A stretch of DNA of 64,000 nucleotides from Nitrosopumilus sp. (GTDB taxonomy: Archaea; Thermoproteota; Nitrososphaeria; Nitrososphaerales; Nitrosopumilaceae), in NCBI GenBank assembly GCA_965205675.1, contig OZ242186.1, forward strand, positions 1,152,001-1,216,000. Direction: 5' to 3'. Shown here in pieces: positions 1 through 64,000 of this stretch. How positions within the stretch are numbered: the first letter of the stretch is position 1; each line of letters starts with the position of its first letter. The notes beneath the pieces are model-generated. The model searched no databases and was not told where the DNA came from. It saw only the letters and a list, made by a program, of their open reading frames with translations. The position numbers were made by a program, and so were the translations under genes.

Positions 1-1185
1 CATCATGTGATCGTCTTTCATCATTTTGTCCATCTTGGCATCAACTTCAACAAATGGGCAATTTACTACAAAACCAGCTAAACCAGTTTCAAGTTTGCCT
101 CTAGATGCTGCCTGAGTTATCTCCTCCACCGTCTTTAGAAAATCTGCGCTATCAGGATTATCCCATGTTGCAGTTTGAATTCTCCAGAGGGGGCTATAGA
201 ATTTGTCGCCAACAGTTGTTGAGCCAATACTTGCTTGGAATCCTAGTGGTCCATTACCTTCTAAACCATTTGTAAATACATACAAGTCTGAGGATGATGC
301 AGTAGATATTGTTTCTTGAATTCTAGGTACATGAATCACACCTAGTGCATCTGCAGTATCTTTTGAGGATGTATCAGTTGCAATGTAATAGATAGTATCA
401 CCGTTTGGTGCAAAACCTCTATGTGCAACAAATGTTACTTTCATATGATCAAGATCAATATTAAGTACTTGTCCTCCACCATATGGATCAGCGTCAGTTA
501 CGTAAGAATTATCTCGGAGTTGGAGTTGATCACCATCCCATTTTACAAATGGGCAGTTTACAATTACGCCAGCTTCTTCAACAGATAATTCCCCATCACT
601 TTGAGCTTTAAGGATATCCATTTCGGATTTTAATTCTCTTGGTTCTGAATCCTCATTCCATGTTACTGCATTTACATTCCATAATGGACTGTATTTGTCA
701 TCTCCTGGTTGTGAATCAGCAACTTGTGGTTGAAAACCAAAAGCTCCATTGCCTTCTACACCATTAGTAAAAGCATAGATTTGTGCAAGTGATTCTTCGG
801 GAGTGAATTCTAATGCAGGGGTGTAAGCAACTCGGAATCCTGTAAGATCAGTTAAATGATTAGCAACCTCTTCTACTGATGCTTCAGTAGAGATATAGAA
901 AACCTCTCCACCATTTACATATCCTTTGGTTAAAGGAATATCAATCGGTAAATTGATGTTAGGAAGTGTTGGTTGTTTTTTTGAACTAGTCATACTAGAT
1001 TGGGATTCAACTTCTGAGCATAATCGATCACCACATACAACGGAATTTGCAGATCCGTATTGAGCTAGACGATTTCCATCGCTTTTTAACGCTTCAGCAT
1101 TTGGAATCAATTCTACAGATGTTACAGTAGCAGATGTCATAAGAACAGTCATAATGAATAGGACTGAAATTGTTTTATTCGTCAT
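1..1185 (-). CDS. Secreted protein with two internal repeats (DUF7482-like); 3' end runs off the window; paralog of 57646..58884
   Basis: Not in ORF track. Manual translation of both ends: ATG at 1185 gives MTNKTISVLFIMTVLMTSATVTSVELIPNAEALKSDGNRLAQYGSANSVVCGDRLCSE...; the last codons in the window read VVNCPFVEVDAKMDKMMKDDHMM in the same frame. Two YSPLW...VNCPF repeats, as in the 57.6 kb ORF. Confidence 0.85.
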   Translation of the reverse strand, partial: MTNKTISVLFIMTVLMTSATVTSVELIPNAEALKSDGNRLAQYGSANSVVCGDRLCSEVESQSSMTSSKKQPTLPNINLPIDIPLTKGYVNGGEVFYISTEASVEEVANHLTDLTGFRVAYTPALEFTPEESLAQIYAFTNGVEGNGAFGFQPQVADSQPGDDKYSPLWNVNAVTWNEDSEPRELKSEMDILKAQSDGELSVEEAGVIVNCPFVKWDGDQLQLRDNSYVTDADPYGGGQVLNIDLDHMKVTFVAHRGFAPNGDTIYYIATDTSSKDTADALGVIHVPRIQETISTASSSDLYVFTNGLEGNGPLGFQASIGSTTVGDKFYSPLWRIQTATWDNPDSADFLKTVEEITQAASRGKLETGLAGFVVNCPFVEVDAKMDKMMKDDHMM

Positions 1186-1287
1186 TATGGAATAAAATAA
1201 CTTTAGATATTAAGTATGTTTTCCACTTTTCACCCTAATCTTTTGAGAAACAATTTTTGGGATAAAAATAGGCATAAAAATACAATT

Positions 1288-1626
1288 TTATAAATGAAAG
1301 ATTTGTTTCCTAGTTATCAAATTTAAGCTCAAATTACAGCCAAAAAAGATTGGGATTACAAATTTACAGTGTATATATACCTCAGAAAAAATATGATGGC
1401 TAACAATACATCTCACGTAACAAATGCCATATTTTGCATCTTGATTCAGAGATGATCTCCGAAGATGAATCCTGTATTGGACCAGGGCTTTGTTGGTCCT
1501 GTCATATTTGATGCGACCTCTGTACCCTTGGGTTTCTAGTTCTTGTTCGATATAGTTTTTTGCCAAGAGTAGTTTTTGATTTTGTGCATTTTTGATACTT
1601 GCACTTGTAATGTTTTGTTGAGCCAT
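1288..1626 (-). CDS. Hypothetical ORF, probably a fragment of a mobile-element gene
   Basis: ORF track 115 aa; plausible N-terminus MAQQNITS..., low-quality C-terminal half; lies next to a TA pair and the IS nest. Confidence 0.3.
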   Translation of the reverse strand: MAQQNITSASIKNAQNQKLLLAKNYIEQELETQGYRGRIKYDRTNKALVQYRIHLRRSSLNQDAKYGICYVRCIVSHHIFSEVYIHCKFVIPIFFGCNLSLNLITRKQIFHL

Positions 1627-1869
1627 TGGCGTCAACTCCTTTTATTCTGGCTGTAACGTCACCAGTAGTACGATTCCCGGCATGAGAGTTAGCTTGAGTT
1701 ACTCCCTTTTGGAAATAACTTGTTACAACTCTGTGGGAATAATTTCAAAAATCATTTTGATTTTCTTTGATATCATCTCATACCCATCTGCTGAGTCAGT
1801 CCTGAAATTACTTCAAGATAAAATGGGTTTGGATGAGTAGACTCAGTCAAAAAAATATTTGTTTGTTGC

Positions 1870-2139
1870 CTAGTCTTTGTTGTAGACTGATTTGTGGTCG
1901 CATACTCGCATCAAGTCTATTGTATTTTCAGAATATCTTATGTTGTATAGTATTCTGTATTTCCCTACATTGTATACAAATACTCGCATGTCTGGTTTGT
2001 ATATTCCTAAATCTGATAGATTCTTAGAATTTTCTAATTCTTGGATTGTCTGATTTATTCTTTGTTTGATTTGGGAATCAAGATGCGTGTATTGTTTTTT
2101 AAATTTTGTTTCTGCTTTGGTTTCCCATTGGGCAGCCAT
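1870..2139 (-). CDS. relE: Type II toxin, RelE/ParE family
   Basis: 89 aa; FKKQY..LD..IKQRI N-terminus, VGKYRILY motif, and DHKSVY C-terminus typical of RelE/StbE. Confidence 0.8.
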   Translation of the reverse strand: MAAQWETKAETKFKKQYTHLDSQIKQRINQTIQELENSKNLSDLGIYKPDMRVFVYNVGKYRILYNIRYSENTIDLMRVCDHKSVYNKD

Positions 2140-2141
2140 GC

Positions 2142-2384
2142 TTAATCATTGAGCCACTTGATGAACTCATCAGAAGTCTTGAATGTCTTCTTTCCATCAT
2201 CGCTGCTTCTAAACTCTATGATATCTAATACCTCTTCTGGAATTAGATCATCTTCATGCAGTGATTTTAGGTGTCCCTCAAAAGTATCTGATCTGTAGCT
2301 GCCTCGCTCAAAGTCTTTTCTGATTATCTCCAATTTGTCTTCTGGAAGATTATCAAAAGGATTCATAGTTTTTGTCTCAAACAT
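2142..2384 (-). CDS. Putative antitoxin paired with RelE
   Basis: 80-aa acidic ORF 2 nt upstream of relE; C-terminal KTFKTSDEFIKWLND resembles RelB/DinJ-type tails. Confidence 0.65.
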   Translation of the reverse strand: MFETKTMNPFDNLPEDKLEIIRKDFERGSYRSDTFEGHLKSLHEDDLIPEEVLDIIEFRSSDDGKKTFKTSDEFIKWLND

Positions 2385-2542
2385 GATTCTTGATGATGTC
2401 CTCTTGCTTTTTAAGATTGACCAATCTTTTCAAGTTTGTGAACTGTTTGCAGCACCTGCCCCTTTATGATACAGCCAACTGTATTTTCTGCTACAAGATT
2501 TGATTTCTGTATCAGTTGTGCATATGCGGGTGTGTCCTAAAA

Positions 2543-2853
2543 CTATCCTCTAACATGTTTTGTAACCTCCATCAAATTAACAACTCGTATGTTGTAACAA
2601 ATTACACGCAACGCCAACTCTTTTCTTTGAACCAGCTTGTTTTTTGATGACAAGCTATTTCCAAAGATTTCTTTGAGTACTGCAAATCCTGATTCAACAA
2701 GTGACCTCTTGTGACAATGTCTGTCAAATTCATCTTGATTGTCCTGGAATAATGTTATCATTTTTTTCCATGATGCAGAGCCTTTGGGATTTCTAACTGT
2801 GTTCTTCTTTGGTTTGATGTATGGTATCTTTTGCAGAGAGCGGGTTTCATTAA
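2543..2853 (-). pseudogene. C-terminal fragment of a DDE transposase (IS5/IS4-like), truncated at the ISH3 left end
   Basis: IPYIKPKKN...HKRSLVESGFAVLKEIFG...RVICYNI carries the YREK-like catalytic E motif; the N-terminus is replaced by the IS nest. Confidence 0.75.
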
Positions 2854-3485
2854 CAGTACTTGGTGCTGTGTTTCCCAACATGACTAGTTGATCCAATTAA
2901 TTTCATCACCCAAGCTTTAGATCAGAATATTCTGTATTATTCCATGAACAGAAACTGGAAAAATTACAACAAAACACTAGTTAGACGTGGAGAAATCATG
3001 TTGTCCTTTGACGCAATGGAATCATGGAGTATGGAACTAAAAGAGATGAATCACAAAAAGGAAGGTCATCGATTTGTCTATCCTGAATCCTTCATGGAGG
3101 CGCTAGGATACTGTCATCTCTATTTGCATCTTCCATTCAGACAAACAGAAGGTCTGATAAAATCACACCTCCAATCCAAAACAAAGACTCCCACATATTC
3201 TGCCATTTGGAAACGTGTCAACAAACTTGACATCAAGATGAATCCAAAACTAGGAAAAGACATTGTCATTGCAATAGACTCAACTGGAATCAAGGTTGCA
3301 GACAGAGGTGAGTGGATGAGACAGAAATGGCAGAAGAGAAGAGGATTTCTTAAAATTCATGTGGCAGTAGATGTGAAATCTAAACAGATCACAGGGATTG
3401 ATATAGTTTAGGCATATAAATTTTGAATAAACTGTCAAGTATTTTAACCCAAAAGATCTAGATCGTAGAATCAATTAATGAAACC

Positions 3486-4085
3486 ATGTCAAAGAGTACA
3501 AGACAATCCAAGGTTTCCTCTGGGAATCAATTCATGAAAGGTACAAGCATTAATTTTTTGAGAAAAGCATGCAAGAATGAAAAAAATGCAAAAGCAAAGA
3601 TAAGATTAAAGGCTGCAATACTAAGAAAACAAAATATTCCGTATTCTGTGATATGTGCAAGTCTGGATGTCATACCATCAACTCTGTCCTACTGGCTAAA
3701 TCGAATGGATGAAGAGGGAATATCTGCATCACGCCGCAAGAAATATTCTGGTTCTAGATGTTTTTTAAATGAAAAACAACTAGTATCATTAAGAAATGAT
3801 CTGATTTCAGGTCCTCAGAGATTTGGATTTAATCAATTCATGTGGAGTACAAGAATGGTAATTACACATGTGAATAAAAAATACAACACCCTATACTCTG
3901 CACGTGGAATGCGAGAATTGCTACACAGAATTGGATTTTCATCTAAAAAACCACGTCCCACACATCATAAATCAGCCTCAAAAGAGGAACAAACCCGTTT
4001 TAAAAAAACGCAAAAAGGAGTATCAAAAAATATTCCAAATTGGGACATATCACGCTATGTCTGGATGAGTCAACAAACAAGATAG
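3486..4085 (+). CDS. IS630 transposase OrfA (HTH part)
   Basis: HTH with WSTRMV...LLHRIGFSSKKPRP motif; slippery TTT AAA AAA AC at 3999-4009. Confidence 0.85.
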   Translation: MSKSTRQSKVSSGNQFMKGTSINFLRKACKNEKNAKAKIRLKAAILRKQNIPYSVICASLDVIPSTLSYWLNRMDEEGISASRRKKYSGSRCFLNEKQLVSLRNDLISGPQRFGFNQFMWSTRMVITHVNKKYNTLYSARGMRELLHRIGFSSKKPRPTHHKSASKEEQTRFKKTQKGVSKNIPNWDISRYVWMSQQTR

Positions 4086-4546
4086 CACCTAACATAAAGC
4101 GCGGATGGTATCTTGCAGAGAATAACATTACCACACCAATTAATTACACTCGAGAAAAATTTCAATCATTTGGTGCATTGGGGAATAACGGTGTATTTTT
4201 TTGCAAGTTCTATGATAAATCAAACACAGACTCATTTCTTGATTTCTTAAAATCCTTGCAGAAACAATTTGGTAAGAAACTGTTATTATTTGCAGACAAT
4301 GCATCATACCACAAAAGTGTCAGAGTAAAAGAATTTCTCAAAGCATCAAAAAGAAATGTAATCATAAGATATTTTCCTGCATACACTCCAGAACTCAATC
4401 CAATTGAGGTACAGTGGAGAGAAGAGAAAAATGGTAATGCCAATACATTCTTTGCAAATGGAACTGAGATGAGAAAACACATGCAGAAGAGACTAGATAA
4501 TGGAGACGTTCGAGTTGTGAAATTATTCAAATATTTAATGCCTTAA
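4040..4546 (+). CDS. IS630 transposase OrfB (DDE), fused to OrfA by a -1 frameshift
   Basis: LDES, DNASYH and PAYTPELNPIE motifs; the -1 frame is open from the A7 run at 4002-4008. Confidence 0.85.
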   Translation: MGHITLCLDESTNKIAPNIKRGWYLAENNITTPINYTREKFQSFGALGNNGVFFCKFYDKSNTDSFLDFLKSLQKQFGKKLLLFADNASYHKSVRVKEFLKASKRNVIIRYFPAYTPELNPIEVQWREEKNGNANTFFANGTEMRKHMQKRLDNGDVRVVKLFKYLMP

Positions 4547-5131
4547 CTATATTACAGATGACAAGTCACATGATTCAAAACATTTCATATCGCTAGTTGA
4601 GCAATCAAAACAGTTTGGCAATGTCACTAAAACTTTGGCTGATGGTGCATATGATACAAAGGATAATTTTTCATATCTGTATTATGATAATGATATTCTA
4701 CCTGCAATTAAAACAAGAAAAAACTCATCAGTTGTAACTGATTGTTATCCTCGGAGAAAGTCTGTTTTGGCACAATTGTATAACTTGGATCTATGGAAGC
4801 TCAGCGTAAGCTATGGGGATAGATGGATTGTAGAGGGAGCATTCTCTGTATTCAAAAGAATGTTTGGAGAGCATGTGACATCGCACAAGAGAGAAAACAT
4901 GATTCATGAATTGAAAATGAAAGTTTGTCTGTACAATAAAATGATTGCAATGCAATAGAATCAGAAATGATTTCAAAGCATCAAAGAGTGTTGATGGTTA
5001 TTTGGGGTTGGGAAACAAAGCAGTACTTGGGAAAGTAATCCAATTTAGATCACAAACTAACCATTATTTCATCAGTTAAACAACAAATTTGGATAGAAAA
5101 AGCTTGATGGAGGTGTGCTGCTCCATCAAAT

Positions 5132-5498
5132 ATGAATCATAATCTTGATTTTGCACACCTTAGAAATTCAACAACTCAAGCATTTGCAAATATTGCTAAA
5201 ATAATGTGCACAACATTGTCGTTTTCTACTTCACAGAAAAACAACGCACAATACAATTCAGAGGACATTCATCATTTCATCATGGAGTGTTGTCTTGGTA
5301 ACTGTTATTCTGAATCAACTACAAAGAAATTGAAGATAAAAACAGAATGCATCATTCCATCAGGCTCTTGGATTAGAAAGCAGATTGCAAAAATACCGCA
5401 AGAGAAAATGATTATTGCATTATCTGATGAAATTGATCAAACAATTACACACCTAAAGAATTTGGGAATGTTGAATCATCCAGTAACTGTTGCAATTG
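5132..5498 (+). pseudogene. ISH3 transposase N-terminal fragment
   Basis: ...IPSGSWIRKQI...PVTVAI, cut by the IS3 end at the codon expected for the first catalytic Asp. Confidence 0.8.
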
Positions 5499-5635
5499 TG
5501 GTCTGGTCCCCTCTAGAGTAGGACCGGTAGCATACATACACTTTTCAGATAACTTGGGAGGCTTACCCTCATGGTAAAGAGCAAATTCACATCAGCAGAA
5601 AAGTCAAGAGTGGTTTTAGAGTCACTAAACACAAA
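5499..5635 (+). mobile_element. Left-end fragment of the IS3 element (copy of 55187-55323)
   Basis: 137 bp matching the intact copy from TGGTCTGGTCCCCT to CACTAAACACAAA. Confidence 0.92.
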
Positions 5636-5679
5636 TCTATGTGAAATCTTTAAAAACATTTGCACTCTTTTGCAACACA

Positions 5680-5855
5680 TGAGAATGGCTACCGCTAGAG
5701 ATGATCCCATTCATTTTCAAAAGATGAAACCGGACACATATCTATTCGAGGATCTCCCTCAGTACCATTCTTCATCCATTTATCAGAACCATGCCGCAGT
5801 TACAAAACGAGGATCTCCCTCAATATGTTTAACGAGGATTATAGTTCTGATCATA
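5680..5855 (-). ncRNA. Candidate bridge/seek RNA of the IS1111-type element
   Basis: Two stem-closed loops (5782-5851, 5723-5776), each capped by the same 15-nt hairpin UGAGGGAGAUCCUCG; loop segments resemble the donor junction and target. Position downstream of tnp matches IS1111 seekRNAs. Folding done by eye only. Confidence 0.65.
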
Positions 5856-5863
5856 ATGTTTCA

Positions 5864-6973
5864 TTATGCATTTTTGATGCACTGGTAAAATGTCATGTTG
5901 TTTTTTAACATCCAGTAAATTATTCTCAACAGTTTGGATGCTGCTGCCACTGCAGCTTTTGATGTCCCCCTCTTTTTTGCAAGACGTTTGTAAAAATTTG
6001 TAATGGTGCTGTTTTTTGCATATCTTACATGAGAATGTACTGCCTCCACCAGAACCCAGCGTAACATGCTACTTCCTCTTCTTGTTATGGACCCATGGCG
6101 TATGGTGTCAGCTGAGTTTCTCACCGATGGTACAATTCCTGCATATGAACACAGTTTGTGAGAATCTGAAAATCTTTCGATATTGTCAATTTCAGAGGAT
6201 ATGGTTAATGCAGTAAATCTTCCAACACCAGGTATTGATTCTAAGAGTTGTGCATTAGAATCATGTTTTAGAGCATCCTTGATTCTCATGTCTGACTCTG
6301 CGATTCTATCATTGATTGATATTGTCATCTTGAGATATCCATCTATTCGATAGTCATCTAATCCCAACAGTTTGTGCACATATGAATCAGAAAATGCAGT
6401 TCCTGGTATCTTGATTGCATTTTGTAAGGTTATACTGTGAATCAAATTTTTCATCCTTGTCCTGTTGCGGACTAGTTTGGTTCTATATCTCACCAGTTGT
6501 CTTGTTTGCACGGTATCTTTTTCTGGTACATGACAAGATGAGATGTATCCTCCTCTTAGCAAATCTGCCAAGATGTGAGCATCAATCTTGTCAGTTTTTT
6601 TCTTTGATGCTGCAATTGCTTTTGTGTGATATGGGTTTGATAGTATTACATCAAATCCTAGTTCGTCTCGCAGAAACCTAAACACGCCATACCAGACAGA
6701 TGATGATTCCATTACACATTTTGAGTTTTTTGGGATTGCAGAAAATACTTTTTTGATATCCTCTCTGGTGTTTGTAATTTTTTCATTGAATAATGTATGT
6801 CCTTTATCATCCATTGTTTCGACCTGTAAGAATTCTTTGTGCAAATCAATTCCGACATAGGTCATGGGTTTTGTCTTTCTAGTCCTAATGATTTTCTTTG
6901 GTTTTTTCTTGGAGGTGTATCTTTTAGAAACTATAGAATCAGCAGTACCATCTAAATTTCGTTGTTTATTCAC
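5864..6973 (-). CDS. IS110/IS1111 recombinase (DEDD RuvC-like + Tnp domain); start is GTG 6973 or ATG 6865
   Basis: YVGIDLHK, VMESS, KKTDKIDA, SIPGVG, YAGIVPSVRNSA and AASKLLRIIYWMLK motifs. Confidence 0.93.
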   Translation of the reverse strand: MNKQRNLDGTADSIVSKRYTSKKKPKKIIRTRKTKPMTYVGIDLHKEFLQVETMDDKGHTLFNEKITNTREDIKKVFSAIPKNSKCVMESSSVWYGVFRFLRDELGFDVILSNPYHTKAIAASKKKTDKIDAHILADLLRGGYISSCHVPEKDTVQTRQLVRYRTKLVRNRTRMKNLIHSITLQNAIKIPGTAFSDSYVHKLLGLDDYRIDGYLKMTISINDRIAESDMRIKDALKHDSNAQLLESIPGVGRFTALTISSEIDNIERFSDSHKLCSYAGIVPSVRNSADTIRHGSITRRGSSMLRWVLVEAVHSHVRYAKNSTITNFYKRLAKKRGTSKAAVAAASKLLRIIYWMLKNNMTFYQCIKNA

Positions 6974-6982
6974 ATATGGTTA

Positions 6983-7325
6983 CTTTGCAACAAATATCAA
7001 AAGAGCAGAGATATCCCAAGACATTTGGCAAATCCAGGACCAGTATCGCAGAAGGTGGGGAATAGAGACAGGTTATGCATGTGTGGAAAAGTTCAGACCA
7101 AGGACATGCAGTGTTAATCCGACTGTCAGGTTTTTGTATTTTTTCTATCCTTTGATTTTGTTTAATGCATGGGTTATTGCAAATTGTACGTTGAAGAATA
7201 TTTGTTCTATCAATCACACAAATCCAATAATTACAATTGAGATCCTCAAGTGCATCTTTGGAATTATTATTGTGGGTTTCTTTAGAAGAATAAAATCCCA
7301 ATACTATTTGGAAGATGTCAGGTAG
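6983..7325 (+). pseudogene. ISH3 transposase C-terminal fragment
   Basis: FATNI...YRRRWGIETGY...RFLYFFYPLILFNAW, the IS4/ISH3 YREK signature. Confidence 0.85.
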
Positions 7326-7403
7326 TTACTTTCCCAAGTACTGTAGACAGATACAAACAAGCCCATTTTTATTTCATGTAAAAAATTAACAAGTGAAAAT
7401 AAG

Positions 7404-8306
7404 TTATCTACGCTTAGATTTTTTAGAGGTGGTCTTTTTCTTTGCAGGGCTCTTTTTAGAGGTGGTCTTTTTCTTTGCAGGGCTCTTTTTAGAGGTGGTC
7501 TTTTTCTTTGCAGGGCTCTTTTTAGAGGTGGTCTTTTTCTTTGCAGGGCTCTTTTTAGAGGTGGTCTTTTTCTTTGCAGGGCTCTTTTTAGAGGTGGTCT
7601 TTTTCTTTGCAGGGCTCTTTTTAGAGGTGGTCTTTTTCTTTGCGGTAATTTTTCTTCGATTTGCCAGTAATTCTTTGAGTTTAACATTAGCTTTATCTAA
7701 AGACTTTTGTGCAGATTCTTCGGTTTTGATTCGTTTTTGTAATTCTTTAAGAAATTTTTGGACAGATTTGTGATTTGCAGTTTTAGTTTCACGTAAAGAA
7801 GGCTTTGATTTAGTTTGTTTTTGGATTTTAGAGACAATTTTAGATTTAATACCAGAGAAAGCAGCGACATCGTCTGAAATCTTTTTTGCAGTTTTTTGCC
7901 TACTTTTAATTTCTTCAATTAATTCACGCACATGGTCATTTAATGAACGTAATCTAGTCTCAGCATTTTGTTTTTCTATGAAATTATCAGCAAATTCAAT
8001 TTCTTGTTCAATCTGTTCGATGGTTTCTTTTTCTCTAGCAAGTCGTTCTTCTGCTGTAGTAACTAGTCTTCCAATACTCTCCAATTGGGAATTTTTCCTA
8101 TCAATAACAGTTGAGACATCAGCAGATTCCTCTTTTTCAGACTCTATTTTTTTATCAAGCAAGTGTAAACCAGAAGAAGAGTGTTTTTCAGCAGAACGGA
8201 ATTCTTTAATTTGTTCTTCAGCTTTTTTACGTAGTTTAGTTGCTTCTTGTTTCTTTTGTCGTAGTTGAACTACTATTTTTTCTAATGATGCCAATGATTG
8301 TATCAA
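7404..8306 (-). CDS. Long coiled-coil protein with a histone-H1-like Lys/Thr/Ser/Pro/Ala tail
   Basis: About 220-aa charged coiled coil followed by (AKKKTTSKKSP)x6 + AKKKTTSKKSKRR; start may be TTG 8294 (MASLEK). Confidence 0.85.
   Translation of the reverse strand: MIQSLASLEKIVVQLRQKKQEATKLRKKAEEQIKEFRSAEKHSSSGLHLLDKKIESEKEESADVSTVIDRKNSQLESIGRLVTTAEERLAREKETIEQIEQEIEFADNFIEKQNAETRLRSLNDHVRELIEEIKSRQKTAKKISDDVAAFSGIKSKIVSKIQKQTKSKPSLRETKTANHKSVQKFLKELQKRIKTEESAQKSLDKANVKLKELLANRRKITAKKKTTSKKSPAKKKTTSKKSPAKKKTTSKKSPAKKKTTSKKSPAKKKTTSKKSPAKKKTTSKKSPAKKKTTSKKSKRR
7420..7643. repeat. Perfect 33-bp tandem repeat, 6 full copies + 26 nt
   Basis: Unit TTTTTAGAGGTGGTCTTTTTCTTTGCAGGGCTC, no mismatches seen, no spacers. 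Confidence 0.97.
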
Positions 8307-8430
8307 GATAAAAGAGTCGGTTAAGTTATGGACATAATCAGGATTTGACTTTCAAGTTAAGAAAATTAACTTAATTTGATCGCTAAAACGATTTTTTAAA
8401 AAATATTAGTTAAAAGAAATTACAATTATC

Positions 8431-8742
8431 ATGGAATTTCATCCAAAAGATTTACCAATAGAAAAAACATATGATCTAAAAAATGAGAAAGAAGCAATTA
8501 TTGCAATTGATGATATGGTAAAACTAGGATTTAAAGGAAAAAAAGAAGGATACAGAGTGTTAATGCCAAAAGAATCAAAAATTGCCAAAAGAATTGGTTA
8601 TTCTGTAACAACAGGAATAACAACAGGGCTCAGACAAAAAAATGAAGATCGAGATATAAAATATTGGACATATCATCATGATGAGGATCATTATGCAATA
8701 GTGCTGATTCATAGAGAAGGGTTAGCAGAATTAGGTTTTTGA
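8431..8742 (+). CDS. Conserved hypothetical protein
   Basis: 103-aa ORF with host-like codon use, convergent with PAP2. Confidence 0.75.
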   Translation: MEFHPKDLPIEKTYDLKNEKEAIIAIDDMVKLGFKGKKEGYRVLMPKESKIAKRIGYSVTTGITTGLRQKNEDRDIKYWTYHHDEDHYAIVLIHREGLAELGF

Positions 8743-9399
8743 TTTATTAAAAATTTTGTAGAGTTTGGTCCTACTGGCCATGACACCAGATAGCATTACT
8801 CCAATTATAGAACCTCCAATCACATCCATCGGATAGTGCTCTAAAACATAGAGTCTGCTAATAGAAATTAGAACAGGATACAAAAACATCAGATATGCCC
8901 CACGTGGGAATCTCTCAGATAATGCATATCCCAGAATAATTGCAAAAATCATTGATCTGGCGGCATGGCCAGAAGGATATGATGCATCATAACCGCCCTC
9001 ACAAAACAAAGCAAAAGTATCTTTACTCACAGGTACAGGAAATTGGGCAGAGGCATATTCAAAATCAGGTCTGTCTCTATCAACTCCGCATTTCACATAA
9101 CCTGTAAGAAGTGTAGAAATTACAATCAGAATCATCAATGTAACTCCAACTCTACGAGTTTTTGGAATAATTAAAACTAAAATTGCAAAACCCAACATCC
9201 ACAAAGCCTCACCACTTTCAGTGACGGATTGCATTATGAAATCTAAAGAGGAGTTTCCCACATTTTCAGAGAAAAATAAAATTATGTTTTGATCAAAGCT
9301 TTCAGTAATTCCTAAATACACAATTGCAGTAAGTATTAGAAAGGAAATTGTGAGTAAGACAAAAGAACGGGAACGAATATCAAAAATCCAATTTTGCAA
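8731..9399 (-). CDS. PAP2-family membrane phosphatase
   Basis: K-x6-RP, YPSGHA and SRLYVLEHYPMDV motifs. Confidence 0.9.
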   Translation of the reverse strand: MQNWIFDIRSRSFVLLTISFLILTAIVYLGITESFDQNIILFFSENVGNSSLDFIMQSVTESGEALWMLGFAILVLIIPKTRRVGVTLMILIVISTLLTGYVKCGVDRDRPDFEYASAQFPVPVSKDTFALFCEGGYDASYPSGHAARSMIFAIILGYALSERFPRGAYLMFLYPVLISISRLYVLEHYPMDVIGGSIIGVMLSGVMASRTKLYKIFNKSKT

Positions 9400-9512
9400 T
9401 TACTAAAACCTCAATCACGGGTCTTTTAATTTTTGTTAATAAATAAATTTTAAAATAAAGAAAATATTTCTGATCGGCTAAAGAATTTAACCAAGGGGAC
9501 AATAGACAAGTC

Positions 9513-10721
9513 GTGAAGGTACTCACATTAGATGATTTTGACCTAAAAGGCAAGACTGTTTTTTTGAGAGTGGATATGAACTGTCCAATAGATCCGGAAA
9601 CTTTAGAAATTTCAGGAACTAAAAGAATCGAAGAGGCAATTAGAACTCTTGATTCATTAAAAGACGCCAAAGTGGTCATAGGATCACATCAAGGAAGAGT
9701 TGGAAATAATGAATATACAGGCATGGACAAACATGCAAAAGTTTTAGAAAAATTAATGAATAGAAAAATAAAATATGTTGAAGATACTATTGGAGAAGCA
9801 GCACAAAATGCAATTAAGAAGTTAGAACAAGGAGAAATTTTACTTTTAGATAATCTCAGATTATGTGCAGAAGAAAATTACGAGTTTACACCAGAGAATG
9901 CAGCTAAAACAATCATGGTTTCACGTTTATCTAAATTATTTGATCTTTGTGTATTAGATTCATTTCCTAGTGCACATAGATCACACCCATCAATAGTAGG
10001 ATTTCCACAAGTTCTTCCAGCATGTGCAGGAAAAATTGTTGAAAGAGAGGTAAGAAATCTAGATGAAATTATGACAGTGGCCAAAGCACCTCATGTTATC
10101 GTCCTAGGAGGTTCAAAAATTCCAGACAGATTGGAGGCAATAAAATTATTGATTCAGAACGGACGTGCAGATCATGTTTTGCTAACAGGGTTAATTGGCA
10201 ATGTGTTCATGCGAGCACAAGCAAGAATCAAGTCACCTATGGGAATAAAACGAGAAGAAGAAGGAGTAGCAAAGGCACATACATTAATTGGAGAATATCC
10301 AGATGTTTTTGCAACACCAGTAGATATTGCAATTGACAAAGACGGAGAAAGAGTCGAGATGGAGGTAAGAGAGATGGGCAAAGGAGATAAAATATTTGAT
10401 TTAGGACCAAAGACAGTAGAATACTATTCAAAATTAATTGCAGGGGCAGGTACTGTATTTATTAGCGGACCTGCAGGATTTTTTGAAAAAGAAAATTTTA
10501 GTTATGGAACAAAGGCATTGCTAAACTCAGTTGCAAATTCAATGGCAACAACAATTGTAAGTGGAGGTCATTTAACTACCGCATTAAAACAACAAGGATT
10601 AGCAGATAAAATCAATCATATCAGTACCGCAGGGGGGGCATTGGTACTTTATCTAACAGGAGAAAAGCTACCAATGATGAAAGCATTAGAAGACGCTGCA
10701 AAAAAATACAAATCTAAATAA
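9513..10721 (+). CDS. pgk: Phosphoglycerate kinase
   Basis: RVDMNCP, SHQGR, DLGPKT and HISTAGGA motifs. Confidence 0.97.
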   Translation: MKVLTLDDFDLKGKTVFLRVDMNCPIDPETLEISGTKRIEEAIRTLDSLKDAKVVIGSHQGRVGNNEYTGMDKHAKVLEKLMNRKIKYVEDTIGEAAQNAIKKLEQGEILLLDNLRLCAEENYEFTPENAAKTIMVSRLSKLFDLCVLDSFPSAHRSHPSIVGFPQVLPACAGKIVEREVRNLDEIMTVAKAPHVIVLGGSKIPDRLEAIKLLIQNGRADHVLLTGLIGNVFMRAQARIKSPMGIKREEEGVAKAHTLIGEYPDVFATPVDIAIDKDGERVEMEVREMGKGDKIFDLGPKTVEYYSKLIAGAGTVFISGPAGFFEKENFSYGTKALLNSVANSMATTIVSGGHLTTALKQQGLADKINHISTAGGALVLYLTGEKLPMMKALEDAAKKYKSK

Positions 10722-11061
10722 AAGATTTGCAAGAAGGGTCAGGACATCTTTTTTCTTCAAAAGGCGCCAAATAGATATCATGATCACATTTAGGACAATG
10801 AGACTTTTCCAACGGATCAAATAATTTCAAATATATTGTGGTGAAATTTTGGGCAATACTTCTTGCAAGACCTGAATCACATAAAGCAGTAAAAAAAGAT
10901 TCAATATCATCAATTATCCAAGAAGGATCAAGATCACCATTTGTTTTTATGATTTTAAAAATATCATCATTTGTAAAATTAATATCAACATCATTAAATT
11001 TTTCAAAGATAATTTTTCTAATTTGAAGTTCAATTGGAACTGTAGGAATAAAATCACCCAT
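10714..11061 (-). CDS. Hypothetical wHTH + Zn-ribbon protein
   Basis: C-terminal CPKC...CPDPSC; cotranscribed downstream of sufU. Confidence 0.75.
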   Translation of the reverse strand: MGDFIPTVPIELQIRKIIFEKFNDVDINFTNDDIFKIIKTNGDLDPSWIIDDIESFFTALCDSGLARSIAQNFTTIYLKLFDPLEKSHCPKCDHDIYLAPFEEKRCPDPSCKSFI

Positions 11062-11062
11062 G

Positions 11063-11506
11063 TTAGTACAGATTTTCTGCCTCTTCTTTTAGTTTGTCCA
11101 CACCTTCAAAATCCTTTAGATTTTTACCGATGTAGGTATAAAGAGCAGATTTGAGTACTTTAAGAGAAAGCAATGCACACTTTATTCGTACAGCTTGCAG
11201 GTGTTCAAGGCCTAATTCACTTAGAATATCACTTTTTTCAATTGCACGGGCCTCTTCAATACTCTTACCTTTTGTAATTTCAGTCAAAACTGAAGAGCAT
11301 GCCATGCAGATTGCACATCCTTTTCCATGAAATTTAATATCGGCGACTTTATTTTCATTAATTTTCATATCAATGTCAATACTATCCCCACATAATGGAT
11401 TAGAGTCATGAAATGTTACATCATGATTTTCAATCTCTCCATAATTGATTGGATTTCTTGAATAATCAACAATCATTTCATGATAAATGTCTGCATTACT
11501 ACTCAT
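11063..11506 (-). CDS. sufU: Fe-S scaffold SufU/NifU-like
   Basis: NPLCGD, GCAIC and RIKCALL motifs. Confidence 0.93.
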   Translation of the reverse strand: MSSNADIYHEMIVDYSRNPINYGEIENHDVTFHDSNPLCGDSIDIDMKINENKVADIKFHGKGCAICMACSSVLTEITKGKSIEEARAIEKSDILSELGLEHLQAVRIKCALLSLKVLKSALYTYIGKNLKDFEGVDKLKEEAENLY

Positions 11507-12747
11507 AATTTGAACACCTTTGCCACAATATTTAATGAATTTACCAGAATATCAATGTCTTGTTTAGTATTGTAAATGTAAAAGCTAGCTCTAGATGTAG
11601 CTGCAACGTTTAGTCGTTCCATTAACACCTGTGCACAATGATGCCCAGATCGAACTGCAATTCCTTCCTCATCAATAATTTGTGCAACATCATGAGGATG
11701 AACATCTGCAAAATTAAATGAGATGACCCCTCCGCGTTTTGAAATATCTTTTGTTCCGTAGATACAAAGTCCTTTAACTGCAGATAATTTTTCCATAGCA
11801 TATTTTGTTAATTTAATCTCATGTTCTCTTACATTATCCATTCCAATTTTTGTTAGATAGTCTATTGCAGCACCCAACCCCACAACATCAGCAATGTTAG
11901 GAGTGCCTGCTTCAAATTTGTAAGGTAAATCATTCCAAGTAGTCTCATACTTGTGAACTTCACGAATCATATCGCCACCACCATGAAATGGACTCATAGT
12001 TTCTAGTATAGATTTTCTTACCCATAAGACTCCAATCCCAGTAGGGCCAAGCATCTTATGCCCAGAAAATGCAAAAAAGTCACATCCCAATTGTTGAAGA
12101 TCAACTTTCATGTGAGGCACGGCTTGTGCCCCATCAATTAATGTAGGAATGCCTAGAGATTTACATTTTTCAATAATTTTTTCAGCGTTAGTGATAGTTC
12201 CAAGAACATTTGACATTAGACTAAAAGTTACAAGTTTGACTTTGCCTGTTTTCAGATAGTTCTCAAGATCGTCTAAATTCAGTTCGCCATTATCATCCAT
12301 TCCAATATATTCTAATTTTGCACGTTTCTCTTGAGTGAGAAGTTGCCAGGGTACAATATTGCTATGATGTTCATATTCAGTTGTAACAATAATGTCACCT
12401 TCTTTGATATGAGGTCTGCCCCACGCATACGCAATTAGATTTATTGCCTCAGTAGTACCCCTAACAAAAATAATTTCTTGGCGATTTGTTATGTTAATAA
12501 AATTTGCAATCTTATCTCTTGTCGCCTCATATGCCTCAGTGGCTTCTTCAGCTAGGGCATAGACTGCTCTATGGATATTTGCATTATGGTTTTGATAATA
12601 ATCAGTGATAGAATCAATTACCTGATTTGGTTTTTGTGTAGTAGATGCATTATCAAGATAAACAAGAGGTTTGTTATCTCTAACAGTTCTTTTTAGAATT
12701 GGAAAATCATTTCTAATATTTTCAAATAATGATTCTATACTTTGCAT
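11503..12747 (-). CDS. sufS: Cysteine desulfurase
   Basis: YLDNASTTQKP, SGHKMLGPTG and RSGHHCA motifs. Confidence 0.97.
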   Translation of the reverse strand: MQSIESLFENIRNDFPILKRTVRDNKPLVYLDNASTTQKPNQVIDSITDYYQNHNANIHRAVYALAEEATEAYEATRDKIANFINITNRQEIIFVRGTTEAINLIAYAWGRPHIKEGDIIVTTEYEHHSNIVPWQLLTQEKRAKLEYIGMDDNGELNLDDLENYLKTGKVKLVTFSLMSNVLGTITNAEKIIEKCKSLGIPTLIDGAQAVPHMKVDLQQLGCDFFAFSGHKMLGPTGIGVLWVRKSILETMSPFHGGGDMIREVHKYETTWNDLPYKFEAGTPNIADVVGLGAAIDYLTKIGMDNVREHEIKLTKYAMEKLSAVKGLCIYGTKDISKRGGVISFNFADVHPHDVAQIIDEEGIAVRSGHHCAQVLMERLNVAATSRASFYIYNTKQDIDILVNSLNIVAKVFKL

Positions 12748-12750
12748 ATC

Positions 12751-13059
12751 TTAAAGCTCGACGTAAATTTCACTGGCGTTTATTTTAACATTGTATATTT
12801 TAAGAGGGGTTTCAGCAGGGAGATTTTGAGGTTCGCCATTTACCAGATTAAAAACAGACAGATGCAAGGGGCACCTTACACCTTCATCAGTGAGAAAACC
12901 AGTAGAAAGATCAGCATCAGCATGAGTACATATCAAATCAGTTGCATGAATTTTACCCTTGATATTAGCAATGAGGAGTTTTTTATCTTCATGTATAAAT
13001 CCAAAAAGTTGTCCCTCTTTTACCTGCTCCATACTGCAAGCCTTAATCCATTCAGACAA
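12751..13059 (-). CDS. Rieske-type ferredoxin
   Basis: CTH...CPLH; likely start TTG at 13059 (MSEWIKAC), just after the sufD stop. Confidence 0.9.
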   Translation of the reverse strand: MSEWIKACSMEQVKEGQLFGFIHEDKKLLIANIKGKIHATDLICTHADADLSTGFLTDEGVRCPLHLSVFNLVNGEPQNLPAETPLKIYNVKINASEIYVEL

Positions 13060-13063
13060 AATA

Positions 13064-14464
13064 TCACCGATACTTGTAGTGTTGTTCCATTTCAGAGTCC
13101 TCATTATAACGAGTCTCTTCAATTTCAACAAATTTGGCTAATTCCTCATCAGTGTTAATTGTAAGTTCTTTGTCATCCCATTTGGATTCAATAAGATATG
13201 CAATCCATGCCCTTACTTGAAAGGACATTTTTCTTGATAGAGGTTCCAAAAATCCTTCAACAATTGTCCTTTCAGCCTCTTCATGACTAAGACATCTACT
13301 TTTCAAATAGAAAATTTGTTCTTCATCAATTTGTGCAACAGATGCAGAGTGAGTAGCTTTTACATCATTAGTAAAGATCTCCAATCCAGGTATTGCATCA
13401 GATTTTGCATCTTTATCCAAGAGGATTGAACGACCAGACAAAAATGAATTTGATTTTGTAGCATTTTCTTTGATTCTAATCATTCCTTTGAAAAGAGATT
13501 TTGATTTATTTCTAAGAATGGACTTTTCAACAACTCGTCCTTCAGTTGCAGGACTTTCATGATTTACATTAGTTTGAATATCAAATGATTGTTCATTGTT
13601 TCCAAATATTACTTCAGAATCATTACAGGATGCACCAGTGCCATTTAAAAAATATTCAATTTTGTATCTAGATAATATCGAGCCAAACAATCCAGAATAC
13701 CAATTTATTTTGGCATCTTGAGCTAAATCAGTGCGTCTTGTTGAAAATGCTACTGCATGTTGGTCAATCATTTGTAAAGTTGTAACATCTAATTGTGCAT
13801 TTGCTCCAAGAGTAGTGTTCATTAATTCAAGATATGCCTGTTGGGTTTGAATATCAGGAGAGTATAATTCTTGGACAATAGTAGCTTTACTATTTTCATC
13901 TGCAAAGATCACATTTCTAGAAATTGTAGAGTGACCATCCTCAGAAAGACAAATCAAGAAATGGATTGGTTTGTCAATAATCAAATTACGAGGAATGCGA
14001 AGGAATATGCCAGAGTTAAAGGCAGCATTGTTTAATGCAGTAAATTTATCATCTTCAGATTTGGAAGCATCTAGTGCCTTTTTGACCAACTCGGGGTTAT
14101 TTTCTATTGCATCAGAAAGAGAAGAAAGCACAAGCCCTTTTGATTTCAAATCATCAGGAAGATGAATTTTGTGAATATTTGTTCCAATTTGGATAATACA
14201 TATTTCATTTTCTAGTTCTCCTAATCGTTTTTTAAGAAAACTAGGTACTGTTTGAGCAGTAGAGGTAGACAAGGATATTTTTTCTGGATCCATTTTTTTT
14301 GCATCAGTGTATTTGTTGTAAAGTGGAGATAATTCAATTGGTAAACGATCATAGATAGATAATGAATTTTTTCTATAATCTTTGAGCCAATCAGGTTCAT
14401 TTCTAGATGAAGAGAGTTCATCAACGATACTTGCGTTGAGTTTTGAGAGAATTTCTTGAGACAT
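13064..14464 (-). CDS. sufD: Fe-S assembly protein SufD
   Basis: FTALNNA, PGLEIFTNDVKATHSASV and IFYLKSR motifs. Confidence 0.93.
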   Translation of the reverse strand: MSQEILSKLNASIVDELSSSRNEPDWLKDYRKNSLSIYDRLPIELSPLYNKYTDAKKMDPEKISLSTSTAQTVPSFLKKRLGELENEICIIQIGTNIHKIHLPDDLKSKGLVLSSLSDAIENNPELVKKALDASKSEDDKFTALNNAAFNSGIFLRIPRNLIIDKPIHFLICLSEDGHSTISRNVIFADENSKATIVQELYSPDIQTQQAYLELMNTTLGANAQLDVTTLQMIDQHAVAFSTRRTDLAQDAKINWYSGLFGSILSRYKIEYFLNGTGASCNDSEVIFGNNEQSFDIQTNVNHESPATEGRVVEKSILRNKSKSLFKGMIRIKENATKSNSFLSGRSILLDKDAKSDAIPGLEIFTNDVKATHSASVAQIDEEQIFYLKSRCLSHEEAERTIVEGFLEPLSRKMSFQVRAWIAYLIESKWDDKELTINTDEELAKFVEIEETRYNEDSEMEQHYKYR

Positions 14465-14491
14465 GATTAATCAGAATTAGGTATTGGGAGT

Positions 14492-15892
14492 TTATCCCAC
14501 TGAATCATCCATCTCTAGTTTGATGAGTCTGTTTAATTCAACAGCATATTCCATTGGCAATTCTTTTGTGAATGGTTCCATGAAACCATTAACAATCAGA
14601 GATAAGGCTTCCTCTTCATCAAATCCTCTACTCATAAGATAGAAAATTTGTTCATCACCAATTTTTCCTACAGTTGCTTCGTGAGTGATTGTTGCATCTT
14701 CTTGATTGATTTCCATATAGGGATAGGTATCAGTTTTAGAAGTATCGTCTAAAAGCAATGCATCGCATCGGACAGTAGATTTTACACCAGTTGCACCTTT
14801 TGCAACATTTAACATTCCTCTATAAGTGGAGCGACCATCTAATCTACTAACAGATTTTGATGTAACTTTGGAAGTCGTATTTGGTGCCAAATGAACCATC
14901 TTTGCGCCTGTATCTTGATGTTGTCCTTTACCAGCAAATGCAATAGATAGTGTTTCACCATATGCTCTCTCACCCATAAGATAAACTCCAGGATATTTCA
15001 TAGTTAATTTACTACCAATATTTCCATCAATCCACTCAACTGTTGCGCCCTCATATGCATAAGCACGTTTGGTTACAAGATTGTAAACATCAGCACTCCA
15101 GTTTTGGATTGTTGTGTATCTTAATTTTGCATCTTTGTGTGCAACTAATTCTACAACCGCAGAATGTAATGATTCTGAAGAATAAACCGGAGCAGTACAT
15201 CCTTCAATGTAGTGTACTTCTGCACCTTCATCTACAATTATCAGCGTTCTTTCAAATTGACCAATATTTTCTGCGTTAATTCTAAAGTATGCTTGTAGAG
15301 GCATGTCAACTTTGACACCTGGTGGAACATAGATAAAGGAACCGCCACTCCAAACAGCACTGTTTAATGCTGCAAATTTGTTATCCTCTGGAGGAATAAT
15401 TTTGCCAAAATATTTTTTGAATAATTCTGGATGTTCATTGAGTGCTGCATCAGTATCTAAAAAGAGAACACCTTGTTTTGCCAAATCTTCTCTCAAGCTA
15501 TGATATACAACTTCAGATTCATATTGTGCACCAACACCTGCCAGGAATTTCTTTTCAGCTTCTGGAATTCCTAGTTTATCAAATGTGTTTTTGACATTTT
15601 CTGGAACATCATCCCAATTCTTTTCGACTTTGTCAGATGCTTTTGCATAATAGTAAATATTTTGGAAATCAATTACACTAAGATCTCCACCCCAAGTTGG
15701 CATTGGTTTTTGCATAAAAATTTCAAAAGAACGTAATCTGAAATCAAGCATCCACTGGGGTTCATTTTTCATTTTACTGATACTGATTACAGTTTCCTTA
15801 GATAGACCTTTTTTACTAAGGTGGACATACAGTTCAGTAGAGTCCTTAAAATCATATTTTGAATAATCCATGTTTAGATTTTCGGCAGTCAT
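14492..15892 (-). CDS. sufB: Fe-S assembly protein SufB
   Basis: [17 protein letters not shown] and HEATVGKI motifs. Confidence 0.97.
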
Positions 15893-15970
15893 GCTCAAAA
15901 TAACCCCGTTATATTATAAATACATGAGGAAAAATAGGCAGAGCTAAATAGCTTCAGCTAAATTTCGTAC

Positions 15971-16768
15971 TTAGGCAGGCAGTATATTTTTGAGGGCATT
16001 AAAAGCACCTGCAACAGTATGAACTTTAGCAACAGTATTTTTGACTTTGAATTTTTTTAGTTCATCAGATGTAAATGGACCAATAGAAACCACAGACAGT
16101 TTTTCCAAATTAGCAATCAAAAGATCTATCGCATAATCTTTTGACATTATCTCAAAGAAACCCCTAACAGATGAGGCACTAGTAAAAATTATACCATTAA
16201 TTTTATTTTGAGAAAATAATTTACGAAATCCGTTCCATTGAGTTGTATCTCGAAATGCACATACATCATACAAATAGATCTCTACAACATGAATTCCAAT
16301 CTTGTTTAGCAGTTCTTTGAGAAGAGAGTTTGACGCACCACTACGAGGAATAATTACTTTTTTGTCGACAGCATGAATTTTGGAAAATTCTTCACCAACT
16401 CCAACTGAAGAATTATTTGTTGGTTCGTGATTTACTTTAATGCCATATGTAACCAGAGTGGACGTTGTTTTAGGACCTACAGACATTACAATAGTATTTG
16501 CAACTGCCAATTGTAATTTTTTAAAGTTTCCAACATTTTTTGCAGTATCAAAGAGTATCTTTACAGCTTTTGAGCTTAAAAATACAGAATAGTCAGGATT
16601 TTCAATTTCAAGTAAATTCAAAAATTCATCAACGATTTTTTCACCCTTACTTACAAGTTCTATCGTAGGTAATGAAATTGGAATTGCCTTATTTTCTTGT
16701 GCAAGGCAAATAAATTCAGATGCATCATCTTTTGAGCGAGTAATTGCTAAAGTTTTTCCATCAAGCAT
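15971..16768 (-). CDS. hemD: Uroporphyrinogen-III synthase
   Basis: LAITRS, VGPKT, FTSASSV and SIGPFTS motifs; in the hem operon. Confidence 0.9.
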   Translation of the reverse strand: MLDGKTLAITRSKDDASEFICLAQENKAIPISLPTIELVSKGEKIVDEFLNLLEIENPDYSVFLSSKAVKILFDTAKNVGNFKKLQLAVANTIVMSVGPKTTSTLVTYGIKVNHEPTNNSSVGVGEEFSKIHAVDKKVIIPRSGASNSLLKELLNKIGIHVVEIYLYDVCAFRDTTQWNGFRKLFSQNKINGIIFTSASSVRGFFEIMSKDYAIDLLIANLEKLSVVSIGPFTSDELKKFKVKNTVAKVHTVAGAFNALKNILPA

Positions 16769-17508
16769 TATTTCCAACCTATAGAATCAGACAAATCAAC
16801 AACATTGCCAATAATGATATTTGTGGGAGGAGTAATTTTATTTTCTTTAACTTTTTTGGCAATATTTGTAACGGTTCCTTTGATCATTTTTTGTTTGGGA
16901 GTAGTGCCATTTTGAATTACAGCCACAGGAGTTTTTTTGGCTATTCCGCCAGCGATGAGTTGTTTACAAATTACATCTATTCTTGATAGGCCCATCATAA
17001 TTACAATAGTGTCAACTGACTTTGCCAAATTTTTCCATTTGACAATTTCTTTTTTCTTTTCTGGATCTTCATGACCAGTAACAAAAACCACAGATGATGC
17101 ATGTTTTCTATGAGTTAATGGGATTCCAGCATATGTTGCAGAGCCAATCCCAGAAGTAATTCCCGGAACAATTTCATATTTTATTTTATTTTCTTTGAGA
17201 AACTCTGCTTCTTCCCCACCACGTCCAAAGATAATTGGATCACCACCTTTGAGCCTAACTATGTTTTTATGGGATTTTGCATATTGTATCATCAAATCAT
17301 TTGTTGTGTTTTGATGAGTTGTGTCATCGCCAACTCTACGACCGACATAGATTTTTTCTGTTTTTTTTGGAATCATAGAAATTATTTTTTTACTTACTAA
17401 TCTATCATACAAAACAACATCTGCTTTTCCAAGTAATTCAACTGCACGTAATGTAATTAATTTACTATCCCCAGGCCCTGCACCCACTAGATATACTTTT
17501 CCAGTCAC
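16768..17508 (-). CDS. cobA: Uroporphyrinogen-III C-methyltransferase
   Basis: VYLVGAGPGD and RLKGGDPIIFGRGGEE motifs. Confidence 0.96.
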   Translation of the reverse strand: MTGKVYLVGAGPGDSKLITLRAVELLGKADVVLYDRLVSKKIISMIPKKTEKIYVGRRVGDDTTHQNTTNDLMIQYAKSHKNIVRLKGGDPIIFGRGGEEAEFLKENKIKYEIVPGITSGIGSATYAGIPLTHRKHASSVVFVTGHEDPEKKKEIVKWKNLAKSVDTIVIMMGLSRIDVICKQLIAGGIAKKTPVAVIQNGTTPKQKMIKGTVTNIAKKVKENKITPPTNIIIGNVVDLSDSIGWK

Positions 17509-18440
17509 GTCTTATTCCATTCCTCTACTTTTTCTCTCCAATTTAATGCAAGATCATTTACTCCTTTTGTACGCAGTTCTTCTCCAACACTTTTTCCCAG
17601 AGATTTTGGATCATCTTTTTTTCCAGTTTTTGTTATCTCAAGGGATTGTTTTCCATCTACAGAAAATGCAGATACAGTTAAAGTCATATCAGAGCCATCA
17701 GATTTAGCATATGCACCCAATGGGAATCGACAACCAGAATCAACATAGTTAGAAAGAGCACGTTCAGCCTCTATCTCTAAACGAGAATTAACATCTTCAA
17801 TTTTTTTAAGCATTGAAATTGTCTTAGGATCATCTTGCCTTGCAACAATTGCAATAGCCCCTTGACCAGGGGATGGAGAAAAGTCCTTAATAGATAATGA
17901 AGTGTGCTTTATATCTACGCCCAATCTCGAGATTCCAGCTTGTGCAAGAACTATTGCATCATATTCTTCTCCAGATATTTTTCTAATTCTAGTTTCAATA
18001 TTGCCACGAATGGGTTTTACAATTACATCAGGTCTTTTTCTAGAGACCTGGACTGCACGACGCAAGGAACTAGTTCCAATTACTGAACCGTCTTTGATAT
18101 CATCTAGAGATAAACCATCTGAGGAAATGAAAACATCATTTACTGTCTCACGTTTTGGAATAGATGCCAATACCAAACTCGCATCTAGTTCAGAGGGAAC
18201 ATCCTTTAAACTGTGAACTGCAAAATGGATTTCTTTCTGAGTAACTGCTCTGTCAATTTCTTTTTCAAAAATGCCTTTTTGATCTATTGTAAATAATGGT
18301 CGAGTATCAATATCACCCTTTGTAGTAATAGTTTTAATTTCATAATCACAATCAGGATTTATTTTTTTTAATTCAGATATTACACAATTAGTCTGTGCTA
18401 TAGATAGTTGACTTGCTCTAGCACCTACTATATACTTCAA
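17505..18440 (-). CDS. hemC: Hydroxymethylbilane synthase
   Basis: AVHSLKDVP, GTSSLRR, RGNIETR and GCRFPLG motifs. Confidence 0.96.
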   Translation of the reverse strand: MKYIVGARASQLSIAQTNCVISELKKINPDCDYEIKTITTKGDIDTRPLFTIDQKGIFEKEIDRAVTQKEIHFAVHSLKDVPSELDASLVLASIPKRETVNDVFISSDGLSLDDIKDGSVIGTSSLRRAVQVSRKRPDVIVKPIRGNIETRIRKISGEEYDAIVLAQAGISRLGVDIKHTSLSIKDFSPSPGQGAIAIVARQDDPKTISMLKKIEDVNSRLEIEAERALSNYVDSGCRFPLGAYAKSDGSDMTLTVSAFSVDGKQSLEITKTGKKDDPKSLGKSVGEELRTKGVNDLALNWREKVEEWNKT

Positions 18441-19711
18441 TTTTTCACCGATTTTAACGCAGAATGATATGCATCAAGGGTTTTGTTTAGATCTGTTTGA
18501 GTATGAGCATCAGAGAGAAAAACTACTTCAAACTGAGAAGGCGCAATAAATATTCCTTTTTTTAATAAAGTTTGGAATAATTTCTGGAATCTTTTTACGT
18601 TTGCATTCTTTGAACTTTGATAATCTATAACAGGCTTGCCTGTAAAGAAGATCTGAAACATTGATGCTGTAAAATTGATTTGATGTGGTATTTTCATGTC
18701 TGTAGCCATATCATCAAGAGCAGTAGAAAAAAGCAGATTGAATCGCTCAAGTTTAGAGTATAGTTTGTTCTTGATTTTGTTAATTGTTTTAATTGAACTA
18801 ATTGCAGCACTTACAGAAACAGGATTTCCTGCGAAAGTACTTGCCTGATAAACATTACCACCAGGAGAAAGCAAGTCCATAATTTCTTTTTTTCCACCAA
18901 CAGCAGATATAGTAAATCCATTACTCAATGCTTTAGCCATCGTAGTAATGTCAGGTCTTATTCTAAAATGCTCTTGAGCACCACCAGGAGCCACACGGAA
19001 TCCAGTAACCACTTCATCAAAGATTAGCGGGAGATCATTTTCTTTAGTAATTTTGCGTAAATCAGAAAGAAAATTCTTTTCAGGTAAAACAAGTCCCATA
19101 TTGGCAAGAATAGGTTCAACAATAACTCCAGCAATATCTTTATTTTTTTGAATTGTTTTTTGTAAATCTTCAATGTTGTTATACTCTACAACCAGAGTAT
19201 TTTTTGAGACTTCATCTAAACCGCCATCAGATACAGAAATACCATTGTGTGCAGAACCAGAACCAGCTTTTACTAAAACAGAATCATGGGCACCATGATA
19301 GCATCCTTCAAATTTAATTATTTTTTTCTTTTTAGTAAATCCACGAGCTAGTCTGATAGCAGTCATGGTAGACTCCCCACCAGTATTCATTAATCGAACT
19401 TTGTCAATTGATGGAAAATTTCCTATAATCAATTTTGAGAGTTTAATTTCAGACTCAGTTGGAGTGCAGTAGAGAGTCCCCTTTGTAAGTTGATTTGAAA
19501 CCGCAGAGACAATCTCTTTTCGTCCATGGCCCAAAAGTAACGCACCATAACCATTACAAAAATCAATATATTTTTTGTTCTCAGAATCCCAGAGGTATGC
19601 ACCATTTGCTTTTTTTGTAAAGAATGGGTAAGGTTCAAAATATCTAACAGGACTGTTTACACCTGAAGGGATTACCTTTTTTGCAGTATTGAATAATTTC
19701 CGGGACATCAA
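18437..19711 (-). CDS. hemL: Glutamate-1-semialdehyde 2,1-aminomutase
   Basis: GVNSPVR, FEGCYHGAHD and FDEVVTGFR motifs. Confidence 0.97.
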   Translation of the reverse strand: MMSRKLFNTAKKVIPSGVNSPVRYFEPYPFFTKKANGAYLWDSENKKYIDFCNGYGALLLGHGRKEIVSAVSNQLTKGTLYCTPTESEIKLSKLIIGNFPSIDKVRLMNTGGESTMTAIRLARGFTKKKKIIKFEGCYHGAHDSVLVKAGSGSAHNGISVSDGGLDEVSKNTLVVEYNNIEDLQKTIQKNKDIAGVIVEPILANMGLVLPEKNFLSDLRKITKENDLPLIFDEVVTGFRVAPGGAQEHFRIRPDITTMAKALSNGFTISAVGGKKEIMDLLSPGGNVYQASTFAGNPVSVSAAISSIKTINKIKNKLYSKLERFNLLFSTALDDMATDMKIPHQINFTASMFQIFFTGKPVIDYQSSKNANVKRFQKLFQTLLKKGIFIAPSQFEVVFLSDAHTQTDLNKTLDAYHSALKSVKN

Positions 19712-19895
19712 TTAACAGATATTTTTAGTTATTATTAATCGTAATAGAGGGTGCATATTCATCAATGCAATTTTTATTTTATTGCCTGCCATGTGGCATC
19801 AATATCTTGCAGATGCCTTGTTAAACTCTGATATTTCAAATTTTGAGCCCTCATGGTTTTCTGTTCCATGGGTTGCCAGGTCCTCCAGTCAGCGG

Positions 19896-20298
19896 TGCTG
19901 TGTTTCCCAACATGACTAGTTGATCCAATTAATTTCATCACCCAAGCTTTAGATCAGAATATTCTGTATTATTCCATGAACAGAAACTGGAAAAATTACA
20001 ACAAAACACTAGTTAGACGTGGAGAAATCATGTTGTCCTTTGACGCAATGGAATCATGGAGTATGGAACTAAAAGAGATGAATCACAAAAAGGAAGGTCA
20101 TCGATTTGTCTATCCTGAATCCTTCATGGAGGCGCTAGGATACTGTCATCTCTATTTGCATCTTCCATTCAGACAAACAGAAGGTCTGATAAAATCACAC
20201 CTCCAATCCAAAACAAAGACCCCCACATATTCTGCCATTTGGAAACGTGTCAACAAACTTGACATCAAGATGAATCCAAAACTAGGAAAAGACATTGT
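19896..20298 (+). mobile_element. Truncated second copy of the IS5-family element (left end + transposase N-terminus from 19976)
   Basis: Near-identical to the sequence starting at 2864 (one synonymous ACT/ACC difference noticed); identity stops abruptly at GACATTGT. Confidence 0.92.
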
Positions 20299-20338
20299 TG
20301 TATCCCAAAATCAATTCGTCCCTTAATAGAGTAAAGAA

Positions 20339-20685
20339 ACTTTGTTTCCTAATTATTTGAGATATGGGCAAATAGGGATTTTCATTTGTTTTGACATTCC
20401 AATGAACAAAACATGATAAGATCCTTAGCTTTTTTGATTTGAATAATTTGAGAATTGACTCAAAAATTAGAATCAGTTATGCTCAAGTCTCAGATAATTC
20501 ACTATTTACTTTAAAATGCATATAATAGACCTCTTGCGTGATTATAGAGATTTTTTCTCAAATTTTGTATTTTAACAGAATTCATACCTAAAAATTCAAA
20601 TTTCTCAACCAATTTGAAAAATCCTGCAGCAAAATTCACGCCTAGAAATAATTACGCAAGACGTCTAATAATTAGGAAAATCATT
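20339..20685. mobile_element. Putative MITE sharing its IR with the 32.4-kb IS5 relic
   Basis: ACTTTGTTTCCTAATTATT at 20339 (same as at 32441) and inverted AATAATTAGGAAA at 20667-20679; no ORF. Confidence 0.55.
20527..20666. mobile_element. 140-bp MITE with 19-bp IRs and AAT duplication
   Basis: AGACCTCTTGCGTGATTAT versus ATAATTACGCAAGACGTCT (17/19 inverted match), flanked by AAT at 20524-20526 and 20667-20669. Confidence 0.7.
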
Positions 20686-20755
20686 ATCAAGAGATCATAA
20701 TTGATGCATGAATAAATACAATTTCAAACTAATCTTATTCACAATTTATAGCCAC

Positions 20756-21418
20756 TTATGTTTGAAATTTCCCTCTAAAGAGAAATGCTACAGTTATTGT
20801 TCCAACAAAGGGGGCAGTCCAATAAAGCCAGAGATGTTCAAATGTTCCAGATAGTAATGCAGGAGCTAATGCTCTAGCAGGATTCATAGATGCCCCAGAA
20901 ATAAAGGCTAAAAATAAGATATCCAAACCAACTATCCCACCTATAGCAACACCACTAAATCCTCTCAAACCTTTTGTGTACACAACATAGAAAATTACAC
21001 CCATTAACATTGCAGATGCTAAAACTTCAACTGGAAAAATTACAAATATTGAAAAATCAAGATTGGGGGCATTTGCGCCAAGATTTGCTTTTTCTCCAAT
21101 AAATGTTAAAACAAAAAGTGAACCTAACAATGCACCAATAATTTCTGCTGCAAAATAATATACAACTTGAATTTTTGATATATGACCAGTTATGTAGTAA
21201 CCTATCGTTACTGCAGGATTGAAATGTGCCAAAGATATTTTTCCAAAAGAGTATACGCCAATTAATAATGCAATAAATGGGGCAAGAGATGCAAATGGAA
21301 TCCCTAACTGTCCATCAAAAACTTTAGCATCATAAACTATTGAGCCAGTTGCAAAAATTACAAGAATAAAAGTTCCTATTAATTCAACAGTAAAAATTTG
21401 TAAATTAGAGTATAGCAT
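20756..21418 (-). CDS. MIP/aquaporin-family channel
   Basis: HFNPAVT and SMNPARAL (two NPA boxes), about 6 TM segments. Confidence 0.95.
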   Translation of the reverse strand: MLYSNLQIFTVELIGTFILVIFATGSIVYDAKVFDGQLGIPFASLAPFIALLIGVYSFGKISLAHFNPAVTIGYYITGHISKIQVVYYFAAEIIGALLGSLFVLTFIGEKANLGANAPNLDFSIFVIFPVEVLASAMLMGVIFYVVYTKGLRGFSGVAIGGIVGLDILFLAFISGASMNPARALAPALLSGTFEHLWLYWTAPFVGTITVAFLFRGKFQT

Positions 21419-21825
21419 TAATTTGTAGCCTCTAAAGTTTGAATAAGAGCAAGCACTTTAGATTTTATCTCATCTCTAATTGTTCTTACTTTATCAATGG
21501 ATTTTTCTTTTGGATCAGCGATATTCCAATCAATTACATTTTTGACAAACAAAGAAGGACAAGATTCTTTATTTACACATCCCATGTTGACAGTTTTGAA
21601 AGAATTGTTAATCATTGAATCAGTCAATATCTTTGGTTGTTGGTTAATCATATCAATTCCAATTTCTTTCATTACTTGAATTACAATTGGATTAAGTTGA
21701 GATGAAGGAATAGTGCCGGCACTAAAAACATTGAATTTTTTTGGAGCAAATTTTTGAAAAAAAGCCTCAGCCATTTGACTCCTACCAGTGTTTTCCACGC
21801 ATACAAACAGAATATTTTTACACAT
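21418..21825 (-). CDS. arsC: LMW-PTP-type arsenate reductase
   Basis: CVENTGRSQMAE P-loop, MGC..ESCP and WNIADP motifs. Confidence 0.88.
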   Translation of the reverse strand: MCKNILFVCVENTGRSQMAEAFFQKFAPKKFNVFSAGTIPSSQLNPIVIQVMKEIGIDMINQQPKILTDSMINNSFKTVNMGCVNKESCPSLFVKNVIDWNIADPKEKSIDKVRTIRDEIKSKVLALIQTLEATN

Positions 21826-21869
21826 CTATACCATCACATAAATATTAGTTTATATAAATTTAAATTGAT

Positions 21870-22169
21870 ATGAATGGAATTAGTTTGTTAAAATGTATTT
21901 GTGATGAGACACGTTTTGAAATTTTAGACTTGTTACAAAAAAACAGAGAGCTTTGTGTAAATGATTTTGTAGAGAAATTGAAAAAAGATCAACCACTAGT
22001 ATCACACCACCTAAAAACATTGAAAAAATGTGGAATTGTTAAATCAAGAGATGAAGGTAAAAAAGCAATGTATGCAATTTCAAACAATCAATTATCTGAA
22101 TTAATATCAAATGTTACAAAGACTAGCAAGGAAATTCCTATTTTATGTTCAGATGGTAATTGTTGCTAA
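21870..22169 (+). CDS. arsR: ArsR/SmtB transcriptional regulator
   Basis: DETRFEIL, ELCVND, QPLVSHHLKTL and a C-terminal CC; divergent from arsC. Confidence 0.9.
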   Translation: MNGISLLKCICDETRFEILDLLQKNRELCVNDFVEKLKKDQPLVSHHLKTLKKCGIVKSRDEGKKAMYAISNNQLSELISNVTKTSKEIPILCSDGNCC

Positions 22170-22468
22170 AACTTTTCAGTTCGCACTACGCCAACATCAC
22201 TAACATAGAGAACAATTGCAAAGTTTGCAAACAATGTTCTTGAAATTTCTTCTACAACATCTTGTAGTTTTTCTTCACGCATAATCACCTCAACTTTAAT
22301 ATTTTTTTCAGTTTGTAAACCATTGCCACGAATACCACGCGCTCCATTTCCATCAACTTCATAAGTTGTATATCCAGTAATTTTATGTTTGTTTAATATT
22401 TCAATAATATTTTTTTGTGCAAGAATTTCACAAGTAACTGTAAGTAATTTTACGTTGTATAATTTCAT
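22166..22468 (-). CDS. sbtB: PII-like regulator, SbtB type
   Basis: ITGYT..VDGNGARGIR, NIKVEVI and VGVVRTEKF motifs; coupled to sbtA. Confidence 0.82.
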   Translation of the reverse strand: MKLYNVKLLTVTCEILAQKNIIEILNKHKITGYTTYEVDGNGARGIRGNGLQTEKNIKVEVIMREEKLQDVVEEISRTLFANFAIVLYVSDVGVVRTEKF

Positions 22469-23550
22469 ATGAATCCCTTTGTAATGTAATCGAATAAATC
22501 TATCGTTCCATCTCCACCATGCACAAGTGTGGATATTGTAAACAGAATTGGTAACGTGATAATAATGTTAAACGGAAATGTTATTCCCAAGGCAGATGTT
22601 ATGTATAGACTAGGTTTTGCTTGAGGAATCGCATAGCGTAAAATTGCAGGAGCTGCAATAAATGAAGCACTGGCCATCAACAATCCAAACATTACAGCAC
22701 CTCCAACACTCAATCCAAGCACAGTTGCAACTAGAACACCAATTATTCCATTAAATACAGGTATGAGTATGGCAAAGGACATAAGAAAAATACCAACTTT
22801 TTTGATATCATCAAGTCTTTGACCAGCAATTATTCCCATTTCAATCATGAAAATTACTATTGCTCCAGTGAACATATCATCAAATACAATCTTGATGGAT
22901 TCAAACCCCTCTTCACCAATAATGTAGCCAATCACAATACTGCCAAGAAGAATTACAATTGCTTTTCCAGTAATAGATTCATGTAATACTTTTGATAGTT
23001 TTGTTTTTGTTTGGTTTAACTCAATATCAATATCTGTAGAGTTATCATTTGTGAAAGATTGTTTCTTTGCTTTGATCTGTTTTGATACTGCCATGTTTGT
23101 CATAAATATTGCCATAATGAATGCAAGAGGTTCCAGTACTGCAAGAATTGCTGCAATATACCCTTCTGAAGTAACTCCTTGATTTTTTAAAAAAGATAAG
23201 CCGATAGAAAAATGGACTGCACCTACAGCACCATATGTAGATGCTAGTGCATACGAGTCAAAAATATTGAACTTTCCAAGTCTTCGTAAAATTTGATAGT
23301 GATTTAAGGTAAACAACAAAGATAATCCAATTGCAGCTAACATTGGAATCAACATGTTTTCAAATCCGGTATTTCTCATCTCTATTCCACCATGAAGACC
23401 AATTGCAGCTAAAAGATAGATTGGCAAAAATTCTGAAATTGCTTCAGGGATTTTCAAGTCAGATTTTATTCTAGCGGCAATAATTCCAAACAAGAAGAAG
23501 AGAATTATCGGAGTAAGTAAATTAGCTTGAATTAGTTGTAATATATCCAT
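22465..23550 (-). CDS. sbtA: Na+-dependent bicarbonate transporter, SbtA (DUF897) family
   Basis: KSDLKIPEAI, IYLLAAIGLHGG, SASFIAAPA and LGITFPFNI motifs. Confidence 0.9.
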   Translation of the reverse strand: MDILQLIQANLLTPIILFFLFGIIAARIKSDLKIPEAISEFLPIYLLAAIGLHGGIEMRNTGFENMLIPMLAAIGLSLLFTLNHYQILRRLGKFNIFDSYALASTYGAVGAVHFSIGLSFLKNQGVTSEGYIAAILAVLEPLAFIMAIFMTNMAVSKQIKAKKQSFTNDNSTDIDIELNQTKTKLSKVLHESITGKAIVILLGSIVIGYIIGEEGFESIKIVFDDMFTGAIVIFMIEMGIIAGQRLDDIKKVGIFLMSFAILIPVFNGIIGVLVATVLGLSVGGAVMFGLLMASASFIAAPAILRYAIPQAKPSLYITSALGITFPFNIIITLPILFTISTLVHGGDGTIDLFDYITKGFI

Positions 23551-23603
23551 TTGAATATTTCAAAAAAATTTTGCTGAAATAAAAACCAAGGTATTATTAA
23601 AAA

Positions 23604-24590
23604 TCAAACAAAGAGATGAATTAGATAAGTGAATCCAATTGCCATACCGGCCGCACCAGGAATAGTAATTATCCATGAAAATATTATCTGTCTACTAACT
23701 TTCCATCTTACAGCACGCTTCCTACGAGCAGCACCTGAGCCCATAATAGTTCCAGTAATTGCGTGCGTAGTACTAGCAGGAATGCCAAATATTGCAAATA
23801 CTGCCAACATCAATCCACCGCTAGTCTCTGCTGCAAATCCTTGATAGGGTTTGAGTTTTGTAATTTTTACTCCCAAAGTTTTGATTACTTTGTATCCGCC
23901 AAAGAAAGTACCCAATCCCATAGCAGCTGCTGCAGCAAAGATTACCCATAATGGCATCTCAAGTTCAGGAATCATTCCTGCTGAAAAGAGAATTAAAACA
24001 ATAATGCCCATAGTTTTTTGTCCATCATTTGCTCCATGGGTTAGAGCAAACCAAGCTGAAGAAATTATTTGCAATCGACCAAAGGTTTTGTTTACAGGTC
24101 CAGGTTTGCGACTTGCAAATATTGTAATTATTAATGTGGTTACAAGAAGGCCAAAGATTATTCCACCAATCGGAGCAATAACAATTCCTGCAAAGACTTT
24201 GGTAAGGCCGCCATAAACTAATTTTTCAAAGCCCAATCCAGCAATACCTGCCCCCATAATTCCTCCAACTAATGAGTGACTGTTTGAAATAGGTAATCCA
24301 AAATAAGTACATAGAGTACTCCAACTAATTGCACCAGCTAATCCTCCTATAATCATGTAAACTGTAATATCATCAGGGCTAACAATGCCTTTTGCAATAG
24401 TAGTAGCTACAGCTACACCAAAAATAAAAGGACCAATGAAATTCATTGCAGCAGATAAACCTACAGCATGAATTGGTTTTAGAACACGAGTGCCAATAAC
24501 AGTAGCAACAGAATTTGCAGAATCATTAAATCCATTTACAAAATCAAAGATTAACGCTACTATGATTGCACCTATTGCTATCTCTATCAT
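23604..24590 (-). CDS. pit: Inorganic phosphate transporter, PiT family
   Basis: NGFNDSANSVAT, HGANDGQKTMG and PASTTH motifs. Confidence 0.95.
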   Translation of the reverse strand: MIEIAIGAIIVALIFDFVNGFNDSANSVATVIGTRVLKPIHAVGLSAAMNFIGPFIFGVAVATTIAKGIVSPDDITVYMIIGGLAGAISWSTLCTYFGLPISNSHSLVGGIMGAGIAGLGFEKLVYGGLTKVFAGIVIAPIGGIIFGLLVTTLIITIFASRKPGPVNKTFGRLQIISSAWFALTHGANDGQKTMGIIVLILFSAGMIPELEMPLWVIFAAAAAMGLGTFFGGYKVIKTLGVKITKLKPYQGFAAETSGGLMLAVFAIFGIPASTTHAITGTIMGSGAARRKRAVRWKVSRQIIFSWIITIPGAAGMAIGFTYLIHLFV

Positions 24591-24599
24591 TTAATCATC

Positions 24600-25229
24600 T
24601 CAAGTATATTTTAGAACGATGTCTTCAATGACATCTGCAACATCAACACATCTATCTGACGCAGTCTCCATTGTTTCATAAATATCTTTGAGTTTTATGA
24701 TATTGATTGCATCATTAGTTTCAAAGAGTTCTTTGATTGCTTCTCGATACAAATCATCAACAGTGTGTTCAATGTCACTAGTATTTCGACAATGTTGAAT
24801 CATATCTTTTGAATCTTTGATTTTCTGTAGTTTTGATATCATGTATTCTACTTCCTTTGTGGCTTTGACTAGTTCTTCAGCCATTTGTACAGTGTATGGA
24901 GGAGGAGCAGTAATCTTGTAGCTGTATATGCGTGCAGCAATTCCATCCATGAAATCAATCACATCATCAATTTTTGATGCAATTCTCTGCATATCCTCAC
25001 GATCTAAAGGAGTGATGAAGGTCTTGTTTAGTTCAGAGAAAATATCACGTGTTAAAACATCGGCCTCAGTTTCAAGTCGATGGATTTTTTGAACTTGTTC
25101 TAAATTGTCTAGATTGGAGAATAAGACCACTACAGCCTCGGAGGTTTCAACTGCTTTTTTTGCCAAGTTATCAAGAATTGTTAAGAGTTCTTTTTCATTA
25201 GATTTTATCCAAGATAACCATTGTCCCAT
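24600..25229 (-). CDS. DUF47 phosphate transport regulator
   Basis: LETEAD and TFITPLDRED motifs; adjacent to pit. Confidence 0.92.
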   Translation of the reverse strand: MGQWLSWIKSNEKELLTILDNLAKKAVETSEAVVVLFSNLDNLEQVQKIHRLETEADVLTRDIFSELNKTFITPLDREDMQRIASKIDDVIDFMDGIAARIYSYKITAPPPYTVQMAEELVKATKEVEYMISKLQKIKDSKDMIQHCRNTSDIEHTVDDLYREAIKELFETNDAINIIKLKDIYETMETASDRCVDVADVIEDIVLKYT

Positions 25230-25586
25230 GATTTTCTAATTATAATTTTAGAATTAAGGATGACTAACATACAGTATATTGTTCTATATAGAAACAATGA
25301 AAAATAAAAAATATTATCAGAGCGCATTGTAAGAATCATTATTGAAATGAAAAGATAAAGAGATAACGAATTATGTTCAAGGAGAAAAAAAGAATTATTT
25401 TCTCGCCTTGGACTGAGGTTTTCATGAATCAGTGACTCAGATCATTTGTACTAGCATCGCTGTAGTCAATAAAACGTTTCTTGTGCTAATTGGTGTTTTG
25501 ATATTTTTCTCACCATAAACAAGATCAAGTATATATGAAGAGTAATTTGCCATAACGATAACATAAATTTATAAAAAAATAGAAAT

Positions 25587-27167
25587 TTACTCTTCACAAT
25601 TTAATAATAAATCGTTGTAAGAATCTGGAGAATAACATCGATCAGAGTGTTCGCCACCATCAACTACATCAGAGCCAACATGAGAATAAATCACATCAAA
25701 ACCTGACTGACCTTTCAAAATATCATTTCCAGAGTTACCTTTGATTGTATCATCGCCATCTCCACCAGAAATAACATCGTTTCCATGGCCGCCAAATATG
25801 CAATCATTACCTAATCCACCAAAAATAACATCATCTCCAGATAACCCAAAAATAAGATCATCGCCATCAGTACCTTGGATTACATCATCATTTTTAGTGC
25901 CTTCAATGAGATTATAACTAGAATGATTTTGTCCGCACGTCTTTATAGTAATTGTTTGTGAGAGACTAGAGGAATAACCAGCATTATCAAATGCTATCCA
26001 AACAACGGTAGCGACACCAGGAGCAAAAGCATCAGGGGCATTATTGATGATTGCCCTTATCCCACTTTGATCATTTGCGATAGCCTCACCAATAGATACA
26101 AAAGTCAACTGATCTTCAGCTTCAAGTACCAAAGATATAGGAACAGAAAGTGTGGGTTTTGTATTATCAGAGGACACCACATCCAACACAGCATCATCTG
26201 GAACTTTAACAACATCAGAGAGAATTGGTTTTTCATAAAACGGCGTTTCAAAAGATTGAATGGTGTGTTGTGCAGAATCGATAATCAGTAATTCTCCATT
26301 AGTGCCCATTACGATATCAGTAATAACGCTAAATGAATTAGGATAAGAACCAACTCGATCAAAAAAATCCAAATATAAGTTTGAGACTTGTGGGAGATGT
26401 AAAATTCTTTGATTTGCAGAGTTTACAACAAACATATCACCCATTGGATCTATAGCTATAGATTCAGGAGCAAATGTATAGTTTGGAGAATCAAAAACAA
26501 GAGATTCAATAAACTCCCCAGATGCAGTAAACTTTTCTATTTTACCATTTCCTTTGTCACTGATGAAGACATTTCCATCATCATCAATATCAATGCCAAC
26601 AGCAGTTAAAAATTGTCCTTCACCTAATCCACTAGAACCAAATGATGAGATAAATGTTCCATTAGTAGTGAACATTTGAATTCTTTGATTACCAGTATCA
26701 ACCACATACAGAGTACCATTATTTATTGCAATTCCATTTGGAAAGAAGAATTGTCCATCACGAATTCCTTTTTCGCCCCATGCTGCAATAAATTCTCCAT
26801 CAGTGGAAAATTTTTGAATTCTATTTAACTCACGATCTGCAACAAAAACAGTATCATTAGACACAGCTATCCCTGAAGGATAATGAAATTCCCCAGGAAG
26901 AGTTCCACTTTTACCCCACTCTAAAAGATAATCACCAGTACTTGAAAATTTTTGAATACGTTTGTTTCCTAAATCACCGACATAGATGCTTCCATAATCA
27001 TCTATGGTTAGGAGTTGGGGATATGAAAAATGTCCTGCATCTGCAATTCCAAATGATCCCCACTCAGTCAAATAATTATAATTAGTGAGTCCAGAAGAGG
27101 TAGGAACAAAGGAAGTAGCCAATAATAATACAGAGAGAATGGGGATAACCAGATATAGTTTCAACAA
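25587..27167 (-). CDS. Secreted NHL-repeat beta-propeller with an HYR-like domain and RTX-type Ca-binding repeats
   Basis: Signal peptide; repeated GxFxxPxGIA..VxDxxNxRIQKF; C-terminal GGxGxD nonapeptides. Confidence 0.88.
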   Translation of the reverse strand: MLKLYLVIPILSVLLLATSFVPTSSGLTNYNYLTEWGSFGIADAGHFSYPQLLTIDDYGSIYVGDLGNKRIQKFSSTGDYLLEWGKSGTLPGEFHYPSGIAVSNDTVFVADRELNRIQKFSTDGEFIAAWGEKGIRDGQFFFPNGIAINNGTLYVVDTGNQRIQMFTTNGTFISSFGSSGLGEGQFLTAVGIDIDDDGNVFISDKGNGKIEKFTASGEFIESLVFDSPNYTFAPESIAIDPMGDMFVVNSANQRILHLPQVSNLYLDFFDRVGSYPNSFSVITDIVMGTNGELLIIDSAQHTIQSFETPFYEKPILSDVVKVPDDAVLDVVSSDNTKPTLSVPISLVLEAEDQLTFVSIGEAIANDQSGIRAIINNAPDAFAPGVATVVWIAFDNAGYSSSLSQTITIKTCGQNHSSYNLIEGTKNDDVIQGTDGDDLIFGLSGDDVIFGGLGNDCIFGGHGNDVISGGDGDDTIKGNSGNDILKGQSGFDVIYSHVGSDVVDGGEHSDRCYSPDSYNDLLLNCEE

Positions 27168-27235
27168 TTAAAGATGACAAAATTTGAGAAATACCATCAA
27201 GGTTAACTAATATTGTAATTATTGTCAATTTTATC

Positions 27236-28021
27236 TCAAAACGGCTTGTTTACTTCACGCGTAAACACATAGCTTGCCAATCCAATCATGGCCAATACAA
27301 AGGCTACAAGAATACCAAGGCTTAGAATTATGGGAATTCCACCATCAGAAACTCCTGTCATCAATTCTCTAACCAATAAAACGGTATAGGTGACCGGATT
27401 TAATTTTGCAATAGCTGCAAGCCAATCAGGCAATAATTCTAATGGGAATAATGCAGGGCTAAGCATGAAAAGAGGCATTCCAAGAAAATTAATCAGGCCC
27501 CAAAAAGTCTCCTGAGATTTTGCAATAGCTGCAATCATCACAGAAATTCCAGAAAATCCCAAAGAAAATAAAATGACTATGCCCATAATGGGGACAATCA
27601 TTATAGGGTTAGGGAAACTAACTCCAATAGATAGAGCAATTCCCAAAATTAAACTTGCTTGTAGTGCAGCAATTAAAGAAATTGCAGTCATTTTTCCCAG
27701 CGAGATTGCAGAACGGGAAATTGGGGAAGACAAAGCTTTATTCATAAAACCATATCGTCTATCCCACAAAGTATTGACACCTCCAAAGATACTTGTAAAA
27801 ATTGCAGTAAGAATAATTACGCCAGGTGCCATAAATTCAATATATTCACCTTCAAATCCAACTGATTGAATTAACGGTTGAGTTCCAGAAAAAGTATTTC
27901 CAATTACTATAATCCAAATTGCAGGTTGCATTAATCGGATTAGAACTCCACTACGAGATTTTTTATATCTCTTTAACTCTCTCCAAAAAATAGTATAGGT
28001 ATCATAAAAGAAATTATTCAT
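27236..28021 (-). CDS. ABC-2 type permease
   Basis: FMAPGVI, DRRYGF and LNPVTY motifs. Confidence 0.92.
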   Translation of the reverse strand: MNNFFYDTYTIFWRELKRYKKSRSGVLIRLMQPAIWIIVIGNTFSGTQPLIQSVGFEGEYIEFMAPGVIILTAIFTSIFGGVNTLWDRRYGFMNKALSSPISRSAISLGKMTAISLIAALQASLILGIALSIGVSFPNPIMIVPIMGIVILFSLGFSGISVMIAAIAKSQETFWGLINFLGMPLFMLSPALFPLELLPDWLAAIAKLNPVTYTVLLVRELMTGVSDGGIPIILSLGILVAFVLAMIGLASYVFTREVNKPF

Positions 28022-29019
28022 GCACGCAGTCTCTTCATTTTTGCATGTTCACGTTTTCTATTAAACCCAGAATCATTATTTTTAATTTCATGGCCAGTAT
28101 AAGAGATAAAAACATCATCAAGTGTTGGCGAAGTTAACGATATTGATTTTATTTTGAATGTGAGATTAGAAGCAATTTGAAAAATTTTTGGAATTACCTC
28201 AGTACCATTAGAGGCAAACAGAGTTAGTTTAGAACCACCTTCGTTAACTTTATTAATAAATTTGATTTTTTTTATTTCAGACAAGAAAGAATCATAATTA
28301 TCATTTTTATCAATTACAATAGAAATCACTTCATTGCCCATCGCATTTTTCATATTTTCAGGAGAGTCAATTACTTGGATTTTTCCACCATCAATGATCC
28401 CAACTCTATCACATAATTGATCTGCCTCCTCCATATAGTGAGTTGAGACAAAAATAGTCATATCAAACTCAGCGTGAATTTTTTCAATATACTTCCAAAT
28501 TTTTCTGCGAGTCTGAATATCTAATCCAACTGTAGGCTCATCTAGGAACAACACTTTTGGTCTATGTAGTAGCCCTCCAGCAATATCCAATCTTTTTCGC
28601 ATCCCACCAGAATATGTTACAACTGCTTGATCTTGCTTGTCAACAAGTTCAATTAGTTCTAAAATATCATCAATTCTTTTTTTAATTTCATTTTTTGGAA
28701 TATGATTTAATTTTGCCTGCAATAGGAGATTTTCTCTACCAGTCAAATACTCATCTACAGTCGATTCTTGTTGTACATAACCAATATTTTCTCTAACTTG
28801 TTTGGGATTAGCAGATACATCAAACTCTGAAATCAAAGCTTTGCCAGAAGTAGGTTTGAGCAAAGTGGTCAAAATCATCATAGTTGTACTTTTACCAGCA
28901 CCATTAGGTCCAAGAAATCCAAAGATTTCACCCTTTTTGACTGAAAATGAAATATTATTTACAGCAATTACATCGCCAAATGATTTGGTAAGAGATTTAG
29001 TCTCTATTGAATACAACAT
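28018..29019 (-). CDS. ABC transporter ATPase (DrrA-like)
   Basis: GPNGAGKST, YSGGM and LFLDEPT motifs. Confidence 0.95.
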   Translation of the reverse strand: MLYSIETKSLTKSFGDVIAVNNISFSVKKGEIFGFLGPNGAGKSTTMMILTTLLKPTSGKALISEFDVSANPKQVRENIGYVQQESTVDEYLTGRENLLLQAKLNHIPKNEIKKRIDDILELIELVDKQDQAVVTYSGGMRKRLDIAGGLLHRPKVLFLDEPTVGLDIQTRRKIWKYIEKIHAEFDMTIFVSTHYMEEADQLCDRVGIIDGGKIQVIDSPENMKNAMGNEVISIVIDKNDNYDSFLSEIKKIKFINKVNEGGSKLTLFASNGTEVIPKIFQIASNLTFKIKSISLTSPTLDDVFISYTGHEIKNNDSGFNRKREHAKMKRLRA

Positions 29020-29105
29020 ATTGATCGCAGTTATCAATTATAAATTGCTAAGTATTGTAGTCGATCCTCATAAAAAATTTAAAGACCAAATAGCAATTTT
29101 AAGAC

Positions 29106-29219
29106 ATGAAAGGATTATGTCAAAAATGTCATTCATCAAATGTTGAAATAGCAGTTACAGAAGGAATTCCTGTTTGTGAAACATGTTCTAAAAAACAGAT
29201 TAATCAAAAAAATGCTTAA
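29106..29219 (+). CDS. 37-aa CxxC..CxxC zinc-finger microprotein
   Basis: Manual translation MKGLCQKCHSSNVEIAVTEGIPVCETCSKKQINQKNA*; TTTAAA about 22 nt upstream. Confidence 0.65.
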   Translation: MKGLCQKCHSSNVEIAVTEGIPVCETCSKKQINQKNA

Positions 29220-29563
29220 CGGTACATTTTTTTTAATTTACTAAAATCATCTTAATTTATGCCTAATCTTTACCTTTTCAGATAAACCCAAAAGAGTCGC
29301 ATCAGTCATCTCTGAGAACCACACATCTTTCTCTCATAGCTAAACTATATAATTTTCTGACATTTGTCTTATTCAACTGTATGATGATTTATAGTTACAA
29401 CAATCCGGGATTTACTTTCTTAACTAACTTAAGAGAAGATGACTTTGGAGAGGGACTCCATGTTTTTAGATACTAGATGAGTTGTGCAATAGTCCAATTT
29501 GGGGATAATCTCAATATCACTCAACGATAAGAACAAAAGCTAAGAAACAGATACTCTGAATCC

Positions 29564-29937
29564 ATGTTCAGTTACACAGAACTAGCAAAGAAACATAAAC
29601 AGTTACTCTCTGTAACTGGTCTTATAGCGAATCAATTTGATTCTTTACGCAAGAAGATAAAAAAGAATTGCAAAATCACAGAGCAAAAGAGACTATCTAA
29701 AAACAGAGAAAGAGCAAATGGGTGCAGAACACAAGTTTGATTTGTTCCTTAAAGATAGAATTTTGATGTTTTTGATGTACTGTAGAGCCCATACGACATA
29801 TGATGTGCCGAGTATGATATCGGATTTGGATAAATTAAATGTGGATAGAGACATCAGTTATCTAGAACATGCAGTAAAACAAACAACTCCACATTCATGT
29901 CAAAATATATGCAGATTCAAAAAAAAGATTAACGGCA
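29564..29937 (+). pseudogene. Frameshifted IS5/ISL2-like transposase N-terminus, interrupted by IS630
   Basis: MFSYTEL..SVTGL..QFDSL..EQKRLSK, frameshift, then GAEHKFDLFLKDRILMFLMYCR (HTH_Tnp_4-like). Confidence 0.7.
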
Positions 29938-29939
29938 TA

Positions 29940-31035
29940 TACCTCGGAGCATAATTCTTTGCAATTTTTCAAAACAAATAGCAATACTTTTTGATCAGTA
30001 GTTAGAAATAATTTCATGGACATCACAAATGACGAGTTACTCCAGGCCTACAAAAAAGAAAAGTACGGTAAGAAAAAGGAAAGATTACATGCAATATGTA
30101 AGATTAAAATCAATAAATCTACAATTGCTGAAACTGCCAACCAAATGTTTTGTACCTACAATTCTGTAAGGAATTGGCTTGATTCATTTGAAAAATATGG
30201 ATTGGAGGGCCTGGAGGATCTCCCTCGTTCTGGCCGTCCGCCATTAATCTCACACAAAAAATTACAAAAAATAGAGCGTACATTTAAGAAAATTTCAGAC
30301 GGCATGACTCCAAAAAAACTGATACAATTCATATTTTACAGAACACACATCACATATCATATCACTCATGTGCGTCGTTTGATGCATAAATGGAATCTAA
30401 AACCAAAGGTTCCACAAAAACTACATGTACGTGCCGCATCCAAGGATGCATGCCGCAAGTGGAAAAACCGCATCATTTCACGCATAGAAAAGGCAAAAAA
30501 GAAAGGTTTTACAGTATTTATCCAAGACGAGTCTGTATTTGTAGACGATGTACGTCTTGGCAAAAAATACTGGACAGATGCACACCAAAGAATGATTGTA
30601 CGTTGGAGAGGATCACATCAAAGATTTTTGGTTTATGGAATGATGACTGATGATAATCAAAGTTTTTTTAGATCGTATGAAAAATTTAATTCAATTGCAT
30701 TTATGGATTATTTGGAGGCAGCTCGTAGAAAATTTGGAAAAATATTTGTTATCGTCGATAGAGCACCGCAACACAAAGCTAATGATGTAAAAAAATATCT
30801 GCGTAAAAACAAAGATGTCAAACTGGCATATCTTCCAAGAGGCTCCCCGCATTTGAGTATGATTGAAGAGATTTGGAGGCAGTGCAAACATGTTAATGTT
30901 GAATCAGAATTTTATGAATCTATTCATGAAATGAGGCATACAGTTATGGAATATTTTAGAACGCACAAATTTAATTTGAATATGTATCAGTATTTTGCAA
31001 GAACAGTAAATTGAAAAGACTTATGATCTGGGGTA
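29940..31035 (+). mobile_element. IS630-family element, single-ORF type
   Basis: TA duplication at 29938-29939 and 31036-31037; imperfect 28-bp IRs TACCTCGGAGCATAATTCTTTGCAATTT / TACCCCAGATCATAAGTCTTTTCAATTT. Confidence 0.92.
30016..31014 (+). CDS. IS630 transposase (intact ORF)
   Basis: LEDLPRSGRP, QDES, DRAPQH and LPRGSPHLSMIE motifs. Confidence 0.93.
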   Translation: MDITNDELLQAYKKEKYGKKKERLHAICKIKINKSTIAETANQMFCTYNSVRNWLDSFEKYGLEGLEDLPRSGRPPLISHKKLQKIERTFKKISDGMTPKKLIQFIFYRTHITYHITHVRRLMHKWNLKPKVPQKLHVRAASKDACRKWKNRIISRIEKAKKKGFTVFIQDESVFVDDVRLGKKYWTDAHQRMIVRWRGSHQRFLVYGMMTDDNQSFFRSYEKFNSIAFMDYLEAARRKFGKIFVIVDRAPQHKANDVKKYLRKNKDVKLAYLPRGSPHLSMIEEIWRQCKHVNVESEFYESIHEMRHTVMEYFRTHKFNLNMYQYFARTVN

Positions 31036-31166
31036 TACAGTCAAAAATTAGAATAAAAGATTAGATTTTGTCTGCAATTGTGCAATTTGCCTAATATCAT
31101 GATTTTGATAAATAAAGATGTTGAAAATAAATAATTAAAAAATGTTTTTAAAAAAATTAAAAGAAA

Positions 31167-31619
31167 TTATTCAAGAGCTTTGAATTTTTCTTTAGTCATT
31201 CTTAGAATAATTTTTTCTCCCACTCCCCAAATTTCAGATTTTGATAGGGTTTTAGAATGCATCAAACCATAACTAACTTCAATTGTTTCTAATTCGTTAG
31301 TTTCAGAATTTTTGTGCAATCGTTTTACTTTGCCAATTTTGTGTTTGTCAATATCAGTTACTTGAATTCCAGTTCTGACAGGAGGTCTACTAAGGAGTAA
31401 TGTTTCTTCAGAAAACTTGTCAATATACTCCTCAGATAAGAAATAATCTTTACGAAATCCTTGGCGAATTGTAACGCCATTTACGATAAGTGTGTCTTGG
31501 TTGATGTGAATGTGTTTGACTTTACCATATTCGATCCCTTCCCTATCAATGACTTTTTTTCCAGTAAATGTATCTGCAGTAGTCAAATTAGCAGGCATTC
31601 CTTCAAGTTTTACGGACAT
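31167..31619 (-). CDS. Tandem PRC-barrel protein
   Basis: GKKVIDREGIEYGKV and GIQVTDIDKHKIGKV repeats. Confidence 0.85.
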   Translation of the reverse strand: MSVKLEGMPANLTTADTFTGKKVIDREGIEYGKVKHIHINQDTLIVNGVTIRQGFRKDYFLSEEYIDKFSEETLLLSRPPVRTGIQVTDIDKHKIGKVKRLHKNSETNELETIEVSYGLMHSKTLSKSEIWGVGEKIILRMTKEKFKALE

Positions 31620-31707
31620 GATACCAGATTAACAGATTTGCTTATGACAAGGAATATCAGAAATTTCTATCAATGGGGTTAAATTACTTGACAGAAGAAA
31701 ATTACGC

Positions 31708-32031
31708 ATGAAAATCAAAGAAGAACGATTCAGACCAATCCTAGTTACAAAAGGAAGAAAGACAGGCAAGGAGCATTCAGTAATGCTTAGAGCAGTAAAT
31801 CACAACGAAAAAATATATTTTTCAAGACACAGGCCAGATGGGGATTGGTTCAAAAATGCAGTAATAAATCCAGATGTGAAAATAAAGTATAACAATGAGA
31901 TTTTTACTGGAAAGGCAAATCTAGTTCAAAATGAAGAACTTGATAGAAAAATTTCCATGTTAAAATATCCAGGAGAAGAGAGAGCCAAAGAAAAAAGAGT
32001 TACAATCGAAGTTATTTTAGATTCAAATTAA
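31708..32031 (+). CDS. Deazaflavin (F420)-dependent nitroreductase-like protein (DUF385)
   Basis: LVTKGRKTG and DWFKNAVINPDV motifs. Confidence 0.8.
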   Translation: MKIKEERFRPILVTKGRKTGKEHSVMLRAVNHNEKIYFSRHRPDGDWFKNAVINPDVKIKYNNEIFTGKANLVQNEELDRKISMLKYPGEERAKEKRVTIEVILDSN

Positions 32032-32440
32032 ATTATCAAGATTTAAGAGACTTGTACAAATAATGAATTGTTAGTTCACTAAGAATTCTAGTAATTACAA
32101 GTAAAGAAAATCAGCAGTAGTTAATTTATCAGGATGTATATCAACATTAAAAATATCAACATATTCTACGGATAAATCTGCAGAAGAATAAAATTCATGC
32201 TAGGTTCAGATTTTACAAGTATGGGAGCAAATTCAAAAATAAATTCATCAGATGGACTTGACGATTCTTTAGATTCAATAAAAGGAAATAGTTCTAATAA
32301 TTCAAAAGTTTAAGAAGAATCTTAAACAAGGAAAATAATTCCAACATATATTTTCTGATAAAATTTTATGAATCATGATCTAATTTATTTTATCAAATGC
32401 CATATTGATCATAACATTACACATCAAACCATGAGTAATA

Positions 32441-33566
32441 ACTTTGTTTCCTAATTATTCATTCTAGGCTCAAAATACAACCGAAAAAGATTTGGATCTG
32501 AAAAGTCAGATCTATCATGTGTCTGAGAAAAAGTACGATGATAGAAAGTACATCTTACGTGAAAAATTCTATGTACTACATCTGGATTCTGAATGTCACA
32601 AGGTCCAGACAAACTAAATGACAACAAGTTTGGAGCATCATTTGTCTATTCAGATGACTGTTTTATGGTAATGGCATTGTTTAGAAATACTGTTGGTGTT
32701 GCATGCAGACAACTGCAAGGAATTACTGGAGATTGTCTTGGAGAAAAAGAGTCATCAAAATTTCCTGTCATTTACAAAAGAATCAACAAAATACAACTTG
32801 GGGAGAATGATGGCAAGATGGGGTTTACGGATGGGAAAAATAAAACAGAGATTGTACTGCTTGCAGCAGACTCAACAGGTCTCAAACCAACAAGCAGGGG
32901 AGACCAGATGGGAAACAAGTGGAACATTAAACGTGTATTCATAAAGTTGCATGTGAATGGTAGATTCCAAAGCCAAGAAAATTTATGCAGTATCTGCAAC
33001 TGGTGACTCTTGTGTGGATTGCCCCAGAATTCAAAAAATTACTTGATGAAGGCTTACAAAACACAGTGAATTCTCCTAATGTGAAAAAGTCTAGAGTCAC
33101 TAGTTGCATGTGATAGCACATATGATTCTAATGATAATTTTGAAGAGTGTAAAAAGAGAAATGCAATTTCAATTATTCCAGTAAAAAAGAATTTTTCAGG
33201 TAAGGCAAAGGGCAGTACTGCAAGAAAGAAACAAGGATTGATTCAGTTTGACAATTGTGAGATAAATAAAAAGAGCATCAAAATGTTTAATGATTTAACA
33301 GATGAACAAAAGGTACGAAATAGAAACAAATGGAAAAATGATGCATAGGTTATGGTAGATGTCAGTCTGCAGAAATTACATTCTCCACATGGAAAAGAAT
33401 TCCCGGAGAGAATATTTCAGCCAGAGTTTGGTGTAATGTGACAAGAGGGATAAAATTCAAGGTAATGATATACAATTTGATGATGCAATGGAGCAGAAGA
33501 TGAACCAGAACTAGATAATGATTTGTTTATAGTGTAAACATGTAAAGTGAAATTGGGAAACAAAGT
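32441..33566 (+). mobile_element. Degenerate IS5-family element (transposase pseudogene)
   Basis: IRs ACTTTGTTTCCTAATT / AATTGGGAAACAAAGT; frameshifted ADSTGLK..RG...FIKLHV and D(S)xYDS fragments. Confidence 0.85.
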
Positions 33567-33662
33567 TGGAACCATGGGATAGACGAAATGTTTTAACTTT
33601 GTATGGGTTTGTAAAATTTTATGAGTTGACGCCTTTATAGAAAATCATATTAGGTAAATTGT

Positions 33663-34547
33663 ATGAATATAAAAAAATTCATCAACGAGAATGACTTATC
33701 TAATTTTCCTATAGGTTTAGGCGGATGTCGTATCAGTGATCTATCTTTTGATTCATGTGACTATGATATTTTTGTTTTTGATGAAAAACTAGGATTTCCT
33801 CAAATCATTTCATATTATGGTGAATTTGTAACCCTTCATCATTCTTCTTTATCTGAAATTAATTCTGAAAAATTACTTCAATACCACCAATTGAAAATTC
33901 TCCAAGATGAATCATGGGATCTACAAATGATGCTTTCTAAAATTAAAGAAAAACATACTTTGTTATTGTCGGATTTTGCAAAAAATTCCTTAATAGAATC
34001 ACAATTCTGTTGTCAAAAAACGAGTAAAGGCATACAAACTGGAGATGTGTTTGCTCCTTGTTGGCAAAAATGTGCCACTTATTATTTGGCCAAAGCTATT
34101 TCTGCAATCAACCATTTACATCCCAGTCCTTCACACATGCTTGATTCTCTTCGCAAATTAAAAAAAAATACTGTCAATGGACATATTTTTAATGTAACTG
34201 AGACTGTTGGAATTGAGCGAGCTACACCAATTTTGCTTGAAAGAATGCTAAAATCCACAATAGGATTTTCGGATTTGATAGAAAAGAACAATCATTCTCA
34301 AATTATTCAACAAAAACATGATTTCTTTGTAGAAAACTCTATGCTCTCGGATTGCTACTTTTATTTGGGCTATATCAACCAAAAAAATTTTATGGAAATT
34401 AAGGATACTGTCTCTAAGGAGCCAGATTTGTTTCATATTCTAAAAATTGCATTTGATGTTGAGGCTAACTCAACTTTACTTCAACAACAGTCTGAAATTA
34501 TACAGAAATCTTGTAATGAAATTCTTGGAATTATTTCAAGTGCGTGA
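33663..34547 (+). CDS. Hypothetical protein with a nucleotidyltransferase-like N-terminus
   Basis: GLGGCR...SCDYDIFV resembles the GS..DxD NTase motif, followed by a helical domain. Confidence 0.7.
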   Translation: MNIKKFINENDLSNFPIGLGGCRISDLSFDSCDYDIFVFDEKLGFPQIISYYGEFVTLHHSSLSEINSEKLLQYHQLKILQDESWDLQMMLSKIKEKHTLLLSDFAKNSLIESQFCCQKTSKGIQTGDVFAPCWQKCATYYLAKAISAINHLHPSPSHMLDSLRKLKKNTVNGHIFNVTETVGIERATPILLERMLKSTIGFSDLIEKNNHSQIIQQKHDFFVENSMLSDCYFYLGYINQKNFMEIKDTVSKEPDLFHILKIAFDVEANSTLLQQQSEIIQKSCNEILGIISSA

Positions 34548-34600
34548 TATTCTATTGACATGTACTAACCTTTTAAAATAAGTAAAACCTCCAGTTTAAC

Positions 34601-34744
34601 ATGGTAGATCAAGCATGTGGATGCGAAGCAGACAGCGGCGATCCAGATTACTCATGTGATTGTGCAATGCAAGGTCATTGTATATGCAGTTCTGATTGCA
34701 AATGTAATACCGACGTTTGTAAAGAAGCAACTAAAGATATGTGA
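34601..34744 (+). CDS. Metallothionein-like 47-aa Cys-rich protein
   Basis: Manual translation MVDQACGCEADSGDPDYSCDCAMQGHCICSSDCKCNTDVCKEATKDM*; 9 Cys (four CxC); TTTTAAAA 22 nt upstream; T-tract downstream. Confidence 0.75.
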   Translation: MVDQACGCEADSGDPDYSCDCAMQGHCICSSDCKCNTDVCKEATKDM

Positions 34745-34780
34745 TTGGATAAATTCCAATACTAACTTTTTATTTTTTAC

Positions 34781-34948
34781 TTATTCGTCTTCGCCTTCAA
34801 AGCCCCATGATTTTACTAGTTCTTTTTGGAATTTGTCTGCCTGTTTTTCATCTAGCGCAAATCCACAATTCTTATGAGTGGGGACTACTACCATTCCATC
34901 TAGTTTGAATTCAACTTCAAACAAGTGTATTTTGGAACATTCGCACAT
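34781..34948 (-). CDS. 55-aa small protein with CxC and HxxC motifs
   Basis: Manual translation MCECSKIHLFEVEFKLDGMVVVPTHKNCGFALDEKQADKFQKELVKSWGFEGEDE*; convergent with the MT-like ORF. Confidence 0.7.
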   Translation of the reverse strand: MCECSKIHLFEVEFKLDGMVVVPTHKNCGFALDEKQADKFQKELVKSWGFEGEDE

Positions 34949-35639
34949 TTCTGGAATTACTGTACTTATTCCTCTATATTTGCTTATTTGAACAATATTA
35001 TACTGTCTATTTTTCTCATTTTTTGTTACCTGTCTAGAGTTTTAAAGTGGTTCTCTAATTTTTTATCGATATCTTTTCTGATCAATGAGAAGGCATAATG
35101 CACAATTCTTAACAGATGAAGAATCGGAAATGCCGTAATTGATTAATTCATTTGGAAAAAGGAAAATCAGCAATTATGTAAAGGGATTGTAAAGATAAAG
35201 GCAACATCTACATTTGTTACAACAAACATCAAGGCAAAACCAAACAAGAAAAAGTTACAAAACAAAAAGATCTCAAAACATCAAAGAAAAACAAAAGCAG
35301 GCCAACCCAAATTGATCATACTGCTAGAGTGAGCCAAAAAAATGCACCTTGTTTGTTATCTTATTCTTAGAAATAATTGATTTAGATGATTGAGCATCTA
35401 TTGTCCCTAAATTATTATGGAGTATTTTACAATAATTTTAGATTGGCTTTGTATCATTTGCAAAAACAATCTCTGATGAATCATTGTTGATGAAATTCCT
35501 AGAGGCAAAATACACTAAGAATCTTTCATGTCTTTTCTACAAAAACAAAATTTTCTGCATCATGAAAAGCAGAGACAAAATGAGATGCATGCATAAAATA
35601 TCAAAAAAATTACAAGCCATTTTCCAGATCAAAGTTCTC

Positions 35640-35952
35640 ATGGATTAGAACTCCATACTCTATACTTCCTAACATAAATTCATCCACCATCTTCTCGTTG
35701 CATATACTTGAGAATGTCTAAATTGAATCGTCTTGTTCTGTAATATTTGGAGATGTTATTTTTCAGATTACTTGGAGATGGCAGATACTGTGACACCAAC
35801 AAATTGTATTTTCCTAGGCTTCCATACTTCCTCAACTGCATTGAACTGTGGTGAGCCTTTTGGAAACCAATTCAATAGAATATCATCTGCATTCTCATCA
35901 AGATATTTTTGTACTAGTTTTGATCTGTGTTGTGGTGCTCAGTCTACATAGA
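35640..35952 (-). pseudogene. IS630 transposase C-terminal relic
   Basis: Minus strand reads APQHRSKLVQKYLDENADDILLNWFPKGSPQFNAVEEVWK; boundaries approximate. Confidence 0.75.
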
Positions 35953-36080
35953 CTGTCTAACAAATATTCATGACCTAAAATCTTTCAAATTATGCTAATT
36001 CCTGAAACTTAAACTTGAATCTACAATGTACGTAAATCGAGTTTAGAATAGGGTGACGAATTTTTGTTATTGAGTATAGT

Positions 36081-36647
36081 TTAGAAATTAAATGAATTCC
36101 TAACCTTAAATGGCATTTTACATTCTTCTAAAAAAAGCTCTTTTCGAACACCATCTATTTTTGCAAAAAATTTCCCTTCGTATGTGCATACACAGTCCGT
36201 AATTTCAAGAGATTCATCCCATATTTTGAAATATTCTCGCAATTCCCGACTTACATATTCCCCAATACCCATTCTTCTTTTAGATAAAAATTTGAATGCC
36301 AATAACACATTTCTTTTTTTATAGATATCAAATGTCTTAATCCAATCCAAGCAGCGCTCAATTTGATCTGCAGGTACAGGTAAGAAGGTACTGGTACCAG
36401 ATTTTGCTTCAATTGTAAATATTGTATTTTTTTTAGTATTTACAGCTAAAACATCAGGTAGTGCAATACTAGAAGAGCCTAATCGAAAAGCACTCCAATC
36501 TGGAATATTTTTGAATCTCTTTACAATCGTATCTTCCCACTGATATCCTCTCTGTCTTCGTGTTCGGGCAGCTTTTTGATTACTGTGTAAAGATTTCTTA
36601 TTATCTTTTTGTTTTGCAATTGTTAATGAAGTAAATTTTCGTCTCAT
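36081..36647 (-). CDS. Hjc-like PD-(D/E)xK Holliday-junction resolvase family protein
   Basis: RGYQWED, LPDVLAV and IEAKS motifs. Confidence 0.85.
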   Translation of the reverse strand: MRRKFTSLTIAKQKDNKKSLHSNQKAARTRRQRGYQWEDTIVKRFKNIPDWSAFRLGSSSIALPDVLAVNTKKNTIFTIEAKSGTSTFLPVPADQIERCLDWIKTFDIYKKRNVLLAFKFLSKRRMGIGEYVSRELREYFKIWDESLEITDCVCTYEGKFFAKIDGVRKELFLEECKMPFKVRNSFNF

Positions 36648-37387
36648 TATCTTTTTACACCTTTATTGGGTATATAGTAAAGCAGGTAATTACATTATTA
36701 CTAGGAGGTTTTGATCAAAAACAACAATTTCTTACACTGTTGAATCTTGGAGGACTTTCTGAGTTTTCAAGGAGGAGATACGCTAGAAATTCGAGACATG
36801 TGACTAGATATTTTTGAATCTATGCACATATTTTGAAAAGCCCATCTGCAAGATTTTATGAAGTTTTTAGACCAAACTATTCCAATACAATATAGGATTT
36901 GATAAAAACTAGTTTGGGGAAGATCCATATTTTATTTAGATCACCACTTGTACCAAATCCGTCGATCCAGACAGAAAAGGATTTACTCTTCTAACCAATC
37001 CTGACGGCATACAAAGGATTGATGCTTGAGCCACTTGACAAGAAAGAATCAGATGGCACACACAAAAACATTCCAACTGATCACGCAAGAAAATATGCAA
37101 ATTCAAAATCATCACACTGCAGATACTGCTAGAGGATTGATAGCTTTGAGAGATATAACGTAGCATGTAAGGAACTCAAATCATGCAGATTGGATGGGAG
37201 AGAGAAACAGAGATGTGCGAATTTATAAAATGAGATGGAGATTTCAAAGTTTAATTGACATATGATTTAACAATGCTAAAGTGCTGATACTGTGAAATTC
37301 ACATGATCTAAATTTAACAGGGAAAACTCCATGCCACGTATTCTTAACAGTATCGTCAGGATAACGCAGCAGAACCAAAAGCCATAT

Positions 37388-38989
37388 TCAAAATACCTCT
37401 TTTGGACGATATTCTCCAAATACTTCTCTGAATGTATTGCTAATTTCGCCAGTAGTTGCAAAGGCTTTGGCAGCAGTTACAATGTAAGGCATGAGATTTT
37501 CTTCAGTGTCAGCTGCACTTTGCATAGCAGATAAGGCTTTTTCTAATTTTTTAGAATCTCTGTCTGCACGTAATTTCTTGAGGGCTTTCTTTTGTTGGAT
37601 TTCAACCCTATCATCAATTCGCAATAATTCTGGTTGCTCTTCTTCTTCAGAATACTTGTTTACGCCTACAATGATTCTATTAGCATCATCAGTCTCTTTT
37701 TTCAAACGATATGCGTTTGCACGAATTTCTGATTGGAAAAATCCTTTCTCAATTGCTTTTACAGAGCCCCCCATTTTTTGGATTTTTTTAAGATACTTCC
37801 AAACCCCATCTTCAATTTGGTCACATAAATCTTCCAGATAATAAGAACCAGCAAGAGGATCAGCAGTTTTTGTAATTCCACTCTCATGTGCTACAATTTG
37901 TTGGGTTCGGAGTGCAATTTTTGCAGATTCTTGAGTAGGAAGCGCAAGTGCTTCATCTCTAGAGTTTGTATGTAATGATTGAGTACCACCGGCTACTGCA
38001 GCCATTGTCTGTATTGCAACACGAACAATGTTGTTGTTTGGTTGTTGAGCAGTTAAAGATTCACCACTAGTTTGAGTATGGAATTTTAATTGTAAAGAAC
38101 GCGGGTTTTTTGCATGAAACATTTCTTTTAATATTTTTGCATAAATTTTTCTTGCAACTCTAAACTTTGCAACTTCTTCAAAGAACTCTATAGTACAACA
38201 AAAGAAAAAGGACAGACGGGGTGCAAAGTCATCAATTTTCAAACCTTTATCAATACAAGTTTGAATGTATGCAATCGCATTAGCCAAAGTAAATGCAACT
38301 TCTTGTGTAGCAGTACATCCAGCTTCTCTCATATGGTATCCAGATATAGACACAGGGTACCAAGATGGAACTTTTTTTGCACAATAACTAATCATATCAC
38401 CGATTAATCTCATGGAAGGCTGTGGCGGATAGATGTAAGTATTTCTTGCAATGTATTCTTTGAGGATATCATTTTGTGTTGTGCCACGAAGATCATGGCT
38501 TTTGAATCCCTGAGATTCACCAACTGCAATGTAGTATGCAAGTAATGTTGATGCAGTAGAATTAATCGTCATTGAAGAACTAACCTTGCCCAAAGGAATA
38601 CCATCAAAAGCAGTCATCATATCCTTGATTGATGTAATAGAGACTCCGACTTTTCCAATTTCACCTTCAGCTTGAGGAGAATCAGAATCATATCCAATTT
38701 GAGTAGGCAAGTCAAAGGCCATACTGAGCCCGGTTTGACCTTTTTCAAGCATAAACTTGAATCGCTCATTTGTTAATTTTGCATCACCGAATCCAGAATA
38801 TTGTCTCATAGTCCAAAATCTATCACGGAACATTCCAGGATGAATTCCTCTGGTAAAAGGATATTTTCCTGCATCTTCAACAGATCTCTTTTTAGTAGAT
38901 TTTTGATAAATTCTTTTTACAAGGAATGTAGAGTCTGTAAAGATTTTCTTTTCAAAAGTTTTTGATTTTGTTGATTTTTTTGCAGCCAT
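37388..38989 (-). CDS. Methylmalonyl-CoA mutase, large subunit
   Basis: PFTRGIH, WTMRQYSGFG, GTTQNDILKEY and QSLHTNS motifs; expected in the 3HP/4HB cycle. Confidence 0.96.
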   Translation of the reverse strand: MAAKKSTKSKTFEKKIFTDSTFLVKRIYQKSTKKRSVEDAGKYPFTRGIHPGMFRDRFWTMRQYSGFGDAKLTNERFKFMLEKGQTGLSMAFDLPTQIGYDSDSPQAEGEIGKVGVSITSIKDMMTAFDGIPLGKVSSSMTINSTASTLLAYYIAVGESQGFKSHDLRGTTQNDILKEYIARNTYIYPPQPSMRLIGDMISYCAKKVPSWYPVSISGYHMREAGCTATQEVAFTLANAIAYIQTCIDKGLKIDDFAPRLSFFFCCTIEFFEEVAKFRVARKIYAKILKEMFHAKNPRSLQLKFHTQTSGESLTAQQPNNNIVRVAIQTMAAVAGGTQSLHTNSRDEALALPTQESAKIALRTQQIVAHESGITKTADPLAGSYYLEDLCDQIEDGVWKYLKKIQKMGGSVKAIEKGFFQSEIRANAYRLKKETDDANRIIVGVNKYSEEEEQPELLRIDDRVEIQQKKALKKLRADRDSKKLEKALSAMQSAADTEENLMPYIVTAAKAFATTGEISNTFREVFGEYRPKEVF

Positions 38990-38993
38990 AACA

Positions 38994-39911
38994 TCACTTT
39001 ATCAAGGATTTTGTAATTTTGTCTCCAGCTTGGAAAGGATCAATGTCTTTAGATTGTAATTTTTTAAGATATTTTGAAAAGATTTTATCAGAAACTAGCA
39101 TGTCATCAATTCTCTCTTTAATGTTATTTAAAACAATATCTTTTAGTTCGACCTCAAGACGTTCAAGATCTTTAATACTTTTTAATTTCTTTTTAGATTT
39201 CATCATATCTTTGAGGGTTTTTGCAAATACAGTAATGCCAGAATTTTTTTTTACAGAAGTTTTCAAAATGATGGGATTTCTTTCAGAATCTCCAATAAAA
39301 TCACGAACTGCATCAAATAGTTGATTAGTTCCACTCAAATCACTTTTGTTAACAAGATAAATATCTCCAATTTCAGTCAAACCAGCTTTAATGGTTTGTA
39401 TGCTGTCACCAGTGTTTGGATTAAACACAACTACAGTAATATCAGCAATATTTGAAATTTCAACTTCAGTTTGTCCAGCTCCCACACTTTCAATTATTAT
39501 CGGATTAAATCCGGCATATTCTAAAACACGAACACTATTTCGTAAAGAATTGGATACGGCACCAGTTGCACCTCGCGATGCAATACTTCGAATGTATGTT
39601 CCAGAGTCAGTAGATTCACTCATTCTAACTCTATCACCTAAGATAGATCCGCCAGTTACATGGCTAGTGGGATCAACAGCAAGGACAGCAGGTTTTATGC
39701 CTAATTTTTTCATAGCAATAGCAGTTTTGTTAATCAGGGAACTTTTTCCAGCACCAGCAGGTCCTGTAATTCCAATAATTATAGAATTACCGGTGTTTTT
39801 GAAAATTTTCTTTAATAGTTTTTTTGCTTCGGATTGATCATTTTCTATAATAGTGATAGCTTTTGCAATGGCACCACGTTTTCCTTTTTTGAGATCAACT
39901 AACAGAACCAA
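38994..39911 (-). CDS. meaB: MeaB/ArgK GTPase chaperone
   Basis: GPAGAGKS, AVDPTS, LGDRVRM and ESVGAGQ motifs. Confidence 0.95.
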   Translation of the reverse strand: MVLLVDLKKGKRGAIAKAITIIENDQSEAKKLLKKIFKNTGNSIIIGITGPAGAGKSSLINKTAIAMKKLGIKPAVLAVDPTSHVTGGSILGDRVRMSESTDSGTYIRSIASRGATGAVSNSLRNSVRVLEYAGFNPIIIESVGAGQTEVEISNIADITVVVFNPNTGDSIQTIKAGLTEIGDIYLVNKSDLSGTNQLFDAVRDFIGDSERNPIILKTSVKKNSGITVFAKTLKDMMKSKKKLKSIKDLERLEVELKDIVLNNIKERIDDMLVSDKIFSKYLKKLQSKDIDPFQAGDKITKSLIK

Positions 39912-39956
39912 GATACATCAAAGGATTCAGAGGTGCAATAAAATCTTGTGTTAGAT

Positions 39957-40361
39957 CTAAGGAGTAGAATAAATTACAGGAGGAACAGGTTCACCCAAAG
40001 GATGAATTTCAGTTTTTAACTGAACATGGCCAAATTCCTCATGATCAATTTCTAGAACTATTGGATGAGCTTTCCACCCATATTTTGGTTCAGTTGAAAA
40101 TGGAACAATCTCAATAAATTCAGAGCTAAAGAATGTTTTTTGAAAGGATTCATCCAGACCAAGAATTTCTAAGACAACATTAGAGGTTTTGCCAGAATTG
40201 TCAAGAAATGAAATTTCGACATGACCCGCATCATAGTAAACTGCGTCTACTTGAAATGTTTCTTTGAAAATATCATCATCAGATATTCCTTCAGTTAAAA
40301 ATACAATGGCTAAAACAGTAAACACTCCAAGAAATATTGGAGGACCTAGTCTTTTAGCCAT
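39957..40361 (-). CDS. Membrane-anchored hypothetical protein
   Basis: One N-terminal TM segment; overlaps the aminopeptidase stop. Confidence 0.75.
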   Translation of the reverse strand: MAKRLGPPIFLGVFTVLAIVFLTEGISDDDIFKETFQVDAVYYDAGHVEISFLDNSGKTSNVVLEILGLDESFQKTFFSSEFIEIVPFSTEPKYGWKAHPIVLEIDHEEFGHVQLKTEIHPLGEPVPPVIYSTP

Positions 40362-42855
40362 CTTTGAATTCTTTTCTCATTCGTCTAAGGAATTTTGAGT
40401 TTATTCTAATTCGTTCTAAAGTTTGGGATTGAGTACGTTCAGTACCAGGAGTAGGATTCTTTTTGAAAAAAGTTTTGATTTCTTTTTCCATAGAATCATC
40501 AGCTACAGAGGCAATACTTGCGACAATTCTATTGAAAAGAGGATTCCCATGTCCAACTTTTTTGTTTATGTTTTTCCAGTTTTTCTTAAGCCAAGACCAC
40601 AAGACTTTCTCACCGTATGGATTTGCAGCAACTTTCATAATAGGTAATTGCATATTTTGCGAACGAACATGAGGAGTTTGAGAGAAATCAAGGGATTTTA
40701 AAAGCAATTTTTTGTCTTTGAACCCACACAAGGCACTCAAGAATCTAAGTTTTTCTTCCATTGTTTTTGCATTCTTGTATAATTTTGTAAGTTCAGCATG
40801 TGTTTTTAAATTTCCATTCCATGCAGCAATTGAACATATTGGTTCAATTAAATCAGGAGAAAGGGTACGAGGATATTTTAAGAATTTTTTATATTTTCGT
40901 AACGCTTCTTCAGTAACTTCCTCATCATTCATTTTACCAAGTACTGAAATTGTAAATCCGCGTAGTAACGCATCAGTATGTTTGTTAGATTTTTGAGGTT
41001 CCCATCCTAAATTAGATAAAATTTTTCTAAAATAATTTATGGCATAACCACGAATTTCTTCTGCAAAAGGTTCATCAAATGTACGAAAATACAAAGAGGC
41101 CAAATTGTGTGCAACATTTACTGATGCAAGATAACTATCTTCATCAAAGTATGCATCTGAAAAGTCTAAATAATTTCTGACTTGTGCATCACCAGAAACA
41201 CAAAGAGAGAATAGATCGTTTTGTACAGCCCATCTATCAATTGCAGGAAAACGTTTTTCATCAACAAGCATTTTCAGATCAAGTAAAATGCCCTCATCAT
41301 ATTTTACACGATAGAAACCTTTTCTGCCATAATTGGCAACAAACCCCAGTGTGTTTTTTGGAAGTTTAATTGACATTGATTTTTTATTTAGTAATGTTTT
41401 AGAGATTTCAGATTCCATTCCCAAGGACAGGGGGATAGACCATAAACCTTTGTTGAATTTTTTATCAGATTCAAGCAAGTATCGTTTTTGTTTTAATTTC
41501 AGAGCATTCCCATCCTGACTGATTTCAACGAGAGGAAATCCGGGCTGTTTTAGCCATGTGTTAACCATAGAAGAAACAGGCATTTTTGATGCTCGACCAA
41601 TGGCATCCCACAAATCTTGCCCCTTTGCATTTCGATATTTAAAATCAGAGAGATATTTTTTCAGTCCTTTTTGAAAATTGGGTTCCCCAACATAATGTTC
41701 AAGCATTCTCAATATACAGCCGCCTTTATCATAAGAAATTGCATCAAAAATTTCCCTAATCTCAGCAGGGGAATTTACGGTAACATCAATAGGATGTGTT
41801 GTTTTAAGAGAGTCAAGCCCCATTGCCAGATTCATTGCATCATCAACGAATTGATTCCACAAGTCCCATTCAGGATAAAATTTGTCAACAAACTTGGTGG
41901 CCATAAAAGTTGCAAAGCTTTCATTAAGCCACAAATCATTCCACCATTTCATAGTAACTAGATTCCCAAACCACTGATGAGCAATTTCATGAGATATTAC
42001 TTCTGCGATAAATTGTTTAGTTCTAGTAGAAGAAGTTCTGGGATCATATAGCAGAATTGTTTCTCTGAAAGTTATCGCACCCCAGTTCTCCATTGCCCCT
42101 GCTGCAAAATCAGGTACAGCAATTAAATCTAATTTAGGTAAAGGATATTTTATTCCAAAATATTTTTCATATGAAGTAAGAAGTTTTTTTCCCAAATCTA
42201 ATGAGAATTTTCCTTTAGATTTGTTGCCTTTTGTAGTGATTACCCTAATCAGGATTTTCCCAACTTTGCCTACAAGATATTCAAATTCTCCAACTCCAAG
42301 ATAAATCAAATATGTTGATACGATGGGGGTTTTTAGAAAATTGTATAGTGTTTTACTACCAATTTCTTTCTTTGATTTAATTGGCATATTAGAAATCGCA
42401 GTAAATTTGTTATCTGCAATAATTGAAATATCAAATGTTGCCTTTGCTTCAGGTTCATCCCAACAAGGAAATGCCCGTCTGGCATCTGCTGCTTCAAATT
42501 GAGTGGTAGCCAAATATTTTATCTTACCATTTTGAATATATTGACTACGATAGAATCCAAGTAATCGATCATTCAAAATACCTTGAAATTCTAAATAAAT
42601 GGTAATTTTACCTCGGACTTTTTCAGATAATTTAATTGATAATTCCTCTTTTTTCTCATTAATTTTAGGAAAAGATTTGATAGATTTGCCTCCAGACTTT
42701 ACCTGACATGTAATTATTTTCAATTCGGCACAATTCATACAAATAAGATCTGTAGATTTTTTACAATCAGCATCAATAGTTTCGATTCCATTAAATGTGA
42801 ATTTTTTTAGATCGGGTTCAAAAATTAATTTGTAATTAATCGGATTTATAGTCAT
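40354..42855 (-). CDS. M1-family aminopeptidase
   Basis: GAMENWG and HEIAHQWFG..WLNES motifs. Confidence 0.97.
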   Translation of the reverse strand: MTINPINYKLIFEPDLKKFTFNGIETIDADCKKSTDLICMNCAELKIITCQVKSGGKSIKSFPKINEKKEELSIKLSEKVRGKITIYLEFQGILNDRLLGFYRSQYIQNGKIKYLATTQFEAADARRAFPCWDEPEAKATFDISIIADNKFTAISNMPIKSKKEIGSKTLYNFLKTPIVSTYLIYLGVGEFEYLVGKVGKILIRVITTKGNKSKGKFSLDLGKKLLTSYEKYFGIKYPLPKLDLIAVPDFAAGAMENWGAITFRETILLYDPRTSSTRTKQFIAEVISHEIAHQWFGNLVTMKWWNDLWLNESFATFMATKFVDKFYPEWDLWNQFVDDAMNLAMGLDSLKTTHPIDVTVNSPAEIREIFDAISYDKGGCILRMLEHYVGEPNFQKGLKKYLSDFKYRNAKGQDLWDAIGRASKMPVSSMVNTWLKQPGFPLVEISQDGNALKLKQKRYLLESDKKFNKGLWSIPLSLGMESEISKTLLNKKSMSIKLPKNTLGFVANYGRKGFYRVKYDEGILLDLKMLVDEKRFPAIDRWAVQNDLFSLCVSGDAQVRNYLDFSDAYFDEDSYLASVNVAHNLASLYFRTFDEPFAEEIRGYAINYFRKILSNLGWEPQKSNKHTDALLRGFTISVLGKMNDEEVTEEALRKYKKFLKYPRTLSPDLIEPICSIAAWNGNLKTHAELTKLYKNAKTMEEKLRFLSALCGFKDKKLLLKSLDFSQTPHVRSQNMQLPIMKVAANPYGEKVLWSWLKKNWKNINKKVGHGNPLFNRIVASIASVADDSMEKEIKTFFKKNPTPGTERTQSQTLERIRINSKFLRRMRKEFKDG

Positions 42856-42923
42856 ATTTCTTGTGTTTTGGTTACACTTTAAGTAGATTTTCTATTTGAG
42901 ATTGAATTCTAGATCAAAAATTC

Positions 42924-43823
42924 TTAATTTATTGATTGTTCTGCTTTTAATCCCTTGTAACGATTTCGTATTGTTACTTCAGTAACCCCTGCAGCTTCTG
43001 CAAGGTCTCTTTGGGTTATAGATACACCATTTTTTACGCATGAGAGGTATAATGCAGTTGCTGCCAGTCCCATAGGATCTTTTCCTGCAGATTCTTTACG
43101 TTCTTGTGCTTCTTTGAGTACTTTGACAGCATATCGTTTTGTTTTTTCAGAAATCTCAAGTTTGCTGGAAATTCTTGCAATACATTGAATGGAATCAACT
43201 ACAGGCATTTTTAGTTCTAATTCATGATGTAATAATCTATAGCAGCGTGCAATATCTTTACGCTTTACATTTGCAGCATCGGCAACATCTTTGAGAGTTC
43301 GAGGGGTTTCGGTATCTCTACATGCAGCATAAAGAGAAGCTGCAATCATCGCAGAAATAGATCTTCCGCGAACTAATTTTTTCTCTAATGCTTTTCTGTA
43401 AATGTAAGCTGCTTTTTCTAAAACATTTGCAGGGATTGCAACTTTGTCTTTTAATTTATTTAAATCACTTAGAGCTTGTCTCAGATTTCTGTCAACGGGG
43501 GCATGTACTTGACTTCGACTATCCCAAGTTCGTAATCGCTCAATAGTACTTTTCATAGAAGTGGAGAGAGGTTTTCCAGATGCATCTTTGTTCAAAGGGT
43601 TAATTACAGTAGATAGCCCCATGTCATGTATCATAAGTGATGAAGGAGCACCAGTTCTTGCAGGATCTGCACCACCATCTTTTTGGAAGGATCTCCATTC
43701 AGGACCAGACTCTTGGGATTTTTCAGTAATTACATATCCACACTTGCCACAAAATTGTTCACCGGTAACTTCATCAGTTAGAAGAGAATTTTTTCCACAA
43801 CGTGCACAAACAGGATTATCCAT
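42924..43823 (-). CDS. tfb: Transcription initiation factor IIB
   Basis: Zn ribbon, GPEWRSF, two cyclin repeats and VTEVTIRNRY. Confidence 0.97.
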   Translation of the reverse strand: MDNPVCARCGKNSLLTDEVTGEQFCGKCGYVITEKSQESGPEWRSFQKDGGADPARTGAPSSLMIHDMGLSTVINPLNKDASGKPLSTSMKSTIERLRTWDSRSQVHAPVDRNLRQALSDLNKLKDKVAIPANVLEKAAYIYRKALEKKLVRGRSISAMIAASLYAACRDTETPRTLKDVADAANVKRKDIARCYRLLHHELELKMPVVDSIQCIARISSKLEISEKTKRYAVKVLKEAQERKESAGKDPMGLAATALYLSCVKNGVSITQRDLAEAAGVTEVTIRNRYKGLKAEQSIN

Positions 43824-43953
43824 CAGTGTGGCACTCCAGTATTTTGATTAATAGTATTACAAATAGTAATATATTTTGACATAATTTAGACGTAATTCTC
43901 ATCTATAAGAAGGGTGAGTATATTCATAAAACGAGTGTGAAATATTTTTCAAG

Positions 43954-44217
43954 TCATGTCATAACGGTGACTACAGGTTCAGACATACCGCCATAACCAG
44001 AATCAATAGTTTGTTTAGGATTCAAGGTAGTATCATGATGACATGCTTTGTTACATACAGGACAAAATTTTCTATCAAGTACTATACATTGACAGATATG
44101 ATTTTTTACATATGCTTGAGCAGCTTGGTTCCATTCACCAGTCCCATTGCAATAAACACAGATATTGGTAGAAGAAGATCCTTCACCCTTACAAAAATCA
44201 CAAACATCTTCAGTCAT
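43954..44217 (-). CDS. Small Cys-rich protein with DnaJ-type CxxCxGxG repeats
   Basis: CDFCKGEG and CVYCNGTG, plus HICQC..CPVC..CHH. Confidence 0.8.
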   Translation of the reverse strand: MTEDVCDFCKGEGSSSTNICVYCNGTGEWNQAAQAYVKNHICQCIVLDRKFCPVCNKACHHDTTLNPKQTIDSGYGGMSEPVVTVMT

Positions 44218-44318
44218 ATCTTAATGTGACTGTTAGGGTTTGAATCAATATATTTGAAGAGGTAAACTAGTGTAAATCAAATAAAGCTTTTAAAATATCC
44301 TAAAATACCACCATAATC

Positions 44319-44741
44319 ATGAAACAAAAAGTAGCATCGCGGAATATCCGAATTCTAGTTGCTAAATTGGGGTTAGACGGCCATGACAGAGGAGCCCTTG
44401 TATTATGTAGAGCATTCAGAGATGCAGGCATGGAAGTAATCTATTCAGGACTTTTTGCCACCCCAAATAGAATTGCACAGATTGCAGAAGACGAAGACGT
44501 AGATGCAATCGCAATGAGTTTACTAAACGGGGCTCACGGAACACTATTTCCAAGAGTGGTCAAGACTCTAAAAAAGAAAGGGATCAGAGATGTTTTGATA
44601 GTGGGAGGCGGAGTAATACCAGAAGTCGATCATAAAGATCTGATGAGATCAGGAGTAGACCACGTATTTGGTCCAGGTACCCCACTGCCAACAATTATTG
44701 ATCACATCAGTGTAGGCGTTTCTAGATTAAGGAAAATATAA
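44319..44741 (+). CDS. Methylmalonyl-CoA mutase small (B12-binding) subunit
   Basis: KLGLDGHDRGA (DxHxxG) and GGGVIP motifs. Confidence 0.96.
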   Translation: MKQKVASRNIRILVAKLGLDGHDRGALVLCRAFRDAGMEVIYSGLFATPNRIAQIAEDEDVDAIAMSLLNGAHGTLFPRVVKTLKKKGIRDVLIVGGGVIPEVDHKDLMRSGVDHVFGPGTPLPTIIDHISVGVSRLRKI

Positions 44742-44918
44742 GAAAAGACACAGACTGTTGAGGTACTTTGAGTAGTTAAGGCGTTGTGCAGTGTGTTCCT
44801 AGAAATAATAATTGGTACCTATAGGATACACATACCTCACAACACTATAGACAATATACGATCCAAAAACACACCACCAAAGATTTATTTTATAAATTTT
44901 TATGGTTTATGAATAACC

Positions 44919-45818
44919 TTGAGGTTGAATCGATTAGTTTGTGGGGATAACGCTGATGTATTATCAAAACTTGATGATGCAGTAGTAGATATCACCATTA
45001 CTTCTCCACCATATAGGAATGCTATTGATTATAGTATGCATGCAGAACATGGGAATGATCCAAAGAAAAATTATCGTGGAAAATTATCAATTTCAGTTCT
45101 CGATTATATCAAAGACATGGCTCAAATTTTCAAAAAAGTACACAGAGTTACCAGAGAAGGAGGATATTGTTGCATTGTTATTGGAAATGAGATTAACAAA
45201 GGAACTCTCGAACCCCTACCGGCTTTGCTGGTCTCAAAACTTTACGAACAAGGATGGTTTCTTCATGAGGAAATTGTTTGGCATAAGGTGACTGGAGGAG
45301 CTAACAGGGCAGGAAGTTTTGTTCAACATCCATATCCCTCATATTTTAGAGCAAACATCATGCACGAAGTGATTCTAGTTATGAGAAAAGGAAAAAATCA
45401 ATTAAGAAAAATGGAATATGCATTTACAAATATCAATCAGGATATAACTTGGAAAGAAATTGTAAATTCTGTTTGGCATATTGCACCTGTTCCTCCGGGA
45501 TTTTTAGAACATCCATGTCCATATCCTGAAGAAATTCCTTATAGACTGCTGAATCTTTATTCAAATGAGGGGGACGTAGTTTTAGACCCATTTAATGGCG
45601 CAGGACAGACTACTAAAGTTGCAAGATATCTTAAAAGAAAATACTTTGGAATTGATATTCAAAAAACATATGTTGATTATGCAAAATCTAGATTAAAAGA
45701 AGAGCCACACATAAGAGATGAATCACTTACACTAGAATTTGAACGAGAAGGCGGGTCAATACCCAAATGGAAAAAACTCCCAACCAAAAAGATTTCATCA
45801 ATTAACGATTACAAGTAA
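44919..45818 (+). CDS. DNA amino-methyltransferase, beta class (probably N4-cytosine)
   Basis: TSPPY motif IV precedes HPCPYP and DPFNGAGQT motif I. Confidence 0.92.
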   Translation: MRLNRLVCGDNADVLSKLDDAVVDITITSPPYRNAIDYSMHAEHGNDPKKNYRGKLSISVLDYIKDMAQIFKKVHRVTREGGYCCIVIGNEINKGTLEPLPALLVSKLYEQGWFLHEEIVWHKVTGGANRAGSFVQHPYPSYFRANIMHEVILVMRKGKNQLRKMEYAFTNINQDITWKEIVNSVWHIAPVPPGFLEHPCPYPEEIPYRLLNLYSNEGDVVLDPFNGAGQTTKVARYLKRKYFGIDIQKTYVDYAKSRLKEEPHIRDESLTLEFEREGGSIPKWKKLPTKKISSINDYK

Positions 45819-45933
45819 CATTTGGGTAAATGTGATACTTTTAGGTTATCTAAAGGGGATATAGAGATTAGGTACAAAACAAGATTAATGTTAATCAATG
45901 AAAATAGAGAAGAGGTATGAATTAAAAGATATT

Positions 45934-46584
45934 TTAAATGAATATGTCGGTTTTTTTCTCAACAATTTGTTGTTTTAATGAATCTGGAACATCTGGAATT
46001 GACGATTTTGTTTGTCCTGCAATTACACTGTGTGCCTCTTCCAGAATTGCCAATGTATCAGCATTAGTTTCAGGAGCCATACTCATGCTATCCCCAACAC
46101 CAACAGATGAGCCAGACATAACATCTCCCAATATTTCTGATAAATCTTGCATTGATGCATTTGCTTCAGGCATAATTCCATTTAGTGATGGACTTAATCC
46201 TTTAATGATAGACATGCATGGACTAAGCGTTACTACAACATCTCCCAATTCTGAAACAGTGTCTAGTCTAAGTTTAACTTGTTCCATAGATAATTTTGCC
46301 CCACCAACCATGTTTTTCATTTTTCTAACTTGAGTTAGTTCTCCTGCATATGCTTGAGCATATCCTACTTTGTTATGTCTTTGAGCATTAACAATTTTTT
46401 CAAATATAACATCATGTTTTTTTTGTAATTTTTCATTTATTCCGTCTAGTTTTGAAATTTGGAATTGTAATTTTTTTTGTGCAAAATCAATCTTATTTTT
46501 TAATGGTTCACTCGGCTTTACTTTTCCCATTACTTTCTGGGATATACTTTCTCCTTCTGTTTTATTCCAAGAGTTACTGATCAT
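45934..46584 (-). CDS. cdvB: ESCRT-III (Snf7) CdvB paralog
   Basis: PLKNKI, AQAYAGELTQVRK, LRLDTVSELGDVVVTLSP and ILEEA motifs; likely start ATG 46584. Confidence 0.88.
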   Translation of the reverse strand: MISNSWNKTEGESISQKVMGKVKPSEPLKNKIDFAQKKLQFQISKLDGINEKLQKKHDVIFEKIVNAQRHNKVGYAQAYAGELTQVRKMKNMVGGAKLSMEQVKLRLDTVSELGDVVVTLSPCMSIIKGLSPSLNGIMPEANASMQDLSEILGDVMSGSSVGVGDSMSMAPETNADTLAILEEAHSVIAGQTKSSIPDVPDSLKQQIVEKKTDIFI

Positions 46585-46675
46585 TCTTAAATTCCTAAAT
46601 ATGCTTGGTTTTTTTGTTTTAAACAGATTTGTCACTCTAGGTAGTGTCACTGGAGTTACACTATGTACAGTTACA

Positions 46676-47785
46676 CTATCCAAAGGTGAATGTGAATATC
46701 TGAAAGCCTTTACCCTTGACGTTAATTTCCATCAAATGAGACGAACTAGTGTTACTGTTAACTATATTGTATAGTCCTGGTTCGTTTACTTGTAATACAT
46801 TGTTATCTGTAATGTCTATTCCAAAATACTCTGATGGTAGTGGTTCTCCATCTAAAAGTATCTCCAATTCGGCATTATTTTCAGTTACAATGTTTACTTC
46901 TTTAGCATTATACGATAGTTTGATAGTTCCTGTTTCTGATACTAGCTCCATACTGCCATCATAATTCGTCCAATCCCCTATCGGATAGAATTTATGCAAG
47001 TCTATCTTGCTTGGTTCTGCATATGAAACTGTTTGCCCAGGTCTGAATCCTTCATCACTTCCCAAGTGATTTCTATTTTGTGCAAACTTGTATCCAAAAT
47101 ACAATTCAGGAGTTCTAAACAGCGAATGTTGAAATTCTTCAATATCTACAAGTGATGAGGCGGATGCCATTTCTATTCCTAATGCCTTAGATCTTTCTTC
47201 TAATAGTTTTTGAATTACTTTTTCTGTTTCTTGATATCCTCCTTCTCCAATATGATCATATCTGATAAATCCTTCATGGTCTGCAATGTATTTTCTTGGC
47301 CAATATCTATTTTCAAAAGCCTTCCATGTTTCCATCTCATTGTCTAGGACTACTGGATAATCTATTCCGTGTTTTTCAATTGCAAGACTTACATTTTCAG
47401 GTTCTTTTTCAAATTCAAATTCTGGTGAATGAATACCGATAATCAACAATCCTTGCTCCGAATATTTGTCATCCCATGCTGTAATGTATGGTAACGTTCG
47501 AATGCAATTGATACAACTGTATGTCCAAATGTCATACAAAATTACTTTGTCTTTCATTTCTTTTTCTAACTCTTCAGGCGTAGTGTTTAGATAACTTGCA
47601 ATTCCTCTAAGATTAGGGGCTTGCTTAAATCCGGATTTATCTATTTTTGACATCTCTCCTGTGTCTGTAAAAACAGTAGTTGATTGCACTCCTTGATCTA
47701 ATGTTGAAAATACAGCTCCTATGACTCCTAATCCTATGGCAATCACAACACCTAAAATTAAACCGGTTTTGATTTCTGAATTCAT
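46676..47785 (-). CDS. Membrane-anchored redoxin (DipZ C-terminal-like)
   Basis: DIWTYSCINC, HSPEFEFE, NRYWP and TPELYFG motifs. Confidence 0.9.
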   Translation of the reverse strand: MNSEIKTGLILGVVIAIGLGVIGAVFSTLDQGVQSTTVFTDTGEMSKIDKSGFKQAPNLRGIASYLNTTPEELEKEMKDKVILYDIWTYSCINCIRTLPYITAWDDKYSEQGLLIIGIHSPEFEFEKEPENVSLAIEKHGIDYPVVLDNEMETWKAFENRYWPRKYIADHEGFIRYDHIGEGGYQETEKVIQKLLEERSKALGIEMASASSLVDIEEFQHSLFRTPELYFGYKFAQNRNHLGSDEGFRPGQTVSYAEPSKIDLHKFYPIGDWTNYDGSMELVSETGTIKLSYNAKEVNIVTENNAELEILLDGEPLPSEYFGIDITDNNVLQVNEPGLYNIVNSNTSSSHLMEINVKGKGFQIFTFTFG

Positions 47786-47792
47786 CACATCA

Positions 47793-48524
47793 TCATCCCA
47801 GTAATACCAATTCATTAAGAAGTGGGAAATTTGCAATATATGCAAGCTGATTAGTGAACACTAGCACTCCCAAGATAATAATGAACGCTCCTAAGATCAC
47901 GTTATAATATTTTAGATGCTTTGTCATCGAACGAATTATTTTTGTAGCTCTGGAGAAAAAGACACCCATCAAAATGAATGGAATTCCCAACCCGAACGAA
48001 TATGCCAACAATAAACTAAATGAAATTGATGGAGTTGTAGCAGCTAATGTGAGAATTGTACCCAAGATTGGGCCTACACATGGTGTCCATCCTGCTGCAA
48101 ATGCTAAGCCAAATACAAATGACATTGGATAACTTGATTTTGAATTTTTAGGGAAGAATTTTTTTTCTACATTTAATGCACGGATTTTTGTAGATAACAA
48201 TAAAAATATTCCAAAGGATATGATTATAATTCCTCCTACAATGTTTAGACTTTCTGTAAGATCACTTGCCGCATTGGAAAGTACACTATTGATTAAAACT
48301 CCTAATGTGGAAAATACTATTGAGAATCCTAATACAAAAAATACTGTGTTAAACACAATGTTTAATCTGTTAATTGATAAAACGGTCCCATTTTTAGAAC
48401 CTAATTCAGTTACTGTAGTTCCTGATATATATGCAAGAAACGCCGGAATCATTGGCAAAATACATGGTGCGACAAAGGATCCTAGACCTGCAAGAAGTGC
48501 GACTAGAATTGTTGGATCCGCCAT
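47793..48524 (-). CDS. ccdA: Cytochrome c biogenesis protein CcdA
   Basis: SFVAPCILP and GWTPCVGPIL motifs. Confidence 0.93.
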   Translation of the reverse strand: MADPTILVALLAGLGSFVAPCILPMIPAFLAYISGTTVTELGSKNGTVLSINRLNIVFNTVFFVLGFSIVFSTLGVLINSVLSNAASDLTESLNIVGGIIIISFGIFLLLSTKIRALNVEKKFFPKNSKSSYPMSFVFGLAFAAGWTPCVGPILGTILTLAATTPSISFSLLLAYSFGLGIPFILMGVFFSRATKIIRSMTKHLKYYNVILGAFIIILGVLVFTNQLAYIANFPLLNELVLLG

Positions 48525-48621
48525 GAGTTAAATTTACGCATTTTTCTTTTAAAGCCTTCTTCCAATTCTTACCCCATTCGAATTTCCAACCCTTTTTAAC
48601 TGGAGGATCGATGATTTTGAT

Positions 48622-48726
48622 ATGAATAATCGATTCATTATTGTTGGAATAGCTTTAGGTATTATAGTTGCCTTTGCGGTAGTTATTGGTTCGCCTGCAA
48701 TTGGTGGCTTTGATGCAATGCGCTAA
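48622..48726 (+). CDS. 34-aa single-TM microprotein
   Basis: Manual translation MNNRFIIVGIALGIIVAFAVVIGSPAIGGFDAMR*; TTTTAA about 23 nt upstream. Confidence 0.6.
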   Translation: MNNRFIIVGIALGIIVAFAVVIGSPAIGGFDAMR

Positions 48727-49856
48727 TCGTAAAATTTCCCATATGCTTTATCAAAAATTTCAAGAGTTTTTTCTATTTCTGTACTTGATAACCATGCAGT
48801 AACTGAAATTCTCAACCTTGCTTGATTTTTTGGAACTGTTGGGTATCTGATGGGTTGAGCAAACACACCATTATCCATCAAAAATCTTCCAAATGCCATT
48901 GTCTTTTTTTCATCTTTAACTATAATCGGTATAATATGCGTGTTAGAATTTATTTCATAGCCTATTTGGTTGAGTCCTTTTACAAGTTTTTTTGTATTTC
49001 TTTCAAGTTTTATTCTTTGTTTTTCTCTATTTGATTGAATTCGTTTTAGTGAATATTCCACTAAAAAAGACGGCAATGCCGAAGTATAGATAAATGATTT
49101 CGATTTATTGATACATAAATCAATTACATTGTTATGTGATGCAACATATCCTCCAAATGATCCTAAACCTTTACTCAAACTACTTATGTACAAATCAATT
49201 TTTTTTGTAACGTTACAATAACTTGGCGTGCCTTTTCCATCTTTACTTATTACAAAGTCTCCATGGGCATCATCTACTATTGTAATTGCATTTGATTTGT
49301 TTGAAATTTCTGTAATTTGTTTTAATGGCGATAAATCCCCATCCATACTAAAAATCCCTTCAGTGATGATGAATTTGTTTTTTCCTTTTTGTTTTATTTT
49401 TTTATTTAAATCATCTACATCATTATGTTTGTAGATGGAAATTTTGGCACCGGTCAACTTACAAGATTCAATTATGCTTGCATGGTTTAATGCATCACTA
49501 AGAATCAAATCCCCTTTTTTTGCAATAGCTGAAATTGCTCCCAAATTTGCCATGTAACCTGTCGGATATATCAAACTATTTTGATATGATTTATGTTTCG
49601 CAAGTAATTTTTCTAATTTTTTGTATGTTTCATCATTTCCAGAAACTAATCTGGAACTTGATTGTAGTTGTTTGATTTGAATTTTAGATGCAGGTATTCC
49701 TAAATAGTCATTTGAAGATAAATTAACAAGTTCTTTGTTGTTGATGGCAATTTTAGACCCTTTAACTATCTCATATTGCAGTTTTCTATACAAATTATTT
49801 TTTTTAAAACTCTCTAACTCCAAATCAACAAAATTTAGTTTATGTTTTGAGGCCAA
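48723..49856 (-). CDS. bioF: 8-amino-7-oxononanoate synthase
   Basis: SSNDYLG, NHASII, FSMDGD, DDAHG and SLSKGLG motifs. Confidence 0.94.
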   Translation of the reverse strand: MASKHKLNFVDLELESFKKNNLYRKLQYEIVKGSKIAINNKELVNLSSNDYLGIPASKIQIKQLQSSSRLVSGNDETYKKLEKLLAKHKSYQNSLIYPTGYMANLGAISAIAKKGDLILSDALNHASIIESCKLTGAKISIYKHNDVDDLNKKIKQKGKNKFIITEGIFSMDGDLSPLKQITEISNKSNAITIVDDAHGDFVISKDGKGTPSYCNVTKKIDLYISSLSKGLGSFGGYVASHNNVIDLCINKSKSFIYTSALPSFLVEYSLKRIQSNREKQRIKLERNTKKLVKGLNQIGYEINSNTHIIPIIVKDEKKTMAFGRFLMDNGVFAQPIRYPTVPKNQARLRISVTAWLSSTEIEKTLEIFDKAYGKFYD

Positions 49857-50817
49857 TTTTCTCTATTAATTCTAAATCTTTTTTAGTCTCATTTCCACCC
49901 ATGGTCAGATACCCTTCAGTAATTATTCCATTAGCTCCGCTTTGTAGTAATTCTTCACCCGAATCTGATAATTTTGATTCTCTGCCTCCTGAAATTTTAA
50001 TTACAGATTCTGGCAATAGAAATCTAATTACTGCAAACATTCTTACAATTTCTGAATTGGGCAATTCTGTTTGCAATTCTAATGGCGTGCCAGGCATTGG
50101 AACCAGAATATTTATCGTAACTTCTTCTGGAAATAATCTACCCAATTCTAATACTAATTCTAGTCTTTGTTCTCTTGTTTCGCCTAACCCTATAATTCCC
50201 CCCGTGCATAATTCTAATCCGGCATCACGTGCAATTTCAAGCGTTTTCAATCGATCTTCATAGGTATGGGTTGTACATATTTCTGGAAATTTTGATTTTG
50301 AGGTTTCTAGATTGTGATTGTATCTTTTTACTTTAAGTTCTTTTAGTTTTTTAGCTTGGTCAGATGTTAAAAAACCTAAACTACATTCTACACTGATTCC
50401 TACTTTTTTATTTATTTGTGAGATAATTGTACATATTTTTTCAAAATCTTTTGAAGATGGCTCCCTCCATGCAGCTACAAGACAGTATGATTCTGCCCCA
50501 TCTTCTTTTGCTTTGTTGGCTTTATCTACTATTTCGTCGGGTGTCAGTAATTGATATGTCTCTATTCCCGTATCAAAGAATGCAGATTGTCCACAAAATG
50601 TACAATCTTCGCTACATGCATTTTTCTTAATATTGTTTAATTGTTCTACATCAACTTTTTTGCCATTAAAATCATGAGTAATTTCATTTGCAGCTTGTGC
50701 TAATTCCATGAGATGTTTCTCAGGCACATTAAATAATTTCCTGATTTCTTCAGATGAAATCCCAATTCCTGAAAATACCTTTTCTTGGCATTCTTGGATG
50801 ATTGTTTGTGCATTCAT
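49840..50817 (-). CDS. bioB: Biotin synthase
   Basis: CSEDCTFCGQS and YNHNLET motifs; a second ATG at 50844 results from a tandem duplication. Confidence 0.95.
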   Translation of the reverse strand: MNAQTIIQECQEKVFSGIGISSEEIRKLFNVPEKHLMELAQAANEITHDFNGKKVDVEQLNNIKKNACSEDCTFCGQSAFFDTGIETYQLLTPDEIVDKANKAKEDGAESYCLVAAWREPSSKDFEKICTIISQINKKVGISVECSLGFLTSDQAKKLKELKVKRYNHNLETSKSKFPEICTTHTYEDRLKTLEIARDAGLELCTGGIIGLGETREQRLELVLELGRLFPEEVTINILVPMPGTPLELQTELPNSEIVRMFAVIRFLLPESVIKISGGRESKLSDSGEELLQSGANGIITEGYLTMGGNETKKDLELIEKIGLKT

Positions 50818-50868
50818 AATTTGGTTTGGAATTATTCCATTCATAATTTGGTTTGGAATTATTCCATT
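50811..50868. repeat. 27-bp tandem duplication spanning the bioB start
   Basis: CATTCATAATTTGGTTTGGAATTATTC x2 + CATT. Confidence 0.95.
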
Positions 50869-50883
50869 TATAACAATAATGGA

Positions 50884-50918
50884 AAGGTTAACCTATGTTT
50901 GGTTAGGGAGTTAACAAT
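50884..50918. promoter_or_regulatory. Possible BirA-type biotin operator upstream of bioB
   Basis: AAGGTTAAC-N17-GTTAACAAT versus the recalled consensus wwTGTtAAC-N14-16-GTTaACAww. Confidence 0.4.
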
Positions 50919-52240
50919 CAAACTATTTTGGGACTAGCATTCTTAATTGTTGTAATTGTTCTATTCAAAAGTATCTCTAATTCAGATTCAGATATTATCA
51001 ATGGCGGTACAATCATGACGATGTTTCCAAGGGTTCGGAGATAGATCCCATTCTTTCTTCCTTCCTCAAAGAAGATTTTGTTTATTGATTTTTTAGAAGT
51101 AATTGGATTTTTTCTTTTTTTATTCTTAACTAATTCTATACCCATTAACATGCCTCTATGGCGTATGTCTCCAACTATGTCTACCTTTAATATTTCGTCA
51201 TAGAATTTTTCAAATATTTTGGATTTTCTCTGTATTTTTCCAATTAGATTATTTTTTTTATACATCTTGAGATTTTCATATGCTACAGCAGCAGATATTG
51301 GATTTCCAGTAAATGTATGTCCATGAAAAAGATGTTTCCGGTCATTAAATTCCCCCAAGAATGAATTGTAAATTTTTTTGTTTGCAAGAGTAGCTGCCAT
51401 AGTCAGGTATCCCCCAGTTAACATTTTTCCATATGTTACTATGTCTGGTCTGCTTTGTTGTTTTTCGTATTCTGACATAGATCCTAACCTCCCAAATCCT
51501 GTGGCTATTTCATCTACGATAAACAAAACATCGTATTTTTTACATAATTGACTAATCTTTTTTTGAAATCCTTTAGGATAAATTATCACACCGCCTGCTA
51601 CTTGTGCCCCACTTTCCATAACAAATGCTGCAATGTCTTCTTTTTTTGCAAACCGTTTCTCAATTTTATCTAAACAATGATTTTGATACTCTAATTCCGT
51701 ATATTTTTTTGGTGTTCTGTATTTATTTGGTACTGGAAATTGTATCGTTGAAAATAGTTGTTTTTTGAACTTGCTAAAAAATTCTGGAACATATCCTACA
51801 GACATTGCACCAAATGTATCTCCATGATATCCATTTTCTAATGTTGCAATTTTTATTTTCTTTGTGTTTTCAATATTTTTCCAATACTGTAATGCAAGTT
51901 TTAAAGCAATTTCCATCGCAGATGAACCATTATCTGAATAAAACACACGATGCATTCCTGGAGATATGTCTATCAGTGTTTTTGCTAGTTTTTCTGCAGG
52001 CTCATTAGTTAAATTAAACATGGAAGAATGTTGGAGTTTTTTACTTTGATTTGTTATTGCTTTAACTAATTGGGGATTGGAATGACCCCACACATTACAC
52101 CACATTGAGGCTACAGCATCAATCATTTTATGGCCTTTTGAATCTACAAGCCACACTCCTTTTGCGCTACTTATCTGTATGAATTCATCCCATTCCTTCA
52201 TCTGTGTGTTAGGGTGCCATACAAAACTAGTAGTTTTCAA
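50918..52240 (-). CDS. bioA: DAPA aminotransferase
   Basis: VWHPNTQ, YHGDTFGAMS, DEIATGFGR and GKMLTGG motifs. Confidence 0.95.
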   Translation of the reverse strand: MKTTSFVWHPNTQMKEWDEFIQISSAKGVWLVDSKGHKMIDAVASMWCNVWGHSNPQLVKAITNQSKKLQHSSMFNLTNEPAEKLAKTLIDISPGMHRVFYSDNGSSAMEIALKLALQYWKNIENTKKIKIATLENGYHGDTFGAMSVGYVPEFFSKFKKQLFSTIQFPVPNKYRTPKKYTELEYQNHCLDKIEKRFAKKEDIAAFVMESGAQVAGGVIIYPKGFQKKISQLCKKYDVLFIVDEIATGFGRLGSMSEYEKQQSRPDIVTYGKMLTGGYLTMAATLANKKIYNSFLGEFNDRKHLFHGHTFTGNPISAAVAYENLKMYKKNNLIGKIQRKSKIFEKFYDEILKVDIVGDIRHRGMLMGIELVKNKKRKNPITSKKSINKIFFEEGRKNGIYLRTLGNIVMIVPPLIISESELEILLNRTITTIKNASPKIV

Positions 52241-52308
52241 ACAGCATTTGTAATTCTAATGTTCATAAAAATTGAACGGTAAGATTAATCTGTAATACTC
52301 TTTGATAG

Positions 52309-53001
52309 TTGTCGTTGAAATCCCTCTTCATTGCTGGAACTGATACTGATGTTGGAAAAACATATGTTACAGCAGGCATTGCAACGACTCTATGTAAAAT
52401 GTCTGTAGATGTAGGAGTAATGAAACCTTTTGCAGCAGGCATTGCCCAAAAAAAAGGATTCAAATCCGAAGACGTTGGGATTATTTCCCGTGCAGCGCAA
52501 CTAAACGATCCTGAAAAACTGGTTAACCCTCAATTCTTTCCAATATCAGCATCCCCTTACACTGCTTGGAAATCTTTAAAAATTAAACCCAAGGTTAGCA
52601 CCATTTTATCTAGTTTTAAAAAATTATCTGTACTTCATAAAATTATTCTTGTTGAAGGCATAGGTGGCGTAATGACTCCCATTATGAAGAATTACTATGT
52701 TACAAATTTGATTAAAGATATGAAAATCCCTGCAGTAATTGTTACTAGAACCAAAGTTGGCACAGTAAATCACACAATCATGACTGTACGCATGTGTGAG
52801 AAATATAAAATCCCAATGAAAGGGATAATCATAAACGATTTTGATTCTAATGGTTACAACACAAAAGAGTTGACTCGCGATTTGAAAAATTTATTAAATA
52901 TTCCCATACTTGGCACTATTCCTTTTGTTGATGATCTTAGCGATGCTTCTTTATACAAAATTTTTAAAAAAAATCTTGATTTTGAATTATTGTTAAAATA
53001 G
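52309..53001 (+). CDS. bioD: Dethiobiotin synthase
   Basis: GTDTDVGKT, VEGIGG and GTVNHT motifs. Confidence 0.95.
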   Translation: MSLKSLFIAGTDTDVGKTYVTAGIATTLCKMSVDVGVMKPFAAGIAQKKGFKSEDVGIISRAAQLNDPEKLVNPQFFPISASPYTAWKSLKIKPKVSTILSSFKKLSVLHKIILVEGIGGVMTPIMKNYYVTNLIKDMKIPAVIVTRTKVGTVNHTIMTVRMCEKYKIPMKGIIINDFDSNGYNTKELTRDLKNLLNIPILGTIPFVDDLSDASLYKIFKKNLDFELLLK

Positions 53002-53006
53002 ATTTA

Positions 53007-53558
53007 TCATATACGTAATATTTTGAATTTGCTAATTCCACTCACATTTGTAAATTTTGCAATTTCAAATATTATTTTTGAAAATGTATTATTTTCTTTA
53101 GATAATACAAATGATCTTTTCCCAATGTTCATATTTTCAGATAACACTACCCATATGTTGTCTTTTTCTGATTGGTTTTTTTCCAATTCTGAGATTTTTT
53201 TCTTAACTATTACAATATCTGAGGATTTTGGGACACATATCAATAATGCTTTTTTTGGATCTTTTTCCAATGTTTTAATGTCCGGAATCACAATATCTAT
53301 TTGATTTCCCCCATACTCTAACTTTCTCTGACTAGGAACTAGTGAATTTGTAAGTAAATAATGCAATATTCCAATGGCTAAAATCCCAATTGCTTCATCT
53401 TTTTCATCCATTGATATGACTTGATCATAGCAATTCTTTACAATGTCTTCTATAATCTGATCAAATTTTTTTTCAATTATTAATTTATTAATTATTTCAG
53501 ATTTTTCAATGTATTCAAACAGTGTATCTTTTATTGGATTTGACTCTTCGCTCATCAT
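53007..53558 (-). CDS. Hypothetical protein (possible degenerate PD-(D/E)xK fold)
   Basis: 183-aa ORF containing QRKLE...IDIVIP. Confidence 0.7.
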   Translation of the reverse strand: MMSEESNPIKDTLFEYIEKSEIINKLIIEKKFDQIIEDIVKNCYDQVISMDEKDEAIGILAIGILHYLLTNSLVPSQRKLEYGGNQIDIVIPDIKTLEKDPKKALLICVPKSSDIVIVKKKISELEKNQSEKDNIWVVLSENMNIGKRSFVLSKENNTFSKIIFEIAKFTNVSGISKFKILRI

Positions 53559-53662
53559 TCTTCAAAATCTCTTTCGATAGTTATACTATTAATTTATAGG
53601 TTCAAAGGGCTTTGTTTGTTATTTTAAAATCGGATTTATTGCATAATTTAGAAAATCCTGAG

Positions 53663-55057
53663 TTATTCGTTGAAAATGTAGCGCCTTTCGCCTCTAGATT
53701 CTTTTTCAGTATCAACATGTACTAAAACAAATTCTTTCTTTGAGTGCACCTTTGATTCTTCTGGTGTTAGTTTGTTTTCATGTAGTTCTTCATACTCTTT
53801 CCATGTTAGTCGCCTCCTATTTCCGATCTCGGTTTCCAAATTCATGTTCTTTACCATTTCTTTGTAAGTTGGTTGTATTACTCCACTAAACACCATCGCA
53901 CTACTTCCACTTCCATAAGAACCAAATCCTACTCTTTTTCCTTCCAAATCAATTCCTTTTTGATATTCAAATTCCAAACTGCTTCTAAATCCCAGATATA
54001 ATGATGCAGTATACAAATTACCAATCATACTTGAGGCAATCAATGAACTTGATAGTTTTGATTCATAAACTTCTTGATAAGATTGGGTTTTTGTAAATAG
54101 TTTTGTAAACTCATGATCTTTTGCCATAAACTCGTCATCCCCTAACACAGATTCAATTGTTCCGCGTGGATCTTTGGGTATTGGTTCTTTTATTCCTATG
54201 TCTTGTAAAATTTTCTTCCATCTTGGCAGCTGTCTCCATTCATGTCTAACCAAATATGCTAGTGCTTTTTTTCCCATGTTACTATATGGTAAATGCATGT
54301 TGATGTAATCCATATGATCTAGAATTGTTTCATCTTGTTCTATTTTGATTAGTCCTGAAGACACCACTTTTTTCTTATATGCTTCAAGTGCCTTTCTTAC
54401 TTGAATCATGTATAATAAATTAGAATACTGGCCATGAACAATAGGCGTCTCTTTTCCAAATGGTCTATAAAAATCATATTCATCTTTAATTGATGTAGAT
54501 GTAACTTTAGGATCAAATGCTAATAATCTTGGGTCATCATTAAGAAGCATAACTACTGCACCTGCCCCCTGAGTCATTTCACCACTTGAACCCATATCGT
54601 ATTTTGCAATATCTGAAACTACCACTAGCGCATGTTTTCCTTCCGCTTCTCCGGCTCTAATCCAATTTGTATTATCATAAAGTGCATATGAGCCACTTAC
54701 ACATGCAAATTTTGTTTCAACACCTCCACAATGTTCAAATGCACCTTGACCGTAAACTTGTTCTAGCATACCAATAACATAAGAATTCATTGCCTTTGAT
54801 TCATCAAATGCAGATTCTGTTGAAACATATAGTCTTCCAATGTCTTCTGGCGATAGTTTATTTTTCTGCATTATTCGCAAACAGGCATTTGCTGCAAGGC
54901 ATGCCGGATCTTGATTAGCATCCACTATTGCCATTTGAGAAACACCCAAGCCTTTTTGTAATTTTACTGGATCTAATCCTCTATTATCTGCAAAATCAGC
55001 TGCATCAATATACAATCTTGGAATGTATATTGCAATATCATCTATCCCAGCTGCCAT
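53663..55057 (-). CDS. Hydroxymethylglutaryl-CoA synthase
   Basis: STES, KFACVSG, TQGAGA, MHLPY and GNLYTASLYL motifs. Confidence 0.95.
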   Translation of the reverse strand: MAAGIDDIAIYIPRLYIDAADFADNRGLDPVKLQKGLGVSQMAIVDANQDPACLAANACLRIMQKNKLSPEDIGRLYVSTESAFDESKAMNSYVIGMLEQVYGQGAFEHCGGVETKFACVSGSYALYDNTNWIRAGEAEGKHALVVVSDIAKYDMGSSGEMTQGAGAVVMLLNDDPRLLAFDPKVTSTSIKDEYDFYRPFGKETPIVHGQYSNLLYMIQVRKALEAYKKKVVSSGLIKIEQDETILDHMDYINMHLPYSNMGKKALAYLVRHEWRQLPRWKKILQDIGIKEPIPKDPRGTIESVLGDDEFMAKDHEFTKLFTKTQSYQEVYESKLSSSLIASSMIGNLYTASLYLGFRSSLEFEYQKGIDLEGKRVGFGSYGSGSSAMVFSGVIQPTYKEMVKNMNLETEIGNRRRLTWKEYEELHENKLTPEESKVHSKKEFVLVHVDTEKESRGERRYIFNE

Positions 55058-55258
55058 AAGCTTGGCTCCGAGTTTATACATTTAAGGATATTGGATAAAT
55101 TCCAAGTGTCTAGGAAGGAAATTTTTGTAATTTTTTTTTAACAGTCTATTCAGGATTTGATCGCATTTTGCTATTTTTTTAGATCTTGGTCTGGTCCCCT
55201 CTAGAGTAGGACCGGTAGCATACATACACTTTTCAGATAACTTGGGAGGCTTACCCTC

Positions 55259-55549
55259 ATGGTAAAGAGCAAATTCACATCAGCAGAAAAGTCAAGAGTG
55301 GTTTTAGAGTCACTAAACACAAACATTGCAACTGCAGAGTTGTGCAGAAAGTACAATATTCATCCACAGACATTCTACCAATGGAGGGAACGATTTGTAG
55401 AAGGTGGCAAGGCATCATTAAATGGCACACCAAACGGAGATGTCTGCAAGAATCTGCAAAAGGAAAATGATTCCCTCAAAAAACTAATCGGCGAGATCAC
55501 AATTGCCAATGACATTTTAAAAAAAACGTTGGAGAACCAGAAAAGATGA
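55259..55549 (+). CDS. IS3 OrfA
   Basis: HTH (AELCRKYNIHPQTFYQW) plus leucine zipper; A8 slippery run at 55519-55526. Confidence 0.92.
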   Translation: MVKSKFTSAEKSRVVLESLNTNIATAELCRKYNIHPQTFYQWRERFVEGGKASLNGTPNGDVCKNLQKENDSLKKLIGEITIANDILKKTLENQKR

Positions 55550-56367
55550 CTGCAGTGAATCAACTGAACAAACACATCAGTTTGAACAAGTCATTGTTAT
55601 TAATTGGAGTCTCAAAATCCAAATGGTATTACTCAAAGTCACCAAGAAGGATTCAGACAGATCCTGCAGTAACTGATGTAGTTCAAAAGATTGGAAAACA
55701 AAGGCCAACTTATGGAACCAGACGCATGGCATCCCAAGTCTCAAGGGAACTGAACAAGCCTGTAAACAGAAAACAAATCAGAAGAATATTTCACAAATTG
55801 GGCTGGATTGGGCCTAAAAAGACCAAAAATGACATCATCAAATCTGCCAGAACATTATTCAAGCCTGATGCACCAAACCAGTTGTGGCAGACAGACATCA
55901 CATATGTCTGGTGTGGGGTTGACAGATGGTGCTACTGCTTTAACGTGATTGATGCATTTAGCAGGAAATGGATTTGGCATTCATTTGATGTGGCAGCTCC
56001 AAAGAGCACTGCAATTGACAGCATCATTAATGCAGTAGCTACTGCAAAGCCTGATTGCACAAAACTGATTCTCAGAACTGACAACGGTTCGCAATACAAC
56101 AGCCGAGATTTCAGAAAAGCAGTTGTTCTACTTGGAATAAGACACGAATTCATCGGGCACCACACGCCAGAACAAAACGGACATGTCGAATCATTCCACA
56201 AGACACTCAAGAAGGAATACTTGTGGAGGTACGAGTTTGCAAACTATCAGGAAGCCGAAGTTGCTCTAGAGAAAGCACGAATCGATTACAATGGTTCCAG
56301 GATTCATTCAGCGTTAGGATACCTTACTCCTGATGAATTCATGGAGTTATGGGAGATGAAAACATAA
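55546..56367 (+). CDS. IS3 OrfB (rve DDE)
   Basis: WQTDITY, TDNGSQY, PEQNGHVESFH and HSALGY motifs; -1 frame relative to OrfA with ATGA overlap. Confidence 0.94.
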   Translation: MTAVNQLNKHISLNKSLLLIGVSKSKWYYSKSPRRIQTDPAVTDVVQKIGKQRPTYGTRRMASQVSRELNKPVNRKQIRRIFHKLGWIGPKKTKNDIIKSARTLFKPDAPNQLWQTDITYVWCGVDRWCYCFNVIDAFSRKWIWHSFDVAAPKSTAIDSIINAVATAKPDCTKLILRTDNGSQYNSRDFRKAVVLLGIRHEFIGHHTPEQNGHVESFHKTLKKEYLWRYEFANYQEAEVALEKARIDYNGSRIHSALGYLTPDEFMELWEMKT

Positions 56368-56389
56368 ATGAATCAGACTGTATGTAAGA

Positions 56390-57121
56390 TTATGCAAAAA
56401 GTGGTACTAAAAACAGGGGTCCACTCCAATCTTCTTCAAAAACTTGTTCAAATGTTTCATATGACTGCGCTCCAAACAAGCTGGTTATTTTTCCATCTAG
56501 GCTTATCACAAAAAATGCAGGAGTTCCAGTTAGTTCTAAACTTTGTGCATCTTCGTTACTGGCCAGTATTGTTTGTGAGTGTACTCCGTTTAACATACAT
56601 TCAGTCCACACATCCAAGTCCAATCCTATTTCTTGAGCAAATTTTCCCAGGTTTTCTGATGATGCCCATCCGTTGTTTTCTCCAGTCCAATTTGAATATA
56701 ATATGTCGTGGTATTCCCAAAATAATCCTTGATCATTTGCGCAATGTGTTCCATGTGATGCGTTAACTGAGTCTGGACCAATAATGTTGTAATCTTTAAA
56801 AATTATTTTGACTTTTCCCGTATTTACATAATTTTCTAAAATTTTACCTTCAGTTGAATGAAAAAATACATTACAGAAATGACACTGGTAATCCCCAAAT
56901 TCAATTAATGTGATGGGCGCATTAGGATCTCCAAGTATTGGCGAACCGTTAGCTAAAAATGTGTCCATAGTCACTTTTGCAGGTTCTGCTTGTTGTATTG
57001 TAGGCGTTGGTTGAATTTCAAGCTCTGGTTGATTTGAAATAGTTCCAAATCCTAAAAATGCCACAATTATCACTACTGATGCAATTACAGCTCCAATGGC
57101 AAGAGATGGGGCATGTATCAT
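56390..57121 (-). CDS. DsbA-family thiol-disulfide oxidoreductase, C-terminus altered by IS3
   Basis: EFGDYQCHFC and GTPAF motifs; native end LKK* lies at 55171-55182, beyond the IS. Confidence 0.9.
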   Translation of the reverse strand: MIHAPSLAIGAVIASVVIIVAFLGFGTISNQPELEIQPTPTIQQAEPAKVTMDTFLANGSPILGDPNAPITLIEFGDYQCHFCNVFFHSTEGKILENYVNTGKVKIIFKDYNIIGPDSVNASHGTHCANDQGLFWEYHDILYSNWTGENNGWASSENLGKFAQEIGLDLDVWTECMLNGVHSQTILASNEDAQSLELTGTPAFFVISLDGKITSLFGAQSYETFEQVFEEDWSGPLFLVPLFA

Positions 57122-57645
57122 TGACTATGGATTTTTCTAAGTACATTTAGTCGTTTGTTCTAAATCAACCTCACGATATGTCGATAATAGTATTTTTGAT
57201 ACACCAGCAACTGTATCTTTAGATGGTTCTTGCTCCTTTTTTACTCTATCACGTCTTTGCATCCTAGAATATCGATTAGAAACCAATATGCATCATATCA
57301 GACTGATGAGTATTACACGAGGATGCACTGTAAGTTTTTGAACTAGATTCATTTTTTATGCTATCTGATTTCCTTGCCAATGTATTCACAGTATCAGGCA
57401 ATGTGTTTGTTGGCAGTTCTAGTCTTCTTGCGAGTTTTGGCACGAATGCAAGTATCTTCTAATTTCCTAGATGATTTTGGCACATATGGTTATAGTTACC
57501 AGTGTAATTTATTGAGATCTAAATTAAGACAAAAATTTCCAATTAGGAAAAAGTTCTCAAATACCAGCCATCATGTCTGGTAAAAAAAATATTCAAAAAT
57601 AAGCAAATGCTCAAAAATTAAGAGATAAAAAAGAAATTTTTGATT

Positions 57646-58884
57646 TTATTGGAATGGATCAATAAAAGGACAGTTGACAATATGGTCACTGCCCATTGGA
57701 CGTGCAATACCAATATCAATCAAACCAGTTTCCCTGTAGGCATTAATATCATCAAGGGTTTCTAATACCTGTGCATTTTCAGGATTATTCCAACCAATCA
57801 CAAAGATTCTCCACATTGGAGAATAGTTATCATCACCAGGAGCTCCTGCTGCAATCCCAGGTTGGAATCCTAATGGACCAGTGCCTGTCAGACCATTTTT
57901 GAATTGATACAAATCTACTGCTGCTGAATTTACAATCAAGTTTGCAGATGTTGGTGAATTTACAACGCCCATCATTCCTGCAGGACCACTTGGAGTAGCA
58001 TCTGTTACAATGTAATAGATAGTTCTACCATCTGGACCCCATCCACGATGAGATATGAAAGTCACATTCATCTCTTCTGTATTGATATCAAGAATTTGAC
58101 CGCCGCCGTAAGGGGTAACATCAGTTAATGTCTTATCCTCCTTAACCATCATCTGACCTTCAGGCCAAATAATCTGGGGCATATTCAAAACTACATTAAG
58201 ATCTGTCAAGGTGATTTCACCATTCTCAGCTGCTTCGATAATCATTGTTTCTGAATCAAGCACTCTTGAAGCAACACCCTCATTCCATGTTACATGAACA
58301 TGAGAAGTTAATGCACTATACACTTCTGCTTGAGCAGGAGTACTAGTGAAGACTTGACCCTGGTATCCATGTATACCATCGCCTTCAATGCCGTTGGTAA
58401 ACAAGTATATTTTAGAAAGTGCTTCTTCAGGAACATTCTTCAACAAAGGAGCAAGTTCAACTTGCCATCCTTGTTGTTCAGTAATTATATTTGCATGTGT
58501 GGGATCACTTGAATCAGTGATGATATAATAAACATCGTCACCATCATAGTAGCCTTGATGCAGAGGAATTGTTGCAGGAACATTCGCTCTTGATAATCTA
58601 AGTACAGAACCCAAGTCGGATTCAGTTAATTCTTCTGAGGATTCTGCCTCAATTGGAACTGCAAGAGCAGTACTTCGATCTTGGTCTGCTTCCCAACCGG
58701 CTCTATCACCAGGATAATTAGAACATAGGTCTAATCCACAAATGTTAGTACTTGAACCATATTGAGAGATTCCAGTTCCTTTGCTTTTCAAAGCATCAGC
58801 ATCTGCGAAATAGTCAATTCCCAAACCTGTGGCAAACAAGGGTAAAATTGCAAGAAATACAATGTATCTTAAACTCTTGTTCAT
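57646..58884 (-). CDS. Secreted protein with two internal repeats (DUF7482-like)
   Basis: Signal peptide; ALKSKG..QYGS..CGLDLCS; two YYIxTD...YxFxNG..G..GxQ...YS repeats; ends in VNCPF. Confidence 0.85.
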   Translation of the reverse strand: MNKSLRYIVFLAILPLFATGLGIDYFADADALKSKGTGISQYGSSTNICGLDLCSNYPGDRAGWEADQDRSTALAVPIEAESSEELTESDLGSVLRLSRANVPATIPLHQGYYDGDDVYYIITDSSDPTHANIITEQQGWQVELAPLLKNVPEEALSKIYLFTNGIEGDGIHGYQGQVFTSTPAQAEVYSALTSHVHVTWNEGVASRVLDSETMIIEAAENGEITLTDLNVVLNMPQIIWPEGQMMVKEDKTLTDVTPYGGGQILDINTEEMNVTFISHRGWGPDGRTIYYIVTDATPSGPAGMMGVVNSPTSANLIVNSAAVDLYQFKNGLTGTGPLGFQPGIAAGAPGDDNYSPMWRIFVIGWNNPENAQVLETLDDINAYRETGLIDIGIARPMGSDHIVNCPFIDPFQ

Positions 58885-58935
58885 ATGAGTGAAGATAGAA
58901 CTGGGCTTTAAAAGAATTTGCCCAAATGAGACAAT

Positions 58936-59559
58936 TTAATCAGATAATTCAGAAAATCTATTTCCAACATAATCCCAGTTTACAACATTCCACCAGGCAT
59001 CAACATAATCAAAACGTCTGTTTTGATACTTTAGATAGTATGCATGTTCCCAAACATCCAATCCCAATAAAGGATATTTTTGGACAGTCCAAGGACTAGT
59101 TTGGTTTTCAGTTGTAATAATTTCAATTCTATGATAAGTCTCATTGAAAACTAACCAACACCAACCACTGCCTTGAATGCCAAGGGCTTTTTCAGAAAAA
59201 ATTTTCTTAAAATTACGAAAATTATCAAAATAAACATCAATCGAGTCTTCTAATTTTCCGCCAGGTTGTCCATCACAATTAGGAGTCATAGTTTCCCAAA
59301 ATAATCTATGATTTTCAAATCCACCACCAAAGAAGTTGATTGCACTTCTTCCAGACTCAGAGACGGATTTTAAATCAGATAAAATAGATGAAATGTATTG
59401 AGGATGAGATGCACTGCCAATACCTTCAAGAGATTTGTTCAGTCCATCAACATACGCCTGATGATGTTTTTGATGGTGAATTTTCATAGTTTCGCTATCA
59501 ATGAATGGTTCTAACTCATCATAATCATAAGGCAATCTTGGAAGTTCATATCTAACCAT
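58936..59559 (-). CDS. sod: Fe/Mn superoxide dismutase
   Basis: HHQKHH and DVWEHAYY motifs. Confidence 0.96.
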   Translation of the reverse strand: MVRYELPRLPYDYDELEPFIDSETMKIHHQKHHQAYVDGLNKSLEGIGSASHPQYISSILSDLKSVSESGRSAINFFGGGFENHRLFWETMTPNCDGQPGGKLEDSIDVYFDNFRNFKKIFSEKALGIQGSGWCWLVFNETYHRIEIITTENQTSPWTVQKYPLLGLDVWEHAYYLKYQNRRFDYVDAWWNVVNWDYVGNRFSELSD

Positions 59560-59632
59560 GAATCAATATAATACAATCCACATATATTCTTCAAGTGCAA
59601 AGAATGATAAATCTTGACAGTATAGAAAAAAC

Positions 59633-60250
59633 ATGAGGCAGTTAGGTACTATAGATTTAGAAATTTTGCATTTAGCAATAAATGAAAACGGCACATTTGA
59701 TGAAACCAATCTTGAAGATTCAGAATTAAAACGATTTGGAGTTGGGAAATTATTAGACTCGCTGGCAACACTAAAAGACAGAAAAATGATATCGCTAAAC
59801 AAGGAGGGCTCATTTACAATCACAGAGTTGGCAAGAGAGATTCTTTGGAGTAAAAACATTCCAACGTGGGCAAAAATATTACGGTTGCTACAGATAAAAT
59901 CATGTAATTTCAAACAAATCGAAGATATTTTAAAAATATCAAAAAATGAACTTGAAGAAAATATCAGAAGGTTAAGAAAAAATCAGTTTGTATTAATGTC
60001 ACCACAAAGAATAGAAGAAAGAGTAATCAAAGTTTATGAGATTTTACCTGAAGGAATAGAGGAAATAGATAAAACAGAAACAAACGGGTTTGATAATACA
60101 AAATTTAGAGAGTCAAAACAGGAAACAGAAATTCAAAGCATCATAGATCAGATTATAGAAGAAATTCAAAGTAACATTAAGTTAGAACAGATAAAAAAAG
60201 AATCAGTTATTAGAAAATTAACCATATTAAAAGATAAGTTAGAAATTTAA
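59633..60250 (+). CDS. Tandem winged-helix protein
   Basis: Two wHTH-like segments (FTITELAR; VYEILPEG). Confidence 0.75.
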   Translation: MRQLGTIDLEILHLAINENGTFDETNLEDSELKRFGVGKLLDSLATLKDRKMISLNKEGSFTITELAREILWSKNIPTWAKILRLLQIKSCNFKQIEDILKISKNELEENIRRLRKNQFVLMSPQRIEERVIKVYEILPEGIEEIDKTETNGFDNTKFRESKQETEIQSIIDQIIEEIQSNIKLEQIKKESVIRKLTILKDKLEI

Positions 60251-61975
60251 TTATTTTGTTCGAATCTTATCTTGTATCTGAGCTAAGATAAGTTCTGCCT
60301 TGTCTTTGTTTTCATAATTTTCTCTAGAGTCATCCATAATTTCGTCAATTTCATAGCTTTTATCAACTAAAATATTTGCAACATGATCATCTAGAGTACC
60401 ATTTCCAATCAAATAGTAAGCAAATACGGTATTTTTTTGACCAATCCTATGAAGTCTATCTTCGGCTTGTCTGTGAATAGCAGGACTCCAATCAAGTTCT
60501 GCAAATATCACATATTTTGCACGAGTTAAATTAATACCGACATTGCCAGCACGAATTCCAGCAATCATTAATTTTGACTCACCTTTTTGGAATTTATCTA
60601 TTTGATCTTGGCGAGTTGAATCAGATTGTCCTCCAATAATAGAGACAGGTGAAAACTCTTGCAAGCTATCATGAAGTAGTTTGTGGATGACTTTGTGGTG
60701 ACAAAAGACAACCACACTTTCTTCAATTTCCATAATATTTTTTACAAAATTAATCACGTGAGGCAGCTTTGCAAGGCCTGCAATTTGTCTTTCACTTTGA
60801 ATTGCCCTAGTATATGATGCAGATTTGGAAAATTCTGTCTCAGCATCTTTTTGTTCTGATTCTACTTTCTTCCAAATTTTATCTAGTTCTTCAAGATAAT
60901 AATCAGTATCAGCAGCGATAACTTCTTTGTATCTAACTTTATCTTTAAGTTCTTTTAAGACATCAGCTTTCTTTCTTCGTAACATCACATGTTTTTGTAA
61001 TTCATTTCGAAGAGATGCTCGTTTATTTTCTAAAACAATTGCTTTTCCTTTTTCATTAACATAGCAAAAATACTCACAGAATTCTTTAAAGCTTCCCAAT
61101 AAACCGGGTTTGATAATATCAATGATAGGCCAAATTTCTGAACCACGATTATAGATAGGAGTTCCAGAAAGGCCGATTCTATAATGAATGGAGGGAAGCG
61201 CAGCTAATTTTTTTACTGCTTTGTATTTTTGAGTTGTTTTTGAACGCAGGTTATGGACTTCATCACAAACTATTGTTTTCAAACCAAGTTTAGACAAGTC
61301 ATTATTTCTTTTGAAAAGTAATTCATAATTAATTATGTAAATATCAGTTTTAGGAAGTTCGTGTGATTTTCCAGTTCTAATTATAGTAACACTTGGAGAA
61401 TCAGATTCAACAATACGGCCATTCCTACTTTTCTTTTTTAAGAATTTTGCAATTTCACGTTCCCAATTATTCAAAGTAACTAACGGTGCTACAACAAGGA
61501 GTGGAAATGTTTGTTTTTCAGTTGCAGCGTAAGAAAGAGTTTGGACAGTTTTACCAAGACCCATCTCATCAGCTAATAAGGCATTTCCAGATGATTTGAG
61601 TAAAAAGTCCAAGCCTTCTTTTTGGAAATTTAATAATTTGCCCCTAAACTGTTCTCCAGTTTTAGCTCGTTTTAGCTTTAGTTTGATTGGAGGAATACTA
61701 GGCTTTGGAGCATATGTCTTTACGATTTTTCTCTGCCAGACAGATTTGGATAAGATTTCAAGAGGATATCGGTCCATAATGAGTTTGAGTTGTTTGACAG
61801 TCTCGGTACTATCAGGAATAATTATTTCATTAACATTTTCACCATACCAAGCTTCTGAGACAAGTCTAGATAGCATGCTGACTGCACGATCACCAGTCAC
61901 TTTCCAGCTCCAGATTTTAGAGTATTTGTCAAGAACATACTCTAAGGTACCAATGTTTCCCATGGATGTTTCCAT
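60251..61975 (-). CDS. SNF2-family helicase/ATPase (HARP/SMARCAL1-like)
   Basis: LADEMGLGKT, DEVH, SGTP and QAEDRLHRIGQ motifs. Confidence 0.94.
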   Translation of the reverse strand: METSMGNIGTLEYVLDKYSKIWSWKVTGDRAVSMLSRLVSEAWYGENVNEIIIPDSTETVKQLKLIMDRYPLEILSKSVWQRKIVKTYAPKPSIPPIKLKLKRAKTGEQFRGKLLNFQKEGLDFLLKSSGNALLADEMGLGKTVQTLSYAATEKQTFPLLVVAPLVTLNNWEREIAKFLKKKSRNGRIVESDSPSVTIIRTGKSHELPKTDIYIINYELLFKRNNDLSKLGLKTIVCDEVHNLRSKTTQKYKAVKKLAALPSIHYRIGLSGTPIYNRGSEIWPIIDIIKPGLLGSFKEFCEYFCYVNEKGKAIVLENKRASLRNELQKHVMLRRKKADVLKELKDKVRYKEVIAADTDYYLEELDKIWKKVESEQKDAETEFSKSASYTRAIQSERQIAGLAKLPHVINFVKNIMEIEESVVVFCHHKVIHKLLHDSLQEFSPVSIIGGQSDSTRQDQIDKFQKGESKLMIAGIRAGNVGINLTRAKYVIFAELDWSPAIHRQAEDRLHRIGQKNTVFAYYLIGNGTLDDHVANILVDKSYEIDEIMDDSRENYENKDKAELILAQIQDKIRTK

Positions 61976-62315
61976 AATTTGTCGATAGAAAGTTTTTTTG
62001 CCTTATGAATCTTCATATTTTTCTCGATCATTAAAAAAGAAATCCATAATCTACAAGAGTTAAAATATGATACCTGTTTGCAACTTGGGGGAAAATTATT
62101 TTGGCAGATCTACAGGCACAGATGGAGAAAATGGAAAAAATCACAGTATGATAAAAGGAGAACCATATTTAGACAGAGATAAAATGGAATAATCTGAATT
62201 TAAAACAACAGAATTTTTGTTGGAAATTTTAATAAAATAATTAGATGTGTAGAATCTGATTTTAAAAATTAACAACACAACATACGTTTAAAATTCACAA
62301 GATTTTAGAAAAGTT

Positions 62316-62995
62316 GTAGAATTCATTCAAAATGAAGAACAAAATATTGGGAAACCAAATATCATTGCAGCAATGTAAAATATAAGAAATGTAGAAAGTA
62401 TAATAATAAATTTCATCAATGATTCATTGAAAACAAAAACATTCAGAACGGTAAAGACATCATTCCTAACATATGTGATAGACAATAAAGAATACACCTA
62501 CATTACAGATAAAAAACAAAAATACAGACATGCAGACAACTTGATAATATTTAGTGAAGGAAAAGGCCAATCGCAAAGTAGTAATGAATTAAATAAATTA
62601 TGTTAGGATGTGATGAATATAGCAAAGAAATATTCTCTAAAATTCATCTATACATTTGGAGGATTTCACACAAACAGGATTTTTGAAGATAAACCAAAAA
62701 AGACACAGCACTATAACATCAAGGGAACTACCAAGACAGATGGGAAGACTTGGCATAGGAACTACACCCCAAAGATCATTCATTACAGAATTCAATGGTC
62801 AGATACTAGGATTTGTAAAAAAATGAGATTCAAGGAATTGAAATGTATTGGAAATTAAATGAATCAGAAACTTTTCAATACAGAACAGCAATCAGTATCA
62901 TTAAAACTAGAAAAATTGACATGCAGAAAATTAAGAGATGCCAGTTAGAAATTATGACCCAAGAAACTAAGAGAAAGTTTAAAAATTAAAATTAG
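62316..62995 (+). pseudogene. PAC2-family (proteasome assembly chaperone-like) pseudogene
   Basis: EFIQNEE..KPNIIAAM*..NV.SI, then FIYTFGGFHTNR and ITEFNGQILGF-like segments; in-frame stops at 62376 and 62604 and a later frameshift. Confidence 0.75.
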
Positions 62996-63369
62996 TGAGA
63001 ACTTCCAACTTTATGATCTTTAGTATTCTCATCATGGCAATCACAACTACAAAGATGAGTCTTGTGATTATTCATACAGTCAATGCATTCAAAGTGTTTT
63101 CTTGTTTCACATGCGGCACAAATCATTGCAATATTACTAAACATAAGGAGAATTTGAGCTTTTTCTCTTTGGAAATATCAATAAATAACTTCACTTCGAT
63201 CAGATAGACTAAAAGTCAACACATCCGTATGAATCAAACTACTTGGCAAATTCTTTGTAAATATTAGAGGAGTTGTGCAATTAATTCAACTTGAGTGCAA
63301 TTCCAATATTTTCCAACAGCAAGATCAAAAGCTAATAATCACTTTTAATTCATGTTTAACCATACAGCG

Positions 63370-63571
63370 GTGTCTCTTGTAAAATAATTGGAGTTTCTGA
63401 ACGTTCTGGTGTTGCAAGTATTGGAATTCACCTAGTTGTTTTATATTGTAATGGAATTTGATGTACTCTTCTAGGCGTTATCTTGAGAATACCTGAAATG
63501 TATAAATTTTTTATTTTTTCATCTTTTGATTTTATAATCTCTCTGATCTTATTTTTATCTAGCTTTATCAT
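63370..63571 (-). pseudogene. IS481-like transposase N-terminal relic
   Basis: MIKLDKNKIREIINQKMKK*..ISGILKITPRRVHQI..YKTT..IPIL with stops; HTH pattern recalled from archaeal IS481-type transposases. Confidence 0.55.
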
Positions 63572-64000
63572 AGATGTTCCAGAATAACCTGCAAATACGA
63601 CAGTATAACCATAATGCTCTCCTAGTTAAGGAGTGAAATAATTTCCTGAAAAGAGAATAGTTAACTGTAATGTTCTTGTGCTAAATATAATTAAATAATC
63701 TTCTACTCTGATCATGAGTGTAAGCATTAAATATTTGACTAAAAACTATTTTTCATGAGTAAACCTTCTGACCTTGGTTCATTGAAAATTGGCTCTTACA
63801 TTCTATTGCCTCATTCAGATCAACCAAGTGGAGAACCTTGCAGAATTGTTGAATATGATACCTCCAAACCAGGCAAACACGGGGCAGCAAAAGCAAGAAT
63901 TGTCGGCGAGGGAATTTTTGATGGCCAAAAGAGACCCCATGTTGGTCCTGTCAGCATGCAAATTCACATCCCGATGATCAACAAAAAAGTTGGTCAGATC

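Follow-up and report, generated by a model that had tools for sequence, protein, structure and literature searches.

The window, that is, the whole stretch of 64,000 nucleotides analysed here, contains a nested series of broken insertion sequences in which 137 bp from the start of an IS3-family element and an IS110-family element (element A), in this order, separate the 5' and 3' parts of an ISH3-like IS. The ISH3-like 5' part (5021..5498, plus strand, with an ORF from 5132) is interrupted at 5498 by the IS3 insertion. It is 91-92% identical to relatives whose ISH3-like sequence runs on beyond 5498, and contigs from public sequencing runs likewise run on into ISH3 sequence past this point. The IS3 segment (5499..5635, plus strand) extends from the left end of that element, TGGTCTGG, to the insertion point of element A and shows 100% identity with the corresponding 137 bp of at least 10 IS3 copies. 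An intact copy elsewhere in the window (55187-56428) was assigned to the IS3 family on the basis of an HTH_Tnp_1 ORF, an rve integrase ORF and a transposase score of 208.8 bits (cut-off 160). This copy carries the empty site of the IS110 insertion, CTAAACACAA-AC-ATTGCAAC (55313..55332, plus strand), which was identical in 16/16 intact IS3 copies of the genome.

On the other side of element A, the 3' part of the ISH3-like IS (6984..7343, plus strand) begins with the eight bases TTTGCAAC at 6984-6991 and is 91-94% identical to relatives that carry ...CAGTATCTGGTT just before the point corresponding to 6984. The window junction at 6978-6991 reads GGTT-AC-TTTGCAAC, and TTTGCAAC resembles the IS3 flank ATTGCAAC that was lost. 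The flanking sequences reported in the first-pass annotation, including those of the intact IS3 site in the region 55323-55332, were recovered as described, and its assignment of the two flanks to two different elements, IS3 on the left and an ISH3-like element on the right, was upheld. The same is true of its observation that the rest of the IS3 and the middle of the ISH3 transposase are gone: the IS3 lacks 1105 bp and the ISH3-like gene 471-479 bp, about 1.58 kb in total. The label "ISH3-like" is used because the NCBIfam ISH3 model gave 149.9 bits on an intact relative (E 8e-44, profile positions 2-295 of 298), which is under the curated cut-off of 225, although ISH3 was by far the best family.

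The suggestion that the element strikes other transposons also held for IS110-family elements of this genome, as element A lies in an IS3 and a sister family, C, uses the ISH3-like IS. A vacant family C target, CCA-AT-AATTACA, is located at 7224..7235 (plus strand) within the ISH3-like 3' part; two ISH3-like relatives carry family C at the equivalent site, and the guide of family C, UUGUAAUUAUU, shows full complementarity to this target. Another sister IS110 family is inserted in the ends of elements related to itself.

The IS110-family element and its predicted guide RNA

The body of element A is 1345 bp long (5637..6981, minus strand) and encodes a DEDD transposase/recombinase of 369 aa (5864..6973, minus strand). 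Both domains of the IS110 pair were matched, the N-terminal DEDD RuvC-like domain (PF01548, E 1.2e-28) and the C-terminal Transposase_20 domain (PF02371, E 2.7e-23), and the NCBIfam model NF033542, "IS110 family RNA-guided transposase", scored 249.9 bits with a cut-off of 140. The non-coding DNA is distributed as in IS1111 elements, with 227 nt downstream of the gene (5863 to 5637) and 8 nt upstream of the start codon at 6973. An exact 8-bp subterminal inverted repeat, TATGTGAA, whose distances from the two termini are 5 nt and 1 nt, is within the 7-17 bp of the IS1111 group. Three full copies of element A match positions 1-1345 at 99-100%, one more copy is interrupted, and the copies in the genome differ from one another at 7-11 positions. 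The comparisons of assembled copies given below include 11 of them, five in the source genome and six in a second genome. Copies at 99% were present in one other genome, and a search of 100 genomes of the family gave no match above about 84% identity. An A/T-rich box, TTTTTAAAG (5648..5656, minus strand), forms a conserved block of alignment columns roughly 12 nt in from the downstream end, and its position is conserved across families; it is possibly a TATA box that would read over a circle junction to the start codon of the transposase. Joined ends of element A, as a circle or a tandem, were searched for with 8 spacers and were found neither in the genome nor in any fetched locus; the contigs of the public runs likewise contained none.

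Two loops were predicted in the RNA of the downstream non-coding region. The target-binding loop (5795..5836, minus strand) consists of a 5' guide from 5832 to 5822 (UUAAACAUAUU), a hairpin from 5821 to 5809 and a 3' guide from 5808 to 5798 (GUUUU-GU-AACU). The donor-binding loop (5730..5777, minus strand) consists of a GGAUGAAG stem, a 5' side from 5769 to 5759, a hairpin from 5758 to 5748 and a 3' side from 5747 to 5730 (..AUAG-AU-AUGUGU..). The 5' side of the first loop would pair with DNA outside the downstream end of element A, which is the left flank in the window, while the 3' side would carry the core dinucleotide, preceded by a few bases of the other flank and followed by the start of the element's own upstream end.

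Alignment of 21 guide types showed that this two-module architecture is conserved among them and that the stems contain compensatory pairs. Comparison of the 5' side of loop 1 with the downstream flank gave a longest paired run of at least 7 in 16 of the 21 guide types, a length reached by 13.6% of mismatched guide/flank pairs, and the observed mean paired run of 7.71 was reached in 0 of 5000 permutations. The 3' guide includes the core dinucleotide seen at the upstream junction. The dinucleotide at this junction was that of the guide core in 41 of 42 rows (AT, GT, CT or TT, depending on the family), and 10 further B-type rows, read by eye, likewise agreed, while the opposite, downstream junction was always AT. 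A by-eye reading of the 21 aligned types showed that the donor loop covaries with the element's own ends, its 3' side being AUAG or AUGG with an end of CACATAG or CACATGG, and its 5' side AUGG or AUAG with the other end, AACCAT or AACTAT. A natural chimera in the second genome (loci L081 and L083) combines the first loop of family B with the second loop and end of element A, and it occupies a B-type target, following its first loop.

The minimum free energy fold of the non-coding region had a z of -2.58, which served only as a lead. RNAalifold found both modules, with an outer stem of loop 2 unlike the GAUGAA/UUCAUC pairing read by eye, and a scan of 5400-7100 with Rfam gave chance-level matches only and no bridge RNA family. 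Judged from the DNA sequence alone, both the target and the donor loops have the features of a bridge/seekRNA. These results indicate that element A belongs to the IS1111 type of the IS110 family, with a DEDD recombinase and a predicted two-loop bridge/seekRNA downstream of the gene. They also indicate that the target of the long guide is the DNA outside the downstream end of the element, here the left or IS3 side (CTAAACACAA).

Two other readings of the region were considered. The tail UGUUGCAAAAG (plus strand 5668-5680), which has 9 bases in common with the right flank, was a candidate guide for TTGCAAC; it was dropped because it forms a 5-bp hairpin (UUGCA/UGCAA) and because a 79% relative, L075, has a different hairpin there. 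The GT and AT beside the element could be read as parts of the IS accompanied by a separate 2-bp duplication. Against this, the dinucleotide on the upstream side changes together with the guide and is a different one in the sibling L067, and both the empty IS3 site and a relative of the L044 flank carry GT at this position; the reading was therefore rejected.

Target core and flanks of the element A copies

The dinucleotide AC at 6982..6983 (plus strand; GT on the transposase strand) followed GGTT in 11/11 assembled copies of element A, and the corresponding GU is specified by the 3' guide. In the ISH3-like relatives the dinucleotide is missing: all three assembled ones have GGTT or GAGT joined directly to TTTGCAAC, and AC was also missing before TTTGCAAC in contigs of 3 public runs. 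Since AC is found in every assembled copy of element A and in the empty IS3 site and is not found in the ISH3-like relatives examined, it is a target core retained from the IS3 site. At the other junction, the guide-specified target half CTAAACACAA is followed by AT (5625..5636, plus strand), the AT being a copy of the core with the first base of the donor.

The half-site CTAAACACAA recurs in 4 of the 7 copies that have a downstream junction, and the downstream flanks of these seven are similar to one another, with GTGTTTA in four and ATGTTTTA in one, whereas the upstream flanks of the 11 copies have the core alone in common. Comparison with the 11-nt guide showed 9 of 11 positions paired in an unbroken run of 9 for the IS3 site and 4 of 11, in three registers, for the ISH3 breakpoint. 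The determinant of insertion predicted from these sequences is CTAAACACA on the downstream side together with AC, rather than the bases that come after AC.

The first-pass annotation had placed the determinant on the opposite flank, proposing two independent target sites with the consensus ACWTTGCAAC. Both the conservation and the guide complementarity are on the downstream side, and TTGCAAC was found at the same offset in 0 of the 10 other assembled copies, the comparison by which that annotation had itself proposed to judge the consensus. Nor is a second target at the breakpoint supported by the ISH3-like copies: every copy seen is without the AC core, and the breakpoint pairs with the guide at 4/11 positions. 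The identity of 9/10 bases in the same register that had been noted between the two flanks was accepted in part: a likeness of 7/8 bases ([A/T]TTGCAAC) is real, and the AC counted with it belongs to the retained core of element A and not to ISH3. With a frequency of TTGCAAC in the genome of 1.9e-4 per position, this likeness is above chance at a fixed register, but it was noticed post hoc. TTGCAAC is outside the target specification of element A, and the target consensus proposed from this single locus is wrong, the true determinant being on the other flank.

Among the 6 complete copies that were scored, the short guide of element A (UUUU ahead of the core) matched 0-2 of the 5 bases of the true upstream flank, while the short guides of most other families match their upstream flank at 3-5 of 5 bases. 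At least one other copy of element A, at locus L044, has flanks of unrelated origin, and the other copies include a truncated body that abuts a target-like flank. A search of relatives found no empty site for either copy c2 or copy c4, so that no copy of element A has both flanks verified as contiguous.

Origin of the deletion beside element A

The history that we propose has three steps. The IS3 would have been inserted in the ISH3-like IS at 5498/5499, the guide would then have directed element A to the IS3 site CTAAACACAA-AC-ATTGCAAC, and about 1.58 kb, from the first base past the AC core to just before TTTGCAAC, would finally have been deleted. This last step may have taken place through a short direct repeat, by replication slippage or single-strand annealing, perhaps provoked by binding or nicking of the junction by the recombinase. 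Because the lost and the new flanks both contain [A/T]TTGCAAC, a short-direct-repeat event is the most likely cause of the deletion. We give the whole account, guided insertion in IS3 followed by a repeat-mediated deletion, a probability of about 0.6; those of its parts that do not depend on how the DNA was lost are highly probable, and the short-repeat mechanism taken by itself is tentative, at somewhat less than even odds. A slip within the 7-bp repeat predicts AC-A-TTGCAAC, whereas the window has AC-T-TTGCAAC and the intact IS3 copies have A in 16/16; the T in place of the predicted A needs terminal-mismatch extension, heteroduplex correction or a later point change. Moreover, if the deletion was repeat-mediated, its start exactly at the IS boundary would be a coincidence of roughly 1 in 1000, by our own uncomputed estimate, unless the junction triggers the event.

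A reaction of the recombinase itself could also have produced the deletion, and we consider this unlikely. A natural bridge recombinase would have cut the upstream junction (element end + AC + IS3 flank) exactly between core and flank and rejoined it to the 7/8-base look-alike in the nearby ISH3 sequence, with excision of the 1.58 kb as a circle. The discontinuity falls exactly on the core/flank boundary, which would be the second-strand cleavage position in the strand frame matching IS621, as deduced from the polarity of the guide and the core base kept at each junction. The likeness of 7/8 bases between the old and new flanks has a p of about 2e-4 at a fixed register, and the copies of element A with unrelated flanks (L044) or with a truncated body on a target-like flank are consistent with such a reaction. 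For another IS110 element, CazIS110-1, a "direct transfer" is described in which, both in vitro and in vivo, the junction at a transposon end is moved to a new target flank (Sun et al., bioRxiv 10.1101/2025.10.25.684509). The geometry described there is that of the window, in which the upstream flank is replaced and the other junction is unmoved, but the target-binding loop of CazIS110-1 picks the new flank, whereas in the window the new flank has no guide match and the core of the old target is kept. Several observations argue against this improbable side reaction. Normal insertions of these families take the first core base at the upstream junction from the target (L067 differs from its siblings), and an exchange at the usual point would import the ISH3 bases TT rather than AC. 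The ISH3 site pairs with neither guide (4/11 for the long one), and neither a reciprocal circle nor an undeleted allele was found among the contigs of the public runs, which held none of these junctions.

If the side reaction did occur, RNA-guided IS110 elements would make adjacent deletions that are governed by flank similarity and not by guides, and the same process would explain why every upstream flank of element A matches the guide poorly and why a second copy has unrelated flanks. The poor match of the short guide and the unrelated flanks at L044 suggest that replacement of the upstream flank may be recurrent and enzyme-linked. An enzyme-made deletion would be an off-pathway activity relevant to genome editing with bridge recombinases.

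The first-pass annotation had offered two insertions of element A, one in the IS3 and one in the ISH3-like gene, followed by homologous recombination between the direct copies with deletion of the intervening DNA. This is the classical origin of chimeric IS flanks, and several 99% identical copies of element A are present in the genome. However, the ISH3 breakpoint has no AC core in any ISH3-like copy seen, and recombination between the IS3 copy and one inserted at this point therefore does not give the observed junction; a copy at the breakpoint would show the ISH3 core bases TT or GT, and this site pairs with the guide at 4/11 positions. A near-cognate site, GCTAAACCCAAAAC, is present in the ISH3-like gene about 45 bp ahead of the breakpoint, but its use would have retained about 44 bp more of ISH3 than is present. 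We therefore regard recombination between two insertions as very unlikely.

Least probable of all is an assembly chimera, in which two copies of element A would have been joined through their 1.35-kb repeat and the flanks would never have been true neighbours. Near-identical IS copies abound in this genome and neither junction was present in any public run examined: among the listed contigs of five public runs none bridges 5635/5637 or 6983/6984, and the roughly two thirds of sampled words that were present represent the repeats themselves. On the other hand, the genome is a single contig of 2.01 Mb with 99.88% completeness, the two flanks are parts of a single ISH3-like element and are correctly ordered and oriented, which is rare for a random mis-join, and the complementary flanks were found at no other copy of element A in the genome.

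Comparison with other IS110-family systems

Element A resembles the IS1111-group seekRNA elements ISEc11, ISKpn4, ISPa11 and ISPst6, as described by Siddiquee et al. 2024 (PMC11187229), in its DEDD transposase with a PF02371 C-terminal domain, its long downstream non-coding region, its subterminal inverted repeats and its use of one preferred site per element. In the IS1111 seekRNAs the top-strand match is located 5' of the bottom-strand match (PMC11187229), and the same order is found in the RNA predicted for element A.

The bridge RNA of IS621, as presented by Durrant et al. 2024 (PMC11208160) and Hiraizumi et al. 2024 (PMC11208158), has, like that of element A, two internal loops with two opposite-strand guide segments each, one loop for the target and the other for the element's own ends, and a few bases of partner DNA after the guide, in a handshake-like arrangement. 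The two guides of IS621 read opposite strands and its core combines a variable first base with an invariant T (PMC11208158), as does the core dinucleotide of element A. Relative to IS621 as presented in these papers, the predicted RNA of element A is downstream of the gene and not upstream, its long guide addresses the flank past the downstream end, and its junctions keep different first core bases, that of the target at one and the A of the donor at the other. The scheme of element A would fit that of IS621 only when read on the strand opposite the transposase gene. The different first core bases of the two junctions fit insertion by one-strand exchange, as recently proposed from bench work.

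For archaeal elements of the IS1111 type, the locus provides a natural worked example of the bridge/seekRNA code: the guide positions are readable straight from the DNA, and the natural loop-swap chimera obeys the code. Unlike ISEc11, ISKpn4, ISPa11 and ISPst6, element A is known from its DNA alone and has an archaeal host, the records of its relatives being from Nitrosopumilus or Cenarchaeum, and the targets here are within other insertion sequences. Bacterial IS1111-type elements have reportedly been found to use a specific target within another mobile element, namely the ends of transposons. The targets here, in comparison, are internal to IS3, internal to the ISH3-like IS, or in the upstream ends of sibling IS110 elements.

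Nested mobile elements at the locus

The window is AT-rich (genome-wide G+C is about 34%, in a genome of one 2.01-Mb contig) and four mobile elements are nested at 5021-7343. An ISH3-like IS is present in two parts (5021-5498 and 6984-7343). The IS3-family element inserted at 5498/5499 is represented by its first 137 bp only (5499-5635), 100% identical to other IS3 copies, and is followed by the body of the IS110-family element A (5637-6981), with its 369-aa DEDD transposase on the minus strand (5864-6973). This body is bracketed by the dinucleotides AT (5635-5636) and AC (6982-6983), and its right junction reads GGTT-AC-TTTGCAAC, the ISH3-derived sequence starting at T6984. The intact IS3 of the window (55187-56428) carries the empty site, CTAAACACAA-AC-ATTGCAAC, at 55313-55332, exactly as the first-pass annotation had read it. 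The same unoccupied site was seen in each of 16 intact IS3 copies, and A is present in only 1 of 17, the copy at 5499-5635.

ISH3-like relatives were compared in three assembled copies, two of this genome and one of a second genome, and in contigs of three public runs. All run on beyond 5498, and the bases that immediately precede TTTGCAAC in them are ...CAGTATCTGGTT or ...CAATATCTGAGT. Because the relatives continue past 5498, 471-479 bp of the ISH3-like gene were counted as lost in addition to 1105 bp of IS3. Neither junction of A was found in the contigs of the public runs searched; an assembly chimera is nonetheless most improbable, since both flanks belong to one ISH3-like element and are in the right order.

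Two neighbouring features were also recorded. A 300-aa ORF on the minus strand (7404-8306) ends in seven tandem copies of a lysine-rich 11-residue unit (KKKTTSKKSPA); the DNA behind it is a perfect 33-bp repeat at about 7420-7650. An IS630-like element (3486-4546) has its transposase split into two overlapping ORFs (3486-4085 and 4040-4546), and A copies of the second genome are inserted within its relatives.

Flanks of the A copies and the predicted guide RNA

The copies of A compared were those of this genome (three full, one interrupted and one fragment) and six copies at 99% in the second genome, which was reached via the protein. On the plus strand, AC follows GGTT in all 11 assembled copies, and beyond it the flanks diverge, both in this genome (TTTGCAAC, ACTAGAAT, TCTCTAAC, ATTGAATC and AAGTGCAA) and in the second, with six further unrelated flanks; a twelfth flank, in a public contig, is different too. 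The conserved flank is the opposite one, beyond the downstream end on the transposase strand, where AT-[A/T]T-GTGTTTA[A/G] is found in 4 of 7 copies, that of the window included, AT-AT-ATGTTTTA in one, and weaker matches in two. Since none of the 10 other assembled copies carries TTGCAAC at that offset beyond AC, the earlier proposal of ACWTTGCAAC as the target motif of A had to be abandoned.

The layout of A is of the IS1111 type, with 8 nt from the element end to the start codon, 227 nt of non-coding DNA downstream of the gene and an 8-bp subterminal inverted repeat (TATGTGAA); no Rfam model matches it. The non-coding region of A was compared with those of the sister families B, C and E of this genome and of some 15 additional types drawn from other genomes and from metagenome contigs. 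All types share two modules, each with an internal loop set between an outer stem and a hairpin of the GAGG...CCUC type, with compensatory changes at several stem pairs, and the variable parts are the loop sequences, which follow the DNA surrounding the individual elements.

The 5' side of loop 1 (the long guide) is complementary to the flank past the downstream end, the longest paired run being at least 7 in 16 of 21 guide types and in 13.6% of mismatched guide/flank pairs. The observed mean was reached by 0 of 5000 permutations, a p-value made generous by the non-independence of related families; the pattern is obvious on inspection of the sequences. On the 3' side of loop 1 (the short guide), a few bases of the other flank are followed by a dinucleotide NU and then by AAC[U/C], which agrees with the bases that open the upstream end of the element. 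In 41 of 42 rows the dinucleotide at the upstream junction is identical to NU, being GT in A, CT in a family of 14 copies and TT or AT in the rest; the count leaves aside 10 B-type rows mis-parsed by the script, which match when read by eye. The downstream junction is always AT. Because one locus (L067) has GT at the upstream junction where its siblings have TT, the first core base there comes from the target. Loop 2 varies in step with both ends of the element to which it belongs, and a natural chimera of the second genome (L081 and L083, non-coding region at about 2570-2810), with B-type transposase and loop 1 and A-type loop 2, tail and end, sits in a B-type target and amounts to a natural loop-swap experiment. 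Judged from DNA, A encodes a predicted two-loop bridge/seekRNA.

The long guide differs by one base between the A copies of the two genomes (U at 5825 in the window, C in L044 of the second genome), and once G-U pairs are allowed the two guides recognise identical GTGTTTA sites. In 21 of 21 types an A/T-rich box (5648-5656 in the window, minus strand) keeps its position, some 12 nt in from the downstream end. The start codon (6973) lies 9 nt inside the upstream end; if the two ends were joined, a TATA-like box would stand about 25 nt ahead of it, possibly a junction promoter for a leaderless mRNA.

Origin of the deletion

Of the 11 positions of A's long guide (5832->5822), 9 pair with the IS3 site in an unbroken run, this being its second-best site in IS3, and 4 pair at the ISH3 breakpoint, whichever of three registers is chosen. 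The core that the short guide specifies, GT (plus-strand AC), is present in the empty IS3 site and absent at the breakpoint from every ISH3-like copy seen. On these grounds the left junction is read as a normal guided insertion into IS3, with the right AC as its remnant. The same AC core and 4 of 11 match contradict two insertions of A followed by homologous recombination, which we consider very unlikely.

A would thus have been guided into the IS3 site, leaving AC on its right, and the adjoining IS3 and ISH3-like DNA would later have been deleted from the base after AC. We put guided insertion into IS3, later deletion and TTGCAAC not being the target, whatever the mechanism, at about 0.8 to 0.85.

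With ISH3 sequence from T6984, the deleted segment begins ATTGCAAC (IS3) and the retained DNA begins TTTGCAAC (ISH3-like), and the two make up a direct repeat of 8 bp, not quite perfect, whose position coincides exactly with the core/flank boundary. Short-repeat slippage or annealing would account for this repeat and is tentatively given somewhat less than even odds: it predicts at 6984 the A found in 16 of 16 intact IS3 copies, where the window has T, and alone gives no reason for a start at the IS boundary. That boundary is accounted for by an aberrant recombinase reaction, and bioRxiv 10.1101/2025.10.25.684509 describes a comparable event, 'direct transfer', in which an end junction passes to a new flank; the poor fit of the short guide to the upstream flanks of A (0-2 of 5 bases, six complete copies scored) and the flanks of unrelated origin of one second-genome copy leave it in contention. 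We regard it as unlikely, since the new flank has no match to the guides and exchange at the usual point would import ISH3 core bases. For the slippage route, we speculate that a recombinase-caused stall or nick at the junction could link repeat and boundary. Our estimates for the four mechanisms leave a remainder that is assigned to none.

Known systems, sister families and other rearranged copies

In published accounts, the top-strand match of IS1111 seekRNAs lies 5' of the bottom-strand match (PMC11187229). The two guides of one IS621 loop read opposite strands, and in the IS621 core the T is invariant and variation is tolerated at the first base (PMC11208158). For IS1111-type elements, bridge RNAs were predicted at the downstream end (PMC11208160). 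The pattern found here across the guide types agrees with these accounts. A is a new archaeal member of an already known kind, the IS1111-type IS110 elements with a bridge/seekRNA; a narrow text search on IS110 and Nitrosopumilus, which carries no claim for archaea at large, returned no account of an A-type element. Across families, the upstream junction keeps the target's first core base and the downstream one always has A (5635-5636 and 6982-6983 in the window). This asymmetry, seen in many natural copies, fits the insertion route that bioRxiv 10.1101/2025.10.25.684509 proposes on the basis of bench work, exchange of one strand and then replication.

The suggestion that the element hits other transposons held more broadly than proposed, with A in IS3, C in the ISH3-like IS and B in the ends of C or A. 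At 7224-7235 the window still has, without an insertion, the site that C occupies in the ISH3-like IS elsewhere. Family B, 68% identical to A in DNA, was recorded at nine places (L007, G000:C1:927247-931263, among them) and in every case has entered a different IS110 element at one constant position within its upstream end. The host is C in 8 of 9 copies and A in the remaining one, and the outcome is elements paired head to tail and accumulated remnant hexamers (GGTTAT, AGTTAT). Because its first-loop guides match the upstream end it occupies, B appears programmed to land in its own relatives.

Two other A copies are rearranged or have flanks of differing origin. A 206-bp fragment of A's upstream end (L006, G000:C1:954407-954612), with B inserted in its terminus, has its internal break joined to sequence like A's preferred downstream flank (TAGTTTAGG). 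The A copy at L044 has internal IS630-like sequence as its upstream flank and unrelated unique DNA as its downstream flank; the counterpart of the latter in this genome, at about G000:C1:1706916, reads ATCA-GT-ATGTTTAGG and is an A-type site that has stayed unoccupied.

What the first reader, a model, noticed from the sequence alone, without database searches (positions are those of the whole stretch)
5636..5863. Candidate archaeal bridge/seek RNA: two guide loops capped by an identical hairpin in an IS1111-type element
Seen: the 228-bp region downstream of the IS110 recombinase (minus strand) contains the 15-mer UGAGGGAGAUCCUCG (a GAGG/CCUC hairpin) twice, 61 nt apart (plus 5747-5761, 5808-5822). 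Each copy sits at the apex of a large internal loop closed by its own stem (AUCAGAAC/GUUCUGAU, 5782-5851; GAUGAA/UUCAUC, 5723-5776). A third stem lies at 5683-5712. Joining the inferred ends gives the circle junction CACATAGA-T-AACCATATGTG. Loop 2 carries AUGGU (bottom strand of the junction's right half) and then AUAGAUA (7/7 match to the top strand across the junction). Loop 1 carries UAAACAUA and UUGUAACUGCGG, which match the empty target TAAACACA..TTGCAACTGCAG (55314-55337) with only wobble-compatible transitions. A further UGUUGCAAA (5669-5677) matches the other flank 9/9. Established: IS110/IS1111 recombinases use an NCR-encoded RNA with target- and donor-matching segments, located downstream of tnp in IS1111. 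Inference: this is an RNA-guided recombinase in an ammonia-oxidising archaeon with a visibly duplicated loop module. The matches are short, and both loop-1 segments read as the same target strand, so which segment is the true target guide is uncertain.
Basis: partly seen in the sequence, partly recalled or inferred. Interest (0 to 1): 0.85.

Follow-up and report, generated by a model that had tools for sequence, protein, structure and literature searches.

The report
Archaeal IS110-family element's bridge RNA
The stretch downstream of this archaeal jumping gene's recombinase almost certainly encodes a two-loop guide RNA of the known "bridge/seek RNA" kind, whose short guide segments match each element's own insertion site and ends in dozens of related copies.

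Summary
The exact 15-mer occurs twice at the stated coordinates and the stems are present. The NCR lies downstream of an intact IS110-family recombinase, in a 1345-bp element (window 5636-6980, minus strand) that has 8-bp subterminal inverted repeats and a TA core.

A covariance model built on this NCR finds 29 copies in the genome and 71 in the 95 sources searched. Of cells, 94% form pairs, and 20 of 28 pairs show compensatory changes (slid controls: 3-9).

Across about 40 distinct RNAs, three matches hold:
- The 5' side of loop 1 is complementary to each element's own right flank.
- The 3' side of loop 1 equals left flank + TA + first LE bases.
- The 3' side of loop 2 equals RE tip + TA.

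Each gave 0 of 20000 permutations. Close relatives carry different guides that match their own sites.

The reading "RNA-guided IS1111-type recombinase in an ammonia oxidiser" is therefore supported by comparison. No expression or biochemical data exist.

This is a new member of a known kind. Left unexplained or unproven:
- a copy of the donor-loop 5' strand inside the LE;
- a possible junction promoter.

The parts
5636..6980 (-). Insertion sequence 'A' (1345 bp), IS110 family, IS1111-like layout: LE, tnp, long 3' NCR, RE
   Evidence: Ends defined by comparing 3 full copies and 1 split copy at 98-99% identity in the genome, whose flanks differ. Coordinates.
6981..6982 (-). Core dinucleotide TA at the left junction (LT-TA-LE)
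   Evidence: TA precedes the LE in all copies of families A, B and C.
5634..5635 (-). Core position at the right junction. It reads TT here (AA on the plus strand) and TA in the other three copies in the genome
   Evidence: The unoccupied paralogous site at 55313-55324 also has TT. This fits an exchange point between the two core bases (inference).
6969..6976 (-). Left subterminal inverted repeat TATGTGAA. It contains GTG at LE position 8 (6971-6973)
   Evidence: Inverted repeat of 5638-5645. GTG at position 8 in 25 of 25 distinct LEs.
5638..5645 (-). Right subterminal inverted repeat TTCACATA
   Evidence: positions -9 to -4 nearly invariant in 34 distinct REs.
5864..6973 (-). Recombinase ORF (369 aa from GTG 6973; 333 aa from ATG 6865), stop TAA 5864-5866
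   Evidence: PF01548 E 1.2e-28 and PF02371 E 2.7e-23. Aligns to ISCro4 9t56 and IS621 8wt6, E about 3e-12.
5717..5852 (-). Core of the predicted bridge/seek RNA (both loops)
   Evidence: Covariance model R1 hit, 120.7 bits, E 2.4e-25; the only hit in the window.
5782..5851 (-). Target-binding module. Outer stem 5844-5851/5782-5789. Inner stem 5833-5837/5794-5798. 5' guide UUAAACAUAU 5823-5832 (complementary to core A + right flank). Cap hairpin 5808-5822. 3' guide UUUUG-UA-AC 5799-5807 (left flank + core + LE start)
   Evidence: Helices 1-3. Guide/flank tests gave 0 of 20000 permutations. Per-element listing.
5723..5777 (-). Donor-binding module. 5' strand GGAUG 5773-5777 pairs with UGUCC 5732-5736, or GAUGAA with UUCAUC 5723-5728. 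5' segment AAGAAUGGUAC 5762-5772 (AUGGU complementary to LE tip ACCAT). Cap hairpin 5747-5761. 3' guide AAUAGAUAUG 5737-5746 (AUAGA-UA = RE tip + core)
   Evidence: Helices 4-5. D3 vs RE tip 0 of 20000, D5 vs LE tip 3 of 20000. Distal helix of 7 bp or more in 21 of 40 distinct sequences.
5683..5712 (-). Third hairpin with a conserved small AGC-GNNA-GCU-like stem-loop (5688-5696); function unknown
   Evidence: Seen in alignment A1. AGC/GCU versus AGU/ACU variants read by eye, not counted by a tool.
5649..5656 (-). TATA-like box TTTTTAAA, 14-21 nt inside the RE tip, preceded by GAAAU-like bases and pointing outward
   Evidence: Positions -20 to -15 are at least 97% A/T in 34 distinct REs. The promoter role is inference.
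6943..6953 (-). LE-internal direct copy (AGATGGTACTG) of the donor-loop 5' strand, inside the open frame upstream of the canonical Met
   Evidence: the repeat finder D14. Tracks lineage-specific variants in 19 elements, 0 of 20000 permutations. Unexplained.
55313..55324 (-). Unoccupied A-type target (G-TT-TGTGTTTAG in element sense) in another copy of the IS3-like element that flanks the window copy
   Evidence: (12 places match only the 36 nt of flank).

Best explanation
Window 5636-6980 (minus strand) is an intact, recently active IS110-family insertion sequence with IS1111-type layout, in a Nitrosopumilaceae-like ammonia-oxidising archaeon.

Its 3' non-coding region encodes a structured RNA of about 135 nt (5717-5852) built from two like modules. 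Each module is an internal loop closed by a stem and capped by a G+C-rich hairpin.

Module 1 is the target-binding loop:
- Its 5' side pairs with the top strand of the right target half, starting at the second core base.
- Its 3' side pairs with the bottom strand of the left target half plus the TA core and the first LE bases.

Module 2 is the donor-binding loop:
- Its 3' side pairs with the bottom strand of the RE tip + TA.
- Its 5' side pairs with the top strand of the first 3-5 LE bases.

The recombinase is a DEDD/Ser enzyme homologous to IS621 and ISCro4. Bound to this RNA, it would bring the circularised element (RE-TA-LE junction) and a target of the form G-T(A/T)-TGTGTTTA together and exchange strands within the TA core.

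Shown here:
- element ends and core;
- protein family;
- conserved, covarying RNA structure on the tnp-sense strand;
- covariation of all four loop segments with flanks and ends.

Inferred:
- that the molecule is RNA rather than single-stranded DNA;
- that it is transcribed, perhaps as the 3' part of the tnp transcript, ending at the oligo-U after the donor loop;
- that it binds the recombinase, and that the element transposes through a circle.
For: Protein:
- PF01548 + PF02371.
- Full-length alignment to ISCro4 and IS621 chains with the GID, E, TDxxD and Ser positions aligned.

Element:
- 3 full copies and 1 split copy at 98-99% identity with differing flanks.
- TA at the junctions and an 8-bp STIR.
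- An empty site of sister family B in the window (CCAA-TA-ATTACA) against its filled site.

Structure:
- A2: 18 sequences, 90.2% of cells paired, 15 of 28 pairs compensatory. Slid controls: 32-50% paired and 6-9 pairs.
- A3: 71 hits, 52 distinct, 94.2% paired, 20 of 28 pairs compensatory. Slid controls: 35-50% and 3-9.
- Many conserved G-U pairs would be A-C on the other strand. Examples: UG in 51 of 52 at 128-176, GU in 50 at 113-190. This fixes the folding strand as tnp-sense.

Guides (longest run of matching bases):
- T5 vs own right flank: mean 5.0 vs 2.4 for other flanks, n=21; 5.28 vs 2.62, n=39; 0 of 20000 permutations each.
- T3 vs own left flank: 0 of 20000.
- D3 vs RE tip: 0 of 20000. 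ATAGA, ATGGA, ATGGG and AAGG ends are each mirrored.

Natural reprogramming:
- An 83%-identical relative (L097) has T5 UCAGACAACU and the flank TA-GTTGTCTG.
- A-type copies in another assembly have T5 UUAAACACAU and the flank TA-TGTGTTTAGG (2 of 3 sites).
- One family with 14 distinct sites has TTTGC-TA on the left in 10 of them (GATGC-TA or GCTGC-TA in the other 4) and TGATTCATAC on the right in 12 of 14. Its guides are CUUGC-UA and UUAUGAAUCA.

Other:
- The segment order (top-strand complement 5' of bottom-strand complement) is the one reported for IS1111 seekRNAs (PMC11187229, section 9 read).
- Distribution: 29 hits in this genome, each beside an IS110-type gene or fragment by comparison. 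Hits in 24 of 151 genomes of the class.
Against: - No transcript evidence and no biochemical evidence.
- For this particular family (A) the left-target guide is weakly matched. Only the G next to the core is shared by 7 of 7 sites and TTG by 2 of 7. The same holds for L033.
- Of the 7 A-type sites, 3 (L002, L003, L067) match the right guide only partly or in a shifted register.
- The donor 5' segment pairs with only 3-5 LE bases. It matches an LE-internal site better, which the standard model does not explain.
- 5 of 21 elements show a run of only 2 with their right flank (L032, L038, L043, L047, L050).
- Permutation tests ignore relatedness of the elements and so overstate significance.
- The window copy's left flank does not come from the same locus as its right flank, so it is not a clean insertion.
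- Model R1 did not match the bacterial relatives tested, and Rfam has no match. Family membership therefore rests on architecture, not on a shared RNA model.
Confidence: 0.87

Rival explanations
1. The folded, guide-bearing strand acts as single-stranded DNA of the element rather than as RNA. This would resemble the way IS200/IS605 ends read their target by DNA-DNA pairing.
For: The covariation and G-T-compatible wobble pairs show only that one strand folds. They do not show its chemistry.
Against: The enzyme is homologous over its full length to IS621 and ISCro4. The papers read say these use an RNA (PMC13626964 section 4; PMC11208160 section 12). The layout and segment order equal those of IS1111 seekRNAs, which co-purified with their transposases (PMC11187229 abstract and section 9).
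Confidence: 0.04
2. Only module 1 is a guide (a short seekRNA for the target). The element ends are recognised by the protein through the subterminal inverted repeats, and module 2 has another role such as a protein-binding scaffold, terminator or regulator.
For: In IS1111 members the predominant co-purified RNA was short (82-96 nt) and was described by its target matches (PMC11187229 section 9). D5 pairs with only 3-5 LE bases and tracks an LE-internal sequence more closely. The STIRs are nearly invariant.
Against: D3 mirrors the RE tip + TA in every variant class: ATAGA, ATGGA, ATGGG and AAGG, 0 of 20000 permutations. One example is L035, whose RNA is B-like but whose RE tip is ATAGA and whose D3 is AUAGAUA. 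Module 2 has the same geometry as module 1.
Confidence: 0.07
3. The NCR is an ordinary 3' UTR/terminator plus repeats, and the matches to flanks are chance or by-products of site preference.
For: Single short matches of 9-11 nt are common inside one AT-rich element (17 direct-repeat families in 1347 bp).
Against: The structure covaries. Guide segments differ between close relatives and match each one's own site. All permutation tests gave 0 of 20000.
Confidence: 0.02

Closest known systems
seekRNAs of IS1111-family elements (ISEc11, ISPa11, ISKpn4, ISPst6; Siddiquee et al. 2024, PMC11187229; abstract and sections 6, 9, 13 read)
   Same: - The NCR lies downstream of tnp and subterminal inverted repeats are present.
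- The RNA segment complementary to the target's top strand lies 5' of the one complementary to the bottom strand.
- Each IS lineage has its own target.
- Insertion into the ends of other mobile elements.
   Different: - Archaeal host.
- Model R1 finds nothing in the one IS5075 locus tested.
- The protein is only 23.5% identical to the IS5075 transposase.
- TA core; near-identical cap hairpins on both loops.
- Possible 36-aa N-terminal extension read from a GTG in the STIR.
- No experiment has been done on this element.
IS621 / ISCro4 bridge RNA and recombinase (Durrant et al. 2024, PMC11208160, section 12 and passages read; Hiraizumi et al. 2026, PMC13626964, abstract and section 4 read)
   Same: - DEDD RuvC-like + Tnp(Ser) recombinase, E about 3e-12 to chains 8wt6_A and 9t56_A.
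- Two-loop RNA with a target-binding and a donor-binding loop.
- Each loop reads both strands around a shared core dinucleotide.
- Extra bases after the core in the 3' target guide recall 'handshake' guides.
   Different: - The RNA is in the RE instead of the LE.
- The order of strand-specific guides is reversed.
- Core TA instead of CT.
- Long STIRs.
- Bacterial junction promoter versus a putative archaeal BRE/TATA lying wholly in the RE.
Predicted bridge RNAs of ISfinder IS1111 members (93.0% predicted, Durrant et al. 2024, section 12) and large-scale clustering of IS110-adjacent intergenic sequences (preprint 10.64898/2026.10.21.760802, passages read)
   Same: Same approach (covariance models, covariation of loops with target and donor) and the same kind of result.
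   Different: In the passages I read, neither work describes an archaeal or Nitrosopumilaceae family. Their supplementary tables could not be opened, so this family may already be listed there.

Membership tests
IS110 family (DEDD recombinase insertion sequences) | Recombinase with DEDD_Tnp_IS110 (PF01548) followed by Transposase_20 (PF02371) | tested here: met
   E 1.2e-28 (100.3 bits, cut-off 29) and E 2.7e-23 (82.6 bits, cut-off 21.3).
IS110 family (DEDD recombinase insertion sequences) | Catalytic D-E-D-D and the serine of the G..P....S(G/A) motif | tested here: met
   In the HMMER alignment to ISCro4 the query's yvGiD, mEsss, kTDkiDa and GivPsvrnSa align with fiGiD, mEats, kTDavDa and GltPrryeSg. 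That these are the catalytic residues is taken from the papers (PMC11187229 section 6) and from recall.
IS110 family (DEDD recombinase insertion sequences) | Sequence-specific insertion with a short shared core at both junctions and no long target duplication | tested here: met
   TA at both junctions. Empty versus filled site of family B. Conserved flanks within families.
IS1111 subgroup | Subterminal inverted repeats of 7-17 bp | tested here: met
   TATGTGAA (LE positions 5-12) and TTCACATA (RE positions -10 to -3).
IS1111 subgroup | Long non-coding region downstream of tnp that holds the RNA | tested here: met
   231 nt from stop codon to RE tip; R1 hit at 5717-5852.
IS1111 subgroup | Transposase clusters with IS1111-type transposases across its full length | tested here: inconclusive
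   23.5% identity over 98% of the query to the IS5075 transposase gene. Similar E-values to the IS110-group enzymes IS621 and ISCro4. No tree was built.
Bridge RNA / seekRNA | Two internal loops, each closed by a helix and capped by a hairpin, conserved with covariation | tested here: met
   5 helices; 94.2% of cells paired; 20 of 28 pairs with changes on both sides against 3-9 in slid controls. Also.
Bridge RNA / seekRNA | One loop carries segments complementary to opposite strands of the left and right target halves around the core | tested here: met
   T5 and T3 tests gave 0 of 20000 permutations each. Listing. The left guide is weak for family A itself.
Bridge RNA / seekRNA | The other loop carries segments matching the element's two ends (donor) | tested here: met
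   D3 = RE tip + TA, 0 of 20000. D5 complementary to the LE tip for 3-5 nt in 17 of 19 elements (2 nt in L042 and L046), 3 of 20000.
Bridge RNA / seekRNA | Transcribed, bound by the recombinase, and required for transposition | not testable with these tools
   Needs RNA-seq, pull-down and recombination assays.
Any Rfam 15 family | Score at or above the family's gathering threshold | tested here: not met
   7 matches at E 0.42-8.6, all far below gathering scores and none in a bridge-RNA family.

The most novel reading that the evidence does not exclude
The element carries an archaeal-style control circuit that has not been described for bridge recombinases.

- A conserved BRE/TATA box lies wholly in the RE, 14-21 nt from its tip. 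Only after circularisation would it start a leaderless mRNA exactly at the GTG inside the left inverted repeat.
- That mRNA would encode a recombinase with a basic N-terminal extension and would carry the bridge RNA in its 3' part.
- The copy of the donor-loop 5' strand inside that extension's coding sequence would be a second, cis-acting site. Through it the RNA-protein complex could read the template strand, or its mRNA mimic, of its own gene and so limit its own expression.
Probability: 0.2. Interest if true: 0.75.

Novelty: new member of a known kind. Interest (0 to 1): 0.6.

Why it matters
Bridge/seek RNAs were defined in bacteria. Here an explicit, comparatively validated family appears in ammonia-oxidising archaea, which are AT-rich and have few genetic tools.

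The family supplies dozens of natural 'reprogramming' events: the same scaffold with different guides, each matched to its own site. This is a ready-made specificity data set and a compact candidate scaffold of about 135 nt.

It also helps explain the very high IS load and nested IS structures of some Nitrosopumilus genomes, because one family uses the left ends of its relatives as targets.

The LE-internal guide copy and the RE promoter give testable leads on how such elements are regulated in archaea.

Tried and rejected
- Rfam 15 scan of 5000-7500 at E up to 10: only sub-threshold chance matches.
- The look-up of sequencing runs (kind rna): no RNA holder listed, so expression could not be examined.
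- Read laying on 4 DNA-contig runs: short contigs only. No contig joined across the element and no circle junction or empty site was shown, so nothing can be concluded from uncovered parts.
- Model R1 against a bacterial IS5075 locus and an Aminobacter IS110 locus with filters off: best E 2.7, no real match.
- R1 with default filters: no hit in the loci with bacterial or uncultured-bacterium titles among L103, L115, L116, L118, L121, nor in the Thermoplasmatales locus L114.
- Covariation between the last bases of D5 and the bases after the core in D3, looked for by eye in the and 61 listings: none seen.
- Whether D5/LE-copy mismatches are wobble-compatible for RNA pairing to the bottom strand: 1 compatible, 2 not, 1 transversion (by eye). 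Uninformative.
- Direct repeats between LE and RE in the two bacterial loci: nothing comparable that I could place inside the elements.
- MFE folding of the single NCR recovers module 1 but mispairs module 2 with the tail. I rely on the alignment instead.
- The proximal and distal closing helices of module 2 could not be told apart.
- Supplementary files of the papers were not opened. The ISfinder-wide table of Durrant et al. and the cluster lists of the 2026 preprint may already include this family.
- Literature searches behind the statement that no archaeal bridge RNA is described. Passages read.
Full report
**1. What is at the site**

The minus strand of window 5636-6980 is a 1345-bp insertion sequence, here called family A.

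- It contains a recombinase ORF, 6973-5864. This is 369 aa from a GTG, or 333 aa from the ATG at 6865.
- The ORF carries the two IS110-family domains PF01548 (E 1.2e-28) and PF02371 (E 2.7e-23).
- The protein aligns over its full length with the solved bridge recombinases ISCro4 (9t56) and IS621 (8wt6), E about 3e-12. The GID, E, TDxxD and Ser positions are in register.
- The genome is one 2.01-Mb contig and holds two more full copies, one copy split by another insertion and one fragment, all at 98-99% identity.
- Comparing their flanks fixes the ends. In element sense the ends read ...G-TA|ACCATATGTGAA...TTTCACATAGA|TA-TGTG....
- The 8-bp subterminal inverted repeats are TATGTGAA and TTCACATA, and the core is TA.
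- The genome encodes archaeal AmoA (E 1.9e-116).
- Relatives of the recombinase in the named collection carry titles such as Nitrosopumilus sp., Cenarchaeum sp. and Nitrosopumilaceae.

So 'ammonia-oxidising archaeon' is right.

**2. The observation**

- The 15-mer occurs exactly twice, at 5747-5761 and 5808-5822. None of 100 shuffles gave a match.
- The NCR folds better than shuffles, z -2.73.

**3. Sister families and homologues**

The same genome holds two sister families.

- Family B has about 10 copies and is about 60% identical in protein.
- Family C has about 9 copies and is about 57% identical.
- Their NCRs have the same plan as family A but different loop sequences.

Their targets differ.

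- B inserts at CCAA/TCTAA-TA-ATTACA. An empty copy of this site lies in the window at 7224-7236, and the filled site is seen.
- C inserts into the left end of A, B or C elements (ACYA-TA|TGTGAA). This gives nested elements.

Relatives of the recombinase occur in 62 of 301 genomes sampled from the class. That tally includes G000 and the unpublished G282, from which no sequence was used.

**4. Structure**

I made a MAFFT alignment of 18 NCR cores (A2). The structure I wrote from the window sequence has five parts: an outer stem, an inner stem, cap 1, the donor-loop stem and cap 2.

- On A2, 90.2% of cells pair and 15 of 28 pairs have changes on both sides. With the 3' partners slid by 1-3 columns the figures are 32-50% and 6-9 pairs. 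RNAalifold found the same helices on its own.
- The covariance model R1 finds 29 places in this genome. By comparison with the tblastn table, these lie next to IS110-type genes or fragments.
- R1 finds 71 places (52 distinct) in the 95 sources searched, and only one in the window.
- On that alignment, which is fitted to the model, 94.2% of cells pair and 20 of 28 pairs are compensatory. Slid controls give 35-50% and 3-9.
- Several pairs are almost always G-U, so the folding strand is the tnp-sense strand.
- R1 hits 24 of 151 genomes of the class at E <= 1e-5, spread over five of the coded families.

**5. Guides**

I call the loop sides T5, T3, D5 and D3. For 21 elements from different genomes and families I extracted the four segments, the ends and the flanks.

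- The reverse complement of T5 matches the element's own right flank just after the core. The longest run averages 5.0 against 2.4 for other elements' flanks, 0 of 20000 permutations.
- With 39 distinct RNAs taken from A3 the figures are 5.28 against 2.62, again 0 of 20000.
- T3 equals left flank + TA + the first LE bases, 0 of 20000.
- D3 equals the last five RE bases + TA and follows each variant of the RE tip (ATAGA, ATGGA, ATGGG, AAGG), 0 of 20000.
- D5 is complementary to the first 3-5 LE bases in most elements (2 nt in L042 and L046): ACCAT/AUGGU, ACTAT/AUAG, GTCAT/GAC. Here 3 of 20000 permutations reach the observed value.
- These permutations ignore relatedness and so overstate significance.

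The per-element listing shows the point directly.

- L097 is 83% identical to A in protein. It has T5 UCAGACAACU and the flank TA-GTTGTCTG.
- A-type copies in another assembly have T5 UUAAACACAU, and 2 of their 3 sites have the flank TA-TGTGTTTAGG.
- In the window's genome the guide is UUAAACAUAU, which pairs with the same site through one G-U.
- A family with 14 distinct sites has guides CUUGC-UA and UUAUGAAUCA. Its left flank reads TTTGC-TA in 10 sites and GATGC-TA or GCTGC-TA in the other 4. Its right flank reads TGATTCATAC in 12 of the 14.

The order of the segments is the one reported for IS1111 seekRNAs, where the complement of the top strand lies 5' of the complement of the bottom strand (PMC11187229, section 9).

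**6.

- The segment UAAC[U/C]GCG is conserved in A, B, C and most homologues. It consists of core, first LE bases and the 3' strand of the inner stem. The 12-nt match to TTGCAACTGCAG is therefore not a guide match. TTGCAA is also a palindrome, which explains why both segments seemed to read one strand.
- The real left guide of A is UUUUG-UA-AC, and it is only weakly used. The base before the core is G in 7 of 7 A-type sites, and TTG occurs in 2 of 7.
- The 9-mer in the tail is at chance level.
- The donor loop can be closed in two ways. By eye, a few homologues carry compensating variants such as AACGAA/UUCGUU and GGAGGG/CCCUCC. The alternative GGAUG/UGUCC pairs in 98.8% of cells. The two helices exclude each other and I cannot tell which one forms.

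**7. The window copy itself**

- Its right flank (5513-5635) is the first 123 bp of an IS3-like element that has at least 14 copies.
- 12 other places in the genome match only the 36 flank bases and stop at the junction.
- One unoccupied copy is at 55313-55324 and reads G-TT-TGTGTTTAG. This fits the TT found at the right junction of the window copy if exchange occurs between the two core bases (inference).
- The left flank (6983 onward) belongs to a different gene, the C-part of an IS4/ISH3-like DDE transposase whose N-part is at 5100-5512.
- About 480 bp present in another copy of that gene are missing here.
- The window copy is therefore an insertion followed by a rearrangement, not a clean insertion.
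- Logan contigs are too short to show an empty site or a circle.

**8. Things the standard model does not explain**

(a) The 5' strand of the donor loop is repeated in direct orientation inside the LE (6943-6953).
- The repeat follows lineage-specific variants in 19 elements: mean shared run 6.7 against 4.2, 0 of 20000 permutations.
- It has exceptions: L079-type LEs, L032, L042, L044 and L046.

(b) In 25 of 25 distinct LEs a GTG lies at LE position 8.
- The frame stays open from it to the catalytic GxD motif, while the other two frames close early in most.
- The peptide contains a conserved R-x-S/L-D-G/S, and the LE repeat lies in these codons.

(c) All 34 distinct REs carry GAAAU-N-UUUAWAAA at -27 to -14 from the tip.
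- The rule that an archaeal TATA box is centred about 26-27 nt upstream of the start is recalled, not taken from a call.
- By that rule a circle junction would start transcription on that GTG.
- I offer this as a hypothesis only.

- They are identical in 5 of 41 distinct RNAs, including the window's.
- This would fit recognition of both caps by the same protein surface (inference).

**9. What is known, and novelty**

- Bridge RNAs (PMC11208160) and seekRNAs (PMC11187229) are established for bacterial IS110 and IS1111 elements.
- Durrant et al. predicted an RNA in 93.0% of ISfinder IS1111 members, located in the RE (section 12).
- A 2026 preprint clustered 181,180 IS110-adjacent intergenic sequences from bacteria and archaea (passages).
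- Archaeal IS110 recombinases are known (preprint 10.1101/2024.06.21.599552, passages).
- One Nitrosopumilus assembly has the highest IS content reported among archaea (PMC13343696, passage).
- In what I could search and read (and the passages above) no archaeal bridge RNA family is described.
- R1 matches none of the bacterial loci tested, and Rfam has nothing.

I therefore file this as a new member of a known kind. It works like an IS1111 bridge/seek RNA and meets every defining feature that could be tested here. Expression, binding and activity remain untested.

Noticed in passing
window 6943-6953 and 5762-5772: The donor-loop 5' strand is repeated in direct orientation inside the LE, within the open frame upstream of the canonical Met. 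The repeat tracks lineage-specific variants across 19 elements and has some exceptions. It is unexplained.
   Followed up: partly
window 5649-5656 (and -27 to -14 of 34 distinct REs): A conserved BRE/TATA-like box points out of the RE. Together with the TA core and a GTG at LE position 8 (25 of 25 LEs, frame open into tnp), it suggests a junction-dependent leaderless recombinase mRNA.
   Followed up: partly
window 5100-5635 and 6983-7330: The two flanks of the window copy come from different elements: an IS3-like 5' end on one side and an IS4/ISH3-like DDE gene on the other. About 480 bp of the DDE gene are missing compared with another copy, so a rearrangement lies beside the IS.
   Followed up: partly
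genome copies listed (e.g. L008): Family C elements insert into the left end (ACYA-TA|TGTGAA) of family A, B and C elements, giving nested IS pairs. At least five C-B tandems are present in this genome.
   Followed up: partly
window 7224-7236: An unoccupied target of sister family B (CCAA-TA-ATTACAA). It matches B's guides UUGUAAUUAU and UCUAAUAAC, and lies inside the DDE transposase remnant.
   Followed up: yes
window 5718-5722: An oligo-T tract (CTTTTG) follows directly after the donor loop and is conserved in many homologues (alignment A2/A3). It may be the 3' end or terminator of the RNA.
   Followed up: no
window 7393-7690: A 33-bp tandem repeat lies inside the ORF 7404-8306 (minus strand). 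It encodes repeated KKTTSKKSPAK units at the C-terminus of a coiled-coil-like protein.
   Followed up: no
window 3486-4958: More transposase remnants lie upstream: HTH + DDE_3 (IS630-like, apparently in two frames) and a DDE_Tnp_1 fragment. The region is an IS graveyard.
   Followed up: no
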